A DNA stretch of 64,000 nt from Octopus vulgaris (taxonomy: Eukaryota), in assembly GCA_951406725.2 (NCBI GenBank), contig OX597832.1:23436001-23500000 (forward strand). The letters are read 5' to 3'. This document shows positions 1 through 64,000 of this stretch, piece by piece. Both the position numbers and the translations under genes were made by a program. A model generated the notes under the pieces. That model had not been told where the DNA came from. It saw only the letters and a program-made list of their open reading frames with translations, and did not search any database. The stretch's first letter is position 1; every line of letters starts with the position of its first letter.

Positions 1-501
1 CATATTTCGTCAAAATGTTTCTCGTTTTATAAGAAAACATGACAAAATTTCAGACGAAGTTGTCTACTATATCTAGCAAATTGAACATCCACGCACAGAC
101 TCCATTCTTTACTCAGTGCATTAAACCAGTTGCCGTTTAGTACAAATCAATAAATTATAGGAATTGGACGCATTTCTTGAAGTTCTTCTCAACCAGGAAT
201 ATAACCAATATCTATCTTCGAAGATTTCCATTAACTTTCCCTTTGTAAGAAGATTAGAACTATTTCATGACATTCTACCGTAGAGTCTGGATATTTTATC
301 ATTCCATACATATTTCAAAATGAAATAGGATAAGAATGGTGATGCTGGAGATGGGTATATCTATAAAATCAATACATGGGAATATTTGAATGGTTAAGAA
401 GCCCTGTATGGTTAAGAAACTAGGTGCGAGGATGGCTCAGTGGTTAAGTGTTTTCTAAGCATCTATGAGGATTCAGGTTCATATATATTTATACATATAT
501 A

Positions 502-772
502 TCACCGTGAGCACTGTGACCTGCCATTCTATCAGATGTTGGTACACATCGCTGGTCACAATGCGCTTAGCATTGTTTTAGCCTTCAAATAACGCCACCC
601 CGCTGGCTAAGCGAGCAGGCCAATAGTAGAAAGAGTGAGAGAAAGTTGTGGCGAAAGAGTACAGCAGGGGTTTCCACCATCCCCTGCCGGAGCCTCGAGG
701 AGCTTTAGGTGTTTTAAGCACTCACAACGACCGCGAATCCGCTGCCCTAACCACTGGGCCATTGCGCCTCCA
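502..772 (-). mobile_element. tRNA-headed SINE, head A + tail 1
   Basis: Minus strand begins tggaggcgcaatggcccagtggttagggcagcgg (A-box-like). Head and body match 9040 and 12965, but the 3' part is unique in this window. Confidence 0.8.
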
Positions 773-914
773 TATATATATATATATATATACATATATA
801 CATACATATATATATATACACATATACATATATATATATATATATATATTGATAGAAATGGTAAGAAAACAAAAGAATGAAAGAGACGTCGATATTATGT
901 AAATAGAGGAATTT

Positions 915-1140
915 ATCTTTAAATATAATATGTGGCAATTATCGGGTAGCCATGATAAAACTCCGAGTTTCGGATGTTGGGGCGGAAACCCACGCCACCA
1001 TCACTTTTCGTAGCATGTTCATAGCATTTTTTCGATGGCCCGATAACTGAAAAGATGACAGCGTGGCATTACTCCCCGACAACCGAAACTCGGAGTTTTA
1101 TAATGGCTACCGAATAATTATCATATATTATATTTAGATA
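915..1140. mobile_element. Inverted pair of hammerhead-like modules (Penelope-like terminal remnant)
   Basis: Arms about 915-1010 and 1049-1140 are reverse complements. The right arm reads ataa-CTGAAAAG...-GAAA-ctc g gag-TT-ttat, a degenerate core. Confidence 0.55.
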
Positions 1141-2374
1141 GATATATATGATATATATCCCTGATATATATCATATACCGTTTCTCTATTTGTAGTTCTT
1201 AAATACTCCTCGGTTATTTCTAAACCAAAATAGTATGTTATTCCACACGTATATACCTGGTTGACTTGTTAGTGTTTTTTTTTCATATTCGGTTTCTTTA
1301 CACACGAGGTTTACAATAATATATATTTATGTTTTCTTGTGCACACGTTTCAGTATTGTAAGAGCAATTTCCATTTATATTACTATATGTGGAACAATTA
1401 TAATTCTGACTCTTTCTAACAATAGATATATGATATAAAAGAGATAGTGTCAAAATGTCATTATTCCCAGGTTTGTGGAATTCCCATAAACTTTAACTTC
1501 TAGTACGTCTCTCAAGAAGCAAATTAGCACCAAATTCTAAGAGATTTTCTGTTGTGTAAAGGCATTGCTACTAGAAATAGAATTTCGTTGCTCTATCGAA
1601 ACACAAAAATCAGATATCATTTACGACGAAATAATATCGCGAATATAACATTATTTATATGAGATATCTCATAAAACTTGAGATATGAAACCCACAATAT
1701 AATGAGGGTTTTGAAGGAAATTAAATTTTCTCATATTATTTATACGATGCAGTTTCGTACAATAGCATTGTTTGTTATGACAGGGTTGGTTCGTTCGTTC
1801 GTTCGGAAGATCCAGGTCTTTACAAATCAGTTTTGATTCTCCTGTGAACGGATCTTGCATAGATTCTATAAGCCATCCAGCTAACATGTCAAATGGGATT
1901 CAATTCATTCAACGCTGCAACACATCTTTTTTTTTTTACTTCTTCTTCATATTATTATTATTATTATTTTCTGAATTAGATTATTCTGATACCAAAGAAG
2001 TTGGGTTAATTGTTTGGAGAGTCGCAAGAATACAAGAATACAAGAATACAAGAATACATTGATCCTATGCACAACTTCTAAGCCGCAAATAAATGAGAAA
2101 TAAATCTACTTCCTGCAAAATCAAGCAGAAACATAATCCTTATTCCACATGTGGCAATATATTGTAGAAACACAGCGAAAAACGTAACAAGCAACCCTAT
2201 ATCTTTACTGAAAAGGCCGTCAGCTGTTAGTTCTTAACGCTATTAATTTCATTATATTCTTCTGTGATTTAATTAATTAAAGGTGAGTAGGAAATTCCAT
2301 GTACAAAACAAGAATAATTGTTTACGCATCATAACACGACAGAGCATTGATACAGTTTGTGTATATTTAATATT

Positions 2375-2962
2375 TATTTCTTTATTGCCCACAGGGGCCT
2401 AAATATAGAGGGAACAAACAAGAACAGACAAACGGATTAAGTCGATTATATCGACCCCAGTGCGTAACTGGTACTTATTTAATCGACCCCGAAAGGGTGA
2501 AACGTAAAGTCAACATCGGCGAAATTTGAACTCAGAACGTAATGGCAGATGAAATACCAAGGGTCTAAACACAGAGAGGACAGACAAGGACAGACAAACA
2601 GATTAAGTCGATTATATCGACCCCAGTGCGTAACTGGTACTTATTTAATTGACCCCGAAAGATGAAAGGCATGAAACGTATTGACCCCGAAAGATGAAAG
2701 GATGAAACGTAAAGTCAACATCGGCGAAATTTGAACTCAGAACGTAATGGCAGATGAAATACCAAGGGTCTAAACACAGAGAGGACAGACAAACAGATTA
2801 AGTCGATTATATCGACCCCAGTGCGTAACTGGTACTTATTTAATTGACCCCGAAAGATGAAAGGCAAAAATCTCGGTGAAATATAAACTCAGAATGTAGG
2901 GAATAGCGAAATGCCGCTAAGGGTTTTGTACGATGTGTTAAAGATCCTGCCATTTCGTCGTC
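2375..2962 (-). mobile_element. Family C SINE multimer (head + about 3 body units)
   Basis: Repeated gtcgattatatcgaccccagtgcgtaactggtacttatttaatcgaccccgaaag blocks, with internal junctions at gaaatacc (GGTATTTC on the minus strand). Confidence 0.85.
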
Positions 2963-2993
2963 TTGTGACACTTGGAATATTAAATATACATTA

Positions 2994-3224
2994 AGGCGGC
3001 GAGCTGGCAGAAACGTTAGCACGCCGGGCGAAATGCGTAGCCGTATTTCGTCTGCCGTTACGTTCTCAGTTCAAATTCCACCGAGGTCGACTTTGCCTTT
3101 CATCCGTTCGGGGTCGATAAATTAAGAACCAGTTACGCACTGGGGTTGATATAATCGACTTAATCCGTCTGTCTGTCTTTGTTTTTCTCCTCTGTGTTTA
3201 GCCCCTTGTGGGTAGTAAAGAAAT
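2994..3224 (+). mobile_element. Family C SINE, full length, C1 tail
   Basis: ggcggcgagctggcagaaacgttagcacg...gcctttcatcc...ggggtcgataaatta...gccccttgtgggtagtaaagaaa. The central block resembles the Meta/MESC SINE domain (inference from memory). Confidence 0.9.
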
Positions 3225-4214
3225 TGGTATAATGGCCGAATTTATAAGCTACTGCATGAGCAGAATATGGGTTGCGGGTTTAAGTTTATTTCTATGTGCT
3301 TCTGGATAGAACACGAGCGATGTATTCAGAAACAACAACTCACCTCTGTTCAGAAACACATAAATCTACATTTATATCAATGCATATTTTGAAATAGAAT
3401 CTGTGTTTTTCATTTTTAATATGTTCCTAGCAATAATGTGGTTCCTTAATGAAAGATGCTTACATATCCAATAAACGTAACAAAATTGCATGTTACCATA
3501 TTTATCGTCGTAATTCTTGATAGATTTCATAAGAAATGTTTAAGATTTTACTGTGAATATCTTGGAAACAGGAAACTGCCACACTCTAAGTGTATTCAAA
3601 GTAATGATGTCGGAGACTACTACAAGAAGGGTTAAATAATTGCTGTAATTCCATTATTCCTCATTTCACTAAAAAAAAATGGTACAAACGAGTGATTTTA
3701 AATTAAGTGTAAATTTCTCGTCTGTAATAGTGTGATAGAAATTGCGAGACACCATATCTTTTGTCGGAGTTCCTGAGATAATTCCACTGAAAAACTTTGG
3801 AATTTAATGGGAACAGCTTGCAAACAGAAAACTGCCTGAGTCTACCTATGTTCAGAGTTATGATATCAGAGACTATTGTAAGACGTGATAACTTATTATA
3901 CCCAACGCTTCCTCATTGTGCTCAAAAAACAGTTCAAACAAATGATAATAAATTAAGTGAGAAAATTCTCTTATCAAGATTGGAAATTGATATTTAAAAA
4001 AACAAAACAGCCAGAAGTGAATTTCATAACGAGACAGAAGTGTTTTTCCTTTGTTATTTTAGGTGTATTTTTCCCCATCATAATGTGATTGAATTAAATA
4101 TTCTAAACATGAAATATTTCTCCAAATCCCATTTAGCTAAACCTACAAAAGAAAAAAGGAGAGAATCTATATTAAATTGCAAAATTACATGGATTTTTTT
4201 TCATTCATTTTAGT

Positions 4215-4550
4215 CTCCTCTCTCTCCTTCTTTCGATTTCTCTCTCTCTCTTAGTCTTCCTCACAAACGCATACATTATTTGTCTATATACCTTTCTCTT
4301 TGTCTCTCTCCCCTCATTTCTCTCTCTCTCATTCTCTCTATCTCTCTCTCTCTCTCTCTTAGTCTTCCTCACAAACGCATACATTATTTGTCTATATACC
4401 TTTCTCTTTGTCTCTCTCCCCTCATTCTCTCTCTCTCATTCTCTCTATCTCTCTCTCTCTCTCTCTTAGTCTTCCTCACAAACGCATACATTATTTGTCT
4501 ATATACCATTCTCTTTGTCTCTCTCCCCCATTCTCTTCCTCTCTCTCTCT
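4215..4550. repeat. (CT)n-rich tandem repeat with a unit of about 108 bp
   Basis: cttagtcttcctcacaaacgcatacattatttgtctatatacc occurs three times (about 4250, 4358, 4465), separated by (CT)n. Confidence 0.85.
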
Positions 4551-4774
4551 TACACACAAATACGTACATATACATATGCACACATACATTATCTCACTAT
4601 ATACATCGCGTTAAGTACTGGGGGGGGGGTCGATGTAATCGACTATCCCTCTCCCCCAAATTTCAGGCCTTGTGCTGATAACAGAAAGGTGTTAATATAC
4701 AAACGGAGGGCGGAATACATATACGCAAGCACACATGTCCAACGACGTGTGTGGGCGTATATGTATGAGAGTAA

Positions 4775-5540
4775 TTTCTTTTCTACTCAAAGGCACAAAG
4801 CCCAAAATTTGGGTGAGGGGATTAAGTCTGTTAGATTGACCCCAGTATGCAACTGGTACTTAATTTATCGACCCCGAAAGGATGAAAGACAAAGTCGACC
4901 TCGGTCGAATTTGAACTCAGAACGTAAAGGCAGACGAAATACTTATTTCTTTACTACCCACAAGGGGTTAAGCACAGAGGAGACAAACAAGGACAGACAA
5001 ACGGGTTAAGTCGATTATATCGACCCCAGTGCGTAACTGGTACTTAATTTATCGACCCCGAACGGATGAAAGGCAAAGTCGACCTCGGGGAATGTGAACT
5101 CAGAATGTAGCGGCAGAAGAAATACCTATTTCTTTACTACCCACAAGGGGTTAAGCACAGAGGGGACAAACAAGGGCAGACAAAGGGATTAAGTCGATTA
5201 CATCGACCCCAGTGCGTAACTGGTACTTAATTTATCGACCCCGAACGGATGAAAGGCAAAGTCGACCTCGGGGAATGTGAACTCAGAATGTAGCGGCAGA
5301 AGAAATACCTATTTCTTTACTACCCACAAGGGGTTAAGCACAGAGGGGACAAACAAGGGCAGACAAAGGGATTAAGTCGATTACATCGACCCCAGTGCGT
5401 AACTGGTACTTAATTTATCGACCCCGAACGGATGAAAGGCAAAGTCGACCTCGGGGGAATTTGAACTCAGAATGTAGCGGCAGAAGAAATACCGCTAAGC
5501 ATTTCGCCCGGCGTGCTAACGTTTCTGCCAGCTCGCCGCC
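4775..5540 (-). mobile_element. Family C SINE tetramer (unit about 183 bp)
   Basis: One head at 5540 is followed by head-less units with a 183-bp period (cagaatgtagcgg at 5101 and 5284). The last unit ends in the alternative C2 tail. Confidence 0.9.
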
Positions 5541-5750
5541 ATGTATAAGAGTAATTATCGTACTGATGTCTTTGACGAGACGCATCTTAGTAACTTTTGT
5601 TAACATCAGTTCTGTTAACATCAGCCACCATGACACACTAAACTTCGTTATAATAAAGAAGCACTTAAAATTATCCCTTCTAACAGACAGCAGTATGATA
5701 AATAGATAGATAGATAGATGTTTGATTGTATATATATACATATATACATA

Positions 5751-6176
5751 GGCGCAGGAGTGGCTGAGTGGTAAGTAGCTTGCTAACCAGCCACATGGTT
5801 CCGGGTTCAGTCCCACTGCGTGGCATCTTGGGCAAGTGTCTTCTGCTATAGCCCCGGGCCGACCAATGCCTTGTGAGTGGAATTGGTAGACGGAAACTGA
5901 AAGAAGCCTGTCGTATATATGTATATATATATATACATATATATGTATGTGTGTCTGTGTTTGTGTGTCTGTGTTTGTCCCCCTAGCATTGCTTGACAAC
6001 CGATGCTGGTGTGTTAACGTCCTCGTCACTTAGCGGTTCGGCAAAAGAGTCCGATAGAATAAGTACTGGGCTTACAAAGAATAAGTCCCGGGGTCGATTT
6101 GCTCGACTAAAGGCGGTGCTCCAGCATGACCGCAGACAAATGACTGAAACAAGTAAAAGAGTAAAAGAGAGTAAAG
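5751..6176 (+). mobile_element. Family D SINE (CORE-like, internal TA/TG microsatellite)
   Basis: ggcgcaggagtggctgagtggtaag...cttgggcaagtgtctt...(TA/TG)...ggcggtgctccagcatg...gtaaaagag. About 10 copies are present in the window. Confidence 0.9.
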
Positions 6177-6280
6177 TGTATATATATATGTGTGTGTGTG
6201 TGTATCTGTATATATATATATATATTATGAGAGAGAGACAAACAAAGAGACACATACATGTATCCACATGCAGGAGTTCG

Positions 6281-6317
<37 letters not shown>

Positions 6318-6641
6318 ATGTGTATAACTGTGTGTGTAACTGTCGTATTGACTTCTTTCGCAGCACGATTGTTAAGTAATCTTGAAGCGATCTTGTTAAA
6401 ATAAAAACAGCTGACACCACCATAGCCAGCGATCACGTCAGTCACTGTTCGTCGTAACATCTATGGCGTATTCCTCAGCATGTAGAACGATGCGGATTTC
6501 TTACTTAGAAGGCGAAACTTTTAGCATAACACGAAACGAAGTAAAGAAAGTACAAAAGAGAATGGAAACTTCTTAAATCTACAACACAATAATTCCCGTA
6601 AATATTCCAGAATAGTTTTAATCGTGTTCATTTACCTTATT

Positions 6642-7484
6642 TTAACCCTTTTGATGCCAACCCACCTGCTTAAGACAAAACAGGTTTCTATGATAGAATC
6701 TTCATCATCTTAAGGGATCAAAATTAAAGTTTTTCATCACAGTTTTACGATTTCAGTACTAAACATCAATTTAATAACGACGGTTATTTTAATATATTAA
6801 GACGGCGAGCTGACAAAAACGTTAGCTCGCCGGGCGAAATGCGGTATTTCGTCTGCCGTTACGTTCTGAGTTCAAATTCCGCCGATGTCGACTTTGCCTT
6901 TCATCCTTTCGGGGTCGATAAATTAAGTACCAGTTACGCACTGGGATCGATGTAATTGACTTAATCCGTTTGTCTGTCCTTGTTTGTCCTCTCTGTGTTT
7001 AGCCTCTTGTGGGTAGTAAAGAAATAGGTATTTCGTCTGTCTTTACATACTCAGTTCAAATTCCGCCGAGGTCGACTTTGCCTTCCATCCTTTCGGGGTC
7101 GATAAATTAAGTACCAGTTGCATACTGTGGTTGATCAAAAATGTCGGGCCTTGTGCATAGAGTAGAAAACGTTTTTTTACAATATTCTTCATTATTGAAA
7201 TGCGATTGTTTCAACTGAAATATAGTAGCATATGGATTAATAAAAAGAAAGTAACTTTCCCTAATTTTCCATAATATTCCAAAATTTATTGTAGCCAAGA
7301 CAGTGTATTTCGAGAGTAGAAAATGGCGAATGAGGATAGTTATTGTATTAACTTGTTCATTAATTTTTTTTAATTAATTGAAACCAAATCATTGTATTTC
7401 GACGACAAAATTGTTTTCATAAATTTTCATTACTTTTAACTGAAACGAAGCGTGTGTCAAAAAATGTTGGTAACAAAAGGATTC
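6642..7484. mobile_element. Possible degraded TTAA-type (piggyBac-like) non-autonomous element hosting a SINE dimer
   Basis: ttaacccttttgatgccaac at 6642 and gttggtaacaaaaggatt near 7467-7484 form imperfect terminal inverted repeats. Confidence 0.3.
6800..7170 (+). mobile_element. Family C SINE dimer (C1 unit then C2-tailed unit)
   Basis: Junction aaagaaata|ggtatttcgtctg near 7027. The second unit ends ggccttgtgcatagagtagaaaa. Confidence 0.88.
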
Positions 7485-8312
7485 TAACGACAAAATTGTT
7501 TTACTTGGATTCTTCATTAATTTCAAAAATTTATTGAAGTAAAAACAGCGTATTTCAACAGGAATGTATTTAAAAACTGTTAACGTTTATTGAACAAATA
7601 TGAGATCAAAAGCATTCCAATCATGACCATCCCGTCAAAGTATACGAATACACTTTCTAATGTGTTCTTTTTTCGTTGTTGTTTTGCTTAGACCCAAATT
7701 AACCCTGATAAACATATTTCTGATATACAACATTCCCAAAGTGACCATTACACCTTTACTTTTATATATACGTTTGTGTATATACGATGCACCTTCTTTT
7801 AGAGAGTAGTTTGTTGAACCCGAGCCTGTTGGGTCAGATACTTTACCAACAAAACGTGCTCTGTTATGGGATCGAACCAGTAGCAACGCCGTTTCAACAT
7901 GTATCCTCTATTTCTTCTATTTTGTTAGCCAAATTAGCCTCAAACTCAAATATATGTTGTGTTGTATGCTTGGTGGTGTAAATTTTAATTGATGTGTATC
8001 GGCGAAAAACTATACGAAGAACAGCAATAAAGATTAAGCTCCATGTTTTACGAAAAGAATTAGTTTTGCATCGACTAAGCACCAGATGTGACACACGGCA
8101 TGAAAACTATTATGAAAATGAACAGCGGTTGAAATCATTTAAACCAACGACGTTATTGTTCACTAATCGTCATATAGAATAACTGAATAAATAGATAGAA
8201 AGAAATATACTTCGTCAAACTTTCCTCATGTGATCCTATGATAATTAGAACACATGTATAGAATATATTAGTCTTTCAAAAGAGAAATATTTACTTTATT
8301 GGTTTGTTTCCC

Positions 8313-8562
8313 GGAGGCGCGTGGCTTAGTGGTTAGAGTGTCAGCACCATGATCGTAAGATTGTGGTTTCGATTCCTGGACCGGGCGACGCGTTGTCTTC
8401 TTGAGCAAAACACTTCATTTCACGTTGCTCCAGTCCACTCAGCTGGCAGAAATGAGTAACGCTGCGATGGACTGGCATCCTGTCCAGCTGGGGAACACAT
8501 ACGCCATAGAAACCGGGAAACTGGGCCCATGAGCCTGGCTAGGTTTTAAAAGAGTGCATTTA
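8313..8562 (+). mobile_element. tRNA-headed SINE, head B + tail 3
   Basis: ggaggcgcgtggcttagtggttag...ggtttcgattcc (A and B boxes), then ttgagcaaaacacttcatttcacgttgctccagtcc, then tail gctgcgatggactggc...agaaaccgggaaactgggccc. Confidence 0.88.
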
Positions 8563-9039
8563 TATTTTTATATTATTGGTTTGTTTCATTTTCATCTTTG
8601 AAAATTTCTCCTGCGATTTTCAGATTATGTGTTATGGGGATGGATTTCCGTCGTCTGTCGATGACGATACAACTGCTGAATCTTCTGAATAACCTGATCG
8701 TTGAATTGACGTATATTCCAGATTCGTGAATATATACCTACCATATTTCTCAGACAGAATCAACGTATCGAGTGACACTGCGTGTGACAAGGCCTTAACT
8801 TCTACATTACAGGTAGAGTCCACTTGACTGCCTTTTATACAATTTTTGTTTACCCAACTTCATTCAGAAGGCATACGCAAATTAACCAGCAATAGAATCG
8901 AAACTGAGACCTTGTAGATGCGAGGCTAACATCTTAACCATTCGGCCTTACCGAACCTACACGTTTCTAAACCGTATCTATAAAACAAAATCATCAAAAA
9001 ACCTTAGTTTCATTTTAACACCGTACGTACATTTGTACG

Positions 9040-9428
9040 TGGAGACGCAATGGCCCAGTGGTTAGGGCAGCGGACTCGCGGTCGGAGGATCGCGGTTTCG
9101 ATTCCCAGACCGGGCGTTGTGTGTATTTATAGAGCGAAAACACCTAAAAGCTCCACGAGGCTCCGGCAGGGGGTGGTGGCGACCCTGTTGTACTCTTTCG
9201 CCTCAACTTTCTCTCACTCCACTCTTACTTCCTGTTTCTGTTGTACCTGTATTTCAAGGGGCCGGCCTTGTCACCTCTGTGTCACGCTGAATATCCCTGA
9301 GAACTACGTTAAGGGTACACGTGTCTGTGGAGTGCTCAGCCACTTACACGTTAATTTCACGAGCAGGCTGTTCCGTTGATTCGGATCAACCGGAACCCTC
9401 ATCGTCGTAACCGAAAGAGTGCTTCCCA
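9040..9428 (+). mobile_element. tRNA-headed SINE, head A + tail 2
   Basis: Head matches 12965. The tail (ccttgtcacctctgtgtcacgctgaat...cgtcgtaaccga) is shared with 42027 and 43593. Confidence 0.88.
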
Positions 9429-9882
9429 CATTTGTACGTTATAAAAATGTTCTTATATTAAGCGCATGTATACAACAGGTATAGCTAACAATGACAAGTA
9501 AATCACACTTGTCGAGGTTATTTCTTGGGCTTCTTAAAAGTTTTTTTCCTCAAACTTAGCAAGTAGATGTAAATTACAAACTACAAAGTTTGAAAGAGCT
9601 TTGGAAATAGAATCTAATAAAAAAAAATATAAATTCCGAAAGAATGAAGAAAACACTTCAACTTTTTGGTAGGTTTTTTTTTTTCCCCAATATTTTCAAT
9701 GATGTTCTTTTAAGTATATTTTGATTCTGTTGTTTATTTTTACAGTACAAGTGTGTAAATAAAAAAACAGTTATTAAATATTTCTCGTCTAATAAACATG
9801 TCTGAAAATATTGTAAATATATTCAAAATGATACATCTACAACAAATAACATACACAAACACATATAACTCTGTGTATGTAC

Positions 9883-9951
<69 letters not shown>

Positions 9952-10093
9952 ATATTTATATATTCTATAGATATAGATAAACACACATACACACACATGC
10001 ATATACGCACATATATATGCGTGCGTATGCGTATATATAAACATGTTAGTTTACCAATTTCTACTTAAATTGAAAAAGAAAATATGAAACGCT

Positions 10094-10129
10094 TTAATCG
10101 ATTTTCGGCCCTTATTGGAGCCTCATCAG
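10094..10129 (-). ncRNA. Hammerhead ribozyme core (stem I not evident)
   Basis: Minus strand: CTGATGA-GGCTC-caataa-GGGCC-GAAA-ATCGAT-TA. Confidence 0.5.
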
Positions 10130-10328
10130 CGGTGTCTACATCACAGAGAAATAAGTTGACAATCTATTTACATACCCTCATACCCTTCAAATCTAATAGC
10201 TTCAGGGAGCTGGAGATACAAATTTGCATATTCTAAGCGTTGAACACTTCATTTAATATCGCTGCCTCTTCAATAGGGAACCATGTGCACACAGTATCGG
10301 GATATGATATAATATATATAAACCTATT

Positions 10329-11543
10329 TACCAGGTTGAGCTGAAAAGTTCATAAGCTGACCATGAAGTTGTGGTCCTGGACGTGTAAACTCTTTCATGC
10401 ATTAATTTCAGTTCTACTTATTAATAAAGGCATTAAAGTTTCCCAGTAAACTAACTGTTCAAAGATGACTTCAAAAGAAACTAGTAGTGACTTCTCCTCA
10501 ATATGGGCAAAATGCAAAATTTGGCACTGTGGTTTTGTCATGTACGTGCAGGAAAAGGGTTTAGCCCTAACAACATTCATGATGACATGGTTACTACATT
10601 AGAGAGTGACGCTCTAGCTTTATCAACAGGGCAAAGGTTGCCAGTTTAATTATGAGGAGAACGGAGTGTCTTGAAGCTGACACAAAGTTTGAACATCCTG
10701 CAAAGTTTGAACAAGGAAAACATTGATCGTGTTCATGGATGACCGGCGATTGACTATAAATTATAAAGTCAATGTCATTAGCATATCCTGTAACAGAGTT
10801 GAGAATATTGTCTACAATGAACTTGGCATGCCAAAAGTTTCTGCTCAGAGGCTGCTACGTTGTCTGACACCTGATCAAAAGCGCACTAAGCTAATCACAT
10901 CACGGGAAAATGTGACCTGGTTTAAGGCAGATCCAGCGGGTTTCCCTGAACGTTTCCTAAGCCAGGATGATTGTTCGGTTCATCACTTTGACCCGGAGAC
11001 AAAGAAACAATCTATGCAGTGGAAACACAACTCCTCGCCTGTTCCAAAGAACGCCAAAGACATTGAGTTGTTGACTATCTTCAAAAGGGCCATACTATCA
11101 ATGGAAAGTAATGAGCTAACTTCCTGAGGCAGTTATGAAAGACTCTTAAGACCAAAGGCCAGGAAAACTGACGAAAGAGGTCTTATTTTATCCAGCACAT
11201 AAGTTGTTGGTTTCATTGACTGTTGTGCGTGATTATTGCATTGATCTGGTTGATCCCCTGCTCTACTCTCCTGATTTGGTTTCCATCTATCAAATATTCC
11301 CCAGCGTGAAAAAAGCACATAGCTAGGAACCAGTATCGTAGTGATGACGATATCATATTTGCTGCTGGTGACTTTTTGAGCAAGAGGCTGAGGGCTTCTT
11401 CACCAATGGGAACACAACACTGCAACACCGATGGAAGAGATGTGTGAGCTGTAAAAGAGACTATGTTGAAAAATAAACCTTATTTGGTTACATTCTATGA
11501 GAGCATCTTGGCCAGCCTATGAACGTTTCAGACGATACTCGTA
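10329..11543 (+). mobile_element. Decayed mariner transposon of about 1.2 kb (transposase pseudogene)
   Basis: Imperfect TIRs (gctgaaaagttcataagctgacc / ggccagcctatgaacgtttcag) bounded by TA. Peptide remnants include KVSAQRLLRCLT (from WVPRLL), DDCSVHHFDPETKKQSMQW, YSPDL and RWKRCV..DYVEK. Confidence 0.88.
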
Positions 11544-12964
11544 CTAGACTTACAAACATCAAATTTTCCTATTTCTCCATACTTCCTTGAAAGGTTCAAC
11601 TCCTAAAGAGAGATGCGGCGTCTTCACTCACAGCCAATTTTGAGAAACATTTTTATATATAAAGTTTAATCTAATATATTATACCAGAGTTTCACAGAAA
11701 AGAAATTCTATTTTAAAGCAGACAACAGAATTATGTCTACAGTGTATACTGTAGGCGTATAGTTTTATCGGCCTTTTTTGATTTACAAAAGTTCTGATCA
11801 TTGCCAACATAGTATTAATTGGCAATATTTTAATTCCGTTCTTCCTCCTTTATTTTTGTACACGCTTGCAGCCGTGTATATGTTTATGCGCATGCGTAAG
11901 TTATATTTGCGTTTGTTTGTGTATGTGTGCGTGTGTATGTGAGTGTGTTTGTATTTGTGTAAGTGTATGTGTATGTATGTGTGTATTTGTGTGCGTCTGT
12001 ATTTGTGAATGTGTGGAAGTGTGTGTGGATTTGTGGATGTTGACCACCGGAGTGTTAGAGATATTATTATTGACCCCAAGGTTAGTTGTCACTTTTATCT
12101 TTATGAAATTTTGGATAGGATAGACACGCGTATTTGGAAACATATGCTTACAGTGATGTCATTATTCTAAGTATGAAAACATATGACTTAGATGGTCGAT
12201 TGTTCGGTTCATCATCATAACGTCGTGGAATTAATTCCTGGGCCGAGCGGCCCGTTATATTCTTCGGCAAACACTTCATTTCCCACTGTGTATTCAGGTA
12301 TAAACTGGTACCAACCGGCTGCTGGTACATCTCTTTCCCCACCCACACCCAAATATTACAACGTGGATGTATCGCTGAGTCAAGGGTGAACATTCAAGAA
12401 GATGTCCATGTCTGTTTGCGACTGCGTAAAGGAAAGCTTGGCGCATGTTGCCATTTCATGCTCGCTCACAAGTGACGACTGCCTATGTTTTATTATTCTA
12501 AGTAACACAGCAACTACTTGTTCTTTAACATATTATAGGGAAAGGCAAAGAGGTTTGCTATAGATGTGACTTAGCATTTAGAATTATTATGAGTTGGGTT
12601 GGAGAGAACATTGTCAGCGTTCACTATATTGGAAAGGTTTACGAAATAAACAGTGCATAATATGAAAGGGAAAATATTCTCAAATGAAATACTAACGAAA
12701 TCTAATGTTCAAAGCAACAGGTGGTTAAGAGAAGATACAGGGGAGGTCTTTGGTGCGGATGTGTTAGAAAACACGTCAAAACATAGAAATAACTTCGGGC
12801 TGACTGAAACATTAGCGTGCCGGACAATATGCTTAGCGGCACTTTTTCCAGCTCTGTGTTCCGAACCAGATCGGTGAATACGTTATGAATCCGCCGAAGT
12901 TGATTTTTGTCTTTCATCTCTCCAGGATCGCTCAAATAAGCATCAATTTAGCATTGATGTAATC

Positions 12965-13282
12965 AGGAGGCATAATGACCGAATGGTTAGGGTAGCGGAC
13001 TCGCGGTCGGATGATCGCGGTTTCGATTCCCAGACCGGGAGTTGTGTGCGTTTATTGAGCGAAAACACCTAAAAGCTCCACAAGGCTCCGGCAGGGGGTG
13101 ATGGCGACCCCTGTTGTACTCTTTCGCCCCAAATTCCTCTCACTCTTTCTTCCTGCTTCTTGAGTAACGCTGCGATGGACTGGCGTCCCGTCCAGCTAGG
13201 AGGAACACATATGCCATAGAAACCGGAAAACCGGGCCCATAAGCCTGGCTAGGCTTGAAAAAGGCGCATAAATAAATAAAAA
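12965..13282 (+). mobile_element. tRNA-headed SINE, head A + tail 3
   Basis: Head and body as in 9040. From gagtaacgctgcgatggactggc onward it is nearly identical to the tail of 8313. Confidence 0.88.
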
Positions 13283-13636
13283 ATTGATTTAGTCGAGTAA
13301 ACACACTCTCCACCAAATGTCAGGTCTTGCACCTGTAATAGAAAGTTTTATTATAGTTTTGCACATCTAAGATTTCTAAGTTTTAAACTTATTTTGAGCG
13401 TCTTACGCTGTGTATAGAATACAGATTCTTACTTTCACTTCATGTTTCATTTGGGTGGATTCTGAGGGAGGAGGAGAAGAAAGAACAGATTTTTCGAAGA
13501 CAGAAAGTGAATCTTCAACACTGAGATTTTGCTGGCGATGCATAGATACTCTGAAGGAATACGTACTGCGAGTCTTCAGCATCGAGATGCGTACAATAGT
13601 CTACAGGAGTACGTACAGTAAATCTTCAGCAACATA

Positions 13637-13890
13637 TATTGGGTTGGTGCATAATTATTGCGGCTTTTTTTCAACAAATTTTATTCAACGCAAACAATAA
13701 ACACATGTAGCAAAGACATCTTTAAATCATTATTCTGGAGCATATTCACCATCTACTTCAATTATGCTCCCCATTTACTTGGCGGATGGTCAGACCGTCA
13801 TTTAAAGATGTTTTCGTTCAATATCGTTATTGTTTTTGCTGAATAAAATTTGTTGAAAAAAAGCCGCAATAATTATGCACCAGCCCAATA
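13637..13890. mobile_element. Mariner-type MITE (Hsmar1/MADE1-like TIRs)
   Basis: TIRs of about 48 bp (tattgggttggtgcataattattgcggctttttttcaacaaattttattc and its reverse complement), with TA ends. Confidence 0.9.
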
Positions 13891-14680
13891 TTATCTACTG
13901 GAATATTTGTTGCTGCTGTGACCTATATAACAAATGCAATCGTGATATTTATAACTATCATACATATATTATACGATGTATTTGTACGTTAATATCGCAA
14001 TTGCAACAAGTAGCTATTTATTTTTCTTATACCCTAAGCCAAACAGTTAAATGTAACACAATTGAATTCTTATTGCTTATTACGTTAAGGTAGGAAACCG
14101 AAGCAGCAGAACCTTATATCTGTATTTATATGTATTTGTGTACACCGTATGCATATTGTTTCAACACTGATCGTGAAGTGATTAGCATAACTTTCCATCG
14201 GGGTTTTTTTTGCTGAAAGAAGCAAGCATAAAGTGATTGATGCTCCTGCATATAAAATATACTTTAAATTCATGCGTATATTTGTGTGAGTATCTGCATG
14301 TGTATCTGCATGTGTATCTGTGTGTGTGCATGTGTGTGTGTGTGTGTGAGTGTGTGTGAGTGTGTGTGCATGTGTGTGTGTGTGTGTGTGCATGTATTGT
14401 TCGTTTTTCTGAGAGCGTGCAAATATTGTTGGAGGTATGCAAATATAAGTATCCATTCATGCATGTATATAGATATATCTACATATATCTTTACAATCTC
14501 ATTCATATGTGTGTGGGCGCGTTTGTGCGTGCATAATAACTTATATACACTTATAGATATGTATTCAAAATATATACGAAAATATGTATATAGATAAATT
14601 ATACTATACATATAACTATGCCTATATCTAATACATACATACATACATGCATACATACAAACATACATATATATATATAT

Positions 14681-14737
14681 GTTCTTTAAACATATATGAA
14701 TACATGCATATATATACACACACATATATATATATAT

Positions 14738-14768
<31 letters not shown>

Positions 14769-14856
14769 ATGTATGTCTCTCCAATCGCGGTGATAGGTGT
14801 CTGTACATACATGAATACATGCATATATACATATATATATATATATATATACATGC

Positions 14857-14914
<58 letters not shown>

Positions 14915-15050
14915 ATGTATTCATATATGTTTAAAGAACAGACACCTATCACTGCGATTGGAGATATATATATATATATATGTGTGTATATATATACATG
15001 TATTCATGTGTGTTTAAAGAACAGACACCTATCAGCGCGATAGGACAGAC
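14681..15050. repeat. Complex minisatellite that switches orientation
   Basis: The motifs gttctttaaacatatatgaatacatgca and ccaatcgcggtgataggtgtctgt occur forward at 14681-14825 and reverse-complemented twice at 14912-15050. Confidence 0.75.
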
Positions 15051-15780
15051 AGCCATATAAATGAATGCATGGCGTGAATAAGTTGTAGTATGTTGTGCAT
15101 TCATGCTTTGCGTATTTCAACAACCTGATGTATGAAAACTCATCGTATCTCAACCGAGAGAGATAATGTCTTTTGGAAATAGAAAAAACATTACATTTTG
15201 ATAATATGCATTTTAAAATGCATATTTATCAATATGTCTCGTCGTTAAAGACATATTATTCTTAAAAAGAAATACATATATATTTGTAAATATTTGTAAA
15301 AGGACAAGGAGCATGGTTTCTATTTCTGTGGTCGATGAATGCAAGTAGCAGATTAGGACGAAGAAATATGTACTATTATCCTACAAAGAATATTTTAAAT
15401 TGATCCCGTAACTGAAAATTATATCGATCTATCTTCCACATTCAACGTGTGAGTCTTCCTTCATGCGTTCACTATTTTATGGGGTTAGTTTGCAGTCTTT
15501 TTTGAAGACAAACATTAAATTTTCTGTAAATTTTAAAGTTATTTTGTTGCTTTGAAAGTAAATATATAACATATTGCTTAAAACATCGTCTGCTCAGTAA
15601 ACACAACTAATCATACACATACAATCAACATACATCCATACATACATACATACATACATACATACATACATACATACATACATACAAGCGAGTTTATGGA
15701 ATCATCAGGAGAAAATGCGCGCCTAATCGCGGCCTAGCTCCCCGACGCCGCTCACAGAAATGATTATCAACATGGAATAC

Positions 15781-16001
15781 TCTTTACTCTCTTTTACTTG
15801 TATCAGTCATTTGACTGCGGCCATGCTGGAGCACCGCCTTTAATCGAGCAAGTCGACCCCGGGACTTATTCTTTTGTAAGCCTAGTAGTTATTCTATCGT
15901 TCTCTTTTGCCGAACCGCTAAGTAACGGGGACATAAACACACCAGCATCGGTTGTCAAGCAATGCTAGGGGGACAAACACAGACACACAAACACACACAC
16001 G

Positions 16002-16070
<69 letters not shown>

Positions 16071-16226
16071 GACGGGCTTCTTTCAGTTTCCGTCTACTAA
16101 ATCCACTCACAAGGCTTTGGTCGGCCCGAGGCTATAGCAGAAGACACTTCCCCAAGGTGCCACGCAGTGGGACTGAACCCGGAACCATGGGTTGGTAAGC
16201 AAGCTACTTACCACACAGCCACTCCT
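15781..16226 (-). mobile_element. Family D SINE
   Basis: Reverse complement of the 5751 element, including the internal (TA)n. Confidence 0.9.
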
Positions 16227-16291
16227 AATCTTGTAGATCCTTTATAACATATCTAGTTTCAATATCAATGACAGATATAGAGAAATGCACA

Positions 16292-16335
<44 letters not shown>

Positions 16336-16339
16336 ATTA

Positions 16340-16548
16340 TTTTATTTTATTTTTATTTATCTAGATTCATTTCACGAGCTGTGGCCATGCTGGGACACCG
16401 CCATTCGGTGTTGCTACATGTTTTACTTCACGAATGCTTTTTAGCGATTGACATTTGGTGCATGAGAGAGTTTGATGCAGCTGCCCTCATCTACACCTCC
16501 TGCCGTGAAGTTGGTTCATCTGGGACACCTGACAGGAAGAGATCAAGT
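16340..16548 (-). mobile_element. 3' end of a CR1-group LINE with a family-D-like tail
   Basis: Minus-strand translation LDLFLSGVPDEPTSRQEV*MRAAASNSL aligns with LDRFLQEIPDKP...NSL of the 44883 LINE. The 3' UTR contains ggcggtgtcccagcatggcc. Confidence 0.7.
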
Positions 16549-16884
16549 TATGAGTGACTCAAGACCCGAGAGTTTCGTGCGTTGGCACTTATTTCTTTCA
16601 TTGAGTACGCTACATGATAATTCTCCATACTGTTATTCGAGTTTGTCGATAGACTTCATCAAAATGCAGGAGCAGTTTCGACAATTTCGAATGTCAGCAT
16701 GGAGAATTACCATCTACCGTACACAAAGGAAACAAAATGCCAACGCATTTGGGTGTGAATATATATATATATATACCTATCTGGCAGTATATTGGATATA
16801 TATTATCCCATGGTGGGTTGAATTTTCAACCCCTATCTCATTTTATAACCTATATATATATATATATATTTATTATATAGAAGG

Positions 16885-16935
16885 AGCTTCTACAGGACTA
16901 GAACTGTTTCATTCAAGAGAAATCATCAGGAAGCT
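16885..16935 (-). ncRNA. Type I hammerhead ribozyme (mirror copy)
   Basis: Exact reverse complement of 17383-17433. Confidence 0.75.
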
Positions 16936-17382
16936 AGTTAACAAGAATTGTATTGGCATTTATACATTTAGGCAGGTTTAAAGGGGTGAGGGTGGGGGAC
17001 TTTTTGGGGGTAGGCATAGCGCAAAAAAATCATGCTTGGGGGAGTGGTCAAGAAGTCAGTGGTAAATTAGATAAAAGAATAAATAAAAGAATAAAAAAAT
17101 ATATAGAAGAATAGAGTTTTAGGTAAATACGGAGATTCTCACTTATACATATACACATATGTATATATATTTACCTAAACTCTATCCTTATTTACCTAAA
17201 ACTCTATTCTTCTATATATTTTTTTATTCTTTTATTTATTCTTTTATCTAATTTACCACTGACTCCTTGACCACTCCCCCAAGTATGATTTTTTTGCGCT
17301 ATGCCTACCCCCAAAAAGTCCCCCACCACCACCCCTTTAAACCTGCCTAAATGTATAAATGCCAATACAATTCTTGTTAACT

Positions 17383-17433
17383 AGCTTCCTGATGATTTCT
17401 CTTGAATGAAACAGTTCTAGTCCTGTAGAAGCT
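17383..17433 (+). ncRNA. Type I hammerhead ribozyme
   Basis: agcttc-CTGATGA-t ttc tctt gaa t-GAAA-cag ttctagtc ctg-TA-gaagct: 6-bp stem I, short stem II, stem III and a GUA cleavage triplet. Confidence 0.78.
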
Positions 17434-17589
17434 CCTTCTATATAATAAATTAATTTCACTCTGCTATGTATTGAGTACCTTATTTACTGTGGTTAACCCC
17501 GAATCAACCCGGGACCTACATATATATATATATATATATACGCATGTTTATTTATATTATGGGCATTAATACGCATAAATGCCTCACGC

Positions 17590-17766
17590 TATGAGGGACT
17601 CAAAAGTACCATAATAAATACAGTGTACCGAATGCGAGGGAATGATGATTTTTGTTCATTTTTATGTTCTTGATATGCGCCTGAATTTGTTTTTAAGGAG
17701 CTCTCTTCCCTCGCGTTCGCTATACTGTATTTATTATGGTAGTTCTGACTTTAAGAGTCCCTCATA
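17590..17766. repeat. Fold-back / MITE-like inverted repeat
   Basis: tatgagggactc..taccataataaatacagtgtaccgaatgcgagggaa versus ttccctcgcgttcgctatactgtatttattatggta..gagtccctcata. Confidence 0.7.
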
Positions 17767-17889
17767 ATATAAATATATTTAAATGGAATAATTATACTTT
17801 TTCCCTTATGAGGTTTTTCACGCTGACTACTTGATACTTATTTATAAAGATTTTATCGTATTTTCAAATTTAAAAAAGTCATATACATG

Positions 17890-18114
<225 letters not shown>

Positions 18115-18422
18115 AAAGGAATCGGTGCTGCAATTCTGTCGTCTACTGGAAGATGGGAAGTGTTCGCTCACTTGCCGGTAATATACATGTTCAGTGCTGC
18201 AACGCTAACCAGGTGGCAGAAGATCTGCTTGGGGTTGAACTAGTCGAAACAGCCACATTAATGTGGCTATTAACTTTACTTGTTAGTATAGTTACGATTC
18301 TCATCTCTTATTGAGATTTTACAACCAGCTATCTTGCTTTTCATATATATATATAAATATGTGCATATATATACGTATATATACTGTATATGCATATACA
18401 TATAAATATATTGATACTTATG

Positions 18423-18467
<45 letters not shown>

Positions 18468-18518
18468 AATAGATAGATACATACATAGATAGATAGATAA
18501 ACAGAAAGATAGATAGAC

Positions 18519-18612
<94 letters not shown>

Positions 18613-18958
18613 GAATTATGTAATATATTTCATAAGACATTTTAATATGAAAATGCAATTTTTTATTAAGCCATGATATTTTTATGTGTTCAGGAACCTC
18701 ACCGTCGCGGAGCCAAAAACGTTTTGAAAGAGAAATAGCGACAGAGTTAGGAATGAGTCAAAGATATTTCAAAGTTCACTGATTTTATAGAATTTAACAC
18801 TCTTTTTTTAACATCACGGAATTGATTCCCCACTTTCTGGGTTATTATTAGAGACAGAATCATATACACTAAACGTATACATTCATATATACAATATGTC
18901 GCATGCATATGTGTATATATATTGAAGGATATGTATATATAAATATATATATATATGA

Positions 18959-19018
<60 letters not shown>

Positions 19019-19057
19019 GAATGTGTATATATATATATATATATTTATATACATATA

Positions 19058-19493
19058 CTAGCAGCATAGCCCGGCGTTGCCCGGGTATGTAAGAGCCCCT
19101 AGTAGGCAACGACTAATCCCAATCTAGTCCTTTCCCTCTAGGGAACGAAGGCGCATGTGTAGGTTGCAATGTCTTCTCTTCACTCGAATACTTCTGTGTA
19201 TACGATGTTCCTAGCTGTCCCTTTGGACGATAAAAAGGTCGAGTTGTGTCCCCTAGACAGAAAATGTGTTGCATATAAAAAGCTTAGATTCTCGACCCCA
19301 TGTCGAATTTATCGATTTTTTTCACAACTGGGGGAACTTTTCAAAATTTTCACTGCGTTAGTTTTGAATTATGACATTGGGCTATGTGTGTGTCAAGTTT
19401 CATCAGAATCGGTTGAAAGCCGTGGTCAGGGTGAGGGTACAACCTGACAGACACACAGACACACAGACAGACAAACTGCCGTTTATATATAGA
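19058..19493 (-). mobile_element. Non-autonomous Helitron; a duplicated 5' segment follows at about 19504-19660
   Basis: Minus strand: A|TCtatatataaa...(ctgt)n...cccgggcaacgccggg hairpin, ctatgctgCTAG|T. This gives TC and CTAG ends, an A/T target and no TSD. Confidence 0.8.
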
Positions 19494-19651
19494 TATATAT
19501 ATATTTTTCAGAACTGGGGAACTTTCATTTTCGCTGGTAGTTTTGAATTATGACATTGGATTGTGTGTCAAGTTTCATCAGAATCGGTTGAAAGCCGTGG
19601 TCAGAGTGAGGTAGAGAAAACAGACACAAGAAAACGCACAGACAAACTGCC

Positions 19652-19696
<45 letters not shown>

Positions 19697-19732
19697 GGCA
19701 CCGACACACATAGAGACCTACATACGTGTGTG

Positions 19733-19784
<52 letters not shown>

Positions 19785-19826
19785 TGCTTGTATATGCTTG
19801 TATGTGTGTGTGTGTGCGTGTGTCTA

Positions 19827-20038
19827 AAGGTGCATGGCTCAGTGGTTAGAGAGTCGGCCGTGCAAAGTGACGTGATGGAGTGTGTTGTTTCCTTGAGCAA
19901 GACACTTTACTTCACGTTGCTCCAGTTCATTCAACTGCAGGAACTAGTTGCGACATCACTGATAACAAGCTGTATCGACCGCTCCCTTTCCCGTAGACAA
20001 CATTGGACAAACCATCCCTGGACTTCTGCCTCGGAGAG

Positions 20039-20040
<2 letters not shown>
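19827..20040 (+). mobile_element. Degraded SINE, head B + tail 4 (RTE/Ceph-like)
   Basis: ccttgagcaagacactttacttcacgttgctccag is followed by gttgcgac...aagctgtatcg..., which is homologous to the minus strand of 30986-31185. Confidence 0.7.
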
Positions 20041-20074
<34 letters not shown>

Positions 20075-20383
20075 ATTTATGTGCTTTCTGAATATATCCC
20101 ACTGATGAAGGCAGAGCATTTGTTATGCAGAGACATTAAAGTTTTTTGCTAGTTTATTTTGTCTCTTTGTCTTCTCTCCTGGTTCTGTATGAACATTTAA
20201 TGTGGTTTTAGAGTCAAATTTTTACTGCTATTTCCATCGGTGGGGTATCTCTTAGATACTCTAAATTATAATTTTAAATAATTAATACCTTTGAAGGTTT
20301 TTATTCCCATGCTGGCCACCTGATTAGATCGGTATTTAAATATCGACCTTATCGCTATATATATAAATTTATATACATATATA

Positions 20384-20535
<152 letters not shown>

Positions 20536-20560
20536 CATACATACATACATACATACATAC

Positions 20561-20615
<55 letters not shown>

Positions 20616-20915
20616 TATAGATAGATAGATAGATAGATACATAGATAGATACATACATACATACATACATACATACATACATACATACATACATACATAC
20701 ATACATACATACATACACACACACATGCATGCATAGATAGATGCATACACATATGCATACATAAATACTTACATACATATATTCATATATGCATACATAT
20801 CTATATATACACATATTTTTAAAAACATATATCCATCCATATGCGTAAATACGGGTATGTATATTTTTATACGCACAATCACACGCGCACTCATTTGTGT
20901 GATGTACATACATAA

Positions 20916-20975
<60 letters not shown>

Positions 20976-21390
20976 ATGAATGTATGAATATATGTATGTA
21001 TATGTGTACATATTATTGAAAATTAGAGATGTGCAAAATATATAGATATATTGATAGACAAGAAGGCAGAAGAAAACTTTTTAACACCACTACAGAAAAT
21101 ACTTGTGAACAAGTTTAATATGTTGAATTCTCTTTGATTTTCTGAATGTAGTTCCCTCATAAAAAATGGAATTTACGTTTCCTATGACCATTATAGGCTG
21201 ATGACATGAATCGGATGCTGCAAACTTACACAAGTATATACACATATTATATACGACATCTGTAAAGTATGAGCGTGAATTTGTGCCTGTATGTGTGTAC
21301 ATGTGTGTGTTTTTGGGTGGGTGTGTATGTACATGCCTACATACAAGTTTATCTGTTTAACTATTTCTCCATCTATCTATCTATCTTTCC

Positions 21391-21438
<48 letters not shown>

Positions 21439-21455
21439 CTGAATCTATCTATCAA

Positions 21456-21493
<38 letters not shown>

Positions 21494-21587
21494 CATAGGG
21501 AGAGTTTACGAAAAAAACAAAAGACAAAGATAGTTGGTGTACAAAACAAACAGATGTATTAGTATAACGCTCAGGAATAGAAAATGT

Positions 21588-21623
21588 CTTTTACGTTTCG
21601 AGCCTACGCTCTTCCACAGAAAG
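21588..21623 (-). ncRNA. Minimal hammerhead-like motif with variant core, in a module of about 200 bp flanked by (TA)n
   Basis: Minus strand: cttt-CTGTGGAA-GAGC gtag GCTC-GAAA-CG-TA-aaag. Same family as 52235. Confidence 0.5.
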
Positions 21624-21696
21624 GGACGCAGAAAAAACATGAAGAGAAACAAGGAGAGAAAAAAATGTGTGGAGTGGCTAACGATCTATCATGGCG

Positions 21697-21735
<39 letters not shown>

Positions 21736-22114
21736 CGAACTCGGTCTCAGTTCTCTGAAATTTCTCAGAGCCGTGACTAAATTGTTCATAAACTGTTTGG
21801 AGGAAATCCACCCACCTGTACCGAAGCTCCAGCAGGTGGGAATATGTTACGTCACAGCATCGTTTCCAGACATTTTAATCTCACAGTTCTCCTTATTTTG
21901 GATCTTTGATAAACTCCTAGGTGTATCGGCCACATATTACTGGAGCTAGAAGTTAAGGAAGAGAAAACGAACCTGCTGATCAAACATAGTCTACTATCTT
22001 TATACTTCAAATGCAGTGACTGAAACGAGTCTTTTACTGGTTTCAGGCATTCTTTTATTCTTTTACTGGTTTCAGGCATACTTTTCGCCCATGTTGGGTC
22101 AGCACCTTGAAGGT

Positions 22115-23440
22115 TTTAGTCGAATAAATCGACCCCAGCACCTTAGTTTATACCTGCTACATATTCTATTGTTTTCTTACGGTGAGCTTCTAAGTTATAT
22201 GAACGTAAATAAACTAACACCGGTTGTCAACCGTTTTGGTAACAAATACAAAGACATATCCATGCATACATATATAAATAGGCGCAGGAGTGGCTGTGTG
22301 GTAAGTAGCTTGTCTACCAACCACATGGTTCCGGGTTCAGTCCCACTGCGTGGCACCTTAGGCAAGTGTCTTCTACTATAGATTGGGTAGACGGAAACTG
22401 AAAGAAGCCCGTCGTATATATGTATATATATATATATGCGTGTGTATGTTTGTATGTCTGTGTTTGTCCCCTAGCATTGCTTGACAACCGATGCTGGTGT
22501 TTTTATATCCCCGTTACTTAGCGGTTCGGCAAAAGAGACCGATAGAATAAGTACTGGGCTTACAAAAGAATAAGTCCCGGGGTCGAGTCGCTCGATTAAA
22601 GGCGGTGCTCCAGCATGGCCGCAGTCAAATGACTGAAACAAGTAAAAGAATAAAAGAAAGAATAAATAAATACGCACGTATATAACGGGCTTCTACACAG
22701 TTTTCATCTAGCAAATACACTAACACAGTTCTCTAACCAAGATCCAAGTTTCGTCCATTTCAATATCATCAACCGGTTATTTTTCTATGTATGAATGTGT
22801 ATGTGCAGATTTGTATGTTTGGTTTTACGTATGCACTTTCATGCATACAGTTGCATGTTTAGACATACTCATATATACATAAATGATAATGTATGTATGT
22901 ATGATGTATGTATGATCTACCTATGTATGTATGTTCGTTTGTATGTATGTATGCACGCATTTATGCCTGTATACGATTTTAAAATACAGCCGGTAACGGA
23001 GCTCGTGTTCGAGATTTCCAGGGTATTCAGGTGTATACAACCTCCTCTTAACCACTGTTGTAACCCAGGCCAGATCTGACCGAATTAGTAACGCCTGTAA
23101 GGGTCCTAGCCAAGGAGTAATTCGTGTTTGATCCACTGGGTGTCAAGACCCCCTAGTTCTCATTGGTACTTCCTTCTAAGAGAAGGTAAACTCGTATAAA
23201 CAAAACACCTAGGTTTCTGGTTGTGTATTTGCTAGATGAAAACTGTGTAGAAGCCCGTTATATACGTGCGTATTTATTTATATATGTATGCATGGATATG
23301 TCTTTGTATTTGTTACCAAAACGGTTGACAACCGGTGTTAGTTTATTTACGTTCATATACCTTAGAAGCTCACCGTAAGAAAACAATAGAATATGTAGCA
23401 GGTATAAACTAAGGAGCTGGGGTCGATTTATTCTACTAAA
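22115..23440. repeat. Recent inverted duplication of about 218 bp, one arm interrupted by a family D SINE
   Basis: 22115-22280 plus about 22663-22720 is the reverse complement of 23223-23440, with only about 3 mismatches seen. Confidence 0.88.
22281..22662 (+). mobile_element. Family D SINE (young, with internal deletion)
   Basis: Matches the 5751 element and is inserted at ataaata. Confidence 0.9.
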
Positions 23441-23667
23441 TTCCGCTGAATTTATAGTTAAGTGCACTGAAAAGGTGATTCAGTGGTGCGAAACATTTTA
23501 TCCACTTCAAACAAATTCACGCGCAGGAAATTCGTGGACTTTCGGAATGTTTGCACAGACCTGTTGAGTTTACGAAGTGGTCTATCTCGGTCACGAGTTG
23601 CCTTCCACAGTTATGTACGTATGTATGTATGCACAAATGTGTGTGCAAGTATATCTGTAGGCATGTT

Positions 23668-23854
23668 CCATCCATCTCGAACCACGCCAGGCTCATAAGA
23701 GCCGGTTTCCCGGTTTCAATGGCGTATATATTTTCGCCACCCGGACTGGACGCCGACCCGTCGCAAATTTACTCATTTCGCCCAGTCCAGGAATCGAAAC
23801 CACAACCATACAATCATGAGTTCAACACCCTAACCACTAAGCCACCCGCCTCCA
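23668..23854 (-). mobile_element. SINE head B + tail 3, central part deleted
   Basis: Minus strand: tggaggcgggtggcttagtggttagg...ggtttcgattcctggac joined directly to aaatgagt...gaaaccgggaaaccggc. Confidence 0.75.
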
Positions 23855-24727
23855 CTAGGAGGCATGTCTGTAGGCATGTACGTATGTAAGTATGCATGTA
23901 TATGTGATGCGGGTTTCTACACAGAATCGGACAATCAAATTTCAGTCGACAAGAAACCATTTTCTTCAGGAGTGCCGCAATGGGACTGAACGCCAAGTTC
24001 TTTGGTTGCGAAACAAAATTGTGTGAACCAATTCCATTGTCAATAATTACAGTGCCAAACGTAAGTTGGAATTATCAGTATTGTTTTCCAATAAAGTTTC
24101 CATAAAAACTTCATTATTTTATAAAACAAAATATTAATTTCTACGAATTAGAATTAGAATAAGGTCACGTGTCTTGTAGGCGATGACAAATCGATTTAAT
24201 CAACTCGTTTTAGTTTGAAACAATCAATTAAAAATTTTATTGTTTTTGCTTTTGTTTTCACCATTGTCGTTGTTCTTGCTGTTGCTAAACTATAAATATG
24301 TTCTATAAACTTATAAATAGCCATATATCTTCTATACGTAGTCGTGATGGACGGAATCAATAATTGTTAACTTGTCTTCGTCACAATTCTATTCTTTAAA
24401 ACGCCTATTGTTTATTGGAATGTGAAATAATACTGGCAATATGGCCGTCCCACGTGAACGTCTGTTCTAATTATTACCCTTCATTAACTCTTCTGAAATC
24501 TTTAATATTGTAAAGCGCTCATGCCTATGGTAAGGCCAAACAAAGTGTTGCATTGTGCAACACTTTGATAACTTATAAACTAAATTTACCAGTTGATATG
24601 GCAAAGGAAGATTGAAATGGAACCGAAGTTAAGTTATACAATTGTTTTAATAAAGTAAGTTCAACAAGTAATTGAACTGTGTATGAGAACAGAGAGACCG
24701 CCGAGTGCTGTCTGAAGCCTCGTTATA

Positions 24728-25129
24728 TCTTTATATATAGAAGTCAAGTTGTGTGTCTGTCTCCGACGATTTAGATTCCTAACTACTCCCACATTTTGCG
24801 GTGCAGTTTAACCAAAACCGGGTATCTTATAGTCGTGATTCATATCGAGCCCTTCTGGGTATTAGCGCGCGTCTACCATGAGTCTACGATTTAAAAAAAA
24901 ATTACCATCATTTCATTTTTTTCCATTTTAATGCATTTTTTCGCTATTATATAAGGGAAGTAACTCTCTAAAAATGTCTACGATGAGTCAACGATTTTTA
25001 AAAAATTTACCATCATTTTTTTTTCCATTTTTAATGCATTTTTTTGCTATTTTTTGGCTATAACTCTCTAAAAATGCTTATATAGTTATTTCCCTTACAA
25101 ACCCGAGCAACGCCGGGCGATACTGCTAG
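24728..25129 (+). mobile_element. Non-autonomous Helitron
   Basis: A|TCtttatatatag ... cccgagcaacgccggg hairpin, cgatactgCTAG|T, with an internal duplication of about 110 bp. Confidence 0.82.
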
Positions 25130-25540
25130 TATTTTATATATTGCTTTTAAATATAATAAAACCAGCTCTGAGTCTTAAAAGCAGCACAACGGTCTTTACC
25201 AATAATCCTCGGTGTACATAAAATTTCATTATTTATTCTTGAAATATCTTGTTACTAAAATTGAAAAAGCATCGAAGATTTTAGACTAGAAAAAGATATA
25301 TATCTAGTCTAGAGGTGACTTGGGAATCGAGACACAGTTGAAGTGGCTTTTAGCCCCAACTTGTCAAAGAAATGTTATTATAAGAATGCTAAGTGCCCGA
25401 GAATTTGGTTACATCGTTTAAATATTGTACTTTTAGCTGCATGGCAGATCGATAGTCAAAGACGTTCCAACTCTGACCATTCCATATTTCTTACACATTC
25501 GTACATACACAGTGTAAAATTTTTCAAAAGTTTAGTAATT

Positions 25541-25826
25541 AGCTTGCTTACCAACCACATGGTTGCGGGATCAGTCCCACTGCGTGGCACCTTGAGCCGA
25601 TAGCCTCGGGCCGATCAAGATGTTGTGTGTGTCAGTGTTTGTCACCCCAACATCGCTTGACAGCCGATGCTAGTGTGTTTATGTCCCCGTAACTTAGCGG
25701 TTCGGCTAAAGAGACCAATAGAATAAGTACTAAGCTCACAAAGAATAAGTTCCGGGGTCGATTTGCTCGACTAAAGGTGGTGCTCCAGCATGGCCACAGT
25801 CAAATGACTGAAGTAAAAAAAGAGAA
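25541..25826 (+). mobile_element. Family D SINE, truncated/deleted
   Basis: Contains D head fragments and the D tail (ggtggtgctccagcatggcc). Confidence 0.8.
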
Positions 25827-26552
25827 GGATACGACAACCATATAGAAGTTTCTCCGTTGTTATTGCGTAGCGTTTAGCCACAGGCCAGTCCTGAATGAGC
25901 AAACTTATGAAGAGGTGTGAAAGCGTGATCATTTCTGCTTTCTGCTAGATATAATGTATATGCCACTCTATCATGCTAGACACATTTGCATCGTTTCCTT
26001 TCAAAACGTTGCATTCAGTTGAGTTTCTTAACCTGATTAAGGACTCGTTTCGTTGCAAATCTCGAATATATTTGTACTAAACTTTTACGAAAATCCCTCC
26101 CGCAAATTCTTTATTGAGAATAGCTCTTCTACTCTGATCTGTATCAATAGAAGAAAGAATAAAACGTGATCGAGTTTCCTTCAACCAAATTTGACTCCCA
26201 GTTTTCAAGAGAATTATTCTGTGCCTTCCCTGACAATATTGTCAAAAAAATACTGAGAATCTGTCAAACTAAGACTCCTGCTTCTCACGGAAATATTCTG
26301 CAATGATATCGACTAATGTATGAATACATTTAACGATTTTTCTTATATGCCAATATTGATAGATGTAATATAAAGCAATTATTTGGTGTTTAGAATAAAA
26401 AAAAATATACATAGGTACCTGAATGGATCTCTGACGATTTCGACGACGGGCATCCACTTATCAGATGAACTGATATATTTGCTTATTAAATAGGCATGGG
26501 AGCGGTTGAATATTCCGGACTAATCAGCATTAAAAAATTTGTGTAACAATTC

Positions 26553-26553
26553 T

Positions 26554-26609
<56 letters not shown>

Positions 26610-26692
26610 GGTGGTGGTGCTGGTGCTGGTGCTGGTGCTGGTAGTTGTGGTGGTGGTGGTTTTGGTATTAGTAGTAGTAGTGGTGGCGCTGC

Positions 26693-26754
<62 letters not shown>

Positions 26755-26760
26755 ATGGTG

Positions 26761-26811
<51 letters not shown>

Positions 26812-26812
26812 A
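26553..26812. repeat. (GTA)n/(GTG)n trinucleotide tract
   Basis: Seen directly. It is followed by decayed family C (C2-tail) fragments on the minus strand to about 27370. Confidence 0.95.
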
Positions 26813-27956
26813 TAATTTCTGCTATAGGCACAAGGCCTGAAATTTGGGGGGGAGAGGGTCTGGCCGATTACATTGACCCCAGTGCCCAACTAGTTCTTAT
26901 TTCATCGAACCCGAAATGATGAAGAGCAAAATCAACCTTGACCGAATGTGAACTCAAATGAAATGCCGACATTTTCTCCGACGTTGTCTGGGCGGCTCGC
27001 TGTTTTAATGAAAATAATAATATTCTCTACGAAAGGCGCTAGGCCTCAAATTTTGGGGGGAGGTGGGGGGGACTAGTGGATTAGATTGACGCCAGTCCGA
27101 AAGGATTACAGGCAAAGTCGACCTCGAGAGAATTTGAACTCAGAACGTCAAGGCGAATGAAATGCCGCTAAGCATTTTTCCCGGCATGCTAAGAAGAAGA
27201 AGAAGAAGAAGAAAAAGTATGATTTCAAATTTGGGGAACAGGCCAGTAAATTTAGGGATGGAGGTTAAGTCAACTACATCAACCCCATGCCAAGACTGGT
27301 ACTTATTTTATTGATCCCGAAAAGATGAATGCAATGTCTACTTCCACGGAGTTTGTAGTCATAACGTAGACACTGATTAGGAAGACAGTTTCACCCTTTT
27401 AATTAACCGAATACAGAAAGTGAATGAGCATTAATTTAGCGATGCTAAAGCAGTATGAAAAAACGCTAAGATTAAAACGGCACAATCTGAACTCAAATTA
27501 TTTAAGAACCAGTAAAATAGAAATATATTCATTTAGACCGATGTTCCTCTCCACTACACCTGTATCAACGTCGTGTCTTCCTAAAGTCAACAAACAAATA
27601 ACAAGAATAAATTAAGGGACTTGTTTCAAAACAATTTCACAGAGAAAAATTTTTGTTAATGAAAAGCAAAAATACAGATGTTCATTTGCAATCAGCCATT
27701 GACTACAAGAACGGTCAAGAGAAGTCATCAGACGTCTGTGATTAGAGGTATGGCTGTCGAATTATAGAATCATAGAATTCATTAGCTTCGTGATTTATGG
27801 TTAAACAGGTTAGAGGTGAGAGAATTAACAAGGACCAATGTTAATGTATAGATAGATAAACAGATAGAGAGATATAGTTACAGAAATGTTGTTAGGCATA
27901 CACACTCATAAATGTGTGTATATATATATGTGCATTTATATATATACATGCGTTTA

Positions 27957-28011
<55 letters not shown>

Positions 28012-28080
28012 ATGTATGTATGTATGTATGTATGTATGTATGTATGTATGTATGTATGTATGTGTATATATATATATCTG

Positions 28081-28126
<46 letters not shown>

Positions 28127-28252
28127 TCTGTGTGTGAATGTATAATACGTCATAATTATTGTGTCTTTCAAAAGAGACAAAGAGTTAACAGGACTACAAA
28201 AAAGTACTCAAATAAATTAGGCAAAGATAATTAGTATTTATATATGTATGTA

Positions 28253-28340
<88 letters not shown>

Positions 28341-28351
28341 TATATACATAC

Positions 28352-28390
<39 letters not shown>

Positions 28391-28411
28391 TCAATAAATG
28401 GTGGGGTTGTG

Positions 28412-28455
<44 letters not shown>

Positions 28456-28686
28456 ATATATATTGCATTGTGATATATTAATTTATTATGAAAACATAGA
28501 TTGGGTGTTAAGAATGGCACATTCATTGGAGAGTCAGAGAAAAACGTTTTCCTGGCTATATTCTGTCTCTTTATGTTAAGGTGTTCCAAACTCACCTTAG
28601 CCTTTCATCCTTCTGGAGCCGATGCAATTTAACTGAACTTACCCCAGGTCTGTGATTGTTTATACTTTACGTTAGTAAATATGTAA

Positions 28687-28717
<31 letters not shown>

Positions 28718-28928
28718 ATAAGATATTTGGGAATAAATCCAAACTTACGGGGAAAAATCAGATTTAGGATTAAATCCAATTTTATAGTATAAATATATTA
28801 TATTATATTATATTAAATTAGAGATAAAACCACTATTAGGCAAATCAAACAATGAAAAACATAAGCCAATACATAAAATTAATTAATTTATATTATTTTA
28901 AAGTTTAATAAAAGATAAAGAGTAAAAC

Positions 28929-28995
28929 ACTACAATCGTTTCATGGCTGTACAATTCGTAATAATTCGAGTTATGGTTACAGTCAATCTTCAGGT
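28929..28995 (-). ncRNA. Hammerhead-like motif with extended stem II
   Basis: Minus strand: ac-CTGAAGA-t tgactgta ... tacagcca t-GAAA-cgattg-TA-gt. Stem I is weak, and the module is flanked by (TA)n. Confidence 0.55.
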
Positions 28996-29191
28996 TAACT
29001 GAAATATCTAAAATATAATCAGAAATATTTAAACAATATTTTAAGATATAAATAATATGATAATTTTACTTATAATAAACTCTATTATCAAACTAGAAAC
29101 ATAAAACTTAACAATTATGATTATATCAAAATCGACTATAATGTTAAATATTAATTTAATTTATAAGGTAGGAAACATATATAAGTACGTA

Positions 29192-29262
<71 letters not shown>

Positions 29263-29490
29263 GTTATATACATATATATGTATGCATTTATGCATGCTGT
29301 TGTGTCTGAGGAGAGTCATTCTCTTTTGGTGCCTTATATTTTTAACATACTCATCGGTAAAATATCCACTTATTTCTTTATCTTTCTAAAATTTTCGTTG
29401 CGTCTTGCAACCTTTTGAATAGTTTTGACTCTTTCCGTTACTCACACGCAGGGAATCTGTGTAACTGAGTGGGACTCTATGGAATAAATA

Positions 29491-29545
<55 letters not shown>

Positions 29546-29566
29546 TATATAAATATGGCATAAATA

Positions 29567-29613
<47 letters not shown>

Positions 29614-30985
29614 GTTTGTTTATGTTTGTCATGTTTGTGTGTTTGTGTGTGTGTTGTGTTGTGAGTGCCTGTATGAAGATACTTGGCAAAGGTACCACGC
29701 ATTGGATCCGAACCCGAAACCACATGGTTGCAGAGCGAACTTCATTACCACGCTACTTTGTCTGCGCCTATCAATGTGTTCTATCATGTATCAAAACAAA
29801 ATTATATTTTTTTTTAAATGCACTAGGTACTGTTAAATAGGAGATTTAGCTGATATATCGAGCAGTCTAGCTCACAATTTAATTAATTTGAATAGAATAT
29901 ATTCGGGTCCGGATCTACCACATCGTTTTAAGAATCAATATAGGAGTCATCATTACGAATCAGAAAACAATTTGTGCGCTGAAATTATAAACAAGACCAT
30001 CAGCTCCTGTTTAGATCCATTTGTACGAGTACTTCTGCCTGACGAGATATAACAAGTCGAAACACCAGTGTCCTGGAATACTTGCTACTGATGAAACGAG
30101 TGTTATGAACACATATTCATCTCGTCATCACAAACGAGAGGCTGTTCACCGAACACGAGCAGAACAGCGGTTAGCATATTTGCGTTCCGATCTGTCGGAA
30201 CGTATTAGGGATAGGCACATACATGTTATTGTTTCAGGTGAAGATTTATAGATACTCGTAAAAACAGGAGTGAATTCGTGTAATTCGTGTATCATATTTT
30301 TGTCAAATATCCTGCAAGAGTTGGTAAAACGAATAATACTGTGTAGTGTAGTCTGTTAAACTTTCCGTAAAGGGAATTATAATACATTAGTACTATCGAG
30401 CGATTAAATAACGCTGGAATTGTTTATGTGAAAACCTTCGTTTGTTCGTATAAGCTGTTGAAGGTATCAATAAATTACTGTATATGAGGATCATATTTGA
30501 TCACTAGATCAAAGTATCTCATGTTCTAATAGAAATTCAGATAATATTAGATTATTCGTAGATCAAAATAGTCGTAAATTTACAAACTGCCATCGCTTCG
30601 ATGCCAAATCACGCGAAGGTTAAATCGAGTTGTACATCAATCAACATGACTGAATATTAATTAAAGAATATTAAGAATATTAATTAAAAACCTCCAAATT
30701 ACTTATGAAATACGAGTGTAACTTCGCTGTTGATGCAATTTCTATATCATTTATATAGCTCATAATATGTTGTCGTTGTCGTCGTCGTAGTCGTTCTTGT
30801 TAAGTTCCAAGCAATGAATTGACAGAGAAGTCGTTGGGTAGGATAAATGCCATGCGGAGTACCATTCGGCTTCTAGAGATCTGAGTTCAAATCCCGATCA
30901 GTTCAACATTGTCTTTCAAACTTCTGAAGTTGATAGAATAATATAACCCTCTAGGGTGAGATATTTACAGAATTGGTTAAGCATC

Positions 30986-31185
30986 GGGTAAAGACCCCCT
31001 TCGGTCATGAATGACCATGGGATTGCACCTAGAAAGTTCCCCTCCGAGGTACAAGTCAGGGCAAGGATATTTATGGAGGACCAGCGGTCACCCACGAACA
31101 CCACCCCCTCTTCTCCATGTTACCAATGTTATCCAAAGGAAAGGCAAAGACCGATACAGCTTGGCACCAGGGACATCATCGCAAC
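30986..31185 (-). mobile_element. SINE tail 4 fragment (RTE-related / Ceph-like)
   Basis: Minus strand: ggtgccaagctgtatcggtctttgcctttcc...ggtcattcatgaccgaagggggtctttacc. Homologous to 19947-20040. Confidence 0.65.
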
Positions 31186-31399
31186 ACATATGTGTATGTG
31201 TATTTAGACTACTAAATTGAAATTGTTGTATTCAAATGTTTAATAATAGGCTATTTTAAAACAGAGGCCACTACAAGCATTTGAAAGCATACAAAATTAA
31301 AAACAATACGTATCTTTAACTTTATAGGTTTGCTTCCAATTTTAAATAACTGTATAAGAAAAAGGTTGCTAAATGTTAGCAAATTTTTAAACATAACAA

Positions 31400-32897
31400 A
31401 GAATATGTTTTGTTAGATAAAATAAATCGAAGCTGATGTGTCTCCTTTTTACAAACATCATAAAGATCTTGAAGGCTCTTGACTGCCCGTTCTGCTCTGT
31501 GATTTGTCATTGGAATTTACAATTTTGATGGTTCTCGACCCAAAGTACTTTACAGAGTTCAGTGCATTTTTATGAATTTGGAGGCAACCACATAACTTCT
31601 GATAATCATGTGCATTGAACATTTGCTCAGCTGTAAGAGATGAATCGAAAAAAATTGAGAAGCAAAATTCTTTTCTCTGGTAGAAGAATAAATTCCCAAA
31701 GAGCTAGTATTGCTCGAAATTTCCATCTTGCATTACTTAAGTTGAGTATTTTTTTAAACTTTACAGTAGAAAATTTTCCGTTTCCTTCAAAGAAACGAAA
31801 ACCTCTGATCAAATGAAATAGAAATTTCCTGTCATTCGCCATCCTGCTGATTTAGTAATCTTTTCTTCGCCATTGCTGAAATTATCCTGGAGTTTCTCGT
31901 AATTACTTAGAAGCACTGGGATGAATGCATATTCAATGTTGGGAGATGACTTTTTTTCTCCGAGTTTGTTATCCATTATAACACGAAGGACTCTATCAAG
32001 GATGACTGACAACCCATATGATTCTGACAACCAATAAATGGCGGTTCTTTCAAACCCTTTTGAGCAAACAGTCTTTGCAACTGAATGACAATGCCATTTC
32101 TTTTCCCAGTGTTCACATTCGTTGTATCAGCGACAATCATCTTTACACGGTTCCATAAATTTTATTCATCTAAAACAGCAGTTAATCCTTTCACAACAGT
32201 ATCAGCTTTTCCGCTTGGTAATTTCAGTGCTTCTAATTCAATTCCATTCTTTAAACTAGCACTTGGTATTCTTCGTCACCAATACGTTTACCATCAAAAA
32301 TGCAATGACCAGTTTTCTACATGAAGTGCTTTCTTCATTTTCTTTTTTTACTTGAAGGCAAACTGTTGCTGCTTTTGGGGTTGATAGCTTGGAAGATATT
32401 ACTAACTTGGTTGCAGTACCAGTTTTGTTATACTTCCTCCTTGTTTGTGAGGATTTGTGGGGATTCTTCATCTAGTTTTTCGGGCACTTGATATTTGCTT
32501 TCAGTCTCTGCTTCAGACGTTGACGATGACACTGGAGTTGCTTTGTCTGAAATTGGCATTTAGGACACTTTTCATCCTTTGGAAGAATGGATAGTTTTGG
32601 AACTGGCTGCCATTCCAATTGCATGCCCAACTTCTCCCATGCTTTCAATATGAAGATAATATAACATTTTATCCTCACTCCACAGCCATTTACCGTTTCC
32701 TTTGTGATGCCAAAATTTTCTTTCAATGAATCGTATTTTCCTCGTTTTACACATTTATTGTAGGTATTCAACACTTTTTCTACTTTTACTTTCACATTTT
32801 GAATTGATAAATATGGAAAACGTAATTTCTTTTGCCATAAAATGTTACTTATCTCGAAATTTCCTTTGTTCTTTCTTTCCTTCCAAGGAACCGACAA
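31400..32897 (-). pseudogene. Frameshifted DDE transposase relic, hAT-like (possibly hATm group)
   Basis: Minus-strand fragments in order: MIVADTTNVNTGKRNG (catalytic D), FIGCQNH..ILDRVLR (CxxH), LSNARW (RW) and TNHRAERAVKSLQ (catalytic E). Confidence 0.7.
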
Positions 32898-33361
32898 TTA
32901 TCAACATTATTATCATCATCATCATCGTGATTGTAATCATCATCATCAACATCATCGTCATTAACATCATAATCATCGTCGTCATCATCAACATTATCAT
33001 CATCATCATCATCGCCATCATCGTCATCATCATCATCATCATCGCCATCATCATCATCATCAACATCATCATCATCACCAACGTTATCATCAACAACATC
33101 GTCATTAACATCATAAACATCGTCGTCATCATCAACATTATCATCATCATTATCATCGCCATCATCGTCATCATCATCATCATCATCATCGCCATCATCG
33201 TCATCATCAGCATCATCATCATCACCAACGTTATTATCATCAACAACATCGTCATTAACATCATAATCATCGTCATCATCATCATCATCATCATCGCCAT
33301 CATCGTCATCATCAACATCATCATCATCACCAACGTTATTATCATCAACATCATCATCATA
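32897..33361. repeat. (CAT)n compound microsatellite with higher-order units
   Basis: caccaacgttat occurs three times and catcgtcattaacatcataa three times within ATC repeats. Confidence 0.92.
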
Positions 33362-33961
33362 AGGCATTATCCAATCTCAGCATCTTCAATATCAAGCATC
33401 ACCATTCAGGTCCTATTCCTCCCTTATTCTTTACTCATTCACCGTATGATACTTTAGTCGAGTTCTTGATACCATCAAAACTAGTTCGTCCGTGATGTTC
33501 CTCTCGAGCGTTTTCCAGTTTGTTTGTTTGTTTGTTTGTATTGTGGGGGTGTTTATCTAACTGATATCAGACACTAATTAATACCGTTGCATCATTGATG
33601 CCGATCTTGAAAGTGTGCGAGGATCAACAAATTAAAACAAAAACGAAACAACGCCATTTTGCATACATCGAACTCATCGAGGATACGACATTCGCAGATT
33701 GAATGAATTGAGGAATGGCTTCAAACAGAATTTATTATAGGAATGTTATTAGTTGTTCAATTATTCAATTGAGTTTAGTTGGGATTTTTGGAGTGTTTTA
33801 AAAGAAATTTAAGCGATAAGCTAACGAGCGTGTTCACGTCAAGAACTTTCGTTGACGTCACCATTCAATGAGACTCTGTCCAATCCGGTCATTAATGCGT
33901 GTACAGTATGTCGTCTGCATCGCAAGCAATCTGATATTACATTTAGTCCAGGTATTACATG

Positions 33962-34570
33962 TAGAGGAGGAGGGGAGGGGAGGAGGGGGACAAGGAGGTC
34001 GACAACGACGACGACGAGGAGGAGGAGGAAAAGGACCGTGGAGGGTGGACGAGAGGGTAGTAGAGAAAAAGTAGGGAGGAGGAGAACGGGGAGACGGGGG
34101 AGGAGGGGAGAAGAGAAACAGAGGAAGATGAGAAGGAGGAATAGGAAGAAGAGGGGGAGGGGAGGAGGAATATGAAGAAGAAGGGGAGGGGAGGAGGGGG
34201 AGGTGGAAGAGAAGGAGGGGAAGGAGTAGAAGAGGGGGAGGAGGAAGAGAAATAGAAGGTGGAAGAGAAAGAGGAGGACGAGGAGAGAGGGAGCGAGTGC
34301 AGGAGGAAGGGAGATAGAGGAGGTGCGGAGTGGAGAAAAATACAGGGAAGGGAGAGAGACGAAGAAAGGAAGGAATTGGAAGAGAAGAAGAAATTGGAAA
34401 AGAATGAAAAGAAAGAAGTTGAAGGTGACAAGAAGAAAGGTGGGGGAGTAGGAGATAAGGAAGAAAAGAGGGGGAGTAGGAGTTAATGAAGTAAAAAGGG
34501 GGAGTAAGAGATAAGGAAGAAATGAGGAGTAGGAGATAAGAAGAAAGGAGGATGGAGTAGGAGATGCTAT
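33962..34570. repeat. Purine-rich (GA/GGA) low-complexity tract
   Basis: About 600 bp, predominantly G and A on the + strand. Confidence 0.9.
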
Positions 34571-35704
34571 AAGATGTTATTTCTCTCTTCAAATTTAATT
34601 TCGTTGGTTAATGACAGAAATAATCTGCTCAGTACAAGTAACGTCAATTATGAATTTTTAATTTATGAATTTTTAATTTCTTATTGAGCCTTGAGCGACG
34701 ACTAATTATATTCAGAAACCAATATATGTGAATTACACTAAATTCATTAAAAGTAATTCATATCTGCTGACATTAAATCAATTCTCAAATTTGCACTTTA
34801 TCATTTTGACTCTATCCCTGTCCAAATCCGTGTTCATGTGTTCGTCCTTAACGACCAACCTTGTTTTCAGGTTTCTAGTAACTTCTGGTTTCATACGCTC
34901 TATAAGCAATATAAGGCTTTACTTTCATAAGTTCCCAGTTATTTTGGGGTTTTAAAAAAATGGAATGTGCATTATATATGGTGCATGGACGCCAGGGGAA
35001 AATGTCCGGGACATGCAAAGCGATAAAGCTACATCTGAAGGAACAGCTAATTGTATTTGATCGCTATTTATTCCATTGCCTACCCAAGACATTTTTATAG
35101 GTTTGTCCTAAACGTCCATGTTTGTTTTCAGACTTTTAGTTTGCCCTTGTTTCATACTCTACGGGTAATATAAAGCTGTCCGTTTAGAAGACTCAAATTT
35201 CTCTCATGATAGCAAATAGTAAATAGGGATGTGCTTCATATACGATGCAGGGACGCCAGCGAAATATGTCCTGTACATCACGTGATACACAGGCCATAAT
35301 TCACTGGCCTTCTTGCAGCATATACCACATATGTATCACATATGTACTTCCTGTGAAACACACGACAAGTAAAGACTTAAATACATGCTATTTAACATTT
35401 GAAACTTGAGGAAAACATTTAATAAAACTCCGTACAACTTGTGACAGCCGAAGACAAAGTACCAACCAATCTCTTCATTTCCACTTAACCACTTGGCATC
35501 AGATAAAAGAAGATTTGCTGTCTGTATTCCAACACATGTATACTTATCGATTTTTCGGGAAAATTTGTAGCAAAATACGAACGGATATAAGTAAATATTG
35601 AATATCAGAAAAATATAACTATTTTATACTTAGGCCCACGGACATTATTGGATCTGGCTGGTTTCTGAACTCAGCTCAGGGTTAGTCTAGTTTATCTTAT
35701 TTTT

Positions 35705-35918
35705 CATCTTTTACTTGTTACAGTCGTTTGACTGCGCCCATGCTGGAGCACCGTCTTGAATTTTTAGTTGAATGAATCGCCCCCAGAACTCATTTTTAAG
35801 TACTTAATCTATCGGTCTTTTTAGACGAACCGCTTAGTTACGGGGACGCGAACAGACCAACACGGGTTGCCAAGTGGGGATGGTGGTGGTGGGACAATCA
35901 CAGGCACAAAGACACACA
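35705..35918 (-). mobile_element. Family D SINE 3' half (diverged)
   Basis: gactgcgcccatgctggagcaccg...aaccgcttagttacggggac. Confidence 0.75.
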
Positions 35919-35919
35919 C

Positions 35920-35962
<43 letters not shown>

Positions 35963-35991
35963 CACGCACACACACCCACACACACACACAT

Positions 35992-36053
<62 letters not shown>

Positions 36054-36054
<1 letters not shown>

Positions 36055-36170
36055 ATTTATAAACAAGGGCAAAAGAAAAAAAAAGATTTCTATGCCAATA
36101 TGCTGAGAATAGTCTATTCTCAGCATATTGGCATAGAAATATTTTTTTCTTTTGCCCTTGTTTATAAATT
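36054..36170. repeat. Near-perfect palindrome of about 117 bp
   Basis: aatttataaacaagggcaaaagaaaa...tgctgagaatag-t-ctattctcagca...ttttcttttgcccttgtttataaatt. Confidence 0.95.
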
Positions 36171-36479
36171 GTTTATAATTTTCACCTTTAAAGGTATTTT
36201 AATATGCTATCACTTTGATGAAATTTTTTGGGAAAAAAGTTTATCCTATATTAAAAGTATATATATATATTTGAAGTCGTATAGTAACAGTTCGATCCCA
36301 CAGCAAAGCCCCTTATATACTGCAAAGCTACAATAAAAAAAAATATTTCTTATATACACAGTTCACTCGGAATTTCTTGTTCCATAACGTTGGTACAATA
36401 ACTATTCTTCTATAAAATGTTGAACATTATTTTTTATGCAAAACGTTGGATTTTGAAGTTCATAGACCTTAGAAAAGAA

Positions 36480-37000
36480 GTGTGGTACCATTTCCTGGAC
36501 TGAGCTTTGGATTTCGCATTAAGAAGATTCGTCCAAGTTTCATCTCCTGTCAGCAGATCGGAAGAAATGAAAAACATATCTGCATTGGCATCGAAATCTT
36601 CCAGCAGACCAGACTAATGTCCCACTTTTCGTTCGTTCAACTCGGGTATCGACTTCCACACTGTGCACTTTGCACATACGAGGACGTCCTGAAAAGTTCC
36701 TGGTTAGGGACCCAGCCTTTTGGTTCTTTAACAGGGCTCAGAAAAAACTGAAAGACTGCTGAAAAAAGTGTGTAAATTTGAGAGAAGAATATGTTGGTTA
36801 AAATCGTAATTAACTGATTCTTTTGTATTTTCTTTTATCCAAAGCCAGGAACTTTTCAGCAGCCCCTCGTGCCTTCCGATACCCAAAGACTTCCACCATT
36901 TTAATCAGACTTCAATTGTGGAAAAAGCTCACGGATCGTGACTCGTCTGTCCGCGCGAACCAGTTTGTCCATTCGCTGATAATTCGTGTCAGCGATTCCA
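36480..37000 (-). mobile_element. Old mariner relic interrupted by a MITE
   Basis: The minus strand near 36530-36560 encodes LLTGDETWT, the mariner catalytic D motif. Boundaries are uncertain. Confidence 0.5.
36677..36870. mobile_element. Mariner-derived MITE
   Basis: TIRs tacgaggacgtcctgaaaagttcctgg / ccaggaacttttcagcagcccctcgt, related to the TIRs of the 10329 element. Confidence 0.8.
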
Positions 37001-39286
37001 GTTGATTTCTACCACTGCGTGGTATGTTCAATGCTTGTTTCCTCTTAAAGAACTCAATAATTTCTTTCCGCTAAGAACCGATTATTTGCTTGCAATGACG
37101 AACAGGAAGATTTACTCGACCACCAAATGTAATTTCAACGACCTTGAACAGTTAATAAACAGCGTTGCTTTCTGCATTACTTCAGATACAACTCTCCAAT
37201 TAAAAGAAAGGAGAATGTTGCAAATATAACAAGTTTGAAATAGTCAATAACCAGATTTTATCTCCACGCCCAAATTTGATTGCAGTGAACTACAATCCAA
37301 AAGCCTAATAGTCGAGCTGCATGACTTGGTGGAGTTAGGTGGAGTAATATGCGATATATAAATATTTCAAGCTAAGAAACGTGTTCTGCACATGGTGTCT
37401 CATAATGATGGGATATCATTTACATTATAGACACAACTGGAACTGAAACAAGCATATTTATTACAAATAAATTACCAATATTGCGAATAAAATGTGTCCT
37501 ATCTTTATGAGGCACGCTGTATATACGATTCAAAGAATAAAAATAGTTACCAGATACAGAAAATAGCACTTGTTATAATTCGATGGAATGTAGAGATGCA
37601 TCATAATTGCAAGTCGCCATGGCTTTGTGCATCAAATCGAATTACATCAGTGAACGGTGTAAATAAACTCTCAAACGAACAGCGAATGTAATTTACAAAA
37701 TGTGGGCGGCAATTAACATTAGAAAGATATTCTTTATCGTGGCATCTCTATGCAATTTACAATTTGAATCAGCGCAAATTAATGTTGTCTTCTGGGTGTC
37801 TCCGCCATCTTAGATACGTAACTTCAATATCTCGAGTCAACTTAGTCCATTATTCTAGCGATTATCGTATTTTCCAATCTCAAATTGGTGAACTGACAGA
37901 TTCATTTGAACAATGGACGAATTTACCTGCGATATAAATTATTCCGGCTTCTTGCATTCTGTGTTCAATCCTTATGGAAGTCACCTTTCCCTGTCCTCCT
38001 ACTGGGGTTGATATATAATGTCTCAGTCTAAAGTAATAGACTAGCGGAATCATAAGAGCGTCTGTTGGTTACTCTGTGGTATTTGTTTTGGTTCTCTGTG
38101 TTCTGAGTTCAAATCCTGCTATGGTCCTTAAATGCCTTTAGCAGTTCACTCGGTGGCAAGCTTTCAGTATCAGATCTTGGAGGCCCTATGGCAAATGGTT
38201 AATATACATTTTGATATTTCAATTAATATTCCATCAATTGCAAATGCCGAATTTCTATTCAACTTAGTGGATATTTGCAACATCAGTGAATGTTTTATTA
38301 CCTGTTTCCTATAACGGACAAATCTAATTCTCGTCTCAGTATATCACCGGTTGAAAAGGAGCTAAAGAGCTGACATACATCTGGCTCTCATGGGACGAAT
38401 TTTCTTCTCCCTTTCATATTAGGTTTTTAACGCAGCCTGATGCATGAACGGATATTTTAATTGATAATAGCTCACATTGAGGAAGGTGTGTAATCGAGTA
38501 ATGGATAACACCCAATGCTTCTTTGGAAGCGGTTACTCGACCAAACCTCTTCCTCAAGTTGTTAGATGATTTTTGCTTCCTAATATCTGGTTAAGACAAA
38601 AGAACACAGATTTGTACATCAATACCTAAGCTGTACCGAAACATTATTTGTTCGACCTCAGAATGATGACAGGCAACAAAGTCGAACGTCTCAGAATTTG
38701 AATTCAGAGTAGAAATGGATGTAAGTAAATATTACAAAGCATTTTGTTCGCCGCTCTACCGGTTCTCTATTACACAACCGTAATAATTTCTTAGACATAC
38801 GAAGCCAAATATTTGGAAGGATTAAATAGACTTAAAGCTTGACTGTTATTTTATTTTAGCGATTCTAAATGGACGCGAATGTATGTCAGGGTGGGCTGAC
38901 AGGGGTGGGTTTACTCATAGGACGAAATAATTGGCGGCATTTCTTTCTGTTCTTTACGTTTTGGGTTTAGATCCTGCCGGGATCAAACTTTACCAACCAA
39001 GTAATGCAATTGACATAATGCCCTTCTTCCGTTCCCTTAAAAATTACATGTCTTGAACCCGGTAAATGACCTCGGTTATGATCTCGGTTGTTTGTACGGC
39101 ATGGAAACCGAGTTGCCGGCCCCGTGAATCCAAGGACGCAAGAATAAAAAACCTGAAAGGACGAAGGCAGAATTAACCTTGACAGGGTCTAAATTCTGGA
39201 AGCCAAAATCTGAAACTAAATACTGCAGTATATTTTTGAGCGTTTTCAACGATTCTTTTCTTCATAAAATTCCATTGTACTGACAG

Positions 39287-39640
39287 TGGTTCCAAGTTCA
39301 GTCCCACTGCGTGGCACCTTGGACAAGTCTATAGCCTCGGGCCGACCAAAGCCGTGTGAGTGGATTTGGTAGACGGAAACTGAAAGAAGCCCGTCGTATA
39401 TATGTATATATATGTATGTGTGTTTGTATGTGTGTCTGTGTTTGTCCCTCCCAACATCGCTTCACAACCGATTCTGGTGTATTTACGTCCCCGTAACTTA
39501 GAGTGTTCGTCAAAAAAGACCGATAGAATAAGTACTAGGCTTACAAAGAACAGTCCTGGAGTCGATTTGCTCGACTAAAGGCGGTGCCCCAGCATGGCCA
39601 CAGTCAAATGACTGAAACAAGCAGTAGAGAGTAAAAGAGA
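39287..39640 (+). mobile_element. Family D SINE, 5' truncated
   Basis: Matches the 5751 element. Confidence 0.88.
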
Positions 39641-40483
39641 ATACCGATACCATTATTCTGTAGGCACTTTATATAATCAACCTGAAAGAATTGCAAGTAC
39701 ATCTTGACCGTTAACAGAATCCGAAATCGCAATAAATAAATTGTAAAACTATAAACAAGACTTTTATTTCTTGAAATTTATTTGCTCATAAATTGTTACA
39801 ACAAATCGTACATATTCGCTTTTTTTTTTATATTAATTTTTTAACAGAAATTTCTAGAAAAAGAAACGGTGAGGAAGAAGTGCCCTCAAATTTGTAAATG
39901 GTACGATAGGATATGATATGAGGTTTTGTGACGTTCATGATTTTTTTTCAAGGACTTGAGCGACTTAGATGTAAAAGGACTAGACGGAAAATGGAAAATG
40001 AAAATGGTGGACACAGCACGACGGTTAGTGGTATTTTACAACGCTGGTCACATGTTACATGTGATTTGTTTTAAGGGTGTTTCAAATTGTTTTGTGAATT
40101 ATGAGGAATGGCGGAGGGAAAATTAAGACAAAGAATGTTCTAATGTCAATATTATTTAGACTATATATTTTCGTTAGTGCACTGAAATATAAGTAGCGTT
40201 AGAAGGTGAGCAAAACGAGGTTGGTTGGTACCTGGGGAAGAAATGGAAAGAAGGGAAATACAGAGACAAACGAAGGATAAAACAATAAAAATATACAGAC
40301 AATAATACAAAAAGGATACAAATATAAATATACAATAATGCTAATGGCTTCTAACACTATTAATAAGTGTACTTGTTATTACTGTTTTAGTAATAATTAC
40401 TAAGTATATTATCATGGTCATTGTATTTACAAAATAGAACCACGAAGCAGTGATGGGGAATTAACAAACGTTAGGTCAATCAA

Positions 40484-40706
40484 TTCAAATAGGTTTGTCT
40501 AATATTTTAACATCTAAAGGCAATTTCACTGCAGTTTAGCGTAGAGAAAATATTCTCGCTTAAGTTAAAAGGTGTAAATATACCATTATCAGCTCAGCTC
40601 AATGTCTTTACACCTTTAACATAAGGGACTATATTTATTTTTTCTCCACGGTAAACTGCAGTGAAATTGCCTGTAGATGTTAAACTATGCCAGAAACATA
40701 TTTGAA
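40484..40706. repeat. Long imperfect palindrome (fold-back/MITE)
   Basis: ttaacatctaaaggcaatttcactgcagttta...aaaggtgtaaa versus tttacaccttt...taaactgcagtgaaattgcctgtagatgttaa. Confidence 0.85.
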
Positions 40707-40877
40707 CTAATCTAAAGGTTGAACATTGTTTTCGTCAATAACTATTATAACTAAGATAGACACGCGATATATTTAATGATGTTGAGTATTGTATTGATCT
40801 TGGCTATAACGATGCTGGTGATTATGATGATAACCACGCCATTACTAAGATCGATGTTGTTGCTGTTGTTATTATTG

Positions 40878-40931
<54 letters not shown>

Positions 40932-40936
<5 letters not shown>

Positions 40937-41595
40937 TAGTCTTTTTTTTTTTTTGATAGCGTGCTTTCACTTCACTACCGAGCGCAGCTCTGTGTGCCTT
41001 GAGTACGTGTTGTGATTTGTTGTGGTGCTCTGATGGTTATTGTATTGAAAGTGTTCTGCGTAGGATGTGTGCAGTGCCTAGTAGTGCAATTTTCTGTATG
41101 TTATATGTGTTTGTAAGTCCTGGTGTTTTTGTTATGTATTTGTCTGAATATTTTTTATCATGCCTAATGCACCTACTATGATAGGAATTGTTTCTGTTTT
41201 TAGATTCCACATTCTGGTTACCTCTATTTCCAGGTCTTTGTATTTTGAAAGTTTCTCCATTTCTTTTAGAGACACGTTATCATCTGCTGGTATTGATACA
41301 TCAATTAGAAAGCATTTATTTTCTTCATTATCTCTGACAACTATATCTGGTCTGTTGGCCTTAATTTCTCTATCTGTGTGTATTGGCATATCACAGAGTA
41401 TGGTTGCTTTCTCGTTTTCTGTGACCTTTTCTGGTGTGTGCATATACCATCTTTTTACTGTTGTTATTCCATAATGTTGGCACAGCTTCCAGTGTATGTA
41501 GGTCCCAACTCTGTCGTGTCTGTGAATATATTCCCTCTTAGCCAGGACTGGGCAGCTAGAGATAATATGATTCATTGTTTCTTGTCCATCTCCAC

Positions 41596-41596
<1 letters not shown>
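40932..41596 (-). mobile_element. 5'-truncated R4/Dong-clade LINE (restriction-like endonuclease domain) in (TAA)n
   Basis: ETMNHIISSC..RHD..RPDIV..FLIDV..KLSKY..PIIVGALG, then after a frameshift IQKIALLGTAHILRRTL*. TTA repeats lie on both sides; Dong elements are known to target (TAA)n. Confidence 0.9.
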
Positions 41597-41670
<74 letters not shown>

Positions 41671-41674
<4 letters not shown>

Positions 41675-41976
41675 ATAGTCTTATTTTTATCACGTGCTTT
41701 CACTGCACTATCGAGCGCAGCCCTGTGTGCCTTGAGTATACACTTGTAAGTCCTGCTACTTCGGTTATGTATTTGTCTATAGTTTTTCTCATACCTAATG
41801 TGCCAACTATTATAGGAATTGTTTCTGTTTTTAGGCTCCCCATTCGAGTTGCCTCTGTTTCCAGATCTTTGTATTTTGAACGTTTCTCCGTTTCTTTTAG
41901 AGAAACGCTGTCATTTGTTGGTATTGATAGATCGATTAGAGGACATCTTTTTTGTGGTGATCTCTGATAACTACAT
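41671..41976 (-). mobile_element. Second, more decayed R4/Dong fragment in tandem
   Basis: The 3' UTR (gtgctttcactgcactatcgagcgcagc) and endonuclease coding part are homologous to the 40932 element. Confidence 0.8.
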
Positions 41977-42026
41977 CCTTTCTATATTATGCATCACAAC
42001 CATATGTGCGAGACATGGCGATGTTA

Positions 42027-42363
42027 TATCAACGGAACAGCCTGCTCGTGAAATTAACGCGCAAGTGGCTGAGCACTCCACAGACATGTGTACCCTTAAT
42101 GTAGTTCTTGGGGAGATTCAGCATGACACAGAGTGTGACAAGTCCGGCCCTTTGAAATACAGGTACAACAGAAACAGGAAGAAAGAGAGAGAGAAAGTTG
42201 TGGTGAAAGAATACAGCAGGGTTCGCTACCACCCCGTGCCGGAGCCACGTGGAACTTTAGGTGTTTTTGCTCAATAAACACTCACGACGCCCGGTTTGGG
42301 AATCGAAACCGCGATCCTTCGACAGCGAGCCCGCTGCCCCATCCACTGTGCCATTGCGCCTCC
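42027..42363 (-). mobile_element. SINE head A + tail 2
   Basis: Reverse-complement homologue of 9040. Confidence 0.88.
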
Positions 42364-42624
42364 ACAAAGATAAGTAAGGTGTTGGAAGTCGCAGAAGAGG
42401 AAAAGTCCGTTTCTTGAAAACGCATGGGCTTCACTATTGTCAGTAGGAATAACTCAACCGCTACAAGATCACTATTGATTGAGCAGGACATAAAGATACG
42501 TTGAATAAACCAAAGCTCTAAACACTGTAAGATTTGTAATATCATACGATCACAGGTTGAATACCAAAGGAGATTGAAAGAAATGGGAAATATCAAAGAG
42601 ATAAAGAGATTTTGGAAGAGTGGC

Positions 42625-42749
42625 AGCGGCGGCGGTGGTGGTGGTGGTGGTGGTGGTGGTGGTGGTGGTGGTGGTGGTGGTGGTGGTGGTGGTGGTGGTG
42701 GTGGTGGTGGTGGTGGCGGTGGTGGTAGTGGTGGTGGTGGTGGTGGTGG
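42625..42749. repeat. (GGT)n tract
   Basis: Seen directly. Confidence 0.95.
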
Positions 42750-42923
42750 AACATGTTCACAAAATTGGTTTATCGGGGAGACCGAAAAATTCGAGATAGG
42801 TATTTGGGTGCAAAGTATCGTGTAAAGAGACCCTGTGAGACCCTTGACAAATGGCTGCTGTTCTGGTCTTACAGAATTAACCGGAGCAAGTAAAATCGAG
42901 AGCTCTATGAGAAGTAAAATTGA

Positions 42924-42955
<32 letters not shown>

Positions 42956-42979
42956 CAACAACAACAATAATAATAATAA

Positions 42980-43320
42980 CTAAAAATTTGGGGATAATCC
43001 GTGGCTTACTATCCACGCAGTAAGTGCAAAATATTGTCTTAACTGGTGCGTCAGACATATTGAGAAGAGAATTGTCGCTGTGAATTTTCTCTCCTTTTTA
43101 TTTTTATCTTCTTTCTTGACATTTTTTTTACATTTTTCATTTTCTTCTTTTTTCTGTCTTTCATCCCCTTTTTTTCTATCTTATGACTTTGTAAATATGA
43201 TGTCATTATTTTAACAGCCTACCAATATATACAATAAGTTTCTTTGCTCTAGGTTTCAGGAAGACACTCGGCAAGAAATGGAAATAGAATTGAAAGTAGG
43301 GAATAAGGGCGATAATAATA
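42980..43320 (+). mobile_element. Probable R4/Dong-like 3' fragment of another family, between TAA repeats
   Basis: VQNIVLTGASDILRRELSL* resembles IQKIALLGTAHILRRTL*. It has a T-rich 3' UTR and TAA repeats on both sides. Confidence 0.55.
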
Positions 43321-43592
43321 ACTATTATTAGTGTCGATAAAGTAGGTACCAGTTGAGCACTGTGGTATTCTGTCTATAATGGAAAGAACTAGCATCATCA
43401 CCATCATTGTCAACATCATTATCATCATTATTATTATTCGACTTTGCGTATAATCCTGTCGAGATCGATGAAGTTATTACCAGTCGATGACTGGGCTCCA
43501 TGTAATTGACTATTTCTCTTTGCCAAAATTTCAGGCCCTGTAGTAATAGCAGAAAAAAATTATCAGTAGTAGTAGTAGTAGTAGTAGTTAGT

Positions 43593-43898
43593 GAAGGCGC
43601 GTGGCTTAGTGGTTCGGCCATTCGTCTCACTATTGTAAGATCGTGAGTTCAATTCCCGGCGATGCGTTGTCTCCTTGAGCAAGATTCTCTTTATTTCACG
43701 TTGCTCCAGTCTACTTAGCTGTCAAAAAGGAGTAGTACCTGTAATTCAAAGGGCCAGCCTTGTCACATTCTGTGTCACGCTGAATCTCCCTGAGAACTAC
43801 GTGTCTGTGGATTACTCAGCCACTTGTACGTATATTTCCCAAGCAAGCTGTTCCGTTGAGCGTATCAGCAGGGACCCTCGTCGTCGTAACCGACGGAG
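43593..43898 (+). mobile_element. SINE head B + tail 2 inside (GTA)n
   Basis: Head as in 8313 and tail as in 9040. It is flanked by GTA repeats (43566-43588 and 43898-44085). Confidence 0.82.
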
Positions 43899-43918
43899 TA
43901 GTAGTGGTAGTAGTAGTG

Positions 43919-43977
<59 letters not shown>

Positions 43978-43979
43978 TT

Positions 43980-44055
<76 letters not shown>

Positions 44056-44543
44056 TTTAGTAGTAGTAGTAGTAGTAGTAGTAGTTATTGTTGTCGTGGT
44101 TGTAACAACACAAATATTAGTCACAACATAACTTCTTTTGAGAAATGCAGTGAAGACAGCAACGATGATTAACGATCTAAATTAATCCGGGAGGGAATTA
44201 AGATTAATAAGGTGAATCCAACAAATAAAAAAACACACAAATACTTGAGTAGCGAAACCGGTGAGAATGTATCACTTCTGTGACGAAACCAATCATTTGA
44301 AAACGGAGGAGAATGAGAATAGAGGTATTAGAGTAAAATGTGGATGGATATCTAGAAAACAAGTATGTGCGCGCGCACGTGTGTGTGTTTATGTATGTAT
44401 GTATGTGTGTATGTATGTATGTGTGTAGGTATGTATTACTTGAGCATTTAAACAAAAAGAATACAAGATGGATTTAAAAGGCTCCAGTTCAAATCATGTT
44501 CGGATGTAAATTTATATACATACATATATATGTGTGAGTGTGT

Positions 44544-44576
<33 letters not shown>

Positions 44577-44578
44577 TA

Positions 44579-44650
<72 letters not shown>

Positions 44651-44687
44651 CATATATATATATATATGCATATGTATATATACAAAC

Positions 44688-45683
<996 letters not shown>

Positions 45684-45753
45684 TTATATATATATAAATA
45701 TATATATATATACATACATATATATATATATATGCATATGTATATATACAAAC

Positions 45754-45824
<71 letters not shown>

Positions 45825-45902
45825 CTGTCTTTGGCTGCTATTCCTAAATTTTCGGTATGTGGTGAAGCAACTTGTTGCTTAACCATTAATTATATTTATA
45901 TA

Positions 45903-45968
<66 letters not shown>

Positions 45969-46197
45969 GTATGTATATATGTATATTTGTGTATATATGT
46001 ATTTGTGTGTTTACAGAATGGTATACAGACATACACACGCAGATGGATGGGTTGTATGTATGTATTTACGTATCGATGTCGCCTTGTTCTTATATACGCA
46101 TCTGTTTATGTATATATGTATACATGAGTTGTAAACACACACGCACATATGTGTCGATAGATATATAGATGCATGTATGTGTATATATATACATACA

Positions 46198-46287
<90 letters not shown>

Positions 46288-46330
46288 CACACATATATAT
46301 ATATATATATATGTGTCGATAGATATATAG

Positions 46331-46368
<38 letters not shown>

Positions 46369-46459
46369 CGATAGATATATAGATGCATGTATGTGTATAT
46401 ATATATATACATACATACATACATACATACATACATACATACATACATACATACATACA

Positions 46460-46491
<32 letters not shown>

Positions 46492-47081
46492 ATATATACC
46501 TGTAATGCATATACTTATGAATAGGTATGAAAGTTGGGAAAAAGAAAGACTCATGGGATGTCGATGGCGGCGAAGATGATGAAGGTAAGCGGGAAGAAAG
46601 AACAGAAGGTATAGAAAAGAAAGAAAGAAAGAAAAAGTGAGAGCAAAATAAATTTCAAAAAAATTAAAGAAAGGAACAAGGAAGCTGAAAAAGCCTTTGA
46701 TTATAGTGTTTAAGTCTTCGTTAATGATCTAGGATTCTAATTAATTAGTGAGAGAAAAACAAACTGTTGCAATGATATATTTCGGTTAAAATATAAAATG
46801 TGTCTTTGTAAAGCTGTCGACATATTTAGGTTTAACACCACAGCTGGTGTTATATTGTGTAATGTTGTTTCATATTCTTATTTCTTTGTTGTATTGAAGG
46901 ATATTGAAAGAAGCTAAGAAATATGTAACAGATCGGCAGGTTTAATGCGTAATGTATGACTAGAGAGAGATTGTTTGAGCGAATGAGGAGTTGGTGATTA
47001 GATAGGGATATTGGTAAGTAAAGATAGAAAGATAGACAGGGAGGTACACATCCAGACACACAGACAAATAGACAGATAGAC

Positions 47082-47153
<72 letters not shown>

Positions 47154-47226
47154 ATAGAGAAAGAGAGAGAGAGGGAAAGAGACAGAGAGACAGAGAGACA
47201 GAGAGAGATAGGGAACACACAGTCAT

Positions 47227-47319
<93 letters not shown>

Positions 47320-47320
<1 letters not shown>

Positions 47321-47513
47321 TGGCAGAAACGTTAACACGGCGGGCGAAATGCTTAGCAGTATTTCGTCTGTCGTTATGTTTTGAGTTCAAATTCCGCCGA
47401 GGTCGATAAATTAAGTACCAGTTATGCACTGGGGTCGATGTAATTTACTTAATCCGTTTGTCTGTCCTTGTTTGTCCTCTCTGTGTGTAGCCCCTTGAGG
47501 GCAGTAAAGAAAT

Positions 47514-47515
<2 letters not shown>
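47320..47515 (+). mobile_element. Family C SINE inside (GATA)n
   Basis: Head, body (with internal deletion) and C1 tail, flanked by GATA repeats. Confidence 0.85.
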
Positions 47516-47605
<90 letters not shown>

Positions 47606-47933
47606 GAAGATAGACAGACAGATAGATAAGAACTTATTTACTCAGGTTGCGGGAAAAATTACCCAGGCGATCGTATTTGATGGTTTGCAACGAGGGTCGA
47701 CCTTCTTCAATTTACTGTAAATTAACACCTCCATATTATTCACTTACTGCTGGCTCTCACGGTGGAGGACACAATTAGAAGAACAATTCTGAGGACAGCA
47801 GCGTATATATGACTTCAGTATTTTGTTTGCTTATAAATATGTATATGATTGATGATAGAGAGTAACCTAAATAATATTGGAGTAAAAGAAAAAATCTATG
47901 ACAAAGAAGAGCACCAGTGTAATAGACATATAT

Positions 47934-48000
<67 letters not shown>

Positions 48001-48028
48001 ACTTTGTTGTGCCATTTATTTACTAATT

Positions 48029-48097
<69 letters not shown>

Positions 48098-48119
48098 ATA
48101 TATATATAGACGTATACAT

Positions 48120-48266
<147 letters not shown>

Positions 48267-48675
48267 TGAATATATTAGAGACGGAAATAGGAACGTTGAC
48301 TAGAAGTAAAGGTGAAAGAGGGGGAAATAAAATGATGAAGCGAAACAAAGAGAGTGAGATAACACGATGGAAAGAAGGAAAGGAGATGTATAGAAATCAA
48401 ATTCGGCCATTAATTTTCTTCTATGGCCGTAGACGGAAAAGTGAAGGAATGGGGGGGGAGAGTGTATTGTGAAAGGTGGATATAGCGGGGGGGAGGGGAA
48501 TCAAAGAAAGAAGAAATAAAAAAATTGATGTCCACATAGAAAGGTTAATCGATAATTGATATGATGTATAGTGGAATGTTTGTGAAGGTTCATAGAGAGA
48601 GAGAGTCTTGTAACGATAAGGTAATGGAAACAAACACAACACAACGATATATATGTGTATATGTATATATATGTA

Positions 48676-48725
<50 letters not shown>

Positions 48726-48753
48726 TATATATGTATATATAAATGTACATATA

Positions 48754-48809
<56 letters not shown>

Positions 48810-49148
48810 GACACGCATGTATGCATGCATGCGAAAAAGGAACTCAGGTATATATCTATGTGAGTCTGCTTCTTATACGTAAATGTATATGTATATAGCA
48901 TATTAAACATCCGCATCGTCTATATATAGTGTATTATATGTGTATTATACACATGTATATTTAGATGAATATACATGCATGAATATATACATATATGTGT
49001 GTATGTGTATAAGTGTATATATGTATGTACATATATATGGTTGCATATATATAGATGGGTGGAGTGGTTTCTGTATGGGATAGTTTTTCTTATGCAAATA
49101 AATGTTCTTTTTATGTGTTTGTGTGTGTTTGCGTGTGTGTTTGTATGC

Positions 49149-49180
<32 letters not shown>

Positions 49181-49182
49181 CT

Positions 49183-49229
<47 letters not shown>

Positions 49230-49416
49230 TATAGAACTGTTGTTATGAGCGGGTAATTAATTCAATTTGGAAGACAGATAAGTCTTCATACCAAAATGTA
49301 CCATTGATAAAAAAAATACCAGACGTACACATGCATACATATGTATGTATGTATATATATATATATGTATTAGTGTGTGTGTATGTATATATATATGTAT
49401 ATATATATGTGTATCT

Positions 49417-49470
<54 letters not shown>

Positions 49471-50042
49471 ATGTATATGTATATATATCTGTATCTGTAC
49501 AACTAAATACTTATATACATGCACAAATACATATAGAAGTTCGCGTATGCATATGTATATTTAGAATGTATTTTTGTGTCGTTTTCTATTGATTTATTAA
49601 TGCTATCATTATTCAATGAACGCTGAAACGGAGCACTCAATCACACACATACGCACAAGATTCTACGTATGCACATGGATGATACCAAAATTCGATGGAT
49701 TATTCGTCAAAATGTAAAACAAAACAAAAAATGATCTGCCCTTAATTTTAAAAAGAAATCAAATTTTCTGCTAATTGATAGTTTTAAGAATCTTAAATTA
49801 TTTCCTTTCTTCTGTGAAAATTCTCAGAAAATTTTATTTGAATGTTTGAATATATACGTGCTAGGATTTGTCTAGAATCAGTGTTTGTTTTAGATACACT
49901 GTGTATGCATATATGCAAGTATCCGTCTATCCATCTATCTATGTATCTATGACGGGGCCACCTTGAGCATAAACCTATGAACCCGGAAAATTTAAAACAG
50001 AGAGTTAGTTACTTACAAATAAATGTGTTAACATGTTACATG

Positions 50043-50318
50043 ATCGACCGAGGTTACCGTTGTCTTTTCCGTAGGCTTTTCTTTCCACGGATAAACATTA
50101 TCTGCTTCCCCCTTTACACTTTACATCATGATATTTCTGTGATACATGATCCTTATTCATCGTTTTTTTCTCTCTCTTTTTACGATCCTTTTTGATCGAA
50201 AACCTAACCCCCTTTTTATTTTTTTATTTTATTTTTATTTTATTTTTTCTCCCCCCAAAGAAAAGCTCGACTTTGTAATTTCTCCCCTCTGTGTTCGTCC
50301 CTGTGTGGCTCATAAAGA

Positions 50319-50320
<2 letters not shown>
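50043..50320 (+). mobile_element. Candidate LINE 3' UTR sharing the C1 SINE tail
   Basis: Ends cccctctgtgttcgtccctgtgtggctcataaagaaa, versus the SINE tail cccctctgtgtttagccccttgtgggtagtaaagaaa. The upstream sequence is T-rich and unrelated to the SINE body. Confidence 0.45.
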
Positions 50321-50367
<47 letters not shown>

Positions 50368-50463
50368 GAGTAAACACATAAATGTGAAACAAGGTGGAAA
50401 AAAGAGTACTCAAATACCAGTGGTAGAGTAATATGCTTTATTTAAAGCAGCAGAAAATTCAAC

Positions 50464-50510
50464 AAAACCTGTTACTCTGAGTTTCCCGTTGCCGTTCATC
50501 GGACAGTTTT
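50464..50510 (-). ncRNA. Type I hammerhead-like motif in a module of about 155 bp flanked by (TA)n
   Basis: Minus strand: aaaactgt-CCGATGA-acg gcaa cgg-GAAA-ctc a gag-TA-acaggtttt (U4C variant), with AATAAA downstream. Confidence 0.6.
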
Positions 50511-50517
50511 TGCTAGA

Positions 50518-50555
<38 letters not shown>

Positions 50556-51133
50556 GTGGAAATATACCCCCGCATATGGATTTTGTGCACATTTCAAAGT
50601 ATATGCACTTCAAAATACGAGGTTTATCACGACTCGATCGTATGTGTGTCTCAGTCATAATGTGTGTATCTGTGCGTGTGATTGTGCGTGCGTATATTTG
50701 ATGTGCTCAAATTTATCCAATTACACGCGCACACATACACACACGCACCAACTCACGCACATACAAGTATATATACAAAGAGCGAGAGAGTGATTATTTT
50801 GAAAATGTATATATATATATATACATATCTATGTATATATATGTATATATTGTCTGCATGTAAATGTGCAATGTAAGTATAAATATATAATACTCCTACC
50901 GAGAAGAAAACGGAAGAGAGATCACTTGAATAAATAAATCAATAGAATACTAAATGCCAAAATATATCTATTTATGTAGTGGACACATTGATCTTATAGC
51001 GAATGGAAGCCGGTCTTTCAATACAATTTTGTATGTCATCCGCAATCGGGATATATGCTGCTTTTAGGCGACATGTGGGAATTGCACTGAGAGGGTTCTT
51101 GTTCACTGTCGGTTGAAGACCATCAAGAAAAGT

Positions 51134-51220
<87 letters not shown>

Positions 51221-51546
51221 TTTACGAAGGTGCCATTAATTCTATTGTTATCCAATGTAACAATTTTAAAAATGATAATAACACAATGATAATAATCAAT
51301 GACACAGGCGATAGCAGGCCCAAAAAATAGCATTAAACAGCCGAGGGATTAAAATTAATCAAAGGACATACTAGGTATGTCAACCTGCTTGAAATAACAG
51401 TCAAAACTCTTATTAAATCGCCAAAAATACACCGATGAAAACTACAGAAATCAAACGAAGGCAAAATCAGGTTAAGATAATCTACCAACATACGTTTAAG
51501 TATTTGGACTCACGTGGATCAATTTCTGCATTGGTAAAGACCTTGA

Positions 51547-51586
<40 letters not shown>

Positions 51587-51706
51587 GGCTGCCCCCTCGT
51601 TATCGAGTATGGCCATTGCACGAAGCTTAACTGTTATTGGTGCTGTGATCGAATGTGACTTTTTAGCCCAGCTAAAGATCTACAATGTCTTGTACAGAAT
51701 TGGCAG

Positions 51707-51745
<39 letters not shown>

Positions 51746-51748
<3 letters not shown>

Positions 51749-51993
51749 TCTTCTTCTCGAGCCACGCCTGGAACATAGGGCCGGTTTCCCGGTTTCTTTG
51801 GCGTATGGGTTCTCCACCTGGACGGGAAGCCGGTCCGTCGCAGTTGAGCTGCAAGATGCAGGAGGAAAGAGAGAGAGAAAGTTGTGGCGAAAGAGTCAGC
51901 AGACGTTCGCCATTACCTTCTGCCGGATCCGCGTTCAGCTTAGGTGTTTCGCTCATAAACACACACATCGCCCGGTCTCAGATTCGAACCCGC
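51746..51993 (-). mobile_element. SINE head A variant + tail 3, 5' truncated
   Basis: ctttcgccacaactttctctc body followed by ctgcgacggaccggc...gaaaccgggaaaccggccc. Confidence 0.8.
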
Positions 51994-52093
51994 GAAGTTT
52001 TAAAATAATACAAAACCAATTCTCTATCATGTCTTGACGGTTTGCTTCTGTTTGCGACCAATGCTCTCTCTATTTGTCTGTATATATATATAC

Positions 52094-52146
<53 letters not shown>

Positions 52147-52234
52147 TGTGTGTGTATGTTTGCATATATGTATGACAGTTGTAGGAGCAACAAGCAAATG
52201 TATTGGTCTGACGCTTGGGAAAAATGGAAAAGGG

Positions 52235-52268
52235 TTTTACGTTTCGAGCCTACGCTCTTCATCAGAAA
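52235..52268 (-). ncRNA. Minimal type I hammerhead ribozyme (palindromic stem III)
   Basis: Minus strand: ttt-CTGATGA-A-GAGC gtag GCTC-GAAA-CG-TA-aaa, the architecture described for minimal hammerheads of Penelope-like elements. Confidence 0.7.
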
Positions 52269-52572
52269 GGAATAAGATTAAATAAAGGGAGAGTGAAAAA
52301 AAACCGTGCTTGATTCAATACGTATGTGTGTGTGTGTGTGTCTATCTATATACGCATCCTTATACTCGCCTGCAAGACAGCTATACATATGGTAAACATG
52401 TACACAAACACGCACCGACACAGGGATAAACGCATGCGCAGATAGGGATACTTACCACAAATAGACAAAATGGAAAATACAGTACAAGAGAGAGACGAGA
52501 GATGGAAAATGGCTGAAGAGGCCGCAAAATATGTGACGAAAGAACTCTAATAAATAAACTACTAACAATAAC

Positions 52573-52636
<64 letters not shown>

Positions 52637-52642
<6 letters not shown>

Positions 52643-53196
52643 GTGGCTCTCATGGATAACAGTGGCTCTCATGGCTTCTGATCTTAACTGATTGGAAGTG
52701 TTATCATGTACATTGTTTTGTCTTGGTATAAAAGATGGGCTACAGCAAATATTCTGCTCAATACCACAGATTTGCTTGTCAGTTGTTTGACCTTAACCAG
52801 TCGAGCATGTCCCTTAGTGGCTGACGATATGTGCATCTCTGATCACGAGCAGAAGTAGTGGGGGAGCATCATAGCCATGTGTTGAGAGGGATTCTTTGGG
52901 GTTTGAATAATTCACCTCTGGAAACATGGGTGGTTCTTTCAACATCCTTAAACAATCCTTATTCAGGGACCTTTTGAGCGGGATGGGCTACTTAACATGA
53001 AGAAAATTCTAACTGGGCCCCACCTGCAAGGTCATGTGCTGTTTATCTTGATATGAGATCACCATGTCGCGCACATATGGTTGTGATGAATGTGCCTGGT
53101 GTACCTTTATCAGACGGGTAGTCATGATGGGTATATTGGGCTTCGTATATTTTACCCCAGTGTCACTTTGATGGCATGCACTGCTCTCTCACTCAA
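52637..53196 (+). mobile_element. Unclassified interspersed element of about 560 bp embedded in (TAA)n
   Basis: Non-AT-biased block bounded by TAA repeats, with a 17-bp tandem duplication at the left end. 53047-53088 recurs in reverse near 41991-42030. Confidence 0.55.
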
Positions 53197-53380
53197 TAAT
53201 AATAAAAATATTAATAATAATAATAATAACAAACCTAAAGTGAAGATCAAATACACAGTGCGTGTCTCTAATTGGCAAAATATGACCATCTCCCAATATT
53301 ATATATATATATACACGTATGTATATAAGTAGATGTTTGTACATATATAACCATATATATACTTGTATATATATATATGT

Positions 53381-53417
<37 letters not shown>

Positions 53418-53443
53418 GTATACATATATATATACATTTAGAT

Positions 53444-53520
<77 letters not shown>

Positions 53521-53636
53521 TAGGAATGTTTATATATATATATACATGTATTCACATACTTACATACATATATTCACATATGAAAATCGTAAACTACATA
53601 TCTACATATTTATATATGTATGTGTATATATGTATG

Positions 53637-53668
<32 letters not shown>

Positions 53669-54848
53669 CGTACACGCACACACACACATTCGTGTATGTT
53701 TATGTATATGTTAGTGTCCGGACGAGACAGGTGCTTTAATTAATTACACTTACACCTATTCCAAAATATAATTTCACTGAAAAAAAAATGTGACCATATT
53801 AGGCATTGCAGAAAAATCAAACCAAAATATATGATATTCTTCGTAATTGCAAAACCGAAATGAAAGGGAGTTCAGTGAAGACAAGTGTAGAAATTTTACT
53901 ACATATTCAAGATTGAAAAAAAAAAATATTTATGAAAAATTCGTACTGCAAGAAAACAAGTTGGCTATTCTCTTCGGTACATTTGGGAAACCTGTATTTA
54001 GTTCACAACAATATGTAGACACAGTACTGTCTCTTAATCAACGTACACATATGCATATATTCATGCATATATATATATATATGTGTGTGTGCATGTATAT
54101 ATATATATATATATATATATATTTGCATATATATATGCATATATATATATATATATATATATAATATACAATATTCCTATATTATATAGGAATATGTAAT
54201 AATTTTATATTCGGGTAGACACTTTATAATATGCTGCATAAATCCTGTCTGCAGTATTCGGCTGCCTGATGTCAACAACAGTCTGGAAGTTAATGCCACT
54301 GGATTTACTTCAGGAGTTTTCTTTGTGTCTGTAGAGTTTATATAAAATGATGAGAGACAGAAAATAGAATTCACGAGTTTCTTTATTTAAAACATCTACT
54401 ACTACGATCGTTTCGACACATCATGCATTACAGGTGAGATGTAAAATCAATTAGCATGTATTCTTGGTGCAGATCTATTCTATCTATCTTGAAGTTGACT
54501 TTTCAAAAAAGTACTGTGTAATTTTCTTTTCGTTCTACTTACATCCATAACAATACATTTTATTTACTGGAACGTTTAACTGTTTACATAATGAACTGAG
54601 ATAGAATGAAATTCTTTTTCTCATATAAGCAATAAGACCATAAAAAATATGTAATAAAGTATACAAGACCAAAGGATAAAAAGTGAAATAAAATAAACTA
54701 AAATGGAATACATCAATAATAAGACAGAGTTAAGTAAAAAATATAAAATATACATGAGATAAGTATAGAAAAAAACAGCAATAGCGGATTTATGTGGACC
54801 TTTACATTTTCGTCAAAGTTGACATATATATATATATATATATATAAA

Positions 54849-54959
<111 letters not shown>

Positions 54960-55042
54960 TGTATGGATGTATATGTACACACATATACATCTATATGTTT
55001 TTATCTACACACACATACGTATACATACTAACACACACATAT

Positions 55043-55148
55043 AGTCACCTGAGGAGACTATCTGCACCTGTAATGTATGACAATTGAGTGTACAGCATCT
55101 CACCTGTAATGTACAGGCGCATGATGAGACGAAACGATTGTAGCGGCT
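55043..55148 (+). ncRNA. Hammerhead-like motif with a long stem II insert
   Basis: agtcac-CTGAGGA-gactatc...gatgagac-GAAA-cgattg-TA-gcggct. A related partial copy lies inverted at about 54398-54445. Confidence 0.5.
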
Positions 55149-55578
55149 CTGCGTAAAGAGTCTTGCGAATCCCATTTTCTAACATTCATCTTTTTATATA
55201 GAAATATATATACATATATTACTATATATATACATATGTGTCTAACTAATACATATACACAAACAAATGAAAATATTGGTATACATATATAAATGTAATT
55301 ATATTACTGTGTTAAAGTTATCTCTATAAAATATATAGTCACCGGACCATAATTTGTATAGAATATCTGAACAGATATCTGTAACAAAGTAATGTAAAAG
55401 AGCACTGCTAACGCAGTAGAAACGTTTAATATGTTTTTTTTTGTATATTATGGCTGCAAAACGAAATACCGCGTACTTGCAGCTCATTAATAAATGTATT
55501 TATATATGCCTATAAAATTTTTATAAATTAAGATTTAATTTCTTTATATGTATATATGTATACAATCATTTATAAAAT

Positions 55579-55618
<40 letters not shown>

Positions 55619-55648
55619 GTATGAAGTATAAAAACATATATATCATAT

Positions 55649-55701
<53 letters not shown>

Positions 55702-55770
55702 ATATATTTATATATATGACATATATATATATATATGATATATATATATGATATATATATGATATATATA

Positions 55771-55823
<53 letters not shown>

Positions 55824-56383
55824 CATATGCATATAATGTACGTGTATGTATTTATATAGATAAAATATATACACATTACCATATACAAAAAGGTAAAATA
55901 TGTGACAGCGTGCGTCTCAAAAAAACCTTTCGAAGTGAGATTGAGTGTTCCAGATAATTTTCTGTCCTAAAAACCAGTTTTAAAACCTACTAAAACAAGA
56001 TGTTCATTTTTTTAACGGAAAACATATTTAGGCATTTTTTTATCAGTTTTTTTTTTAATATCTTTATATTTATGAAATTTTGCTATTTTTTTTTCTTTTT
56101 ACAGTTTCAATATTTTAATATTTCTTATTTTTTAAATTTTTTGTATTTTATAGAAAATAAATGTACAGTTTCAAATTATTTTTGCTTCGTTATTTATTTT
56201 TATCCTTGTTTTTTTTTTATTCAAATTAATTTCAAGCTTGATTTTGTAAGATTTGTTGTACAAAATATTTCCAAATTCTTCGATTCTTGGATTAATAAAT
56301 GTGCTTATAAATATTCCACCATAACTCAATTGAGGAGTAATGTACATACTGGCTCAAATACATGTGTACGTATACACACACAT

Positions 56384-56416
<33 letters not shown>

Positions 56417-56537
56417 AACACACACACATACACTCACACATATTTATATGTATACAAACACATACATATAATGGTACATATGTGATTAAATGTTCATATA
56501 CATAAATGCATATGTATTCACATATATTTTTATGTAT

Positions 56538-56594
<57 letters not shown>

Positions 56595-56716
56595 CACAAT
56601 TATATATTTATGTACATATGAACGCATATACAAATATACACATGTATATATACATATATATATATACTCATAGCCTCATATGCATATGTGTTGGTGTGTA
56701 CTTGTGTGTATGTATG

Positions 56717-56748
<32 letters not shown>

Positions 56749-56749
56749 C

Positions 56750-56819
<70 letters not shown>

Positions 56820-56998
56820 CGAGAGAGAGAGACACACAGAGAGGCAGCTCTCCACGTTTAAGCCGGGGAAAGCCAATGTTAAAAATATCAGCTATATCAT
56901 TTAAACATAGCATATATGTGCTTGCTCTTTTATTTAGATAAAAATAAAGTCAAACTGTAAAGTATTATTTACATATCATTGAAACTATTTCAACGGGA

Positions 56999-57050
<52 letters not shown>

Positions 57051-57092
57051 CATATGTATGTATGTATGTATTATGTATGTGTATAATGTGTG

Positions 57093-57131
<39 letters not shown>

Positions 57132-57363
57132 CATACGCTTTCATCAACAGATATGTAGATATATATATCTAACTACCAAAGAATTACAAATCTCCCCTTG
57201 AAAAATCTACATGAAACCGAAATATATACGTGTGAATACAATGTACAAATTATATATAGCTATATACACATAATCACAGACATACACACAATTTTATGCA
57301 TAATATATATATAGGTATATATGCATTTGCTGATATATATATATTTATAAACATATGTATATG

Positions 57364-57401
<38 letters not shown>

Positions 57402-57449
57402 AGTGTAAATACATCTATATATAACACGTATATGCGTGTATATATATAT

Positions 57450-57486
<37 letters not shown>

Positions 57487-57525
57487 TCAAATAAAGTATG
57501 TCCTTATTAAACAAAAATTAGTATT

Positions 57526-57589
<64 letters not shown>

Positions 57590-58576
57590 CTTTATAAAAT
57601 AAAATATGTTCTGATAAAACAAAATTTAATATTATTGAACTTATATCAACTTCAATAATGTTTCCTTCTTGCATCTGCTCTCCTTTTTCGTCTTGTTACA
57701 TGCTGCCATTATATAAATATATATACTTTTTGGAATCTGCTTTGATTTTTATATTTGATTAATTTATTTTTTGTTTCTATTTTGCGTTTTCTTTTTCGGG
57801 TTTTTTTTTTCTTTTGGTATTTCCATACATATTCATAGTATGGAGTTCGTATTATTCCCATTTAGAACAACATGGATATTCTTCCCACTTGACTTGACAA
57901 TTATCTCTGCTATGAGAAAAAAAAAAACGCTTTTTTATTGATTATTGTTATTTTATTTCTTTAGTTTCCAAATCATTTCCAAGCGCCGAAGTAGAAGTTT
58001 GACATGCATATCTCGAGGAACGATATTCCTTAAAAGCCGTTGCCGGAAATATATCTTTGTTTTCACTGATTCAAAAATTTTATAAAAAAACACCCTGCAA
58101 CGTTACACCGTACAAATCATATTTTTGCTATATTATTGTTGATTTTACTTTTAGTAGTCTTGCTGTTCCATTTTGCTTTTCTCCGCACAGCGCTTCATTT
58201 GGTATGTTCCATGTGTCTCCTCTCTTAATGTACACTAGAGACACAAACAAAATGCACGCAACCGAATATTTGATAGTAGTTGATGTGTTAACCTCACAAA
58301 TTATTCAGTTTCGTGAGCTCAATTGCACAACCATGTCCGATGGCTTAGATGACTATTCATCCGTCTTGCCTTGGCAATTTTTCATGACTGATAATGAAAC
58401 CGAATACCAACTGATACGGCGGTGGTTAAACAGAATATAGGTGATGGCAATTCTCGAAACGGTGTGATAGACGAATACAACTGAATCATTGTTTAGTGAC
58501 AAAGAAATAATGGTTGTATTCTCTCTGTATAAAACCAGGAATCGTTTACTTTCGGTTGTGTGTTTTTCTCTCTTTT

Positions 58577-59116
58577 TTACAGCTGACATGTCTCTGAAAG
58601 TTTAGTATCGGCATTACTGTTCTGATCTTGGAACTTCGGTGATGCTACAGGACTGGCCAGCATGCCTTGTCGCATTTCCATCATTTCATCTCGGCTCCCT
58701 CTCGGTGAGGAATTGTAGCCCCTATTTATAACATTCAGACGATTTTCGTTATATTCTACGTCATCATCGGTTTTGATATCCATTGTAACGCTTCGAGTTT
58801 GGCTAAAAGCACTCGTACGCGTGTCGAATGAGACCGCACGGTTATATTTATAATGACGGACATATTTGCTGCCTCGTATGCAGGAGCAAATTGCCAGTTT
58901 AAACATTTCCCGGAAGTTTTTCGACATGAACGCATACACAACAGGGTTCACACAACTGTTTAGATACGACATGATGAAAAATGCTTGTCTCATTGGTTTC
59001 AACCAACCAATATGTAAAGAATCGATAACATCAAAGGCTGTCAAAACATTCTGGATCAAAATCGGGCCCCAGCAAATCGCGAACAGAAGTACAACCGTTA
59101 CCAACATTTGAACAAC
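58577..59116 (-). CDS. Terminal coding exon of a class A (rhodopsin-like) neuropeptide GPCR: TM6, ECL3, TM7, helix 8 and C-tail
   Basis: Translation VVQMLVTVVLLFAICWGPIL...MSYLNSCVNPVVYAFMSKNFR contains the CWxP (TM6) and NPxxY (TM7) motifs and helix 8. The acceptor tttctatttgcag precedes 59116 on the minus strand, and the TAA stop is at 58579-58577. The subfamily (QRFP/galanin/kisspeptin-receptor-like) is not resolved. Confidence 0.93.
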   Translation of the reverse strand, partial: VVQMLVTVVLLFAICWGPILIQNVLTAFDVIDSLHIGWLKPMRQAFFIMSYLNSCVNPVVYAFMSKNFREMFKLAICSCIRGSKYVRHYKYNRAVSFDTRTSAFSQTRSVTMDIKTDDDVEYNENRLNVINRGYNSSPRGSRDEMMEMRQGMLASPVASPKFQDQNSNADTKLSETCQL

Positions 59117-59197
59117 CTGCAAATAGAAATGAAATGTAATTAACACAAAATAACTTTAGCACATCTTTCAAATTTCCCTACTTATAAATGTATACCA

Positions 59198-59430
59198 AAG
59201 GTGGCGAGTTGGCAGAACCATTAGCACGCCGGCCGAAATGCGTAGCCGTATTTCGTCTGCCGTTACGTTCTGAGTTCAAATTCCGCCGAGGTCGACTTTG
59301 CCTTTCATCCTTTCGGGGTCGATAAATTAAGTACCAGTTACGCACTGGGGTCGATGTAATCGATTTAATCCGTTTGTTTGTCCTTGTTCATCCCCTCTGT
59401 GTTTAGCCCCTTGTGGGTAGTAAAGAAAAA
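59198..59430 (+). mobile_element. Family C SINE (intronic)
   Basis: Full length with C1 tail. Confidence 0.92.
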
Positions 59431-59445
59431 TATAAATGTATACCA

Positions 59446-59677
59446 ATTTCTTTACTACCCACTAGAGGCTAAACACAGAGGGGACAAACAAGGACAGACA
59501 AACGGATTAAGTCGATTAAGTGGACCCCAGTGCGTAACTGGTACTTATTTAATCGACCCCCGAAAGGATGAAAGGCAAAGTCGACCTTGGCGGAATTTGA
59601 ACTCAGAACGTAGCGGCAGACGAAATACAGCTAAGCATTTCGTTCGGCGTGCTAACGATTCTGCCAGCTCACCGCCT
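59446..59677 (-). mobile_element. Family C SINE (intronic, tail-to-tail with the previous copy)
   Basis: Full-length reverse copy. Confidence 0.92.
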
Positions 59678-59833
59678 TATAAATGTATACCAGCGTTCTA
59701 TATGTTTGTGCTAATCTGGATGTATATCTGGTGAGGTTATGCTTATAAATATAGAACATATATACCATACCATACATGTATAAGAGATTACTGACAGAAG
59801 GTCATAAGTGATGCTGTTATTATTTAATATATT

Positions 59834-60043
59834 AAGACGGTGAGATGACAGAAACGTTAGCACGTCGTGTGAAATGCTTAGCGGTATTTCGCCTGTCTGC
59901 ACGTTCTGGGTTCAAATTCTGCCAAGATCGACTTTTATCTTTTATCATTCCGGGGTCGATAAATTAATTACCAGTGAAATACTGGGGTCGAAGTAATTGA
60001 CAAGTCCCCCTTCCCCCAAATTTCAGGCCTTGTTCTTTTAGTA
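59834..60043 (+). mobile_element. Family C SINE with C2 tail
   Basis: Ends ccccaaatttcaggccttgttcttttagtag. Confidence 0.85.
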
Positions 60044-60103
<60 letters not shown>

Positions 60104-60386
60104 GTGCGTGTGTGAAGCGCTAAAGAAAATTGATGTTTGGACGTCATAGAATAAATCCACGCTAAAAGCTAAAATCATAAAATAACAGTCTTGACGACAT
60201 GAGTAAATAATATTATTAAATTAATTTCACTTAAATAGAGTTCATTTTTATTCTTTATGTATCACTATTAGGTATTTATACACTTCATGATGTATTATTT
60301 TAGTGGAACAGGTATTGAATGCAATTACATTAAGAACCCTCTGTTACATTTATACTTTCCTCTATGTGTGTGTGTGAGAGAGAGAG

Positions 60387-60420
<34 letters not shown>

Positions 60421-60592
60421 TACGCTGATGTCTCATTTCATATCCACTTATAATCAAACAAATGTTACATGACACTGACAGTTTACGCAATACTTTTCGT
60501 ATCGTATTGTTTTAGCATGAATATTACTAATAGTGACTTCGACATTTCGGACAAATTACCTTATATATGTGAGCATTGATATCATCTACTAT

Positions 60593-60824
60593 ACTCTTTA
60601 CTCTTTTACTCTTTTACTTGTTTCAGTCATTTGACTGCGGCCATGCTGGAGCACCGCCTTTAGTCGAGCAACTCGACCCCGGGACTTATTCTTTTTTGTA
60701 AGCCCAGTACTTATTCTATCGGTCTCTTTTGCCGAACCGCTAAGTAACGAGGACATAAACACACCAGCATCGGTTGTCAAGCAATGCTAGGGGGACAAAC
60801 ACAGACATACAAACACACACATAC

Positions 60825-60888
<64 letters not shown>

Positions 60889-61048
60889 GACGGGCTTCTT
60901 TCGGTTTCCCTCTACCAAATCCACTCACAAGGCTTTGGTCGGCCCGAGGCTATAGTAGAAGACGCTTGCCCAAGGTGCCACGCAGTGGGACTGAACCCGG
61001 AACCATGTGGTTGATAAACAAGCTACTTACCACACAGCCACTCCTGCG
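60593..61048 (-). mobile_element. Family D SINE (intronic)
   Basis: Full-length reverse copy with internal (TA)n. Confidence 0.92.
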
Positions 61049-61525
61049 GCTATATCAATTAAAAATTATTGATACCCTTCTTTTGAAACACACTTAAGAT
61101 CTATTTTCACTAGACTTGTTCTATATTTCATACGTCTTTTATATACATTCATAACGAACGCCATCATACCCGTGTGAATAATACCAATTATCACGACAAA
61201 CGAAAGAAGCTTCGGCAGAAGTGAAACTTATAAACTGAAGGTAAAAGCAAAAGCATCCTAATCGAAAAGGGTCAAATAGTTAACTGATTCAACCGCATAT
61301 ACGAAAGTAGAAGAAAATAATGAGCATCCACTGTAGACTGTAAATTTGCCAGTATTTATTTCAATGGAATTATGTCATAGATAAAGTAACGGAGGTGCGA
61401 ATGAATATTTTACTCTTAAAGAACTAAAAGATAAGAGAAAAAACACTATTATCGTTAAACGGGGAAAATGTCTCCTCCACAAATTAATTGCTCCCCTTTC
61501 GACACCTTTATATATAAATAAATAA

Positions 61526-61643
<118 letters not shown>

Positions 61644-61876
61644 CATATACATATATATATATTTACAAACATATGTATATATACATATATATGTACACAT
61701 ATATATACATATCTCATTTTGTCTCATATATGTATATGTGTTTCTACATATATGTACATATATATAAAAAATATATCTAGGGAAATAAATACACAGATAC
61801 ATATGCATATGTACATCCATACACACACACTTAAGTGTGTTTCTATACACGTATACATATATATCATTACACACAT

Positions 61877-61932
<56 letters not shown>

Positions 61933-62228
61933 CGGGATCGGTAGACAGAAGCAAAGAGAGAAAGAGGTGGTGAAGGAAGAATGAAGGTTAAATTAAAAAG
62001 CCTCGATGTCGGTTCTTCAAGCAATTGTTAATGTTTATTACTTAACCAGTTTCATCTATTTCATAACTAAACGTCTATTGTCTGTTAACGTGTGAAAGAT
62101 ATTACCATTACAAGTTCCTTCTATTTTAACGATAACAACCCGTTTATATAGTGATTTACTAATGTACAGATATGTGTGTGTGTATACATATATATATATA
62201 TATATTTCATATATATGTATATATATAT

Positions 62229-62281
<53 letters not shown>

Positions 62282-62839
62282 CAATCTTACTTAGAAATGG
62301 ATGCGTGCGTTCCGTCATATAATAAATTAATAAATAAAACACATGCATATATACATACATATATGTACGTACCTACCTCTACATCTATATATACACGCAT
62401 ATATGGGTACAGGACACCAAAAAACGTCGAACAAAATGAGAAACGAAAACATAAACACAAAACCAAGGAACTGGACATTTTTCTTAAACAACAAAAAAAT
62501 AGAGTACAGGACAAATAACATAAGGAAAATTCCCCTTCTTCAGTCGCCATGGTTTCATCTATTCTACGTTTCGAATGTGAAGGCGATACGCATCTTCGAT
62601 AGAAACTTTCCTTCCCGCGAAAAGCAAATTAAATAAAATTTGAGATCTTTTTGCGGAGGGGTAAAAATGGTAACAAAAACAGGACAGTAACGACAGTACA
62701 AAATATAAACAGTAAAAGACAGGACAAGGAGTATAACAAGACAAGAAGGGCTGCTAAGCCGAACGAGAAAATATTACGAACGCTATTTTTGAGAACGGCG
62801 AAGGAGCAACAGAAATTATATATATATATATATATATAC

Positions 62840-62993
62840 AGGTGTGGCTATGTGATAGGAAGCCTGCTGCCCAACAACATTGTTCCGGGTTCATTCCAAC
62901 TGCGTCGCACCTTGTGAAAGTGTCTTCTACTATAGCTTCGGGGCAACCAAAGCCTTGTTGTGGATTTGGTAGATGGAAACTGGAAGAAGTCCC

Positions 62994-63037
<44 letters not shown>

Positions 63038-63098
63038 CCACACGCGCGCACATACACACAGAGTCAAATGACTGAAATAAATAAAAGAGTAAAAGAGT
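62840..63098 (+). mobile_element. Diverged family D SINE, internally deleted
   Basis: D-like head, (CA)n, then gtcaaatgactgaaa...gtaaaagag. Confidence 0.75.
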
Positions 63099-63342
63099 AC
63101 TTGTACTAAAGTCGTTGACGTAAATATACTCTGAACGTTATCTTACTGTGAGTGCTGACCTCGAGCGGTGCGATTACCGTTGGCGCTGCAGGCAACCGAA
63201 TGAATCACCGCCGTAAACTGGTTAAAGCGGTTGACGTAAACATACGTCGAACCGTTGTCTTGCGCTAATTGCTGATTTCAGCCGAGATGATAACCGTCAA
63301 TGTAGCTTGTCGTCAAGGGGTTAAATCCTTGAAATTCCTCGT

Positions 63343-63675
63343 ATCGGTATGTTTTGCCGAAGCGCTAAGTTACCGGGACGTAAACACACCAACGCCGGTT
63401 GTCAGGCAGTGGTGTGGTTCGAACAAGCGCACACGCACATGAACACACACATACACACACACTCGAGCGCGTGCACACACATACATACTTATATATTTAG
63501 GATCAATATGTGTGTTTGTATTCGACAGACTTCTTTCAGTTTCCGTCAACCAAATCCATTTGCAAAGGTTTTGTCCTGTCCGAGCCTATAGTAGAAGACT
63601 CCTGCCCAATGTGCCACGCAATGGGACTGAACCCGGCACCATGTGGGTGTGAAGCAAATAGTTACACCTATGCCT
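63343..63675 (-). mobile_element. Diverged family D SINE
   Basis: cgctaagttac..ggacgtaaacacacc and cttctttcagtttccgtc..gtgccacgcaatgggactgaaccc. Confidence 0.75.
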
Positions 63676-63850
63676 ATATGGGTATGTTTGTGTATGTATA
63701 CGTATATATTCGTACAGAGGTGTTCCCCTTTCATATCTAGGGCCAACAAAGCTTATGACACCAAGGTCGGATCTCTTATCTCTTATAAAAATAGAACCAC
63801 ATATGATTTAAGAAGGTGACCTCAGGTATATTTGCATATTTTGTTTTTAC

Positions 63851-63974
63851 CTGTTTAGTTGTGTTGTCGTCTTCTGCTGTTGTCTTCTTCTGTTCTTTGT
63901 ACATTGTATTCGGCTTTCGAACAATGGGAGCGACACTTCTCTGCGATGATACTTCTGTTAATTGTTGATTCTCA
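63851..63974 (-). CDS. Preceding coding exon of the same GPCR (end of intracellular loop 3)
   Basis: Minus strand: polypyrimidine acceptor tttctcttttccattttcttttag, then an open 124-nt exon (t + ENQQLTEVSSQRSVAPIVRKPNTMYKEQKKTTAEDDNTTKQ), then donor cag|gtaaaa. It ends in phase 0 and joins in frame to give EDDNTTKQ|VVQML, a typical ICL3-TM6 junction. It is absent from the ORF track. Confidence 0.85.
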
Positions 63975-64000
63975 CTAAAAGAAAATGGAAAAGAGAAATT

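Follow-up and report, generated by a model that had tools for sequence, protein, structure and literature searches.

A probable head-to-head insertion of a Hydra-clade Penelope-like element, with a hammerhead motif on each strand, in Octopus vulgaris

Described systems and the architecture of the locus

The closest described relatives of the locus reported here are the Penelope-like elements (PLEs) of the Hydra clade (Craig et al. 2021, PMC8557442), such as Penelope-13_HM and Hydra-1_Obim. As characterized in the sections of that paper used here, the proteins of this clade have DKT for DKG, RWK, a C-terminal EN, a CxCX5C linker, CxxC and CxH, and they are devoid of CCHH. The elements are generally shorter than 3 kb, are targeted to (TA)n, and carry a sense hammerhead near the 3′ end and tails of 30–40 nt. 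In the same sections, truncated copies in inverted orientation, with a tail on one side, are considered typical of such elements; Files S1 and S2 record such a copy for Penelope-13_HM, together with hammerheads on both strands. Dual hammerheads on opposite strands, 100–700 bp apart, were described for truncated PLEs by Cervera and De la Pena (2014), with a highly conserved G10.1-C11.1 pair and an extra base after A9 (PMC4209133, in the portion consulted). For Poseidon_Ac of the green anole (Frangieh et al. 2024, PMC11167929), the relevant parts of the report describe how both target strands are cut and extended in vitro, with the RT starting at two internal positions on a template that stays uncleaved. 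In LINE-1 twin priming, as summarized in the pertinent sections of PMC11702581, an inversion arises when the RT starts a second reaction at the opposite end of the target.

The locus at 16868–17520 of the window (the whole stretch of DNA analysed, 64,000 nt) resembles the Hydra-clade elements of PMC8557442 in its protein motifs, (TA)n target, sense hammerhead near the 3′ end and U-U closure of stem II. It differs from them, as far as those sections describe them, in the size of its unit (approximately 7.2 kb, with a microsatellite-filled 3′ UTR), in its tail of about 68 nt and in a stem III with an 8-nt loop. Its hammerhead is unlike that of Hydra-1_Obim, so the element represents another family. 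With Poseidon_Ac, as presented in the parts of PMC11167929 cited, it shares copy ends that lie a tail-length apart, an AT-rich target, a hairpin with an AC-rich loop that is predicted just before the tail ends and, as argued below, a template that would pass through the uncut hammerhead; Poseidon_Ac belongs, however, to another clade, and its ORF starts inside the hammerhead, whereas the ATG is at +183 here. The two hammerheads are on opposite strands, about 450 bp apart, as in the dual arrangement of PMC4209133, but with U-U and a 3-bp stem II. The inversion is reminiscent of LINE-1 twin priming, as is a probable cap-derived G, although in the sections of PMC11702581 cited the second L1 primer copies upstream of the first, whereas both arms here copy the same terminal region. 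The features of the locus are as follows.

16851..16867, no strand: (TA)n target microsatellite, left side (from the sequence; (TA)n also terminates family copies)
16868..17170, minus: left arm, an inverted, 5′-truncated, tail-less copy of the element 3′ UTR/pLTR (297 of 303 columns as in family copy L002)
16885..16935, minus: type I hammerhead motif, predicted cut between 16891 and 16890 (same as the plus-strand motif)
16958..16964, minus: TATA-like box of the left arm, a predicted promoter pointing left, outward (by mirroring of 17354–17360)
17168..17188, plus: short duplication at the head-to-head junction (TRF period 22 at 17168–17211; junction alignment)
17185..17520, plus: right arm, a 5′-truncated element end with pLTR, hammerhead and tail (336 of 338 columns as in L002)
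17354..17360, plus: TATAAAT box, 29 nt upstream of the predicted RNA start (spacing kept in family copies)
17383, plus: predicted capped transcription start, base 1 of hammerhead stem I (family 5′-end pile-up)
17383..17433, plus: type I hammerhead motif with U10.1-U11.1, predicted cut after 17427 (motif, folding and genomic copies)
17451..17520, plus: tail of about 68–70 nt, on a single arm (continues towards the ORF in tandem copies)
17521..17541, no strand: (TA)n target microsatellite, right side (from the sequence)

An inverted-repeat search of the window located arms of 266 nt each at 16868–17133 and 17185–17450, which are 98% complementary; the 5 mismatches all lie outside the hammerhead motif. 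The two near-perfectly complementary arms noted in the first-pass annotation are thus confirmed in the assembled sequence, as is the restriction of a 3′ extension (68–70 nt, 17451–17520) to the right arm. The spacer of about 60 bp that was also described is no neutral loop: 17134–17170 is further element sequence, which prolongs the left arm, and 17168–17188 is a short duplication, likely made by slippage or repair. Both outer ends lie in (TA)n, so that a target-site duplication cannot be told. Long ORFs overlapping the insertion were chance frames only.

In comparison with L002, 5–6 private differences were found in the left arm versus 2 in the right. The excess could be due to age, or to hairpin-region errors in an assembly prone to homopolymer errors. 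The left-arm alleles had 1 match in the genome, as against 1,060 for the family allele; a left arm copied from the template of another subfamily was ruled out, as these alleles are unique in the genome. It is very unlikely that the inversion represents an assembly artefact in the form of a fold-back chimera. Such an origin would fit the systematic homopolymer shortening seen in the element family and the result that, among the joints listed (15 of 125), no short-read contig or read bridged the locus. The arms, however, are not mutual copies, since they have distinct outer ends and private alleles and the left arm reaches further into the element; the same asymmetry was observed in 20 of 20 other pairs, and short-read contigs of all four runs contained sister copies joined head-to-head close to the same site.

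Two small hairpins are predicted in the tail, at 17458–17476 and 17497–17512, the second with an AC-rich loop and situated just inside the copy end. Elsewhere in the window, a tandem array with a 183-bp unit in 3.7 copies occupies 4818–5493, and we take it to resemble a common SINE-like repeat.

The parent element and its clade

The right arm gave 1,791 candidate matches in the 2.8-Gb genome, and the 40 that were scored were 98–100% identical to it. Most copies end at one and the same base before (TA)n, and 2 of 30 continue into the element body. In one genomic copy (L031), an ORF and a 3′ UTR filled with microsatellites are flanked by two hammerhead-bearing pLTRs at a distance of 7,172 nt from each other, so that the partial tandem pLTRs with hammerhead of EN+ PLEs are present. 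The parent element, in the same genome, is a 7.2-kb unit with a single ORF for RT and GIY-YIG of 713 aa, counted from the ATG (L040). Its 3′ UTR (L031:820–5800) is approximately 4.7 kb in length, rich in TA and TG and similar to microsatellite DNA; it includes an inverted duplication and is unusually long for the Hydra clade. Beside a full-length copy are what are presumably a decayed CR1-like RT fragment and a calpain-like exon (L032:180–1240 and 1603–1884). The element was also covered in two sequencing runs that may be of RNA, a coverage that says nothing about the 16868–17520 locus.

The ORF was continuous in 2 of the 20 near-full copies (L040 and L048), while the other 18 break at one C-run. 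In short-read contigs of all four runs this C-run is one base longer than in the assembly, so the break is an assembly error (homopolymer shortening). As the shortening is seen in 18 of the 20 copies L038–L057, at the C-run between the RT thumb and the linker, intact copies are under-counted. We rejected a programmed −1 frameshift between RT and endonuclease, which the shared break had suggested: the continuous copies have an interrupted, longer run, and the contigs carry the additional base.

The protein contains YRDD, RWR, DKT, a CxCX5C linker (CNCPDKTTC), a GIY-YIG-like block without CCHH and with no Cys pair between the GIY and YIG positions, and CxxC and CxH (CDLC and CMH). RWR is found in the parent family, and RWK in most of 16 aligned homologues. 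Protein homologues numbered 1,117 among 7,992 sequences scored; two of those scanned match Pfam GIY-YIG, and one matches RVT_1 below the cut-off. Searched against Pfam, the element’s own protein gave no RT or GIY-YIG match, and in a PDB profile search it gave weak prion-protein noise only.

On the basis of these motifs, rather than of an RT tree with named references, the parent is assigned as a probable Hydra-clade C-terminal EN+ PLE. The RWK-like motif, DKT, C-terminal EN, CxCX5C linker, CxxC and CxH, absence of CCHH and insertion in (TA)n were all found; the 7.2-kb unit departs from the clade’s general size, which is a descriptive and non-diagnostic trait. The first-pass reading of a young Penelope-like insertion with the inverted-terminus geometry known for such elements is supported by the 98–100% identical copies, the parent ORF and the inverted pairs described below. 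The locus is one of many unremarkable stubs from a family that is new within a known clade. It is very probably a 5′-truncated, head-to-head insertion in (TA)n, which likely arose from two opposite-strand cDNAs.

The hammerhead motif and the predicted fate of read-through RNA

The motif agcttc-CUGAUGA-U-uuc-ucuu-gaa-U-GAAA-cag-uucuaguc-cug-UA/gaagcu is identical on the plus strand (17383–17433) and the minus strand (16935–16885), and its predicted plus-strand cleavage triplet is GUA at 17425–17427. The type I hammerhead core (CUGANGA, GAAA, NUH) and three stems are present. There is accordingly one complete hammerhead motif per strand, as had been claimed. Their description as intact holds for the sequence; in a local Rfam scan at the locus, on the other hand, no hammerhead family was matched at E<=10, and the active fold amounts to 3.6% of the predicted ensemble. 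For the motif alone, the active fold was predicted at −7.3 versus a minimum of −7.6 kcal/mol (z 0.17), with pair probabilities of 0.72–0.99 for stem I, 0.12–0.17 for stem II and 0.33–0.38 for stem III; in these predictions the motif is marginal when alone. An Rfam scan of the whole window returned, in the best 150 of 263 matches, only microsatellite-driven and similar chance matches.

The G10.1-C11.1 closing pair is absent from the motif at the locus, and U-U stands in its place. It is apparent that this is not the unusual feature for which it was first taken, but the family norm. U-U at 10.1-11.1 was found in 6,236 genomic copies with four loop-II variants; a base other than U was seen at 10.1 in 15 copies and at 11.1 in 10, and G-C in none. 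The closure is, moreover, already tabulated for the Hydra clade: by our own count in File S2 of PMC8557442, as consulted, the pattern core-U...U-GAA occurs in 14 of 25 families. According to the portion of PMC3088659 cited here, U10.1-U11.1 occurs naturally and supports more cleavage than other mispairs. Neither the inverted geometry nor the U-U closure is new.

A second U-U closure had been placed at 28929. A hammerhead-like U-U core does lie at approximately 28993–28930 on the minus strand, with a long stem II containing one mismatch and a weak stem I, but it sits inside a (TA)n-flanked repeat of a different family. Hammerhead-like cores with a G-C closed stem II were observed at 30039 (plus), 52265 (minus) and 10129 (minus), and these are probably the ends of other Penelope-like families.

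It had also been suggested that ribozyme cleavage and dsRNA formation would compete in transcripts of the locus, and here the folding predictions point elsewhere. Forcing the hammerhead fold in read-through RNA changed the predicted energy from −477 to −390 kcal/mol for the plus strand and from −482 to −395 kcal/mol for the minus strand, which gives the duplex an advantage of about 87 kcal/mol on either strand. Whichever side read-through transcription enters from, the antisense arm is synthesized before the other arm, at whose distal end the hammerhead is located; by this geometry the duplex could zip before the hammerhead exists. A 266-bp duplex that silences the ribozyme, and not a balanced switch, would therefore be expected. 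The predicted promoter in each arm points outward, and a transcript from it would carry the ribozyme without its antisense.

That the locus acts as an RNA switch in which cleavage competes with formation of long dsRNA is, in our judgement, highly improbable. Both motifs are, of course, complete in sequence, U10.1-U11.1 hammerheads can cleave (PMC3088659, portion cited), and the 266-bp hairpin would be expected in read-through RNA. Against these stand not only the energetic advantage of the duplex and the order of the arms, but also the occurrence of the same layout in hundreds of family copies, the youth of an insertion with no sign of selection, and the low share of the active fold even for the motif alone. 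Metazoan PLE hammerheads are, in addition, described in the parts of PMC4209133 and PMC11167929 consulted as weak or as requiring protein or a dimer. The two hammerheads are very probably passengers of the insertion, with no purpose-built switch.

Inverted pairs, 5′ ends and a proposed route of insertion

Inverted pairs are common in the family. A sample of 100 motif matches, the first of 3,437, contained 33 divergent neighbour pairs no more than 15 kb apart and 1 convergent pair; a divergent pair was present in 32 of the 62 clusters of this sample. Twenty of the 33 pairs (14 within 1 kb and 6 longer) were analysed further, with their ends read from the sequence, and each had one tailed and one tail-less arm, the tail-less end falling no more than about 10 nt from the position of 17450. 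The inverted 5′-truncated copy with a one-sided tail, a trait of EN+ PLEs, was thus found at the locus and in all 20 pairs. Six short pairs invert exactly at the opening AGCT of stem I, and 648 perfect palindromes centred on AGCT at the first bases of the hammerhead were found genome-wide (including L080, L082–L085 and L087). These are minimal two-hammerhead insertions of approximately 200 nt. In one further case (L030; G000:C2:99686780–99687478), two insertions stand tail-to-tail at one (TA)n repeat, which indicates repeated use of the target.

A retrozyme or MITE-like fold-back element moving as a unit would likewise be short and without an ORF, and would have inverted ends and hammerheads. 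This origin is nevertheless exceedingly improbable: the tandem array of hammerhead units by which non-LTR retrozymes are recognized is absent, the inversion points vary between copies from 0 to >10 kb, the junction and left-arm alleles are unique, with no other copy seen to have the same junction, and the arms are plain fragments of an autonomous element.

The 5′ ends of the copies were informative as to the template. All 100 listed copies were covered; the search pattern begins at AGCT, so that this census counts copies that extend at least as far as AGCT. Of the 100, 35 start exactly at hammerhead base 1, compared with about 4 that are truncated somewhere in the 30 nt before it. Palindromes make up 14 of these 35, the other 21 are non-palindromic, and among the latter 18 have G at −1, where the element itself has T. 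When 9 joins that were possibly templated by the partner were dropped, G was present at −1 in 9 of 12 versus 1 of 24 at −2/−3 (Fisher p 2e-5). Genome-wide, the count was made for G alone, and H-G-AGCT was found in 309 copies. TATAAAT or CATAAAT lies at a constant 29-nt spacing in copies of all four loop-II subfamilies, although the spacer sequence differs, and the ORF ATG is 183 nt downstream of the predicted start (L031). An AUG occurs inside the hammerhead at 17405–17407 (stem II/core), i.e. +23 from the predicted start, and a further AUG at +83, still upstream of the ORF ATG.

An extra G at full-length LINE-1 5′ junctions reflects the cap (PMC11702581, sections cited), and both Penelope and Chlamys are known to have a start site inside their pLTR (PMC2377424 and PMC8557442, in the parts consulted). 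From these patterns we infer that the capped RNA of the family starts at base 1 of the hammerhead. The single-base pile-up, the non-element G and the TATA spacing together suggest a capped, uncleaved, sense RNA as the template. The extra G could instead result from a terminal-transferase bias of the RT, and the pile-up from a structural block of the RT at stem I. None of the 20 near-full-ORF copies begins at the predicted start, and one short copy starts there and runs into the ORF (L091/L168). In the openly accessible literature that was searched, no account of a cap footprint, or of an RNA beginning at hammerhead base 1, was found.

The route that we propose begins with cleavage of both (TA)n strands by the RT-endonuclease of the element, which would prime two cDNAs; by analogy with the two-strand reaction of Poseidon_Ac, this is likely. 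Within the RNA, copying would have two starting points separated by about 68 nt (ends 17450 and 17518–20), which would give one tail-less and one tailed arm. At the present locus the cDNAs would have ended once about 300 and 335 nt of the 3′ pLTR had been copied, and their two ends would have been joined with the short duplication. Where copying began in the 5′ pLTR, it would run off at the cap, and the ends would anneal via AGCT or join with filler; such run-off would account for the minimal palindromes, which are very common. Where it began in the 3′ pLTR, it would stop at variable points, as at 16868–17520.

An inversion produced by self-priming or fold-back of a single nucleic acid, e.g. 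an antisense template, rather than by two primed cDNAs, is possible but unlikely. Palindromes at inverted junctions have been read in this way for rotifer Penelopes, with the question left open (PMC3846280, in the part cited), and the 648 junctions that are perfect AGCT palindromes would agree with it. Many junctions, however, have non-templated filler and G before AGCT, sometimes on both arms, as is expected of two run-off cDNA ends from capped sense RNA. A zero-loop snap-back at AGCT would probably be sterically unfavourable, and the arms of one listed palindrome (C1:112392607) differ at core position 7.

Two run-off cDNAs remain the preferred origin of these junctions. A non-element base precedes 5′ ends at the predicted cut in 44 copies, and at the control site in 60. 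On inspection, 18 of 30 were true joins at the predicted cut, 8 of these via stem-I microhomology; at the control site 8 of 30 were joins or part-joins, and the cut and control patterns cover different subfamily sets. No footprint of cleavage in vivo was found: starts at the predicted cut were not clearly enriched over the control site, which is in line with an uncut template. Self-decapping can be envisaged, in which a cut 45 nt from the cap would remove the mRNA from translation and only uncut RNA would be copied. The scheme as a whole (start at hammerhead base 1, G as a copy of the cap, capped uncleaved sense template, two internal primings and self-decapping switch) is one that we favour slightly.

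With its thousands of near-identical copies and continuous ORFs, the family would be a practical model, and its hundreds of inverted repeats are a potential source of dsRNA. The pile-up with the extra G makes an exact prediction for CAGE or 5′-RACE. The census bears, finally, on whether PLEs copy sense or antisense RNA and on the function of PLE hammerheads, questions that are left open in the parts of PMC3846280 and PMC8557442, respectively, that were consulted.

Follow-up and report, generated by a model that had tools for sequence, protein, structure and literature searches.

The window, i.e. the whole 64-kb stretch of octopus DNA analysed here, includes the last coding exon of a QRFP-receptor-like rhodopsin GPCR gene, read from the reverse strand. 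The last intron of this gene, 4.7 kb long with its donor GT at 63850, contains a pair of inverted SINEs close to the splice acceptor. The receptor is 98% identical to the 'pyroglutamylated RF-amide peptide receptor' of O. bimaculoides, in which the orthologous gene, Ocbimv22038375, is located on scaffold KQ416738 near 166,930, and the product of its last coding exon is identical, over that exon, to named records from O. vulgaris and O. sinensis. The genome also contains at least three paralogous QRFP-receptor-like genes (G000:C19, 22.47-22.59 Mb and 23.34-23.40 Mb; C8, 107.46-107.58 Mb), two of them near this gene, and all have Leu at the position that corresponds to Ile348 of the present receptor. 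The features of the locus, with positions counted within the window, are the following:

58577..59116, - strand: last coding exon of the receptor gene (TM6, TM7, C-tail and stop codon)
58975, - strand: candidate A-to-I recoding site, ATC>GTC (Ile348Val, TM7), at a distance of 208 nt from where the predicted hairpin has its base
59117..59180, - strand: acceptor AG (59118-59117), pyrimidine tract and likely branch-point region, outside the SINE stem
59183..59197, + strand: first copy of the target site, TATAAATGTATACCA, flanked by unique intron DNA on one side and by the head of S1 on the other
59198..59428, + strand: full-length SINE copy S1, antisense to the gene, with 4.8% divergence from the family consensus
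59431..59445, + strand: second copy of the target site, between both tails; it forms the predicted hairpin loop, with 18 nt between the arms
about 59447..59678, - strand: full-length SINE copy S2, in sense orientation relative to the gene, with 6.1% divergence from the consensus
59678..59692, + strand: third copy of the target site, its first T common to the head of S2
59833..60001, + strand: a relative of the same SINE that is older and more diverged, with about 79% identity to S1 and S2, and inverted to S2 at a distance of 153 nt

Exact matching confirmed what the sequence-only reading had noticed, namely that a 15-mer stands before, between and after two full SINEs arranged tail to tail. 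The three copies of TATAAATGTATACCA, all on the + strand, are the only exact matches in the window; with up to two mismatches allowed, 6 matches are found there, against a mean of 1.32 in shuffled sequence. The ends of the duplications can be placed to within 1-2 nt: 16 nt are common to copies 1 and 2, and 17 nt to copies 1 and 3. The tail of S2 continues into TGGTAT, similar to the family tail TAGGTAT, and the ATACC within the middle 15-mer also matches the family's own tail. ARAGORN and Rfam returned no tRNA match for the SINE. Box-like motifs are visible in its sequence: in S1, what we take from the Pol III consensus to be an A-box-like motif lies at about 59210-59222 and a B-box-like one (GAGTTCAAATTCC) at 59272-59284.

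S1 and S2 show 90.5% identity when aligned, and as facing arms they are 90-91% complementary and 18 nt apart. For the pre-mRNA, a single long hairpin is predicted, with -426.7 kcal/mol over 681 nt and a z of -45.9, and a comparable fold would be predicted for every inverted pair of this kind. The length of about 230 bp put forward earlier agrees with this prediction, and the loop, then given as 15 nt, becomes 18 nt between the arms. The pair had also been placed about 80 nt from the acceptor, which holds for the S1 arm, the first 15-mer lying about 65 nt from the AG. In the predicted fold, the acceptor region is left outside the stem. A miRNA precursor was considered and dropped, as the Rfam matches are all below gathering scores and reflect the hairpin shape only. 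The relative at 59833-60001 is an alternative pairing partner for S2. The same intron further contains inverted repeat pairs of other families (window 60599-63656), with 60892-61046 facing 62839-62992 at 83% and 62865-63010 facing 63509-63656 at 74%.

The SINE is a short element of 231 nt, interspersed, present in high copy number and without coding capacity, and its core may be of the Deu/Nin type. Its exact head motif occurs 55,099 times and its exact tail motif 160,258 times in the genome. Target-primed reverse transcription is the established mechanism by which such elements insert. In a family set of 126 full-length copies, assembled from the window and from fetched loci and enriched for pair loci, the bases that follow AAAGAAA are T in 114 copies, A in 120, G in 76, G in 83, T in 106, A in 113 and T in 96, which gives TAGGTAT as the majority tail and target consensus. 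A duplication could be scored in 47 of these 126 copies, with a length of 8-23 nt (median 15), and in 13 of the 31 copies from loci found by a single-motif search. The duplications of the family begin at GGTAT, GTAT or TAT-like words, and the median divergence of the sampled copies from the consensus is 6.1%. The simplest reading is that the tail of the SINE RNA pairs with the nicked target, so that sites resembling the tail would be favoured. At the present locus, the target reads TATAAAT from the left on the + strand and TGGTATA from the right on the - strand. It offers in this way two favoured starts that face each other, about one duplication length apart.

Many members of the family form tandem units of about 184 nt, in which the tail continues into the SINE's own sequence (14 of 31 full-length copies at loci L081-L140). 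Re-entry is at about position 51 (GGTATTTCG) or about position 17, where the tail matches an internal site. Within the window, such units lie at 4819-5540 (- strand) and 6799-7135 (+ strand). A Helitron- or HINE-like element, considered for a GTCY-like tract and for these tandem units, was dropped because the duplications are long and variable.

Close pairs of the SINE were counted genome-wide and compared with uniform placement. Head-to-tail pairs number 535 against about 49 expected, head-to-head pairs 41 against about 8, and tail-to-tail pairs, with a strict pattern, 34 against about 53; these expectations are rough, since they ignore tails inside tandem units and since the three patterns are not equally strict. 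A looser tail-to-tail pattern gave 119 matches, versus 62 for its reversed control. That the arrangement is special, as the sequence-only reading implied, is not borne out by these numbers, the close tail-to-tail pairs not being enriched over chance, and for the same reason a dedicated mechanism making such pairs was rejected. Moreover, 9 of the 33 other tail-to-tail loci repeat a non-microsatellite word of 7-12 nt in all three places, and 4 more have a TA run of 10-12 nt there. The present pair carries the only perfect non-microsatellite triplication (15 nt) among the 34 loci. The number of exact coincidences expected among the 34 pairs is 1.0, a rough value (P(lengths within 1 nt) = 0.23) that assumes two duplications in every pair and a flat distribution of spacers; it is probably too high. 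Among the first 30 of the 535 head-to-tail loci, 8 of which could not be scored, 12 of the 22 scorable rows (10 distinct loci) have 8-17 nt common to the three places. The arrangement is thus the cleanest example of an ordinary double insertion, at the short-spacer end of a tail-to-tail continuum. A literature search for two SINEs in opposite orientations that have their target duplication in triplicate found no such description.

Other arrangements of the same SINE were encountered in this survey. Head-to-head pairs exceed the chance expectation by a factor of about 4-5, and a central palindrome, such as TAATATTA, lies in many of their spacers (L066-L080, 15 of the 41 loci; 2965-2993 in the window), as if both copies had used one palindromic nick region in opposite directions. 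At another locus (L060:1027-1767, reverse strand), three copies in the same orientation follow each other in a row with four copies of the target ATTATATGACCCCTTT, as in a repeatedly used landing site. Finally, one SINE tandem with identical flanks is found in three places (L039, L040 and L041; G000:C1, 21.1-22.3 Mb), which points to segmental duplication.

The history of the pair can be approached from its two copies. S1 carries 11 changes from the consensus and S2 carries 14, and not one non-consensus change is common to both; they are therefore independent insertions. Their identity ranks 48th of 125 among the family copies, for which the median is 90.0%. With the three target copies, these data support the earlier suggestion that two SINEs would have inserted one after the other, independently and in opposite orientations, at a single target. 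We consider it probable that the locus reflects an ordinary double insertion guided by matching between tail and target, with the hairpin as a passenger. The first SINE, more likely S2, would have been primed at GGTAT on one strand and would have duplicated the 15-mer. The second, S1, would then have used TATA for priming, on the opposite strand and in the target copy adjacent to the first tail, and would have duplicated the 15-mer again. The ends of the duplications would coincide because both are about 15 nt long and because the starting motifs face each other about 15 nt apart. That S2 came first is modestly favoured, since its head has 3 nt in common with the original left flank, a neighbour that it would have only in that order, and since S2 is slightly more diverged.

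In all four DNA-type runs, which bear three organism labels, one unbranched contig leads from the exon through copy 1 to 28-29 nt into S1, and in one of them (X9) another contig covers 18 nt of S2 and continues into the right flank; both overlaps are shorter than the 31-letter bridging standard, and X2 is possibly the source of the present DNA. The pair predates the split of these close relatives. Neither an empty nor a single-SINE allele was seen in the four runs among the joints listed (15 of 366), a search for which it matters that contigs lose rare variants. As neither allele was seen, it is by inference that the two-step history and its order are proposed.

Alternatively, both staggered nicks may have primed two SINE RNAs at once, a loop-retaining repair then keeping both, or alleles with opposite insertions may have recombined at the 15-mer. 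Both cut positions agree between the two duplications to within 1-2 nt, and the loads of rarer changes in S1 and S2 are similar (9 each), as if both copies were equally old. Nevertheless, the lack of enrichment of tail-to-tail pairs, the offset and overlapping duplications that other loci display, as successive events predict, and the roughly one exact case expected by chance make such a one-step or recombinational origin quite unlikely. A fold-back duplication of a single SINE, or an assembly artefact merging two haplotypes, would agree with the fact that no contig crosses the central junction among those listed. Another tail-to-tail pair (L023:519-727) does look like a fold-back, both of its arms being cut at family position 136 between mirrored flanks. 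Unlike that pair, however, the present one has arms with no common non-consensus change, and the DNA-type contigs enter S1 in four of four runs and leave S2 in X9, albeit over fewer than 31 letters, so that an origin of this kind is hardly credible.

What the hairpin does in the transcript can be considered from RNA-type runs of four studies (X6, X14, X18 and X19), presumed to be RNA, with contigs that are spliced. The longest contigs in all four runs are spliced at this acceptor, and splicing there looks normal in the four studies; the interval 59120-59166 lies outside these contigs and has no weight either way. The stem base is about 65 nt from the AG, and a hairpin beside the acceptor could in principle slow or alter the removal of the last intron. 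The effect on splicing suggested by the sequence-only reading has no support in these data, given the normal use of the acceptor in the four studies and the position of the branch-point and pyrimidine region outside the stem. Contigs cannot show rates or minor forms, but with spliced contigs in four of four runs, we regard a role of the hairpin in modulating splicing as very unlikely.

A-to-G changes in RNA had been anticipated over this region. One sense-strand A>G change was found, at 58975 (T>C on the + strand), in the contigs of X14, X18 and X19 and not of X6, i.e. in three of four RNA-type runs against none of four DNA-type runs. A second difference, C>A at 58835, is synonymous and is an allele, since it is seen in DNA. 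Protein records tied to genome contigs, from O. bimaculoides, O. vulgaris and O. sinensis, have Ile at position 348. QHX41561.1, with no contig on record, has Val and is likely derived from a transcript. Ile348Val is much likelier to be recoding than polymorphism, the RNA and DNA individuals being unmatched. Moreover, the available part of Table S5-1 of PMC9989829 lists for the O. bimaculoides receptor gene model an ATC>GTC, I>V site in 4 samples, at level 0.78. Position 94 of that table would map to Ile348 if the O. bimaculoides model starts at Met255, which is the only Met in the receptor gene for which residue +93 gives an ATC Ile inside 7tm_1; the three paralogues have Leu there. With this mapping, the editing is apparently shared with O. 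bimaculoides, where the site would be 78% edited.

Could the hairpin drive this editing? It has to be considered that the SINE hairpin of about 230 bp, once created by the two insertions, was co-opted, recruiting ADAR and raising the editing of Ile348Val. Besides the distribution of the A>G change between RNA-type and DNA-type runs and the Ile and Val of the protein records, the distance argues for this possibility: the hairpin lies upstream in the intron, 208 nt from the site, and the Alus of NEIL1 lie 221 nt upstream (PMC4053975, in its available text). The close inverted pair is also retained under all three organism labels, although pairs of this kind show no enrichment. In addition, no firm local stem was found for the edited site: around 58975, the search for a strong stem gave z -1.0, with pairing partners that differ between folds, and within 57000-64000 the best duplex of a complement to the site (-25.7 kcal/mol) is no better than those of 15 shuffled queries (-25.1 to -32.8).

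Against the hairpin stands first the abundance of recoding in octopus, common enough to need no such structure. According to the part of the PMC8382921 supplement available (ST2-3), O. vulgaris ORFs contain 117,411 A>G sites in 16.9 Mb. Because this amounts to one per 144 nt, several sites are expected in the exon anyway, about 3.7 for its length without any hairpin. The age of the SINEs also bears on the question. With a rate of 0.0036/My (PMC13282606, as far as its available text goes), the changes from the consensus date S1 and S2 to about 14 and 17 My, and the rarer changes only (9 of 231 in each) to about 11 My, roughly 5-21. The same source puts the split from O. bimaculoides at 13.3-33.5 Mya. 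O. bimaculoides may therefore lack the pair and yet edit strongly, if the site listed there at 0.78 is indeed Ile348. Since recoding is common in octopus and the SINEs may postdate the species split, it is unlikely that Ile348Val depends on the hairpin. It is just as doubtful that the double insertion built an ADAR recruitment element that tunes this site, as a cephalopod counterpart of the Alu editing inducers.

With the hairpin as a passenger of an ordinary double insertion, the intron would be spliced normally, and the hairpin, likely hyper-edited as other repeats in octopus are, would afterwards be lost together with the intron. Editing within the predicted arms is plausible, as it would be expected from the general hyper-editing of octopus repeats described in the available text of PMC5625713. 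The recoding of Ile348Val would likely rest on a local structure of its own, and this recoding is likely older than the SINE pair.

The insertion pattern is thereby a tidy example of a known behaviour and shows tail-target matching steering an octopus SINE family. The locus also has value as a test case: it is datable, and the distance between its nearly perfect predicted hairpin and a strong recoding site, in a helix of the receptor, is that of an inducer. A literature search for a link between young SINE hairpins and cephalopod recoding levels found none. Should the inducer reading be true, the locus would allow one to test directly whether recoding levels in octopus were shaped by its burst of SINEs.

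Several known systems can be compared with this locus. In octopus, SINEs of the tRNA-Core and tRNA-Deu types and a SINE expansion at JC 0.065, about 18 My ago, are described in the accessible parts of PMC8967140 and PMC13282606. The present family resembles these SINEs in its very high copy number, and the median divergence of its sampled copies fits the expansion. The available text on NEIL1 K242R (Daniel et al. 2014, PMC4053975) describes inverted Alus that are needed for the editing. The predicted geometry of the octopus locus matches that of such Alu editing inducers: inverted SINEs form a long hairpin in the intron, and a recoding site follows in the exon downstream, at a distance of about 200 nt. 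For NEIL1, dependence was shown by deletion and by the absence of the Alus from rodents, whereas the octopus likeness is one of geometry; moreover, the octopus site appears to undergo strong editing in a species from which the pair may be absent.

The closest parallels concern the insertions themselves. Alu pairs, as reported in the available text of a 2011 study (PMC3215922), include direct pairs with the second copy in the target-site duplication, a ratio of inverted to direct pairs of 0.076 at spacers of 24 bp or less, and head-to-head pairs in excess of tail-to-tail ones. Likewise, in the octopus family a second copy lands in the duplication of the first, direct pairs far outnumber inverted ones at short spacers (roughly 75 inverted to 535 direct), and head-to-head pairs are raised over tail-to-tail pairs. 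The two differ in that the octopus SINE would prime through its GGTAT/TAT tail, whereas Alu does so through poly(A) and the L1 site, and in that the present locus belongs to the rare tail-to-tail class, with fully coincident duplications. In Drosophila, transposable elements undergo double insertion through site preference, also in inverted orientation (McGurk and Barbash 2018, PMC5932611). The cases in the available text of that paper are LTR, non-LTR and DNA elements; the inverted ones receive no detailed analysis there, and none of the pairs in that text consists of SINEs. There, as in octopus, site preference gives dimers parted by the target duplication, and the palindromic ATATAT junction of an inverted Rover pair has its likeness in the octopus target, the core of which is nearly palindromic (10 of 12 nt).
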